Below, piece by piece: positions 1 through 32,000 of a stretch of DNA of 32,000 nucleotides. A program made the position numbers and the translations under genes. The notes under the pieces are model-generated. The model was given only the letters and a program-made list of their open reading frames with translations, was not told the DNA's origin and made no database searches. Source of the DNA: a bacterium (GTDB taxonomy: Bacteria > UBP7 > UBA6624 > JBBIMK01); contig JBBIMK010000001.1 in assembly GCA_037444445.1 (NCBI GenBank), positions 1 through 32,000 of the forward strand, in the 5' to 3' direction. Every line of letters starts with the position of its first letter. Position 1 is the first letter of the stretch.

Positions 1-523
1 CAGAATCAGAAATCGCGATGTTCTTCAGGGGGTCCCGATGGGGGTCAAGAAAAGTTTTTTTCTCTAACTCTTTCCAGTTCCCGCGCGGGTGCTTTTGGAT
101 TACACTCTGAAGGGTTCCGGGAGCGTGCTGGCTCAAATAGGCGTAAGCGAGGGCGGTTCGCATGGCGCCCTTGACAGAGGAAGCGGGAATAAAAGGACCT
201 GCGGCGGAGTAGATAAACCGATGGATTTCGCCGCGTATCTTCCCCTGGGTGTTCAGCTCACCGACAGCCACTTCATCCACCGAAATGTTGTTGGATTGCA
301 GGAAGTTCCTGAGTTTGAATTCGGCATTTCTCACCTCGTTGATAAAGGATTCCACGAGGTCAACCGGGGGTTGGCTCCGCGATTGGAGCGCGGCTTCCAG
401 CTTCTCTGCGGAGATCAGGACAACTTTTCGTCGGTCCGCCGCATAGATGTAGTCCGTGAGAGCGGAGTACGAGTCGTTGCAACCGATGTGGAGGGGAGAG
501 AGGGTTTGCAGGAGGAGTATCAC
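1..523 (-). CDS. csm5: Csm5 (type III-A RAMP subunit), N-terminal ~174 aa only; the gene runs off the left edge
   Basis: My own translation of the minus strand starts at GTG 523-521, which overlaps the csm4 stop as GTGA, and stays open to position 1: MILLLQTLSPLHIGCNDSYS...GPFIPASSVKGAMRTALAYAYL... The SPLHIG and IPxSSxKGxxR RAMP motifs and the position after csm4 fit Csm5. It is absent from the ORF track because it has no stop in the window; track ORF 89..613(+) is its antisense shadow. Confidence 0.75.
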   Translation of the reverse strand, partial: MILLLQTLSPLHIGCNDSYSALTDYIYAADRRKVVLISAEKLEAALQSRSQPPVDLVESFINEVRNAEFKLRNFLQSNNISVDEVAVGELNTQGKIRGEIHRFIYSAAGPFIPASSVKGAMRTALAYAYLSQHAPGTLQSVIQKHPRGNWKELEKKTFLDPHRDPLKNIAISDS

Positions 524-1605
524 AGCGGACCTCCGAAGGGTACGGGGAAGGCAAGCCCGTATTTGAACACAGGATGGCCAGGCGGGTTACTGGCGGGCAA
601 GGGAACCTGGTAGAGTCGACCCCGAGGGACGCCTGAGTGAACGCTTCCTTCGCTGAGCATTCTAACTACCGGTTTCGGCAAAGCAGTGCCGGCGCCGGAA
701 TAAACAAATCCGCCGCGCTTGATAAAGTCATAGGTTATGAGCCGGTCCACCTCGTCACGCTCCGGAAGGAGTGTGGATAAGTTGACCGCGAATCTACCGT
801 TCTCAGGAAGGTCAAAGGAAATCCGTGAGCGTTCAAAGGAGGCAAAAAGCCCTCTGCCCGAGGAGCGCTTGCCACCGATACCTTCGTCAATCAGGAGGCA
901 GAGCGAGCCTTCCAGAAGATTCCGCAGGTCATCCGCAACTTTGCTCATCATAAAGAAGAAGCCCGGCAAGATGCGGACGCCATCCCTGAGTCCCATTTCA
1001 GTAAGGAGGAGGTCAGTCTGGTCCCAGAATTCGGAGACGGAAGTGAGCCGGTCAAGCGTGACTTTCGGTGAAACAATCGTGACAAACGGCGAAGCAGAGC
1101 CTGTAAAATTTCTGCCCGCAAGAGGTTCATCTTTCAAGAGGTAAAAATCGGTGAACAGGCGCTTCGCCTCCTCCTCCAGGTTGGTCACCGCGAGCGGTTG
1201 CCCGTCCTCGGGCAATGTTTGAGTGAGAAGTTTCTGGAATAGACCCTGAGATAGGAACCGCATTTTCTTGAGTTCCTTCTTGGAAAGAGGCTCCGACTCG
1301 CCCAGAGCCCTGGCGAAACGAATGCGCGGACGAGGGAAAAAGAAGTGGGTTGTAGAGCCGGAGTTCCGGACAACCTTAATGCAGGGGAAGGCGGAAGACA
1401 AGCGGAATGCCCCATCTTGGGCAGCCTGAATGAGCGTGCTCGGACCTCTGTTCCCAAACAGAAGCGCTGACACATTGACGAAGGCGGAAAAAAGGGTATC
1501 CGAATGAATGATGAGGGAGGAGTCTTCCAGCGACCACTCGCCGAAATGATGAAGGGAAGCTGGGCGGAACGGAAAAAGAAGGTAGGCGTCAAAAACGACC
1601 GTCAT
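520..1605 (-). CDS. csm4: Csm4 (type III-A RAMP subunit, Cas5-like)
   Basis: Track ORF 520..1659 trimmed to ATG 1605, which overlaps the csm3 stop (ATGA, plus-strand tcat 1602-1605). The N-terminus MTVVFDAYLLFPFRPASLHHFGE...IIHSDTLFSAFVN is Csm4-like. Gene order is cas10-csm2-csm3-csm4-csm5. Confidence 0.8.
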   Translation of the reverse strand: MTVVFDAYLLFPFRPASLHHFGEWSLEDSSLIIHSDTLFSAFVNVSALLFGNRGPSTLIQAAQDGAFRLSSAFPCIKVVRNSGSTTHFFFPRPRIRFARALGESEPLSKKELKKMRFLSQGLFQKLLTQTLPEDGQPLAVTNLEEEAKRLFTDFYLLKDEPLAGRNFTGSASPFVTIVSPKVTLDRLTSVSEFWDQTDLLLTEMGLRDGVRILPGFFFMMSKVADDLRNLLEGSLCLLIDEGIGGKRSSGRGLFASFERSRISFDLPENGRFAVNLSTLLPERDEVDRLITYDFIKRGGFVYSGAGTALPKPVVRMLSEGSVHSGVPRGRLYQVPLPASNPPGHPVFKYGLAFPVPFGGPL

Positions 1606-2489
1606 TTTGGGGCAGTGACCTCCAGACCCAGATGCTTCGGGATTATCTCCGTAATCCAATTCTCCTCCTCTTTCTTTTTGATTGCGTCAGAAAGATGCGG
1701 CAGATTCTCGGCGACTGTCGTGGCATCCCGAAGGTTCTTGTAATCATCGGCGCTCTTCACGCTGACTTTGAGGTTGGTGAATTGAATCTGGCCAGAACCT
1801 CGCGTCCCCATCCCGCCCAGATAGTTATCTTCCAGCAGTTGCATCCCTTCGAGGAGACGGTTCAGAAGCGGGATGTCCTCTGCTCGAAAGACCCTGAGGA
1901 TAAACCCGAATTTGAACTCCGCACCTGGTGGAACTCGCTCAATCTGCCGCGGGTTCGCCGCTGAGGTCAACCGGTCAATCGCGTTCTCCCATTTGACCTC
2001 CGTCCACAGCCCATCTTTCTCAAGTGCCGGGAAGGTCTTCTCAAACCTGCCCTCATCCAAGAAAGCATCTCTACAGTAAAGGAGCGTCGGCCTGGAGGAA
2101 GCGAGTTCACTGGGGCGCCCGAAGAGAGTGCATTGCTCGCACTCTTCCTTTTCGCAGATGTGAATGAAACTTTCGCCTATGTCCCACCACCCTGATTCTT
2201 CCTTGAGCCGATCCTTCTCCTTTTTCTTCTGGTTATCATCCATGGACGACTCTCTGTTTCGATAGTCCAGAAGAGGGCTCATATCAAAGTGCTTCTGGTC
2301 AAGGAGACCGCGCATTTTGCCCTTCAGGGAGGAACCCGGGATGAAAGGGATGCCGGTGGGGGTCTTGATGACCGGCGAATCCACGGCGCCGATTTCAAGC
2401 GTCTCTTTTGAACCGCCGATGTGAAGGCCTGTGACGGCCGTTATGGAGCCCTCAATGAAAACTTTGCCGAGAAGACGATAGCCTGACAT
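1602..2489 (-). CDS. csm3: Csm3 (Cas7-type backbone/RNase subunit of the Csm complex)
   Basis: Track ORF 1602..2630 trimmed to ATG 2489, with GAGGTG 6 nt upstream. Motifs: MSGYRLLGKVFIEGSITAVTGLHIGG, IGAVDSPVIK (conserved target-RNA cleavage Asp), IPGSSLKGKMR and CEQCTLFG. Confidence 0.9.
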   Translation of the reverse strand: MSGYRLLGKVFIEGSITAVTGLHIGGSKETLEIGAVDSPVIKTPTGIPFIPGSSLKGKMRGLLDQKHFDMSPLLDYRNRESSMDDNQKKKEKDRLKEESGWWDIGESFIHICEKEECEQCTLFGRPSELASSRPTLLYCRDAFLDEGRFEKTFPALEKDGLWTEVKWENAIDRLTSAANPRQIERVPPGAEFKFGFILRVFRAEDIPLLNRLLEGMQLLEDNYLGGMGTRGSGQIQFTNLKVSVKSADDYKNLRDATTVAENLPHLSDAIKKKEEENWITEIIPKHLGLEVTAPK

Positions 2490-2502
2490 TCTTATCACCT
2501 CT

Positions 2503-2853
2503 TCACTTTCCAAAATATTTCTGGTATGCGATGACGGCCTCAAGGAACTCCCGAATTCTTCCGATATGTTCGCCGGTGTTAGCACGCTGAATCGCTTGTT
2601 CCAGGAGGTCGCAAAGTTCCTTGGTGCCACTTATTCTGCCCGCGGTGTAAGCCAGTTTGTAGCGGAGGCGCTTCAGCTCCTGGGGAGTTTTCACTTTCAG
2701 GAGAGCGCCGTGTATATTCCGTAACTGATGCGGGCGAGTCTTGTCACTCTTGACGGAGTCCTTTATCTTGTTGAGAAATTGGTCGTAATTCTCGGGCGGC
2801 GAAATAATTTCATCCGGCGAAACACTCCACTTTTTTTGCTCTCTCCCATTCAT
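2503..2853 (-). CDS. csm2: Csm2-like small subunit (Cas11)
   Basis: 116-aa protein, helical-looking by eye, between cas10 and csm3, with an AAGGAGGG Shine-Dalgarno before ATG 2853. TRPHQLRNIHGAL and RYKLAYTAGR resemble Csm2 patterns. The call rests mainly on size and position. Confidence 0.7.
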   Translation of the reverse strand: MNGREQKKWSVSPDEIISPPENYDQFLNKIKDSVKSDKTRPHQLRNIHGALLKVKTPQELKRLRYKLAYTAGRISGTKELCDLLEQAIQRANTGEHIGRIREFLEAVIAYQKYFGK

Positions 2854-2869
2854 AGTTTATCCCTCCTTA

Positions 2870-5317
2870 TCATCGTTGTCTCAATTTCATTTCTACCAGC
2901 CTCGCGGCGACAGGAAACACTGCCGGCGAAACCGGGGTAGAGCGGTTCAACAGATTGGCAACCGCAAGTTCTTCATACTTGCTGTAGAGCGCGTCACGAG
3001 TTCCCCTGGATTCGTTTCTGAGGAAGTAAGCGAAACGCCAGATTTGGGAAGGCGAAACAGACCCCCGAGTAGTGCGGCTCAGGGCGGGAAGATATGCCCC
3101 GGTCAGGCGGAGGAGTCGCCGGGCAAGATGGAGGCGGCGTTTCTCATCGGCTTGCTCCAGGAGCCTCACAATCTCGAGCACTTCACCAAGTTCGTCTCCG
3201 TTGCCGGAAGCCGGGAACCACCGCAACGGGATGCCAAGGACACTAACGCGGTTCTTTCCGTCGGCGCTCTTTGCCTCAGAGAGCAAGTGCTCCAGTTCGT
3301 CAAGCGCCTTGGTCACTGGATACTTTGGAGGGAGCGTCTGAAACACCGCCGAAAAGGTGATGCGGGGATGGTTGCAAACATAATTCTGAAAGTCCTCCCG
3401 CAAGCGGCGAAGCCGGTCCCACGCCATATTCCAGGGTCCGAGGGCAAGCGTGTCATCGCCGCCCGAGTAAACGAGATACAGAGGTTCAAAGACCTTTTGA
3501 ACATGGACGGAGAAGAATAGGGAGAACATCCGACTGAGGGTGATGATACGAGAAAGCGTGTAATCCCTGTAATCCTTCCCCTCTTCCTTCTCCTTGGTTA
3601 ATCCGTTTTTAAAGATTTTGCCGAGGTTGTCCACATCCAGTTTCACCCAGCCGAGCAAATCGTCTCCCTCGGAGTCCTTCGCGAGGGCGTCAAAATCCTT
3701 CAGCGTCTTCCCGTCTTCTCGCAGGGGCAAGGCAACCGGCAGAAAGTAGAACCCTTCCCAATCCGGGGATAGGTCAGTGGAATTCAGCCTCAGGTTGATC
3801 GCGCCCTTTATCGGTTCTTGGTGGAACCTGATTTCGTATCCGAAAGCCTTGAAGACATCGGAGTAAGCATTGTAGTCCTTATGTCGCACCGGAGTGCAGG
3901 GGCTTAAAGTAAGAAACTGAGCGGTTTTCAGAACTTCTGTGATGTCCTTGTAAGACTCACACATTGCGCACAGGTGTTCGTCCTCATTCACGATAGGGCG
4001 GGTGCGGTGGCAGCCAGCGCAAGTGCCCACTTTGCTCTCCTGGCTGGGCGACGACGGAATTGCGGGAGTGAAGATTTCGCCAAAGCGAGCGGCAAGCCCC
4101 AATTCCGAGAAGCGTCTCGCCTTCCATTCGCCTGCTGACTCAGAAGCCTCCTTGAAGCAGTCTTTGAGTTGCTGACCATCAAAAAATGCGCTGATTGGAA
4201 GAGGCACCCAGCCCAGGGATAGGCCAATCTCTCCGGAATGAGCCTCCAGCAGCACCTCGGTAATTTCGCGCCGCAGATTCTCAAGTTCTGCTACCTTACG
4301 AGCCGGCGCAAGAAGAAAGAAGTTTCCGCCTCCTGTATAGAGGATATTGGCGAGGCCGAGTTGCAGGCGGTCAACGAGAAAGCGCGCAAGGATTTCCATC
4401 AAGAGAGAGAGATACACGGAACGCCCTTTGAGGGACTTGGCGGCGCCCTTGCCGGGAACACTCTTAATAAAATCCTGGGTACCCGAAAGGTCGCCGTGAA
4501 CCAGGAGGAAAGGAGTATCTACCGGGTATTTTGAGATCTCAATATTTGAGGTCCAAGTTGTTATCTGGTCATCGGTGACCTGCTCAAGACAAAGCGCAGT
4601 TGCAATCGCCGCTACGGCACGAGAGTGGTCATACAGGGAAATGTCAGGCAGATACCTTCCAACTTTGGTGGGCGTTTGAGCGGGCACAGCCCAGAGATAC
4701 TTCTCAAGCAAAGCGAGCAGGCGTTGTTCAAGGTGATTCCCGTTGAGAGCCTTCAGGTCACGCTCCAGACCTGACGTCAAGACTTCGTATTCATCGGATT
4801 GTGTGTTTGAATCGGTGACGGGAAAATACTCCTCTTCAAGTCTCAGTGCTCGTGCTGGATAGTAAGAGTCGCCCTGACCATTGAAAAGCCGTGAAAAGAT
4901 GCTAATCATCCGGGATTCGGAAGCCTTTCCTGATTCCAAATCTTCATCCTTCTTTCTCTCCCCGGAGGCGAGCCAGTCAGCCAGTTGTAGGATTCTCTCT
5001 TCAGTCGTGGTCGGGTCGTGGTGGTTTCGGACGAACTCAATAACTGATTCGTCCATTCCCACGAAGTGAGCGATGTTTTGCTTGATGAAATAAGCGCCCA
5101 CGCCCGAATGGGGCCACTTCTTCACAGCGTACCATTCCTTCGGCTCGTACTTTTCCCTGTGCCTGTGGGACCGCGAAACCAACTTACCGAGGTCGTGGAG
5201 GAGGGCGGCGAGGGCGATTTTCAAAGCCCCGGAGGAGGGGGTGGATTTGTCTTCTTTATCCATTCTGGCTCTTATTATATCGCAGGATGGGGGGGGTAAG
5301 TCCTTTTTAATTTTCAT
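2870..5317 (-). CDS. cas10: Cas10/Csm1 large subunit with HD nuclease and GGDD cyclase motifs
   Basis: 815 aa. HD motifs LLHDLGK, RNHHDP and LADWLASGERK; Palm1 GDLSGTQDFI; four-Cys module CAGCH...CAMC; Palm2 YSGGDD. ATG 5317 overlaps the upstream stop (ATGA, tcat 5314-5317). An alternative start at MDKEDK (ATG 5263) is possible. Confidence 0.95.
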   Translation of the reverse strand: MKIKKDLPPPSCDIIRARMDKEDKSTPSSGALKIALAALLHDLGKLVSRSHRHREKYEPKEWYAVKKWPHSGVGAYFIKQNIAHFVGMDESVIEFVRNHHDPTTTEERILQLADWLASGERKKDEDLESGKASESRMISIFSRLFNGQGDSYYPARALRLEEEYFPVTDSNTQSDEYEVLTSGLERDLKALNGNHLEQRLLALLEKYLWAVPAQTPTKVGRYLPDISLYDHSRAVAAIATALCLEQVTDDQITTWTSNIEISKYPVDTPFLLVHGDLSGTQDFIKSVPGKGAAKSLKGRSVYLSLLMEILARFLVDRLQLGLANILYTGGGNFFLLAPARKVAELENLRREITEVLLEAHSGEIGLSLGWVPLPISAFFDGQQLKDCFKEASESAGEWKARRFSELGLAARFGEIFTPAIPSSPSQESKVGTCAGCHRTRPIVNEDEHLCAMCESYKDITEVLKTAQFLTLSPCTPVRHKDYNAYSDVFKAFGYEIRFHQEPIKGAINLRLNSTDLSPDWEGFYFLPVALPLREDGKTLKDFDALAKDSEGDDLLGWVKLDVDNLGKIFKNGLTKEKEEGKDYRDYTLSRIITLSRMFSLFFSVHVQKVFEPLYLVYSGGDDTLALGPWNMAWDRLRRLREDFQNYVCNHPRITFSAVFQTLPPKYPVTKALDELEHLLSEAKSADGKNRVSVLGIPLRWFPASGNGDELGEVLEIVRLLEQADEKRRLHLARRLLRLTGAYLPALSRTTRGSVSPSQIWRFAYFLRNESRGTRDALYSKYEELAVANLLNRSTPVSPAVFPVAARLVEMKLRQR

Positions 5318-5742
5318 TTCCCCATTTTTTTCAGGAGGATTTTTTCCTGCTGATGGAGCCGGGGGAGGTAATCCCGGTAGAGAAAGCGAACGGTTCGCTC
5401 ATATTTCAAGCGAATATCTTCTGACTGAGAATAGAGGTATTTGCCAGTTCGGATGATTTCAAACTGGAGAATATAAGGGGCTGTCTGCAGGTCTATGACA
5501 TCCAGGCGGTCGGTGGGAAGGGCTTGAGAAACATCAGCATAGAAAAGGGAGTCAGAAAAGCCCTCATCCGGAAGAATGGCAAGGTCAATATCTATGGCAG
5601 CAGAAAGGTGGGAAGCGGCGGAACCGAAAAGGTAACAGAGCCGAAGGGAATGTCGGGGAAGAAGAGTTTTCAATAACTCCAACCGGTTCCGGATGTCTGC
5701 AGGCAGGGGTTTGAGCCCGGCATATTTTTCGGGAAGACTCAT
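5314..5742 (-). CDS. Minimal nucleotidyltransferase (MNT / Pol-beta-fold NTase domain protein)
   Basis: 142 aa. LFGSAAS...DIDLAIL...DVIDL gives the G-S, DxD and third acidic residue signature of MNT-type nucleotidyltransferases, the antitoxin half of HEPN-MNT pairs. The stop overlaps the cas10 start. Confidence 0.8.
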   Translation of the reverse strand: MSLPEKYAGLKPLPADIRNRLELLKTLLPRHSLRLCYLFGSAASHLSAAIDIDLAILPDEGFSDSLFYADVSQALPTDRLDVIDLQTAPYILQFEIIRTGKYLYSQSEDIRLKYERTVRFLYRDYLPRLHQQEKILLKKMGK

Positions 5743-5754
5743 CGTCCTACACCC

Positions 5755-5792
5755 TACGCATTATATCAGGGGAGGGGGCAAGGGTTGCGGGG
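5755..5792. repeat. 38-bp direct repeat, copy proximal to the MNT gene
   Basis: TACGCATTATATCAGGGGAGGGGGCAAGGGTTGCGGGG, identical base for base to 5830-5867. Flanking bases differ (5754 c vs 5829 a; 5793 c vs 5868 g). Confidence 0.95.
5760..5768 (-). promoter_or_regulatory. Extended -10 box TGATATAAT in repeat copy B, reading toward MNT-cas10
   Basis: The minus strand reads TGATATAAT, a perfect TGnTATAAT. The -10 box ends at 5760 and the MNT ATG is at 5742, with AGGA just upstream of the ATG. Confidence 0.4.
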
Positions 5793-5829
5793 CGGGAGGA
5801 GACAAGCTCCTCCCCTACATAAGCAATAA

Positions 5830-5867
5830 TACGCATTATATCAGGGGAGGGGGCAAGGGTTGCGGGG
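5830..5867. repeat. 38-bp direct repeat, copy proximal to cas6
   Basis: Identical to 5755-5792, with a period of 75 bp. It ends 2 nt before the cas6 stop codon (5870-5872). Confidence 0.95.
5835..5843 (-). promoter_or_regulatory. Extended -10 box TGATATAAT in repeat copy A
   Basis: Same 9-mer as 5760-5768. A transcript started here would begin inside the 37-nt spacer and include its hairpin. Confidence 0.35.
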
Positions 5868-5869
5868 GC

Positions 5870-6646
5870 TCAGGGGTTGAGGGAGGTGGCGCCAAAGCCC
5901 ATAGGGGTTTTGTAGCCGATTCCGCAAAGGGGGGCGAAGGTGGCGAGAGCGGAGAGCATCTTTCGTTCGGGTTCGGAAAATTGCCCGGGGAAGTGGTATT
6001 CGCATTCGCCTTTGAAGCCGATGATGCTGTAGGTGGAGAAAGGGACGAGTTCAGTGTGGAGGCGGTAGCGGCCCACGAGGATGTGAGAGAAGAGGTTGTT
6101 GAGGTCGGGCGGGAAGGCGATGGGGCTGAAGGCATTCCAGCGGTCTAAAAGGGAAGCAAAGACGAGATGGGGGTCGGGGAAGAGGATGCTTTTCCCTTTC
6201 TGACGGAAGCAGGTGGGGGTGAGGAAGTGGAAGGTGATTCGGGTTGCGGGTTCTGCGTGCTGAAAGATTTCTTCAAAGGAGGTGGAAGCGACTTCTACAG
6301 ACTGGATTCTGATTTTGCCGGAGCCTAAGAGGGAAGGGGAGCGAAGAAGGAAGGCTTTTGTAATGATTTCGGGCTGGGGGCCGAAGTAGTGGAGAATCAA
6401 GGTGAACCCTGTTTTTTCGGAGATGGAAAGGGAGCCTTTTTCGGGACGTTGGGCGGTGAGGAGATGTATGGAGAAGGGTTTCCGGGGAAGGTGATGGAGT
6501 CTGTCGGCAAGGGGGGCGCTGGATTTTTGGAGGAGGGTAAAGAAAAGGGCGTGGGCTTCTTCACCGCCGTAGCCCCGTAGAGATAGAGCCTGGAGAGATT
6601 TCAACCGGATCTGGAAGGAGTGGATGGAGGGATTCACAGGGTTCAA
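5870..6646 (-). CDS. cas6: Cas6 CRISPR repeat endoribonuclease (RAMP)
   Basis: 258 aa. The N-terminal beta-strand IHSFQIRLKSL, FHFLTPTCFR and the C-terminal glycine-rich loop CGIGYKTPMGFG are typical of Cas6. The start is uncertain: TTG 6646 overlaps the truD stop (TTGA), or GTG 6637. Confidence 0.85.
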   Translation of the reverse strand: MNPVNPSIHSFQIRLKSLQALSLRGYGGEEAHALFFTLLQKSSAPLADRLHHLPRKPFSIHLLTAQRPEKGSLSISEKTGFTLILHYFGPQPEIITKAFLLRSPSLLGSGKIRIQSVEVASTSFEEIFQHAEPATRITFHFLTPTCFRQKGKSILFPDPHLVFASLLDRWNAFSPIAFPPDLNNLFSHILVGRYRLHTELVPFSTYSIIGFKGECEYHFPGQFSEPERKMLSALATFAPLCGIGYKTPMGFGATSLNP

Positions 6647-7851
6647 GCCTTTGAGGTTGGAGGGTTTTGTTCTAATAAGGCGGTTTGGAGGCGTTTTACC
6701 ATCAGGGTGGCGTAGGAAGCGGGGGGGAGGGAACAGTGAAGCCAGGCTTTGAGCCTGCCGGGATAGAGTTCATCTGGCTCAAAGGGGCTGAGTTGAAGGG
6801 TTTCCGGGAAGAGAAGGAAATTGCGGGGGGTAGATTTGAAGCAGGCTCTTTTGAGCCACGGCAGGCGAAAGGCTTCTGGAGTGAGTTTTTCACGGGAGAG
6901 AATTTCCTCATAAACCTTCAGGAATAGAGGGTCGGAAGGAAGTGATGTGGCATCTACCAGCGGGAGTTTTGCTTGCCGGAGGTAGTCGAGTTTGTCGTCA
7001 GGAAGGGTTTGATAGAAGTAGAAGGAACCAGCCGGATGCTTCCAGATGAGAAAGGGTTCGTCGGGCAGGAATTTTTGGAGGATGAGAATAGCCATTTCGT
7101 TCCAGAGGTAACTCTGGTAAGCGTTGATGAGAATGGAAAGAAGGTGAGAAGGAATCTGGTTGACGGCCTGTGTGAAGGCGGTGGGGTGGTTTTTTAAGAA
7201 GGTGAGAATTTTTTGCTCACTGCCTCTGGGAGTCAGGGGCAGGGCTTTATGCCAGTTGCCCCAGTGGTGGAAGAGGAAGCGTTTGAAGGCTTTGATGCGG
7301 GCGGGGTCTTCGCGAGATGGCTGGGCGAGGAAGAGTTTCAGGGCACCCTCCGGGTCGTTCTTCAGCAGACGGTCGGCGAAGAACCCCTTCCCGTGACGGG
7401 CGCTCCCAAATCGCTGCTCGTCAAAGTAGTTCACCACTCCGAACTGAGCGATTTCTTTCAGGGATTGCAGGATTTTTGAGCGGTGGGCCTTCGGTATGTG
7501 ACGAAGGAGGATTTTGAAGCGATTGCCCTTGAGGAGTCGGGAAGTGATAGGTTCATCGGCGTAGCCAATGTGAATGAGGGAAAAGTTCTGCTGGTGGATG
7601 GAGCGGGATGGCGGGGGATTGCCTGTAATGGACAGGTATTGAACGGTAAGGGCATGGCGGTCTTTTAATCCAGCGTAGTGGAAATTTCTTTCTGGTAAGC
7701 GAAGGTGACGGGAGAGGATGGAGACACAGTCCAGGGTGGTGAGGCTCTTTTTTTCCAGGCGAAAGATAGCGTGTTTTCCAGAGGAACTGAGAGTGGGTAG
7801 ATGGAGAGTTTCTTCTACGATGAATTCTTCGGGTTTGACTTTAATTTTCAC
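6643..7851 (-). CDS. truD: tRNA pseudouridine synthase TruD family
   Basis: 402 aa with a GTG start. PEEFIVEE, YAGLKDRHALT (catalytic Asp motif GxKD) and NYFDEQRFG match TruD/Pus7 hallmarks. Confidence 0.9.
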   Translation of the reverse strand: MKIKVKPEEFIVEETLHLPTLSSSGKHAIFRLEKKSLTTLDCVSILSRHLRLPERNFHYAGLKDRHALTVQYLSITGNPPPSRSIHQQNFSLIHIGYADEPITSRLLKGNRFKILLRHIPKAHRSKILQSLKEIAQFGVVNYFDEQRFGSARHGKGFFADRLLKNDPEGALKLFLAQPSREDPARIKAFKRFLFHHWGNWHKALPLTPRGSEQKILTFLKNHPTAFTQAVNQIPSHLLSILINAYQSYLWNEMAILILQKFLPDEPFLIWKHPAGSFYFYQTLPDDKLDYLRQAKLPLVDATSLPSDPLFLKVYEEILSREKLTPEAFRLPWLKRACFKSTPRNFLLFPETLQLSPFEPDELYPGRLKAWLHCSLPPASYATLMVKRLQTALLEQNPPTSKA

Positions 7852-7863
7852 GGTGGCATGTTA

Positions 7864-7901
7864 GGGCAAGAGGGTGAGAGGGCAAGAGGGAGAGAGGGCA
7901 G
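7864..7901. repeat. Tandem 8/16-bp repeat (GGGNNAGA x ~4.75) filling the intergenic gap between the four-helix-bundle gene and truD
   Basis: GGGCAAGA GGGTGAGA GGGCAAGA GGGAGAGA GGGCAG. There are five G3 tracts with 5-nt spacers on the plus strand, giving a CU-rich tract on the mRNA strand. Confidence 0.9.
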
Positions 7902-8297
7902 TTATTTTGAGTTCCTCCTATTGGCTTGCTTCTTCCTTAAAGTTCCGATGAATGGGTTCAGCATGGGCAAAATTTCAAGGCAACTGGACTTCCTTGCTGA
8001 AAAAGTATCTTCATCAATAAAAATGAGGGTGTGGGGCTTGATGAGCCAGTTTAAGGTTTCGTGGGTAGACCCTCGTGCAATGGTGAGGGAATGAATATAT
8101 TCAGCCCCACTTCGCCTGTCCCAGCCTTCAGCGATATTGGTGGAAATAGAGCCAGTGGAACGGATAAGTTTCCCAGCAATTGTCCGTGGGGAGGTTTTCG
8201 GTGGAAATCTTTCTACATCTTCTGCTACTCGGAGGAATAGTTCATGAGCCTTTCGCCATAAAACCAGCTCCTGAAAAGATTCCACTTTTTTCTCCAT
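7902..8297 (-). CDS. Four-helix-bundle protein (23S rRNA intervening-sequence protein / Avd-like family, PF05635-like)
   Basis: 131 aa. NIAEGWDRRSGAEYIHSLTIARGSTHETLNWL matches the NIAEG...A.GS..E pattern of this family. Confidence 0.75.
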   Translation of the reverse strand: MEKKVESFQELVLWRKAHELFLRVAEDVERFPPKTSPRTIAGKLIRSTGSISTNIAEGWDRRSGAEYIHSLTIARGSTHETLNWLIKPHTLIFIDEDTFSARKSSCLEILPMLNPFIGTLRKKQANRRNSK

Positions 8298-8308
8298 TCC
8301 AAGAGTTC

Positions 8309-8314
8309 ATTATA
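8309..8314 (-). promoter_or_regulatory. Candidate -10 box (TATAAT) for the four-helix-bundle/truD/cas train
   Basis: The minus strand reads CAGATATAATGAAC. The -10 box ends 11 nt before ATG 8297, implying a very short leader. There is no good -35. Confidence 0.3.
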
Positions 8315-8399
8315 TCTGATGTGGAAAGCGGTGAGACTCCACCGGAGCTTGTGTCCTTTGCATTTCCTATTCTCTGAACTTCCGTGCCCTCATCGTCTT

Positions 8400-8428
8400 T
8401 TGTCCCCTCGCTCTCCCTTTGGTATGAT
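8400..8428 (+). promoter_or_regulatory. Candidate sigma-70-type promoter for yjbQ-fadD
   Basis: TTGTCC (8400-8405), a 17-nt spacer, then TATGAT (8423-8428) preceded by TG (8420-8421). AGGAGGG and ATG 8450 lie downstream. Confidence 0.4.
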
Positions 8429-8449
8429 AAAGACAGGAGGGATGGAAGG

Positions 8450-8887
8450 ATGGCATATTTGAAGGAAATAGAGTTTAGCACGAAGGGGTTTAATCATATA
8501 GTGGATATTACGGGGGATGTGCAGAAGGCGGTGGAGGAGTCAACTTATCGTGATGGGCTTGCCTGTGTGTTTGTGGCGGGGTCTACTGCTGGGGTGACGA
8601 CGATTGAGTTTGAGGAAGGAGTGCTGGAGGATTTATCTAAGGCGATAGAGCGGATGGCACCGCAGAATATTCCATACGCTCACGACAGGAAATGGGGGGA
8701 TGGGAATGGGTTTTCTCATGTGAGGGCGGCGCTGGTGGGGGCTTCACTGACGGTGCCATTTCAGGCGCGAAGATTGTTGCTGGGAACCTGGCAGCAGGTG
8801 GTGCTGGTGGATTTTGACAACCGCCCCCGAAGGCGAAAGGTTTTTATTCAGGTTCTTGGAGGAAGAGAGGAAGGGGTGAGCGAGTAA
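8450..8887 (+). CDS. yjbQ: YjbQ/UPF0047 family (secondary thiamine-phosphate synthase enzyme)
   Basis: Track ORF 8384..8887 trimmed to ATG 8450 (AGGAGGG SD). GSTAGVTTIEFEEGVLEDL, YAHD, NGFSHVRAAL and LGTWQQVVLVDFD fit the family pattern. Confidence 0.85.
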   Translation: MAYLKEIEFSTKGFNHIVDITGDVQKAVEESTYRDGLACVFVAGSTAGVTTIEFEEGVLEDLSKAIERMAPQNIPYAHDRKWGDGNGFSHVRAALVGASLTVPFQARRLLLGTWQQVVLVDFDNRPRRRKVFIQVLGGREEGVSE

Positions 8888-8901
8888 AAGGGGGAAGGCA
8901 A

Positions 8902-10644
8902 GTGGAAGAAAAAATCTGGTTTAAGTATTATGACAATTATGTGAAAAAGCATCTGGAATATCCAGATATTTCCCTTCATGAGTTGGTCTCATCAAGAGCC
9001 AGGGAGCACTGGAATAAAACTGCTCTGGTGTTTATGCAATATCGGATGAGTTATAAGCAACTGGAAGAAGAAAGCAACTGTTTTGCGCATTTTTTGTTGA
9101 AGAAGGGGATTGGGAAGGGGAAGCAGGTGGTGCTGGTGCTGGCGAACACGCCGCACTTTCCAGTGGCGTATTATGGGGTATTAAAGGCGGGGGCAACGGC
9201 GGTGCCGGTGAACCCATTATATACTGCCCGGGAACTGGTATATTTTTTGAAAGATTCTGAAGCTTCTCTGGTGGTCGCGTTTGATATGTTTGCGCAGCGG
9301 GTGAGGAGTGCGTGCGAAGAGGCGGGGATTCGGGATGTGGTGGTGGGGAGTGCGGCGGATTATCTTCCACCCATTCAAGCGTTTCTGTATCGTTTCCTGA
9401 AAAAGGGAAGGGGAGAAGGAAAGCAGAGAAGCGAAGGAGGGATGAGGAGTTCAGGGGTTGAAAATCGGGGTGGGGAGTTCGGAGTTCGGAGTTCGGGGTT
9501 GAAGGGTTTCAGTGCTAAAGAATTGGTGGGAATAGGGTTTCGGCAGGCATTGAGAGAAGGCTCACCCTACCCTACCGGGGTTCAGGTGAAGGGAGATGAC
9601 CTGGCGACATTGATTTATACGGGTGGAACGACTGGAGTTTCTAAGGGGGCTATGCTATTACATCGGAATTTAGTGGCAAATACTTTACAGTGTTCTGCGT
9701 GGTTTCCCGAGATCAGCCAGGGGCGAGCCACTTTCGTGGCGGTGATGCCATTTTTTCATTCCTTTGGCCTCACAGTGGCATTGAATTTTGGGCTGTATAT
9801 GGGGGCGGAGATTGTGTTAATTCCCCGGTTTCATGCCAGAACCCTGCTTGAAACATTACAGATACTTCGTCCACCGGTTGTTCTTCCCGCAATTCCTTCT
9901 ATCTTTTCAGCGATTAACCACTTTCCGAGGATTGAGCAGTATAATCTTTCATCGCTCTGGGTTTCTATCAGCGGTGGTGCGCCATTGCCGGTAGAGGTGC
10001 AGAAGAAGTTTGAAGCATTAACTCATTCTATACTGGTGGAAGGGTTTGGGCTGACGGAAACTTCACCGGTGACCCATGTGAACCCACTCCTCGGGAAGCG
10101 GAAGGAGGGGAGTATTGGATTACCTTTGCCGGATACGGATGTGAAGATAGTGGATGTGGAAAATGGTAAGAAGGAACTACCGGCAGGAGAAGAAGGAGAA
10201 GTTATTATCAAAGGTCCTCAAGTTATGGCTGGCTACTGGAAGAATGCGGAGGAAACGGCGAAAGTTCTTATGGATGGGTGGCTTTACACGGGCGACATCG
10301 GAAGGATGGATGAAGACGGGTTCTTTTATATCGTGGACCGGAAGAAGGATATGGTTATCACGGAGGGGTTTAATGTATTTCCGAGGGAGATTGAGGAGGT
10401 TTTATATACTCATCCGAAGGTGAAAGATGCGGCGGCGGTGGGCGTAAAAGACCGCTTAAAAGGAGAAGTGGTGAAGGCGTTCGTAGTTCCTAAGGAGGGC
10501 GAAATCCTGACAAAAGAAGAAATCCTGAACTACTGTCAGGAGCATCTTGCCTGGTATAAAGTTCCGAAGTCTGTGGAATTTTTGCAGGAGTTGCCCAGAA
10601 GCGCCATCGGGAAAGTGTTGAGAAGGGAATTGAAAAAGCAATGA
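8902..10644 (+). CDS. fadD: Long-chain fatty acid--CoA ligase (AMP-binding enzyme)
   Basis: 580 aa with a GTG start. YTGGTTGVSKGAMLLHRNL (AMP-binding motif), GFGLTETSP, YTGDIGRMDEDGFFYIVDRKKD and a C-terminal GKVLRREL. Confidence 0.9.
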   Translation: MEEKIWFKYYDNYVKKHLEYPDISLHELVSSRAREHWNKTALVFMQYRMSYKQLEEESNCFAHFLLKKGIGKGKQVVLVLANTPHFPVAYYGVLKAGATAVPVNPLYTARELVYFLKDSEASLVVAFDMFAQRVRSACEEAGIRDVVVGSAADYLPPIQAFLYRFLKKGRGEGKQRSEGGMRSSGVENRGGEFGVRSSGLKGFSAKELVGIGFRQALREGSPYPTGVQVKGDDLATLIYTGGTTGVSKGAMLLHRNLVANTLQCSAWFPEISQGRATFVAVMPFFHSFGLTVALNFGLYMGAEIVLIPRFHARTLLETLQILRPPVVLPAIPSIFSAINHFPRIEQYNLSSLWVSISGGAPLPVEVQKKFEALTHSILVEGFGLTETSPVTHVNPLLGKRKEGSIGLPLPDTDVKIVDVENGKKELPAGEEGEVIIKGPQVMAGYWKNAEETAKVLMDGWLYTGDIGRMDEDGFFYIVDRKKDMVITEGFNVFPREIEEVLYTHPKVKDAAAVGVKDRLKGEVVKAFVVPKEGEILTKEEILNYCQEHLAWYKVPKSVEFLQELPRSAIGKVLRRELKKQ

Positions 10645-10666
10645 ACACCATACACGCGATTACGAG

Positions 10667-11773
10667 TTAGATTCCCAGTAAAGATTGGTAGACCTGGAGA
10701 GTTTTCTGTGTAAATTGCTGGATGGAAAAATGATGCATGGCGCGAAGGAATCCTGCTTCTCCCATTTTTTTCGCTTTTTCAGGGTTTTGAAATAGTTCCT
10801 GAAGGGCATCGGCGAGAGAAGAAGTGTCGCCGGGCGGGAATAAAATGCCCGTTTCACCGGGCTGGATGACATCCAGGATTCCACCGTGGGCAGAGGCAAT
10901 TACCGCCTTTTTCATTGCCATTGCCTCCAGGGCAGTTCTACCAAATGCCTCGGGTACCGTGGATGGAACCACTACTACATCTAAGATGCTGAGATAGAGG
11001 GGAACATTTTCAGTGAAGCCGGTGAAACGGACGAATTCCTGGAGATGCCATTGATTGACGAGATTGAGCATAGAGTTTTTGTAGCCTATATGGGCCCTGG
11101 CATCGCCCACAATGACTGCATAGAGGGGATAGTTTTTTTTATGGAGAAGCGATAATGCCTTCAAGAAGACCAGATGCCCTTTTCCGGGAGAAAGCCTGCC
11201 AATCATACCTGCTACAAAAGCATCTGTGGGGATGTGGAGTTGTTCTCTCAATCGGGCGCTTTCCTGCATAGCAGGGGGAGCAAATTCATTGAAGTTGATG
11301 CCCCGTGGTATGACGATGATTTTATGTGAGGGAATGCGGAATTTTAACACGAGGTAATCCGCAAGGGGATGACTGACCACGATGATTTTCTCACCCAGCA
11401 TAATGGAGCGTGAGAGGAGATGAGGACGGTAATAACCGTGTGCCGTGGTCAGAAAATGACAGGAAGTAGAGCGCGTGGCAAGATAGGCAACCCACGCGGG
11501 CATGCGAGAGCGAGCATGAACGATTTGTATCCCTTCTTTCTGGAGGAATCGCTTTAGAGGGAGTATGCAGGAAAGGGCGAGGAAAGGGTTTTTGGAACCG
11601 ATGGGGAGAGTGAAGTGCACTCCGCCGATTTTTTCAATTTCAGAGACGAGCCTGCCTCCACCGGAAACCACACAGGGATTGGAGCCAGATTGAACGAGGG
11701 CATGAGCAATTTCAACAGTGCCTCGCTCCACACCCCCGTAGTCCAATCGTGGAAGCACCTGCAACACTTTCAT
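10667..11773 (-). CDS. Glycosyltransferase, GT4-like (GT-B fold)
   Basis: MKVLQVLPRLDYGGVERGT N-terminus and the EAFGRTALEAMAMKKAVIAS (E-x7-E region) C-terminal domain. The start could instead be ATG 11800. Confidence 0.85.
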   Translation of the reverse strand: MKVLQVLPRLDYGGVERGTVEIAHALVQSGSNPCVVSGGGRLVSEIEKIGGVHFTLPIGSKNPFLALSCILPLKRFLQKEGIQIVHARSRMPAWVAYLATRSTSCHFLTTAHGYYRPHLLSRSIMLGEKIIVVSHPLADYLVLKFRIPSHKIIVIPRGINFNEFAPPAMQESARLREQLHIPTDAFVAGMIGRLSPGKGHLVFLKALSLLHKKNYPLYAVIVGDARAHIGYKNSMLNLVNQWHLQEFVRFTGFTENVPLYLSILDVVVVPSTVPEAFGRTALEAMAMKKAVIASAHGGILDVIQPGETGILFPPGDTSSLADALQELFQNPEKAKKMGEAGFLRAMHHFSIQQFTQKTLQVYQSLLGI

Positions 11774-11826
11774 AGGTAACTCATGTAAATTATAGACCAT
11801 AAGGGCATAAGCCTTATAATAGAGGT

Positions 11827-13635
11827 GTGTGCGGGATTGCCGGGATTCTTCGGTTTGATGGCGGGAAAGTAGAGCAGGACTGGCTGAAGCAGATGGCGGA
11901 GAGTTTGAAACACCGGGGTCCGGATGGAGAGGGGTATTATGTGGACCGGGCGGAGAGATTTGGGCTGGCTTTCCGCAGGCTTGCCATTATTGACCTGGTG
12001 ACGGGCGACCAGCCTATGTGCAACGAAGATAGCTCCATCTGGATTGTCTTGAATGGAGAAATTTACAATTTTATTGACATCCGAAGGCAGCTGGACGGGC
12101 ACGGGCATTACTTCAAAACCCAGAGTGATACGGAAAGCGTTCTTCATGCTTATGAAGAGTGGGGCCCGGATTGCATAGAGAGATTGCGAGGGATGTTTGC
12201 ATTTCTGATTTTAGACCTGCGTTCCAGGAAGATATTCTTCGTTCGCGACCGCCTGGGAATTAAACCTTTTTATTACTCCTTCCAGAGCGGTATTTTTACC
12301 TTCGCCTCTGAATTGAAAGCATTTCATCGGTTACCTTTCCTGAACCTGGAGATACATATACCTTCAGTAGTTGACTATCTGCGATATGGATATGTGCCAT
12401 CGCCGGCAACGATTTTTGCGGGTATTCATAAATTGCCTCCTGCCTGTGCGGGTGTGATAGATTTCAGCCGTGAAAGGGTTCTCCCGGTGGAGCCCATAGT
12501 GCGCAGGTACTGGAAGCCCCGATGGGAAGCCAATGAAAAACCCACCCTGAAAGAGTGGATGAAAAAGTTAGAGGAGAAGTTGAAGGAAACTGTCTCCACC
12601 TACCTGGTGTCGGATGTGCCGCTGGGAGCCTTTTTAAGCGGTGGAACGGATTCCTCTACTGTGGTGGCATTGATGGCACAGACGGCAGGTAAGGAGAGGG
12701 TAAAAACTTTCTCTATCGGGTATAAAGAGCGTCTGTTCAATGAACTTCCTTATGCTCGTCTGGTGGGGAAAAAGTATGAAACAGAATCTACGGAAAAGAT
12801 TATTGCTTCTGAGGAACTGGAGAAAGCGGCAGAGCAGTTACCCCGGATTTTTGATGAACCATTTGCGGACTCTTCCGCATTGCCAACTTACTGTGTTTCA
12901 GCACTGGCAAGTGAAAAAGTAAAGGTGGCTCTCTCTGGAGATGGTGGGGATGAATTGTTCGCAGGTTACGGAAGATATAGAAAGGTTCTGAAAATGAGCC
13001 ACGGGGGATTTTCCCTCCTGAAATGGCGATGGACTCCCGTGCATCCCCTCGAAATCTTTGAAAGCGGTCAGCGAATTTTTACCGATGCACAGATTTCGCA
13101 AATTATTCTTCCAGAATATTCTCCTTACATTCACCCATCGGACTATTTTCTTCAGTTTTTTGAAGAAGGAGCCGAGTGGGATCTACTTTCTGCACTTCAG
13201 CATATAGATTTAATGACCTACCTGCCTGAAAATAACCTGACGAAGGTGGACCGGGCGAGCATGGCTCACGGGTTAGAGGTTCGGGTGCCATTTCTGGACC
13301 ATGAAGTCGTGGAACTGGCTGTGACAATTCCTCCTGAGTTACGACACCCGGGCAGGCAGAGGAAATATATCCTGAAAAAGGTGATGGAATCTCACCTGCC
13401 ACGGCGGGTGCTTTACCGAAAGAAACGTGGGTTTTCTATTCCTCTTCGTTTGTGGATGAAAGGGGGATTTCTGAAGAAAGTGAAAGAGAGCCTGCTTTCA
13501 CCGGAGATGAGAAATTTTGCGACAGAAAAGGGTGTGATGAAACTACTGAAGGAACAGGAAAAAAATCCACGCCGGATGTCAGCCCATCTGTGGGCATTAC
13601 TTTTCTTTAGCCGGTGGCTGACCACCTGGAAGTGA
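11827..13635 (+). CDS. asnB: Asparagine synthase (glutamine-hydrolysing) family amidotransferase
   Basis: 602 aa. The N-terminus MCGIAGI has the Cys2 nucleophile (GTG start directly before TGC). It also has the LSGGTDSS PP-loop motif. Confidence 0.9.
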   Translation: MCGIAGILRFDGGKVEQDWLKQMAESLKHRGPDGEGYYVDRAERFGLAFRRLAIIDLVTGDQPMCNEDSSIWIVLNGEIYNFIDIRRQLDGHGHYFKTQSDTESVLHAYEEWGPDCIERLRGMFAFLILDLRSRKIFFVRDRLGIKPFYYSFQSGIFTFASELKAFHRLPFLNLEIHIPSVVDYLRYGYVPSPATIFAGIHKLPPACAGVIDFSRERVLPVEPIVRRYWKPRWEANEKPTLKEWMKKLEEKLKETVSTYLVSDVPLGAFLSGGTDSSTVVALMAQTAGKERVKTFSIGYKERLFNELPYARLVGKKYETESTEKIIASEELEKAAEQLPRIFDEPFADSSALPTYCVSALASEKVKVALSGDGGDELFAGYGRYRKVLKMSHGGFSLLKWRWTPVHPLEIFESGQRIFTDAQISQIILPEYSPYIHPSDYFLQFFEEGAEWDLLSALQHIDLMTYLPENNLTKVDRASMAHGLEVRVPFLDHEVVELAVTIPPELRHPGRQRKYILKKVMESHLPRRVLYRKKRGFSIPLRLWMKGGFLKKVKESLLSPEMRNFATEKGVMKLLKEQEKNPRRMSAHLWALLFFSRWLTTWK

Positions 13636-13682
13636 TGGCAAAAGGGCAAGAAAGCAGAAAGAGGCATAAAGATTTTTCTGTT

Positions 13683-15821
13683 CTATGCGGTTTTGTCCTG
13701 TGCGGTAAGCAGAATGCGAGCATCCACGACGAAAGCACCCTGGCCTTCAGGCATAGCGAGAAGAGGGTTAATGTCCAGTTCATCAATATCTTGAAGTTCT
13801 GTGGCAAGCTGGGATAGGCGTTCCAGGTATTCCACAATGCGGGGAATATCAGAGGGGGGCTCACCCCGGAAGCCCCGGAGGATAGAATACCCTTTGATTT
13901 CCGTAATCATGCGTCGGGCGCCAAGTTCACGGATAGGTGCGATGCGGAAGGTTACATCCTTGAAGGCTTCCACATAAATTCCTCCGAGGCCAAACATCAA
14001 AAGAGGTCCGAAGTGAGGGTCCTTTCGCATGCCGAGGATGGTTTCTTTTCCACCCGAAATCATTTTTTGAACCAGAACACCCCAGATAGGAGCATCAGGT
14101 TGTGCGGATTGGATTCTCTTCAACAGATAATGATATTCCCTTCGGAGCATATAAGAGTTTTGGATATTCAAGACCACTCCACCTAAATCCACCTTGTGGA
14201 TGATACTGGGAGAAACAATTTTAAGAACTACCGGGAAACCGATATTTTCTGCGTATGAAACGGCTTCTTCCTCGCTGGTGGCAAGGGCGTAGGGAGAAAT
14301 GGAGAAACCGTAAGATTCTAAAATGCGGTAAGTTTCAGGTTCGGGGAGGAAAAGGCGTTTTTCTTCTCTGGCTTTTTTCAGGGTCTGTCGGGCGATTTCA
14401 GGATGGATATCAGTGAAAAGGTGGACGGGGGTTCTGGGGCGGTGAACCCACCAGGCGTATCTGGCCATATAAGCCAGAGCACGCACCGCTGATTCCGGGA
14501 AGCGGTAGTTGGGAATATTGGCCGAGTCCAGAATCTGGAGGGTAGAGCCAATGTCACGAGTTGCCATAAAAGAAGCGAGGACAGGCTTTGAGGATGCCTT
14601 CGCCAGGCGAACGATGGTATGGGCAATGGCGGTGGAATCGGTGGCAATGTGAGGTGTGCAGATAACGAGAATGGAATCTATGGCATCGTCTTCCAGAACG
14701 AGTCGTAGTGCGGATTCATATCGGTCTTCCTTTGCATCTCCAATGAGGTCAATGGGATTTCGGAGAGAAGCGGTAGGTGGAAGGATACTCTGAAGTTTTT
14801 TAAGAGTAGAAGGGGAAGGCTCGGGGAGAGAGAGTCCATGTCGTATGGCGGTGTCCGTAGCGATGATGGCGGGACCGCCGGCGTTGGTAATGATAGCCAG
14901 GCGGTTTCCGCGGGGTAGAGGCTGGGTTGAAAAAGCCGTGGCATAATCAAAGAGTTCTTCTAAGGTGTTAACGCGAAAGACACCGCACTGTTCAAACAGA
15001 AATTCGTAGGCTTCGTCGGTGCCTGCGAGGGCAGCGGTATGGGAAGCGGCAGCCTTCGCTCCTTCTACGGTTCGGCCAGATTTAATAGCGAGGATGGGCT
15101 TGGATTTCGGCAAATCTCCGGTAATTTGTGAAGCAATTTCTATGAAGCGTTTCGGATTCTCTAAATCTTCAAGATAGAGGAGAATCACATCGGTCTGGGG
15201 GTCGGAGGCTAAAAAAGCAAGCAGGTCATTTTCTGAGATGTCCGCTTTGTTTCCGACAGAGATGAATTTAGAAATGCCAATATTCTGGGCTTGAACATAT
15301 TCCAATGCGGCGGCTCCCAAAGCGCCACTCTGGGAGATAAAAGCAATATTCCCCGGTTCAGGCATTACACGGCCAAAGGTGGCATTGAAACGAATGGCAG
15401 GGTCAGCATTGATGACGCCAAAACAGTTTGGGCCAATCAGGGATATGTGGTAACGGCTTGCCACAACCCGTAAAGATTCCTGTCGGTTTATTCCCTCTTC
15501 CCCCAGTTCAGCAAAGCCCGCAGAAATGATAATGGCGCCTTTTACACCCTTTTTACCACAGTCTTCCATAACCGCCACCGCTTTCGTGCAGGGAACTACT
15601 ACAACGGCCAGTTCCACCTCATCCGGAATGTCCAGCACAGTGGGATAACAGCGCACACCGAGAATACTCCGGGTGGAGGGATTTACTGGATAGACAACGC
15701 CCGAGTAACCGCTGAAAAGGATGTTAGAGAAGATAGCATGGCCTATGGAGCCAACCCGTCGTGAAGCCCCGATGACCGCTACGGATGTGGGCGACAATAG
15801 TGAGCGAACTTCTTTTTCCAT
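13683..15821 (-). CDS. Acetate--CoA ligase (ADP-forming) family, fused alpha/beta
   Basis: 712 aa. It has the N-terminal CoA-binding motif SVAVIGASRR, a succinyl-CoA-synthetase-like middle region and a C-terminal ATP-grasp region (VVLKIVSPSIIHKVDLGGV). Confidence 0.85.
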   Translation of the reverse strand: MEKEVRSLLSPTSVAVIGASRRVGSIGHAIFSNILFSGYSGVVYPVNPSTRSILGVRCYPTVLDIPDEVELAVVVVPCTKAVAVMEDCGKKGVKGAIIISAGFAELGEEGINRQESLRVVASRYHISLIGPNCFGVINADPAIRFNATFGRVMPEPGNIAFISQSGALGAAALEYVQAQNIGISKFISVGNKADISENDLLAFLASDPQTDVILLYLEDLENPKRFIEIASQITGDLPKSKPILAIKSGRTVEGAKAAASHTAALAGTDEAYEFLFEQCGVFRVNTLEELFDYATAFSTQPLPRGNRLAIITNAGGPAIIATDTAIRHGLSLPEPSPSTLKKLQSILPPTASLRNPIDLIGDAKEDRYESALRLVLEDDAIDSILVICTPHIATDSTAIAHTIVRLAKASSKPVLASFMATRDIGSTLQILDSANIPNYRFPESAVRALAYMARYAWWVHRPRTPVHLFTDIHPEIARQTLKKAREEKRLFLPEPETYRILESYGFSISPYALATSEEEAVSYAENIGFPVVLKIVSPSIIHKVDLGGVVLNIQNSYMLRREYHYLLKRIQSAQPDAPIWGVLVQKMISGGKETILGMRKDPHFGPLLMFGLGGIYVEAFKDVTFRIAPIRELGARRMITEIKGYSILRGFRGEPPSDIPRIVEYLERLSQLATELQDIDELDINPLLAMPEGQGAFVVDARILLTAQDKTA

Positions 15822-15881
15822 ATTCTATCCTTATTGTAAGGGAAGTTATAATGCTTCACAAAATGAGCGGATCGTTGTAAA

Positions 15882-16961
15882 ATGAATCATGGGATGAAAG
15901 CCGTAGCAGGAGCAGAAACGCTGGCTGAGATTTTAGACGGGCTGACAGTAGAAGGGAGGCTTTATGACCGATTGCCGGGAGAGAAGGTTCGCTGTTATGC
16001 CTGCGGGCATCGGTGTGTCATATTCAATGGACAGCGCGGGATTTGCCAGGTTCGGTACAACAAAAATGGGGTTCTTTATGTGCCTTATGGATATGTGGGG
16101 GCTCTTCAATGCGACCCGATAGAAAAGAAACCCTTTTTTCATGTGTTACCCGGTAGCCGGGCTCTCACTTTCGGAATGCTGGGTTGTGATTTTCACTGCT
16201 CTTACTGTCAGAACTGGCTCACGAGCCAGGCATTGAGGGACCCGGCAGCGGGAGTCTCACCGATGGAAGTCACACCGGAGCAAATGCTGGAACTGGCAAA
16301 ACGGTTTCAAGCGGATCTGGTGGTCAGTTCGTATAATGAACCCTTAATTACCTCTGAATGGGCGGTGGGAATCTTTCAACTGGCAAAGCAATCGGGATTA
16401 CGAACCGGATATGTATCCAATGGAAATGTAACGGGTGAAGTGCTGGATTATCTCCACCTTTACACAGACTGTTACAAGATAGATTTGAAAACGATGAATG
16501 ACCGGAATTATCGGAAACTGGGCGGAGTTCTGCAACATGTACTGGACGCCGTGAAACTGGTATATGAAAAGGGATTCTGGCTGGAAGTTGTGACCCTGGT
16601 GATACCGGGATTTAATGATTCAGATGAGGAACTCCGGGAAGCGGCACGATATATTGCAGGTGTGTCAACGGATATTCCCTGGCATGTCACAGCGTTTCAT
16701 AAGGACTATAAGATGACAGACCCTGATAACACTCCGCCGAAAACTCTATTGCGGGCGGCAGAGATTGGAAGAGAGGAAGGACTTCATTTCGTCTATGCTG
16801 GGAATTTGCCGGGCTGGGTGAAAAGTCTGGAAAATACTTATTGTCCGACCTGTCACACTTTATTGGTTCAACGCTACGGTTATACGATTGAAAAAGACTT
16901 ATTAAGCGGGTCTGGCTCTTGCCCACAGTGCCAGACGAAAATTCCCGGCATCTGGCAGTAA
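15882..16961 (+). CDS. AmmeMemoRadiSam-system-type radical SAM enzyme (PFL-activase-like)
   Basis: CDFHCSYCQNW (CxxxCxxC), an N-terminal CYACGHRC and a C-terminal CPTC...CPQC zinc-ribbon-like motif. Confidence 0.85.
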   Translation: MNHGMKAVAGAETLAEILDGLTVEGRLYDRLPGEKVRCYACGHRCVIFNGQRGICQVRYNKNGVLYVPYGYVGALQCDPIEKKPFFHVLPGSRALTFGMLGCDFHCSYCQNWLTSQALRDPAAGVSPMEVTPEQMLELAKRFQADLVVSSYNEPLITSEWAVGIFQLAKQSGLRTGYVSNGNVTGEVLDYLHLYTDCYKIDLKTMNDRNYRKLGGVLQHVLDAVKLVYEKGFWLEVVTLVIPGFNDSDEELREAARYIAGVSTDIPWHVTAFHKDYKMTDPDNTPPKTLLRAAEIGREEGLHFVYAGNLPGWVKSLENTYCPTCHTLLVQRYGYTIEKDLLSGSGSCPQCQTKIPGIWQ

Positions 16962-16991
16962 AGGTAAAGAAGAGAAAAGCACAGGCTATAT

Positions 16992-17936
16992 TCACTTATC
17001 TGAGGGGCGACTGGTTGTGGAAGGAGGTTCTGGATGTCCGCCGCCCCAGAGCATCGGTAAAGCATGGAATAGACCCGGTAAAATTGCCTGGAGAGATTCA
17101 GAAGCGCCCTTAGAACTGCCGGGTAGATTGACAATCAGGGTTTTCCCTTTCACGCCGGCGATTCCTCTGGAGAGCATGGAGTAAGGGGTGCGACGCTGGC
17201 CAAAGGCTCGTGCTGCTTCCAGGATTCCGGGAACTTCACGGTCAATGATGGCCTCTGTAGCTTCAACGGTTACATCTCGGGGTCCCAGCCCTGTTCCGCC
17301 TGTGGTCATAATCAGGTCTATGCCTGCCTGACATTGCTTCAGGAGTTCCTGGATGATTTTCTCTCGGTCGTCAGGTAAAATCACATAGGACTCTACTTGC
17401 ACTCCGTTGGATTTTAGTAGTTCGGCGATGATTTTGCCGGATTTGTCCTGACGCTTACCTGCATAAGTACCATCGGAGGTTACAATCACAGCCGCTCGTA
17501 AAGGTTTTTCAAAAAAGGTGAGAAAATCTTTTTTTCCACCTTTCTTTTCAAGCAGGCGTATTGATTGAATCTCCAGGGTTTCATCCAGAGGTTTCAGCAT
17601 ATCATAGGCAGTGAGAGCGGCCAGCGTTGCGGCGAGAAGCGCTTCCATTTCTACCCCTGTTTTCCACACGGATTTCACATGGCTCTGAATGAGAAGGGAG
17701 GATTCCTGGAGGGTGAACTCCAGAGTGACAGCATCCACTGGAACAGGGTGGCAAAAGGGAATGAGTTCGGAGGTGCGCTTGGCGGCCAGGATGCCCGCCG
17801 TCCTTGCGACTTCTAAAACATTGCCCTTCGGCACTGACTGATTTTCTATAGATTTCCGTGTGGAAGGAAGCATTTTCAAGATAGCCTCGGCTTTCGCTTC
17901 CCGGAGTGTATCCGGCTTCGGGCTCACATCTATCAT
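16992..17936 (-). CDS. moaC: Bifunctional molybdenum cofactor protein: MoaC (cyclic pyranopterin monophosphate synthase) fused to a MogA/MoaB-like domain
   Basis: N-terminal MIDVSPKPDTLREA...KGNVLEVARTAGILAAKRTSELIPFCHP (MoaC). C-terminal TTGGTGLGPRDVT (MogA/MoaB). Confidence 0.9.
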   Translation of the reverse strand: MIDVSPKPDTLREAKAEAILKMLPSTRKSIENQSVPKGNVLEVARTAGILAAKRTSELIPFCHPVPVDAVTLEFTLQESSLLIQSHVKSVWKTGVEMEALLAATLAALTAYDMLKPLDETLEIQSIRLLEKKGGKKDFLTFFEKPLRAAVIVTSDGTYAGKRQDKSGKIIAELLKSNGVQVESYVILPDDREKIIQELLKQCQAGIDLIMTTGGTGLGPRDVTVEATEAIIDREVPGILEAARAFGQRRTPYSMLSRGIAGVKGKTLIVNLPGSSKGASESLQAILPGLFHALPMLWGGGHPEPPSTTSRPSDK

Positions 17937-17978
17937 CGTCCTGACACTCCCATAATAAAGAAATTCACCGGATGATGG

Positions 17979-18242
17979 CTATCCTCCGCTAATGGGTGGA
18001 AGGACAGCAATTTCTTCATCACCCTGAAATTGGTAAGTATCCTCGGGGAGAGTTTGATTGACTGCGAAGGCCAATGCATCACCCAACTTCTGGAGTTTCG
18101 GGTATTTCTCAAATAGAAGATTTTTCAGCACCTTCAGAGTGGGGTTCTCCGGCAGGTCCATCCATTCTTCCTTCACACCTGTTATTTGCTTCGTTTGAGC
18201 AAAGTATAAAATTTTCACCCTATGAGAGGATGAGAAAGCCAT
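17979..18242 (-). CDS. moaD: MoaD/ThiS-family sulfur carrier
   Basis: Trimmed to ATG 18242. About 87 aa, ending in LPPISGG (C-terminal Gly-Gly), and sits between moaA and moaC. Confidence 0.75.
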   Translation of the reverse strand: MAFSSSHRVKILYFAQTKQITGVKEEWMDLPENPTLKVLKNLLFEKYPKLQKLGDALAFAVNQTLPEDTYQFQGDEEIAVLPPISGG

Positions 18243-18249
18243 GGAAAAA

Positions 18250-19266
18250 TCACCCCCCAATCGCATGCATGGTGCGAGTCGGTCTCACAAACCCAGGCAA
18301 ATTAATCAGATGCCCTTCTTCTTTCATTGACACTGCACTGGCGAGGAAGTCAGCAATTTCCTGGTCAGAAGCGTTGCCGCGCAGGAGAGGCTTCAGGTCA
18401 AATTCTTTTGTGGCGAAGAGGCAAGTTCGGAAGAAACCATCCGCAGTGAGGCGAATTCGGTCGCATAAATGACAGAAGGGCTGTGATACACTGGAGATGA
18501 TTCCGATTTCACCTCTGCCATCATCAAAAACATAGCGTTTTGCCGGGTCAGAGCCATCGGGATCAACGGGGGTAAAAGGAGCCACGCGATGAACATGTTG
18601 AAGGATTTCTTCGGCGGAAATCACCATTTCTCGTCTCCACATCCCGGCGCTATCCAGAGGCATAAACTCAATGAATCGGACGGTGATGTTTTCGTCACGA
18701 GCAAACCTCGTAAAGGCTTCAATTTCATCATCGTTTATACCACGAATCAGCACGACATTAATTTTTACCGGAGTGAACCCCACTCGTCGGGCTTCCTGGA
18801 TTCCCGCTATAACTTTATCAAAAGCATCTCTTCTCACGATTTCAGCAAATTTCTCTCTGCTGAGGGTATCCAGGCTAATGTTCAAGCCATCTAAGCCAGC
18901 ATCTTTCAATGCCTGAACTTTCTCTAATAGAAAGTATCCGTTTGTAGTCATGGAGATGGAAGCAAGGCCGGGAATCTGTCGGAGAAAATGAACCAGCACC
19001 TCCACATTTTTACGCACAAGAGGCTCTCCTCCCGTCAGGCGAATCTTTTGAACGCCGAGGTTCACTGCGATGTGGACGATACGGTAAATTTCTTCAAAGG
19101 TAAGAATACTCTCCCGTGGAAGCCAGGTGATTTCAGAATCGGGTAGGCAATATAAGCAACGGAAATTGCACCGGTCAGTTACAGAAACTCTTAATTTACG
19201 GGCAATTCGGCCGTAAGAGTCCACCAATTTATTCCCTCTACTTTGCGATAGTTTTGGCCCGTTCAT
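18250..19266 (-). CDS. moaA: GTP 3',8-cyclase MoaA (radical SAM)
   Basis: LRVSVTDRCNFRCLYCLP, a C-terminal CxxC cluster (CHLCDRIRLTADG) and a terminal GG. Confidence 0.92.
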   Translation of the reverse strand: MNGPKLSQSRGNKLVDSYGRIARKLRVSVTDRCNFRCLYCLPDSEITWLPRESILTFEEIYRIVHIAVNLGVQKIRLTGGEPLVRKNVEVLVHFLRQIPGLASISMTTNGYFLLEKVQALKDAGLDGLNISLDTLSREKFAEIVRRDAFDKVIAGIQEARRVGFTPVKINVVLIRGINDDEIEAFTRFARDENITVRFIEFMPLDSAGMWRREMVISAEEILQHVHRVAPFTPVDPDGSDPAKRYVFDDGRGEIGIISSVSQPFCHLCDRIRLTADGFFRTCLFATKEFDLKPLLRGNASDQEIADFLASAVSMKEEGHLINLPGFVRPTRTMHAIGG

Positions 19267-19864
19267 ATTCTAACTTTGCCTCCTGGTATTGGGAGAAAGT
19301 GTTGATATTCATAAATAGAGAAGAGAGCGGAAAGAGGGGAGCAAGTGAAGATTCATCAATGGAACAGATGGAAAGGCTGGAATGCTCCAAAAAGTCAGTC
19401 AGTGCATAACGTTTGTGCTGGAGGAACTTTTCCAAAATGCAGAGACAGGATTTCCGATAGAGAGCAGATAGAGGATGCCAGCGATTCCTGATCCGAGGAA
19501 CGACCACATCATAATGGTTCGCATGCTGATACAAAAATGAAAGATACTCCGGCGTTAAGAAAGGCAGATCACATGCCACCGCAAAAGAGAAAGGATACTG
19601 AGATGCCTCTAAACCAGTGTAAAGGCCCATCATAGGGCCGATTCCTTTCTCTCGGTCCAACAAAACTTTCACCTTTTTCAACGGGATAGGCAGCGAAATC
19701 GGGGGATTTGAGAAGACCACAAAAGTTTCACTCGCAACGATAGATATTCTATCAATGATATGCTCCAGAAGAGTCTTACCTGCCCAGGGGAGGAGGCGTT
19801 TATCTTCATGCATTCGTCGGGATTTACCCCCTGCGAGGATGATAGCCGTGGCGTCACATTTCAT
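19238..19864 (-). CDS. mobA: Molybdenum cofactor guanylyltransferase MobA
   Basis: AIILAGGKSRRMHEDKRLLPWAGKTLLEH and VACDLPFL. It overlaps the moaA start by 29 nt. Confidence 0.85.
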   Translation of the reverse strand: MKCDATAIILAGGKSRRMHEDKRLLPWAGKTLLEHIIDRISIVASETFVVFSNPPISLPIPLKKVKVLLDREKGIGPMMGLYTGLEASQYPFSFAVACDLPFLTPEYLSFLYQHANHYDVVVPRIRNRWHPLSALYRKSCLCILEKFLQHKRYALTDFLEHSSLSICSIDESSLAPLFPLSSLFMNINTFSQYQEAKLEYERAKTIAK

Positions 19865-19908
19865 GCGAGCAAGATGGAACCAGTATTTTATCTGTTATTT
19901 TCAAGAAA

Positions 19909-20499
19909 TCACAACCAGCCATAGAGAACAAGGGAAGAAAAAACGCGCCACGCAAAGATGCCAGTGAGTATGAGCAAGGAGATAGTCAGATAAAGAGGCC
20001 AGGGCGAATGGACTTGAAGCCCCAGAATGACTTCTGTGAGCACGAGGAACAAGCAGATGGCTGAAATTTTTTTTCGGTTCTTCCTCAGTGCGCCGAGTTG
20101 CACCGCTAATTCCTCCGGCACAGGCTTATCCGGAGAGAGTTTCTCCAGGAAGCCTTCTATCTGGGGTTCAATTCGGAAAACAACCACATACAGGAGAGTG
20201 AGAATCACCAGAAAAACGCCCAGTTTTACATCCAGAACCCAATTGGAGAAAAATCCTGAAACACCTATTTCATCTACCCAAACCACGAGGAGCCCGGTGA
20301 GAAGAATAGTGAGAAGCCACCAAATACATCGTCGTGGAGCCTTAAAGATGATATTCTCCATATATCGGTCTACCGGATAGATGATTTTAGAACCCATCCG
20401 TGCACGCTCATTTACAGCCATTAGCAGCCAAAAGGGACCTGCCATTAATACCGCAGAAAGCACATGAAATAGCAGAAGAACATTTCTTGCCTCTTGCAT
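19909..20499 (-). CDS. Hypothetical integral membrane protein
   Basis: 196 aa with about 5 hydrophobic helices. No recognisable family motifs. Confidence 0.5.
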   Translation of the reverse strand: MQEARNVLLLFHVLSAVLMAGPFWLLMAVNERARMGSKIIYPVDRYMENIIFKAPRRCIWWLLTILLTGLLVVWVDEIGVSGFFSNWVLDVKLGVFLVILTLLYVVVFRIEPQIEGFLEKLSPDKPVPEELAVQLGALRKNRKKISAICLFLVLTEVILGLQVHSPWPLYLTISLLILTGIFAWRVFSSLVLYGWL

Positions 20500-20542
20500 T
20501 TATTTTCGCCCCTCTACTGAATATTATACAGGATAACTGAAA

Positions 20543-20551
20543 TGCTATAAT
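20543..20551 (+). promoter_or_regulatory. Extended -10 box TGCTATAAT upstream of the mqn gene
   Basis: A perfect TGnTATAAT about 50 nt upstream of ATG 20600, in a divergent intergenic region. Confidence 0.4.
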
Positions 20552-20599
20552 TTCTTAAGACAATGGGAACGATAAATACCCCTTTTGAGTGAAAATCTT

Positions 20600-21457
20600 A
20601 TGAGAATACGGATAGGACATAGCCCGGATGCAGATGATGCGTTCATGTATTATGCCATCGCTACCAAGAAAATTGAAACAGAAAACATTCAGTTTGAGCA
20701 AGTAGTGGAAGACATCCAGAGCCTGAATGAACGAGCAAAAACTGGAGAATTGGATGTTACTGCCATTTCCGCCCATGTCTATCCGCTGGTTCAGAAATTT
20801 TACGACATTCTTACCTGTGGTGCCAGCGTGGGAATTCGGTATGGGCCTATTTTGGTGGCACGCGAGAAGATGCCGGAGCTTCTCGTTCGCTCACTTCCCC
20901 ACAGAATTTCGCTAAATTTTTCTGGAATGACCGTGGCTGTTCCAGGAAAATTGACTACGGCTTACCTTCTGCTGAAAATATACGGGAAGGATTTTCATGA
21001 GGTGGTAGTGCCTTTTGATAGAGTGCTCTGGGCTGTTCAAACAGAAAAGGTTGATCTGGGATTAGTGATTCATGAAGGACAACTTACCTATAAACAATAT
21101 GGGCTGGTGAAAATCACAGACCTGGGCAAAATCTGGTATGAGAACACCCATTTGCCCGTTCCACTGGGGATTAATGTGATTCATAAAAGCCTTCCAGAAC
21201 AAGAGAAGAAGAAGATAGTAGAAGTGATGAAACGGAGTATACTTTATGCACTTTCGCATCGTGAAGAGGCTTTCTCATACGCGCTTCAATATGGACGAGG
21301 AATTCCTGAGGAATTAGGGAAAAAATTTATACTGCAATATGTGAACTCTTATACTCTGCACATGGGGGAGAAAGGCAAAAAAGCCCTACGGAGGCTTTTT
21401 CAAAAAGCCTCAAGGAGGAAATTCCTGCCACCTGCGCATTCACTTCGGTGGATTTAG
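20600..21457 (+). CDS. MqnA/MqnD-family menaquinone (futalosine pathway) biosynthesis protein
   Basis: MRIRIGHSPDADDAFMYYAI is the typical N-terminus of the VitK2_biosynth (PF02621) family. Trimmed from the TTG at 20585 to ATG 20600. Confidence 0.8.
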   Translation: MRIRIGHSPDADDAFMYYAIATKKIETENIQFEQVVEDIQSLNERAKTGELDVTAISAHVYPLVQKFYDILTCGASVGIRYGPILVAREKMPELLVRSLPHRISLNFSGMTVAVPGKLTTAYLLLKIYGKDFHEVVVPFDRVLWAVQTEKVDLGLVIHEGQLTYKQYGLVKITDLGKIWYENTHLPVPLGINVIHKSLPEQEKKKIVEVMKRSILYALSHREEAFSYALQYGRGIPEELGKKFILQYVNSYTLHMGEKGKKALRRLFQKASRRKFLPPAHSLRWI

Positions 21458-21579
21458 AAAAAATACAGGATAGCGATATAAAAGGAGCAACAGAATTTTT
21501 ACGCCAGATGGATTGAGACAATTTTTGATGACCCTGTGGGTGAAGAAGTAGTCTGTCTATTAGATGTAAAATTATATTC

Positions 21580-23187
21580 TTATGTTTTCTGCGATTGAAG
21601 TAGAATCTGTGCCTGGTGAACCAAACGAGAAAGAACTCGGTCGCGGGGCAAATGAGGAGCCAAACTCAAGATTTCCGCATACTTCTTCAACTTTAACCAC
21701 TTATGAATTCCCCATCGGAGAGAGAGGATGTCGGGATTTCTCGTTCCTTTTCCGACCCGCTGAACCTTACTCGCGAAAATACGAAAACGATTGAATTTTT
21801 TGCTGTTTGTAGCATTCTGGATTTTTTTCATCAGAGCGGGATAGTTCGGCAGAGGAGAATATAAACGATGGTCTGTAAGACACCAGACATTTTTATCAAT
21901 TTTGACAAATTCAGAGGAATTAGTGAGAACAAAGAGAAGGGCTTTAGGAGTGATTTTTGGTCGTTGTTGCTGGAGGATACTCAATAACTCTTGAAAGTTC
22001 ATAGGGGTGCGTGCTTTCTGAAGCACCTGTAATACATGTAAGCGAAGAGTAACACCCGGTTTTAGCCCCCATTCTTTAAGTCCATAATATCCAGGAACCC
22101 CTGTCCAAACAAAAGTGTCTTTTACACGAGTCAGAGTATTTAAAATCCAAAAGCGAGAAGGCTTACGAAGTTTCATCCTTTTATGCACCAACCCCAACAG
22201 TTCAGAATAATGGCAGGGTCTCCCAATCTTGCGGAAAGCATTCACCAGAATAGCCACGGATTTCTCAAGGGGTTGGCGGAGACGAACAGCCCTGGGGATA
22301 TTCCATTCTACTAACCCATATACACCCGGGCGTCCAGTCCAAACGAATCGCTCCCGATGATTGGACAAACAGCGATGAATCGTAAGAGGATTCAATTTTC
22401 GCGCATATTGCAACCGATTCACTTCCTCATGGATCGTTAGATAATGAGACGGTTTGCCTATTCTTTTCAATGCCAGTGCCGCTATGGCGACGGTTCTACC
22501 TACGGCTTTCCGGAGGAAAATCACCCCTCTTTTACCTTTCAGAAGAACCCGCTGTCGTAGGGCTTCATGCAAAAGGTGTTTTAGAAAATATGCGGAAAGA
22601 GGAATGGAAGAAGATTGCTGAATTTTTTTGATCAGAACCTGGCGAGGAAGATAAACTTCGTTCTGGAGGATTTGTTGCATAATTTTTAACGCCACCCTCA
22701 CTTTTTCGGCAGTTTTTTTATCGTTATTTAAAGTGTAGAAACCTTCATTTTCCTCGTTGAGGAAGTAGTGAATTCCTCCCTGGGCCTTAAACATTCTGCA
22801 GACTATTTGGAAGGCGCCGAGAGCAAAGTGAGGATTGGGGTGGAGAGTTTTAAGAGCTTCCTCAAAAGAAGTTCGGGATAGAACTCTGTGATGCGTTTGA
22901 AAAATGTAGGAAAGGGTTTCTTCCACAGCGGGAAGGAACGATTTTCTCTTGACATAAGAAAGGGAAAGAGCAGAGACTTCCAATTGCTGAGCTCTTTGAC
23001 GGGAAACTCCACCGAGAAACCGGGCTCCCGTTTCCTGGAAGGTGTGAAAACGGCCATCCGTCAGGCCAAAACGATACCTTAGAACTTTCTGCTTTCTGGG
23101 CTCCAGCGAATGATACAAGGATTCAAAAAGAGGAAGGAAGTTCGGAGTCATTTTAGGATGTTTCCTGAAAGTTCTCAAGGTTCTCAC
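21580..23187 (-). CDS. Sigma-70 region-4-like HTH protein with three tandem HARE-HTH/winged-helix-like repeats
   Basis: N-terminal LEPRKQKVLRYRFGLTDGRFHTFQETGARFLGGVSRQRAQQLEVSAL resembles sigma region 4.2. It is followed by three repeats ending FVWTGRPGVYGLVEW, FVWTGVPGYYGLKEWG and FVKIDKNVWCLTDH. Confidence 0.6.
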   Translation of the reverse strand: MRTLRTFRKHPKMTPNFLPLFESLYHSLEPRKQKVLRYRFGLTDGRFHTFQETGARFLGGVSRQRAQQLEVSALSLSYVKRKSFLPAVEETLSYIFQTHHRVLSRTSFEEALKTLHPNPHFALGAFQIVCRMFKAQGGIHYFLNEENEGFYTLNNDKKTAEKVRVALKIMQQILQNEVYLPRQVLIKKIQQSSSIPLSAYFLKHLLHEALRQRVLLKGKRGVIFLRKAVGRTVAIAALALKRIGKPSHYLTIHEEVNRLQYARKLNPLTIHRCLSNHRERFVWTGRPGVYGLVEWNIPRAVRLRQPLEKSVAILVNAFRKIGRPCHYSELLGLVHKRMKLRKPSRFWILNTLTRVKDTFVWTGVPGYYGLKEWGLKPGVTLRLHVLQVLQKARTPMNFQELLSILQQQRPKITPKALLFVLTNSSEFVKIDKNVWCLTDHRLYSPLPNYPALMKKIQNATNSKKFNRFRIFASKVQRVGKGTRNPDILSLRWGIHKWLKLKKYAEILSLAPHLPRDRVLSRLVHQAQILLQSQKT

Positions 23188-23202
23188 CTCAATAGCCGTA
23201 AA

Positions 23203-24045
23203 TTACGGCGGATAAAAAGACTCAAAAACAAACTGTCCATGGGACTCGTGTAAAAAACCAGCCCGAGGAGTTTCATCATGCTCAAAAACCAGAAGCCATT
23301 TTTCTTCCACAATCCTGCGATAAATTTCTTTCCGAACCTGGAGAGTTTGTAAGGGGAACAGGTCATAAGCCATGATATACGGAATAGGGATGTGACGAGT
23401 CGTAGGAATCAGGTCGCCCATAAAAGCCACAATACCTTTAGTGGTATGAAACAGAACGATCTGGTGACCGCGAGTATGTCCAGGGGTTTTTAAGCAGCGA
23501 ATTTGAGGGGTGATGAGCACATCATCTCCTGTAACCCACCGGAGCACTTTCAGTTCCTGTAAAGGCAGGAAGAGTTCGGGGATATAGCTGGCTTTAGAGC
23601 GTTCATTGGGGTTCAGGGCATCCTCCCACTCCTCTTTCTGGACGAAATAGGTGGCCCGGGGGAAGGCGGGTAGCCGACGCCCTCTGGGGTCTAACACCGT
23701 AGACCCGCCACAATGGTCAAAATGTAGATGAGTGAGGAGCACCAGCGTAACATCGTGAACAGAGAATGAAAGGGAAGATAAAGGAGAATTCCAGTGAATA
23801 TCATAGATAGCAAGCATCTTTGGATTGAGGTGAGAACCCACACCATTATCCACCAGGGCAAGAAACCTTTCTCCCTGAACAAACAGAACATTCATACCCA
23901 GCAGGATACGGTTCTTTTCGTCGGCAGGGTAGGTCCGTTCCCATAGAACTTTGGGAACGACTCCGAACATCGCTCCCCCGTCTAAACGGAAGGTGCCGAA
24001 TTGAACATGGTAAAAATCCAGGTCTCCGTATTGAAAATGTCTCAA
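23203..24045 (-). CDS. MBL-fold metallo-hydrolase
   Basis: LTHLHFDHCGG (HxHxDH motif), plus a downstream TPGHTRGH. Confidence 0.85.
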   Translation of the reverse strand: MRHFQYGDLDFYHVQFGTFRLDGGAMFGVVPKVLWERTYPADEKNRILLGMNVLFVQGERFLALVDNGVGSHLNPKMLAIYDIHWNSPLSSLSFSVHDVTLVLLTHLHFDHCGGSTVLDPRGRRLPAFPRATYFVQKEEWEDALNPNERSKASYIPELFLPLQELKVLRWVTGDDVLITPQIRCLKTPGHTRGHQIVLFHTTKGIVAFMGDLIPTTRHIPIPYIMAYDLFPLQTLQVRKEIYRRIVEEKWLLVFEHDETPRAGFLHESHGQFVFESFYPP

Positions 24046-24050
24046 TCTAT

Positions 24051-24989
24051 TTATCCTCCAAATAAGGTATCCACTTGTTTCATCAGGTCACGAACATGCT
24101 GAGCAGAAGTGGACAAGGCGGTCAATTCATCTGGAGACAGGGGGAGTTCCAGGATTTTTTCTACACCCTCTTTTCCCAGTATAATGGGCACGCCGACAAA
24201 AACATCTTTGATTCCGTATTGCCCGTTAAGAAAAGTGCAAGCAGAGAGGAGTCGTTTTTCATCCCAGAGAATGGATTCCACCATTTCTGTGATAGCTACG
24301 CCAGGGGCATAGTAGGCACTACCCGTTTTTAGCAGAGCGACGATTTCTCCTCCGCCCTGACGGGTTCGGTTAATAATGGCATCCAGCCTGTCTCTGGGAA
24401 TCAATTCCGTGGCGGGAATACCACTGACGGCCGCATATCGGACCACAGGAACCATCAAATCTCCATGACTTCCCAGAACAATGGCTTGAACGCAATCAAA
24501 GGAAACGCCCAGTTCCATAGCAATGAAGGCACGGAAGCGAGCCGTGTCCAGAGCACCGGCCATGCCCACGACCCGTGCTGGAGGAAACCCTGTAACCCGA
24601 TAAGCGGTATATACCATAGCGTCCAGAGGATTAGTGACCACGATGACAATAGACTGGGGAGCGAATTCACGGATTTTTTCCGAAACGCCTTTGACGATAT
24701 TAAAATTGGTAATCAAGAGGTCCTCACGGCTCATACCGGGTTTTCGAGCTAACCCGGCAGTCAATACCACCACGTCTGCCCCCTCTATGGCCTGATAATT
24801 ATTGGAGCCCGTCACACGAGATGAAATGCCATAGATAGGGCTGGCTTGCGTCATATCCAGGGCTTTTCCCTGAGGCAATCCCTCAATGATGTCCACCAGA
24901 ACCACATCCGCAATCTGTCGGGTTTGAATTTCACTGGCGGCTTCGGCACCCACATTTCCAGCGCCGATGATTCCCACTTTAAACCTCAC
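24051..24989 (-). CDS. mdh: Malate dehydrogenase (LDH-like MDH)
   Basis: GTG start with an AAGGAGGAG SD. VGIIGAGNVGA, GLARKPGMSREDL (Arg typical of MDH specificity) and GSHGDLMVP. Confidence 0.92.
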   Translation of the reverse strand: MRFKVGIIGAGNVGAEAASEIQTRQIADVVLVDIIEGLPQGKALDMTQASPIYGISSRVTGSNNYQAIEGADVVVLTAGLARKPGMSREDLLITNFNIVKGVSEKIREFAPQSIVIVVTNPLDAMVYTAYRVTGFPPARVVGMAGALDTARFRAFIAMELGVSFDCVQAIVLGSHGDLMVPVVRYAAVSGIPATELIPRDRLDAIINRTRQGGGEIVALLKTGSAYYAPGVAITEMVESILWDEKRLLSACTFLNGQYGIKDVFVGVPIILGKEGVEKILELPLSPDELTALSTSAQHVRDLMKQVDTLFGG

Positions 24990-25022
24990 AGATATCTCCT
25001 CCTTTTAATAGGTTTTTGTCAA

Positions 25023-25031
25023 ATATTATCA
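25023..25031 (-). promoter_or_regulatory. Candidate extended -10 box (TGATAATAT) upstream of mdh
   Basis: The minus strand reads TGATAATAT about 35 nt upstream of GTG 24989. Confidence 0.3.
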
Positions 25032-25079
25032 TTCCTTCTCACCCACCCACTTTAATTTTATCCCTTCTTTACTTTTTTA

Positions 25080-25352
25080 TTAAGTGTGTGTGTTCTCTTT
25101 CTCCGGGGCATCCGTTTTCTGCTGGAGAAAATCAGAGGAAATATCCTTCTCCACAAAACTTGAACCTTCCAGAGTAAGTTCTTTCAGTGTTCCTTCCACC
25201 TGCGACAGTTTTGCTTGACAAAACTGATAGAGCTGAATACCTTCGCGATAGAGACGGAGAGACTCTTCGAGGGGAAGATTTTCCTCCTCCAGTTTACGAA
25301 TCACATTTTCCAGAGACTGAAACGCTTCTTCAAAGGACATCTCGGGGCTCAT
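25080..25352 (-). CDS. xseB: Exodeoxyribonuclease VII small subunit
   Basis: Trimmed to ATG 25352 (GGGAGAG SD). MSPEMSFEEAFQSLENVIRKLEEENLPLEESLRLYREGIQLYQFCQAKL is a typical XseB sequence. It overlaps the xseA 3' end. Confidence 0.85.
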   Translation of the reverse strand: MSPEMSFEEAFQSLENVIRKLEEENLPLEESLRLYREGIQLYQFCQAKLSQVEGTLKELTLEGSSFVEKDISSDFLQQKTDAPEKENTHT

Positions 25353-26556
25353 TTTCTCTCTCCCTTTTTTGCAGGATTTTCGTGGCCAACACACCATCTC
25401 GCAAGGTTACATCCAGTAAATCACCCGCGGAGACTTCATAAATGGAGCGAACAAGATTGCCCTCCGGTTTCATCACGATGGCATAACCACGCTCTAAAAC
25501 ATTATAAGGACTTAGAGAAGACAACAGAAGTCGTAAATGTTTCAAAGTTTCATTTTTCTTATTGAGAAAACGGTGAAAAGAGTTGTTCAAGCGAGAGTAA
25601 GCATCATCTAACTGCTGAGCCAGTCGCTGAATTCTTCTCAGGGGATAAAGGAAAGAAGGGGAGGCAGTAAGATACTGAATGCTTTTTTGGGCGGAGGTAA
25701 TGCGATGACGAACCTGACGCAGAAGTCGGGAATGAGAAGAGTTCAACCGATGATGCCAGGATTTGGCATCCGGAACCACCCGTTGGGCGGCACCGGAAGG
25801 AGTCGGTGCCACCCCATCCGCGACCAGGTCAGCGATAGTCGTATCCACTTCATGCCCAATCCCTGTGACAACAGGGAGAGAGGAAGAAGCGATGGAGCGA
25901 GCCAGAGCCTCATCGTTGAACCCCCACAGGTCTTCCAGCGAGCCACCACCTCGCACTATGAGAATGACTTCCACTTTCCCATAAGCGTTTAGCCAGTGAA
26001 GGGCCCGAATGATGGAAGCGGAGGTTTCTTCACCCTGAACGGTGGCAGAAACCAGGAGGAAGTGCGCGCCTGGCCATCGTCCCCACCCTACTCTCAGGAC
26101 ATCTCTTAACACGGAACTTCTCGGGGAAGTGATAACGCCAATTCTCCCGGGGAAGAGGGGAATTTTTTTCCTGGCTCTCGTGAGAATGCCTTCTTTCTCC
26201 AGTTTTTCTTTAATTCGTAAAAATTCTTCTTGCAACCCACCCGTTTTGAGTGGTTGGGTGATTTGTTCCACATAGAATTGATACATCCCCCTCCTGGGGA
26301 AAATATCCACACGCCCAAAGGCTTGGATACAGGTTCCAGTTTTTGGAAAGTTCCCGTTGCACCGAGACACCCCATCAAAAAAAACAGCCTGGATGGAGGA
26401 ATGGGCATCTGTCAGAGTAAAATAAATATGGCCGGATGGATGGATATGTAGATTGGTCACTTCGCCTTCCACCCACGCACCCTGAAGAATAGGATTAAAT
26501 TGGAGAGTTTGCTGGAGTATGGAAGTGATTTCAGAAACGCTATATACTTTCATCAT
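25330..26556 (-). CDS. xseA: Exodeoxyribonuclease VII large subunit
   Basis: 408 aa. OB-fold N-terminus (VWVEGEVTNLHIHPSGHIYFTLTD), RIGVITSP, RGGGSLEDLWGFNDE and TGIGHEVDTTIADLVAD. Confidence 0.9.
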   Translation of the reverse strand: MMKVYSVSEITSILQQTLQFNPILQGAWVEGEVTNLHIHPSGHIYFTLTDAHSSIQAVFFDGVSRCNGNFPKTGTCIQAFGRVDIFPRRGMYQFYVEQITQPLKTGGLQEEFLRIKEKLEKEGILTRARKKIPLFPGRIGVITSPRSSVLRDVLRVGWGRWPGAHFLLVSATVQGEETSASIIRALHWLNAYGKVEVILIVRGGGSLEDLWGFNDEALARSIASSSLPVVTGIGHEVDTTIADLVADGVAPTPSGAAQRVVPDAKSWHHRLNSSHSRLLRQVRHRITSAQKSIQYLTASPSFLYPLRRIQRLAQQLDDAYSRLNNSFHRFLNKKNETLKHLRLLLSSLSPYNVLERGYAIVMKPEGNLVRSIYEVSAGDLLDVTLRDGVLATKILQKRERENEPRDVL

Positions 26557-27261
26557 TCAGGCCAGTTCTCGTCTGCGGAACTTCATAAAAGCAAAAACCA
26601 GGAAAAGTAAAGCATAGATATACCCCAGAATCACTGGAAAAATCACCTCTTTTGACGGGCTACCCACAGATGCGGAGAAACGCCACGCACCTGGATAATA
26701 CATTAACCAGAGAGACCAGAATCCGGGTGGAAGGAAGCGGGGCAGGAAACTGAGGAAAAGAAGAACTGTCAAGAAAATGAGAGTTTGTAGAGTATATTTT
26801 TCCACACTCAGAAATAAAGCCAGGGAGAGAAATGCAAGGGAAATAGAAAAGTTCAACCCCATCAGGGTGATAAAGGAAAATATCCCATCGCCTTTCCGAT
26901 ACAAATAATCCACCGCCATCAATTCAGAAAGCGGAAGGAAAAAAAGAGTCAGCAACATAGCCACACCTCCCAGATATTTACCGAAAAGGTATTCATCTCT
27001 GGAAAGGGGTTTAGAAAGAAAATAATAAAAACTTCCATCTGCCGCATCGGTTGCCAGAAGGTGAGAGCCGATGTAAATGGCGAGGAAATCCAGTCCGGTT
27101 GAAGCCATCAGACTGGGGGTAGAAGGATATTGACCCGGTAAAAGAGTGGGGAAGCAGAAAAGCAGAATCAAAACTAAAATGCCTGAGAGCAGGTAGAGCA
27201 AGGTCTTATCTGTTTTCAACTTTCTATAAGAAAACTGAGCAATTGCTAACAGGAGCGTCAT
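26557..27261 (-). CDS. ABC-2-type permease-like membrane protein
   Basis: 234 aa with about 6 hydrophobic helices. The start overlaps the upstream ATPase-like gene stop (ATGA). Confidence 0.55.
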   Translation of the reverse strand: MTLLLAIAQFSYRKLKTDKTLLYLLSGILVLILLFCFPTLLPGQYPSTPSLMASTGLDFLAIYIGSHLLATDAADGSFYYFLSKPLSRDEYLFGKYLGGVAMLLTLFFLPLSELMAVDYLYRKGDGIFSFITLMGLNFSISLAFLSLALFLSVEKYTLQTLIFLTVLLFLSFLPRFLPPGFWSLWLMYYPGAWRFSASVGSPSKEVIFPVILGYIYALLFLVFAFMKFRRRELA

Positions 27262-28142
27262 ACCTGAAGCAGGTCGCGGATGCGGAAGCGCTGTCTATCT
27301 ACAGAGAGGATGATGCCACCACTTTCCAGAATTACTTTTTCCAGACGTGACCAGGAAGAAGCTAAAATTTCAAGACGACATCGGTCGGAGAGATTTTCAA
27401 CGGAAATTACGCCATCGGAATGGAGAAGGTCTTCCGAGATTCCATCCACTTCCACCAGCAGAGTTTCTTCCTCACGGTTCAAGTCAGCGAGTTCCCCCTC
27501 ACCTAGGGCTTTTCCTTTATAGAAAAAATACATGTAAGGATGAAAGAGAGTTTCAATCAAACCCACGCCCGTAGAGAGCAAGAGCACTCCTCCCTGATGT
27601 TTCACCACCTCTATCAAGAGGTCATTGATGAGAGGAGCCGTATTCTCATCCACCTGTTCTGAAATATCTTCATAGATCACCAGTTCGGGAGAAGGAAGCA
27701 GTGAAGCGGCGATGTAAGTGAGATTCAACAATGAGGCAGGAAGTTTCTCCAGAAGTTTGTGACGGTGAGGATACAGGTGGACTTCTTGGAGAAAAGAGTG
27801 TAATCGGCTTTGAGGGAGAGAAAAACGGTTTAGATAGGCATGTAATAGGAAGAATTCCCGAATCGTGATACCAGGGGGTGGCAGGAAGTTTTTCGGCACA
27901 TAGGCGATTTTTTTCTTCTTTTCCATGTCCAATCCGATACTTCCCAGAATCCGAATTTTTCCGCCCGTCGCAGTGGCAAGGCCAAAGAGAAGGGGAGGAA
28001 TAGTCCAGATGCCCGATGAAGGATGCCCCAGCACGCACACAAATTCACCGGCGCTCACACGAAAGGTTGCTCCCCGCAATACCCCTTTTTTCCCCAGCGG
28101 TGGCCATCGCTTGACATCCTTGAATTCCAATAATATCCGCAT
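27258..28142 (-). CDS. ABC-ATPase-like protein with degenerate nucleotide-binding motifs
   Basis: ABC-like layout (FRVSAGEFVCVLGHPSSGIWT ... LVIYEDISEQVD ...), but Walker A lacks GK[ST] and the LSGGQ signature is replaced by LPASLLN. Confidence 0.6.
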   Translation of the reverse strand: MRILLEFKDVKRWPPLGKKGVLRGATFRVSAGEFVCVLGHPSSGIWTIPPLLFGLATATGGKIRILGSIGLDMEKKKKIAYVPKNFLPPPGITIREFFLLHAYLNRFSLPQSRLHSFLQEVHLYPHRHKLLEKLPASLLNLTYIAASLLPSPELVIYEDISEQVDENTAPLINDLLIEVVKHQGGVLLLSTGVGLIETLFHPYMYFFYKGKALGEGELADLNREEETLLVEVDGISEDLLHSDGVISVENLSDRCRLEILASSWSRLEKVILESGGIILSVDRQRFRIRDLLQV

Positions 28143-28228
28143 TCCCAGTTTATTTTACCACGAGTTTTCTTTTTCAGACTGGTTTACCCCGGCACTTTAT
28201 CAAAAAGAGGAAAATCTGACGAGAAAAT

Positions 28229-29686
28229 CTATGGATAAATTTTTGAGGAATTCATCATAATAGAAGCAGAGTAACGGCACAAAGACACATTCGTCACGGT
28301 GATAGCACCTTCCTGATGGCCTTTACCTCCGAACAAACGGGAAGGTTGAATCAAGAAGCCTGAGAAGATTACAGGAGGTTGAAGCAGAAGTCTTTTACCA
28401 TTTTCATCCACAGGATAGATAGGCGCTACAATATCTTTTTCCCCCTCCCAGGTTATCCTGCCGAGGACCTGTTGAAAAAGTTTACCTTTCGCATCCGTTA
28501 GTTCCACACCCATAAGTAAGCCATCTTGATGTGCGGAAACCCTTGCCTGTAAGCAATTGAAATCTATGCCAGGAACAAGATTCTGGATGCTTACTCCCAC
28601 CGGGAAATGTAAACCCGTTTCAAAATCTGGAAAATCCTCTGACCGATATGGAATGACCCAGGCTCCGGCAGAGGAGGCAAGAGTGAAGACGGTTCGGAGC
28701 GATTCGGTGATACGAACAGTCTCTTTCCGGCGTAAGGATTGTGCCATTTCCTGAAAAGCAAAAAATGCGAGTTTAGGCTGATAACTCCACTGGATGAGCC
28801 CAAAATGAGATTCCAGAGAAGCAGGGTCTTCCCCATCATCCCGGAAATCATACCAGAAAATTTTTGAAATACGGTTGTACAGTAAGCGGGCAATTGACTG
28901 TTGCAAGAAATTTGCCTGGTCGTCTTCAGAAACACCATCCGCCTGAGGGGCTGTGCTCCAGCCAATTTCTGTGACCCAGAGTTCCTTGTTTGTGGCCTCC
29001 GTTTGTATGTCAGTGAGATTCTCTTCTTCTACGCCATAAAAGGGGAGAGGGAAAGTATACGGGTGAACGGCAACGATGTCCACCGCTTCTAAACCGCCTG
29101 CCCGGGCGAATGCGCGAAAATAAAGGGCATCAGAAGTCGCCAGGCCTGCCATGACTACCCGGGCATCGGGCATTTTATCCTTCACAGACGGATAGAGCGT
29201 TCTCAAAAGTGAAGCATACGAAAAGGGGTCAGGAGCACGCCCCCAAAAACGGGCGGTATTCACTTCATTGAGAATTTGAAAATAATGCGTATAAGGATAA
29301 AATTCCCTCATCGCACGAAGAAGGAACTCACTCTCCAGGCCTTTAGATTCTTGAAGCCACTCCGGGACATCGGTAAACACGATGAGAGGGTAGAGCCCAT
29401 TTTTACGGAGAAACTTGAAAGCAAAAATGTACCGGTCAGTACTCCACTCAGAGGGCCGGGGTGCTATATCTCGCAGGCTTACTTCTTCCCTGACCCAGCG
29501 AACTTTTAGTTCCTTAACGCGCTTGAGTGCGTCGGGATATTCAGAAGGAGAATACCGCCTCGTCAGAAAAAGATTCACACCCAGTTTCTCGCCTTCTATC
29601 CGAATACAGAAGGTTGAACTAAAACAAAATATGGAAAGAACGATAATCATAGACTTCTGCCTGATTTTTTTCAACGCCTTCACCAT
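28229..29686 (-). CDS. Secreted clan GH-A-like glycoside hydrolase
   Basis: N-terminal signal-like segment KKIRQKSMIIVLSIFCFSSTFC. FQILNEVN is a candidate acid/base NE and WVTEIGWST a candidate nucleophile TE. Confidence 0.65.
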   Translation of the reverse strand: MVKALKKIRQKSMIIVLSIFCFSSTFCIRIEGEKLGVNLFLTRRYSPSEYPDALKRVKELKVRWVREEVSLRDIAPRPSEWSTDRYIFAFKFLRKNGLYPLIVFTDVPEWLQESKGLESEFLLRAMREFYPYTHYFQILNEVNTARFWGRAPDPFSYASLLRTLYPSVKDKMPDARVVMAGLATSDALYFRAFARAGGLEAVDIVAVHPYTFPLPFYGVEEENLTDIQTEATNKELWVTEIGWSTAPQADGVSEDDQANFLQQSIARLLYNRISKIFWYDFRDDGEDPASLESHFGLIQWSYQPKLAFFAFQEMAQSLRRKETVRITESLRTVFTLASSAGAWVIPYRSEDFPDFETGLHFPVGVSIQNLVPGIDFNCLQARVSAHQDGLLMGVELTDAKGKLFQQVLGRITWEGEKDIVAPIYPVDENGKRLLLQPPVIFSGFLIQPSRLFGGKGHQEGAITVTNVSLCRYSASIMMNSSKIYP

Positions 29687-29819
29687 CTCATTTTATGCTC
29701 CGCAACTGGATTGTGCAATGCCTCAGGAAGAGAAAAGCCCTCGGGAGAGGATTGAGAACGCTAACGGATTTGCTTTTACAGATTTTGTGGTAAAATAATA
29801 GTGTTAGAGGTGGAGAAAG

Positions 29820-30053
29820 GTGAAAAAAGGTATCCATCCTGATTATTATGAAAATGCGATAGTGATTTGCAGTTGTGGGAATACCTTTACCACAGGTTCT
29901 ACCAAACCAGAAATCCATGTGGAAATTTGCTCCAATTGTCATCCCTATTACACTGGGAAGCGAAAAATCATAGATACGGCAGGCCGAGTAGAAAGATTCC
30001 ACAGAAAGTTTGGGAAAGATTACCGAACTTTCCTCGAAGAAAATCAGGGATAA
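29820..30053 (+). CDS. rpmE: 50S ribosomal protein L31 (Zn-ribbon type)
   Basis: GTG start after [37 protein letters not shown]...[11 protein letters not shown]. Confidence 0.95.
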
Positions 30054-31134
30054 CTGGATTCGTTCCATCGTGAAACTGCTGGAGAAACTGAAAGAGATAG
30101 AAAAAGAATATAGGGATATAGAAGAAGAGTTAAGCAAAGCGGGAAGTATTTCCGATATTCAACGGATGAAGGAACTGGGGCGGCGAAAGAAGGAACTTGC
30201 TCTCATCGTGGACGATTTCTCCCGGTACCAAAATGTTATGAAAGCCATCCAGGAGTGGAGGGAACTGGAGCAGGGTGAAAAAGACCCTCATTCTTTAGAA
30301 AGCATCCGCCGCGAGATTCAGAAGCTGGAAGAGGAAAAAGAATTTATATTACACACCTTGCATAAAAAACTGGTAGAAAATGTGGAGGAAGAAATACAGA
30401 AAGTGATTCTGGAGATTCGCGCTGGAACAGGCGGGGAAGAAGCTGCGCTGTTTGCCGCAGACTTATTTCGGATGTATCAAAAATATGCGGAAAAGAAAAA
30501 ATGGAAGATAGAAATCCTGGACGCTCATCTCTCTGACCGGAGTGGATTTAAGGAAATTATCTGTGAAATCCGAGGGAGGGGAGTTTTTCGGCGATTGCAG
30601 TTTGAAAGTGGAACCCACCGGGTTCAACGGGTACCTGAGACGGAATCCGGGGGACGGATTCACACTTCAGCGGCCACGGTGGCTGTTCTGCCCGAACCGG
30701 ATGAAGTGGAGATACAGATTCACCCCCGGGATATAGAAATAGAAACCTCCCGTGCCGGTGGCCCGGGCGGTCAGTATGTGAACAAGGTTGAATCCGCTGT
30801 TCGGATTCGGCACATTCCCACAGGATTAGTGGTGCAATGTCGGGAGGAACGCTCTCAGTGGCAAAATCGCGAGAAAGCCTTACGATTACTCCGCACCCGT
30901 CTTTATCAATTAGAGCTGGAAAAGCAACAATTAGAAATCGCCCGGGCTCGTAAAAAACAGGTGGGAACGGGCGACCGCAGTGAGAAGATACGAACTTATA
31001 ACTATCCGCAAAATCGTGTTACAGACCACCGCTCAGGCTTCACCCTTCACCGCCTACAGGATGTGCTGGATGGAAACCTGGACGCATTGGTGGATTCGGT
31101 AGCCATCTTAGAAAAAGCGAAAGTAGCAGAATAA
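30010..31134 (+). CDS. prfA: Peptide chain release factor 1
   Basis: [25 protein letters not shown] (GGQ), [24 protein letters not shown] (PxT tripeptide region) and [11 protein letters not shown]. The start is uncertain: TTG 30010 overlaps rpmE by 44 nt, and GTG 30070 is the alternative. Confidence 0.95.
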
Positions 31135-31154
31135 TTCTTTTCGGTGGCTCTATT

Positions 31155-32000
31155 ATGAGGCAGATTCTTACATCAAAGGAAAGTAAAGAAAATGCACCTG
31201 TTATGGGATGTGAATGGCATATTTCCGAATCTGAGGCAGGGAGGCGGCTGGATATTTTTTTGAGAAAAACACTTCCTCATTTGCCTCTTTCCCGGATTTA
31301 CTCGGCTATCCGAAAGAAGGTTGTACGAGTTAACCATCTTCCTTCATCTCCGAATTACCGATTATGTGGAGGAGACCTGGTAAAATGGATAGATTCCATT
31401 CCAGCCGCTACGACGAGTCAAATGCGATTCAAAGAAAAGGCGAAGATATACAAAAAATGCCCTTTTCCTGTTCTTTACCAGGACCAATGGCTGGTTGCCA
31501 TTGATAAACCTCCGGGAATCGCCGTGCACAAGGGAACCCCTCCAGGACATAGAAAGGTTCATAACTCAAATTTGCTGAGTATTGTGAGGGAAATTTATGA
31601 TAGTCAAGAATACTCTTATTCCCCCTCGCCTGTTCATCGCCTGGACAAAAGAACCTCTGGAATCGTAATATTTGCGAGAACTTTGCAGGCTCACCGTGCC
31701 CTCGCCCAGCAGTGGCGAGAAGGCAAAATACAAAAAGTGTATTATGCAGTCGTGTCAGGAACACCAGAAACGCCGGAAGGGGTTGTGGATAAACCCCTGC
31801 TTATCCGGGAAAACTCAGAGGGTGAAAAAGTTCAACTCGCGGAAGGCGGGAAAAGAGCCATCACCGAGTATAAAAGTAAGAAAAAACTAACCCATTGCCT
31901 CGGCGTAGCCGGAAACTTCACCCTGCTGGAAATACGCACTCATACAGGACGAACGCATCAAATCCGAGTTCACATGGCTTACCTGGGCACTCCTCTGGTC
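31155..32000 (+). CDS. RluA-family pseudouridine synthase with an N-terminal S4-like domain; 3' end outside the window
   Basis: My own translation from ATG 31155 is open to the window end: ...RLDIFLRK...LVAIDKPPGIAVH...VHRLDKRTSGIVIFART...THTGRTHQIRVHMAYLG. It is absent from the ORF track because no stop lies in the window. Confidence 0.85.
   Translation, partial: MRQILTSKESKENAPVMGCEWHISESEAGRRLDIFLRKTLPHLPLSRIYSAIRKKVVRVNHLPSSPNYRLCGGDLVKWIDSIPAATTSQMRFKEKAKIYKKCPFPVLYQDQWLVAIDKPPGIAVHKGTPPGHRKVHNSNLLSIVREIYDSQEYSYSPSPVHRLDKRTSGIVIFARTLQAHRALAQQWREGKIQKVYYAVVSGTPETPEGVVDKPLLIRENSEGEKVQLAEGGKRAITEYKSKKKLTHCLGVAGNFTLLEIRTHTGRTHQIRVHMAYLGTPLV

Follow-up and report, generated by a model that had tools for sequence, protein, structure and literature searches.

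Results

A minimal nucleotidyltransferase gene within a csm operon

The 32-kb stretch of DNA analyzed here (the window) contains a type III-A CRISPR locus, all the features of which that are discussed below lie on the minus strand. Here, cas6 (5870..6646; PF10040 and TIGR01877), whose start overlaps the stop of truD, is followed by a repeat-spacer-repeat element (5755..5867) and then by an intact ORF for a minimal nucleotidyltransferase (MNT; 5314..5742; 142 aa from its ATG). Downstream of it come cas10/csm1 (2870..5263; 797 aa when counted from M19; TIGR02578 and the public call P0003), csm2 (2503-2853), csm3 (1602-2630), csm4 (520-1659) and finally csm5, cut by the window edge so that only its 5' part is included (below ~525). 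The ORF, the Pfam match and the motifs all agree with the initial annotation, which had placed a 142-aa MNT with GS...DIDL...DVID motifs directly upstream of cas10 and after a mini-array.

The mini-array consists of two perfect 38-nt repeats (5755-5792 and 5830-5867) with a 37-nt spacer between them. Its repeat differs from that of the nearest csm loci, and the two-repeat element is absent from the orthologous locus in a sister genome (L001, see below). Each repeat includes TGATATAAT, which is a sequence observation only; a sigma-70 promoter scan returned no full promoter. Neither the repeat nor the leader has a match in Rfam. Self-targeting by the spacer, of the CreA/CreR-like kind, was considered and set aside, as the spacer has no target above chance within the 32-kb window.

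As judged by its sequence, profile matches and predicted fold, the window protein is MntA-like. It matches the Polbeta domain PF18765 of Pfam with 51 bits (cutoff 26.9), and a profile of its subfamily recovers the MntA structures 5yep/6m6u from the PDB (E 2e-16). Its AF2 model (pLDDT 93.8) was compared with the PDB using Foldseek, and the best 17 matches are all MNT antitoxins (TM 0.57-0.72), which places it in the MNT family as anticipated in the initial annotation. The NCBIfam model MntA_antitoxin (NF047752) scores it at 57.0 bits, 3 bits short of the equivalog cutoff of 60 bits. The MNT half of a related fusion protein from a type III-D operon (L047) likewise scores 57 bits, with the HepT half of the same protein passing at 70.5; hence, the sub-cutoff score is a property of the subfamily. 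The motifs of the MNT, which correspond to the hG[GS]x9-13DxD signature of the family with its third acidic residue, are G40-S41, D51-I-D53-L and D81-V-I-D84, in which G40, S41, D51, D53, D81 and D84 are conserved, and every residue that is invariant in the subfamily alignment is retained. It comprises one MNT domain by Pfam, NCBIfam and the AF2 model, none of which revealed a CARF, SAVED or other sensor domain in it, and it has no match among the PADLOC defense models.

Its N-terminus has the family-typical form MS[IL]xEKY, and an AGGA motif lies upstream of the ORF. The dN/dS relative to its L001 orthologue is 0.23, similar to the 0.27 obtained for cas6. Lineage-specific substitutions are balanced between the window MNT and this orthologue, which is paired with a HepT (17 vs 16), and the window MNT shows fewer departures from conserved columns than the latter. 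In these comparisons the window MNT bears no sign of decay or relaxed constraint, a state of affairs compatible with a recent deletion of hepT and equally with ongoing selection for a HepT-independent role.

A HepT partner at the orthologous site of a sister genome

In type VII pairs the HepT RNase is kept inactive by MntA, an adenylyltransferase that (oligo)AMPylates it in an ATP-dependent manner; the modified residue in HepT is the Tyr of the Rx4HxY motif, two residues after the His. The sister locus L001 is colinear with the window from 16356 to 5303 (~11 kb) at ~80% nucleotide identity, and at the orthologous site its gene order is truD-cas6-MNT-HepT, with cas6 (ORF 9143-9979) in the same place as in the window. 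The MNT of L001 (P0002), to which that of the window is 75% identical in amino acid sequence, is followed immediately by an intact HepT with the motif RNILIHEY (Rx4HxY), and the two genes share the same ATGA overlap as is seen at the end of the window MNT; a scaffold gap comes 300 bp past hepT. In the csm operons closest to that of the window (L003-L006; Cas10 36-38% identical), cas6 overlaps cas10 directly with no MNT between them, in keeping with the earlier remark that canonical III-A gene sets do not include an MNT.

No HEPN or HepT gene was detected in the 32-kb window: tblastn with the L001 HepT gave a best E of 0.22, and Pfam scans of all the larger ORFs returned housekeeping genes only. 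The earlier observation that no HEPN partner is adjacent to the MNT therefore holds across the whole window. A four-helix-bundle protein of the 23S_rRNA_IVP family (7902-8297) was examined as a cryptic HEPN partner and rejected (hhalign against the HepT profile, probability 0.45%).

The junction with cas10 retains the start of hepT

The TGA of the MNT overlaps an ATG (ATGA at 5317-5314), and this ATG opens an ORF that continues into cas10, from which the initial annotation concluded that the MNT is stoichiometrically coupled to Cas10. However, the homology between the window and L001 runs 11 nt beyond the MNT stop (10/11 identical) and then ceases inside codon 5 of hepT, the BLAST colinearity ending at 5303 in the window and 10440 in L001. 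The junction reads ATGAAAATTAAAAAG in the window and the hepT of L001 reads ATGAACATTAAAAAG, and the respective ORFs start with MKIKK and MNIKK. Thus, the apparent coupling to cas10 is an inherited mntA/hepT overlap. What is left in the window is a 15-nt relic of the 5' end of hepT (5303..5317), namely the ATG overlapping the mntA stop and codons 2-5, joined to the cas10 leader. A remnant of a HEPN partner nearby had been named in advance as evidence against a dedicated link with cas10, and evidence of this kind was found in these five codons, in the intact HepT at the orthologous site in L001 and in the lack of an MNT in the closest csm operons.

The overlap and the frame running on into cas10 exist as first described, but the start of cas10 is probably elsewhere. 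Upstream of M19 the frame continues uninterrupted as far as the relic ATG at 5317, and a start there would yield a protein of 815 aa; the Csm1 model TIGR02578 (527 bits) aligns from its residue 32, and Cas10 family models and homologues alike align only from about residue 30 of this long ORF. In the homologues the HD motif lies 6-15 residues from the Met, and their N-termini agree with M19. The public call P0003 (797 aa, 100% identical) also begins at M19 (ATG 5263-5261), 18 codons downstream of the ATGA. Going by these alignments, the true start is most likely M19, which has a Shine-Dalgarno-like AAGAG motif upstream, rather than the ATG of the ATGA, and we recommend that cas10 be annotated to begin there. 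On its upstream side, this probable start is adjoined by a degenerate third copy of the 3' part of the 38-nt repeat (CTTACCCCCCCCATCCTGCGATATAAT; 5274..5300), detected by local alignment with a score of 26, which equals the highest score among ~3000 random 65-mers of the window.

Relatives of the MNT and their recurrence in type III-D operons

The survey of relatives, which included a metagenome scan queried with a 6-sequence alignment, covered 52 close relatives in 29 non-redundant clusters at 90% identity. HepT is present in 27 of the 29 clusters, mostly as a fusion with the MNT in a single chain of 282-289 aa that keeps both catalytic motifs. Taken together, the MntA-like nature of the protein, the synteny with L001, the MNT-less csm operons and the prevalence of HepT among the relatives lead us to conclude that the window gene most probably encodes the orphaned antitoxin of a type VII MntA-HepT pair whose hepT was deleted in the window lineage. 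By the same token, it is unlikely to be a new component of CRISPR systems or a new Csm subunit.

Fifteen of the 52 relatives (6/29 clusters) are MNT-HepT fusions encoded in type III-D effector operons, and this recurrence suggests that the type III placement of the MNT may not be accidental. A rival reading takes the MNT, alone or together with HepT, to be an accessory under selection in type III systems, MntA-HepT having been recruited as an ATP/AMPylation-gated HEPN RNase, be it as a back-up abortive-infection arm or as an addiction module protecting the cas operon. Several features speak for such selection. The slot of the fusion is fixed, with a cas11-sized gene on one side and csx7 on the other, in all six of these clusters as well as in a Blastocatellia MAG (L087). 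The association persists in loci with Cas10 at 51-59% and Csx10 at 62-68% identity, with both of which the fusion co-diverges, and it crosses phyla, occurring in a Chlorobiota as well as the Blastocatellia MAG. In L047, the stop of the fusion overlaps the start of csx7. In addition, a type III-D locus (L055; 138-aa allele on at least six contigs) has lost the core of HepT through internal deletions and retained the MNT, so that HepT has disappeared beside an intact MNT in two independent lineages, in one of which, that of the window, the MNT shows no relaxed constraint. The recruitment hypothesis adds a role for the MNT in the type III context that does not depend on HepT, and such a role would explain why the MNT was kept after the loss of the toxin in both lineages.

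Against this, the presence of the fusion in III-D loci is patchy, as it is missing from those of Thermoflexus hugenholtzii (L086) and L088, and no MNT occurs in the csm operons nearest that of the window. For 23 of the 29 clusters no type III context was seen, some of their contigs being too short to judge, and the independence of the III-D loci may be overstated by the counts since many of them come from similarly named sample series. The III-D loci also encode a normal CARF protein of their own. The loss in L055 parallels that in the window and therefore indicates that toxin-first decay recurs in the MNT-HepT family; however, a lingering antitoxin after such decay is what would be expected of any TA module. 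On balance, we regard recruitment as a selected accessory as unlikely, albeit deserving of attention. Linkage to type III loci, the lack of which the initial annotation had named as refuting evidence, finds some support in the III-D operons but not in the closest csm loci. We found no description of MNT-HepT within type III operons in the open full-text literature that was searched.

Discussion

Probable origin of the gene as an orphaned antitoxin

The favored account of the locus as the site of an orphaned MntA can be laid out in three steps, the direction of which is read from two genomes and the outgroup operons only. First, in a common ancestor with the L001 organism, a III-A operon would have acquired a MntA-HepT module between its cas6 and cas10 genes. 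Second, a deletion in the window lineage would have removed hepT from codon 6 up to a point just upstream of the cas10 leader. Third, mntA would have remained together with the ATGA junction and the first five codons of hepT, the latter by chance in frame with cas10. Today mntA would persist as an intact gene, probably co-transcribed with cas10, with no cognate toxin at the locus; ribosomes ending mntA might reinitiate at the relic ATG. We infer that its residual role is most likely either neutral or the neutralization of paralogous HepT toxins encoded elsewhere.

A different proposal, which goes back to the initial annotation, is that the MNT acts on type III signaling itself, by nucleotidylating or restraining a CARF-HEPN effector such as Csm6 or by modifying the cyclic oligoadenylates made by Cas10. 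The points in its favor are circumstantial: Cas10 of the window carries HD and GGDD motifs, related csm loci encode Csm6 after csm5, and MntA enzymes AMPylate a HEPN protein using ATP (PMC13000451). However, the HEPN motif of Csm6 in those loci is RNNTIIGHGF, without the AMPylated Tyr of Rx4HxY two residues past the His, making Csm6 an unlikely target of the MNT, and the Csm6-bearing loci have no MNT. Moreover, the MNT has neither a sensor domain nor a PADLOC match, and the deletion of hepT already accounts for the position of the gene. We accordingly hold action on type III signaling or Csm6 to be very improbable; nevertheless, some support remains for linking an MNT and a HEPN RNase with type III systems, the partner being HepT rather than Csm6 or Cas10. 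Least probable of all is a reading of the ORF as a pseudogene undergoing decay or as a chance frame without a product, since, even if the departure of the toxin means that selection for an antitoxin is not required at the locus, the frame is full-length with a family-typical start and an upstream AGGA motif, all invariant residues are kept, the dN/dS is low at 0.23 and the fold is confidently predicted.

If the gene is an orphaned MntA, then an apparent new Csm subunit is removed from consideration: the gene would be a TA remnant and its overlap with the cas10 frame a fossil of the mntA/hepT junction. At the same time, the wider survey points to a protein-based type VII TA module, combining an adenylyltransferase with a HEPN RNase, that repeatedly joined type III effector operons and underwent toxin-first decay in two lineages. 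So far, the guarding or backing-up of CRISPR systems by TA modules has been established for CreTA, an RNA-based module of DNA-targeting systems. Should the placement of MNT-HepT prove to be selected, the idea of TA guards would come to include protein TAs and would reach type III systems, where HEPN RNases are already relied upon.

Comparison with known systems

The closest parallels are with the type VII MntA-HepT systems, such as SO_3166/SO_3165 of Shewanella oneidensis and the MNT-HEPN pair of Aphanizomenon flos-aquae, for which several structures are available (PDB 5yep, 6m6u-w, 7bxo, 7ae2, 7ae9). The window MNT shares with them the fold and the GS...DxD motif plus the third Asp, and L001 additionally shows the MNT upstream of hepT, the stop/start overlap and a HepT with Rx4HxY. 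In contrast to them, the window has no HepT beyond five codons of its gene, the MNT gene lies inside a csm operon, ~25 additional residues are conserved at the N-terminus of the subfamily (MSxxEKY...PLPxD) and the NCBIfam score falls 3 bits under the equivalog cutoff. FhepTA, a fused MNT-HEPN toxin-antitoxin of Shewanella mobile elements (PMC13000451), resembles most close relatives of the window MNT, which are likewise single-chain fusions with both catalytic motifs. However, the window has the orphan form and L001 the two-gene form, and the fusions found here were encountered in type III-D operons on chromosomes or at other sites, not on those Shewanella elements.

Among type III accessory clusters, C3a174 of Shah et al., labeled "nucleotidyl trans." (Adeg_0809; 3 members, subtypes B and C), is a small nucleotidyltransferase scored as type III-associated, and can be set beside the window MNT by its table entry only; that study reported no TA pairs (PMC6546367). 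CreTA and CreR are mini-CRISPR modules with a TA or regulatory function that lie within cas operons (reviewed in PMC12737573). The window is comparable in that a TA-type module sits inside a CRISPR operon, beside a two-repeat mini-array and between cas6 and the large-subunit gene, and by this analogy an addiction or safeguard role of the module is conceivable. However, CreTA is RNA-based and needs Cascade binding to DNA, whereas both partners here are proteins, from a family unrelated to CreTA, and the system is of type III. Finally, the lost HepT and the Csm6/Csx1 effectors both have a HEPN Rx4-6H RNase site and both occur in type III loci, the difference being that HepT is without a CARF sensor and comes under the control of AMPylation instead of cyclic oligoadenylate.

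An MntA-like antitoxin between cas6 and cas10

On the minus strand of the window, truD (6643-7851) and cas6 (5870-6646) overlap, stop to start. After them come a pair of identical 38-nt repeats flanking a 37-nt spacer (5755-5867), the 142-aa MNT ORF (5314-5742), an ORF running into cas10/csm1 (2870-5317), and then csm2, csm3, csm4 and the 5' end of csm5, truncated by the window edge. The initial annotation of the MNT is borne out: the ORF displays the GS...DIDL...DVID motifs, its stop overlaps the ATG of the cas10 ORF (ATGA), and no HEPN gene adjoins it or occurs elsewhere in the window. It matches Pfam PF18765 at 51 bits and scores 57 bits against the NCBIfam MntA antitoxin model (cutoff 60). 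A profile of the subfamily matches MntA antitoxins of known structure (5yep, 6m6u and 7ae2; best E 2e-16), and the 17 best PDB matches to its AlphaFold model (pLDDT 93.8) are MNT antitoxins of HEPN-MNT complexes (TM 0.57-0.72). Searching 1.84 billion representatives exhaustively with phmmer recovered 907 relatives, the nearest at 43-51% identity, several of which are 286-289-aa proteins that Pfam resolves as MNT-HepT fusions. The subfamily has an N-terminal signature, MSxxEKY...PLPxD, and every subfamily-invariant residue is present in the window MNT.

The sole close relative, at 75% identity, is P0002, the MNT of a sister locus on the 160-kb JGI contig L001, which is colinear with window positions 16356-5303 at ~80% nucleotide identity. 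Here the gene order is truD-cas6-MNT-HepT, with an intact HepT (146 aa, PF01934, RNILIHEY motif) whose start codon and the MNT stop form an ATGA overlap, as in the window; no csm genes occur in the stretch seen, although there is a scaffold gap 300 bp beyond hepT. Homology between the two loci extends 11 nt past the MNT stop (window ATGAAAATTAAAAAG, L001 ATGAACATTAAAAAG), through hepT codons 1-5, and then ends. Therefore, the ATG that gave the appearance of coupling between the MNT and cas10 is a fossil hepT start codon. The 18 codons from this ATG to Met 19 (M19) of the long cas10 ORF are open and in frame, as would be ~40% of random 18-codon stretches (estimated as (61/64)^18). M19 is the probable cas10 start on three grounds: this Cas10 is called from there in the public annotation (P0003, 797 aa), the Csm1 model alignment begins at residue 32 of the ORF, and Cas10 homologs have a Met 6-15 residues ahead of the LLHDxGK motif.

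Proposed insertion of a module and loss of its toxin

In the closest csm operons (Cas10 36-38% identical), cas6 directly overlaps cas10, with neither an MNT nor repeats between them, and the operon continues with csm2-5, csm6 and cas1/2. Because the MNT directly follows cas6 in both the window and L001, the simplest history would be one in which a MntA-HepT module was inserted between cas6 and cas10, and hepT was subsequently deleted in the lineage of the window. The hepT relic is directly followed, just upstream of M19, by a degenerate copy, the third, of the 3' part of the repeat (5274-5300), indicating that the deletion took the hepT body and spared the cas10 leader. The best explanation for the window gene is an orphaned type VII MntA antitoxin inside a csm operon. 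For a TA module, toxin-first loss is the expected decay route.

The mini-array itself is atypical. Its 38-nt repeat, CCCCGCAACCCTTGCCCCCTCCCCTGATATAATGCGTA, includes a perfect extended -10-like element (TGATATAAT) and does not resemble the repeat found at the nearest csm loci (GTGGAAAT...ATCGAAAC). The spacer complements the 3' end of the repeat with its 5' part (fold z-score -2.7) and has no target within the window. Upstream of the L001 MNT the repeat survives only as a 12-nt match (CCCTGATATAAT). Instead of a working CRISPR array, the mini-array may represent a duplicated promoter or leader.

Between the window and L001, dN/dS is 0.23 for the MNT, 0.27 for cas6 and 0.10-0.16 for neighboring housekeeping genes. 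Outgroup-polarized derived substitutions in the MNT number 17 in the window lineage and 16 in that of L001, with one and three departures at conserved columns, respectively. The orphan thus does not visibly appear to be in decay, which fits both a recent hepT deletion and continued constraint on the MNT; two genomes cannot separate these.

Other features of the two loci also deserve mention. In both genomes the stop codon of truD, a housekeeping gene, overlaps the cas6 start (window 5870-7851; L001 7962-9979). The L001 cas6 is intact (dN/dS 0.27) despite no csm genes being seen nearby, and the protein database contains no close Cas10 ortholog; cas6 may be independent of the effector operon for its maintenance. 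A ~42-bp direct repeat in L001 (9987-10030 and 10862-10905) comprises the MNT ribosome-binding site and first 11 codons; its second copy, directly after the hepT stop, opens an unrelated ORF, with a scaffold gap 270 bp further on, and could be the trace of a tandem duplication/deletion or an assembly artefact. Relative to L001, the window has an insertion (7860-8423) between yjbQ and truD with a gene (7902-8297, minus strand) for a 131-aa four-helix-bundle protein of the 23S rRNA intervening-sequence family (PF05635), whose L001 paralog sits elsewhere, just past hepT. It resembles a small mobile gene, and kinship with HepT was ruled out (hhalign probability 0.45%).

MNT-HepT modules in type III-D operons

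Using purpose-built HMMs, we annotated 79 loci from a metagenome scan with the subfamily alignment. The close relatives of the MNT among them number 52, forming 29 clusters at 90% identity; HepT is present in 27 of the 29, mostly fused. In 15 of the 52 loci (6/29 clusters) the module occupies a fixed slot in a type III-D operon ordered cas6-cas10-csx7-csx10-(125-aa gene)-[MNT-HepT]-csx7-csx7-...-CARF. The fusion gene of this operon family (~282 aa, both catalytic motifs intact) lies between the cas11-sized gene and csx7, as in L047 (5995-6849); the further loci are L024, L027, L034, L036, L041, L042, L045, L046, L048, L049, L051, L052, L056 and L087. The association persists down to 51-59% identity in Cas10 and 62-66% in Csx10; it recurs in a Blastocatellia MAG (fusion 52% identical), the fusions include a Chlorobiota MAG protein, and many further metagenome contigs carry one. 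Equally related operons in Thermoflexus hugenholtzii and on one other contig lack the fusion, which is therefore optional.

A second orphan MNT in a type III operon is found in L055 (4379-4804), where comparison with L051 (3400-4000) reveals two internal deletions (~365 and ~33 nt) that excised the core of HepT, leaving an MNT of 138 aa; at least six independent contigs carry this allele, one of them 657 kb long. In L041 (5884-6840) the HepT half is frameshifted across the Rx4H active-site region before the frame is restored, so that either the toxin is inactivated or the sequence contains errors.

Functional implications

Beyond simple orphaning, a weaker reading is that selection ties this TA family to type III operons, where it would serve as a safeguard or back-up RNase; the recurrent placement of MNT-HepT inside type III-D operons and the second, independent orphan leave room for it. 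Action of the MNT on Csm6 or Cas10 products finds no support: Csm6 of related loci has no counterpart of the Tyr that MntA AMPylates, the MNT has no sensor domain, and no PADLOC model matches it. The earlier interpretation is supported in part.

A tie between MNT-HepT and type III systems, which the present comparison revealed, is not described in the openly accessible papers searched. TA gene pairs were not found by Shah et al. (PMC6546367), and fused MNT-HEPN proteins have been described solely as TA modules carried on mobile elements of Shewanella (PMC13000451).
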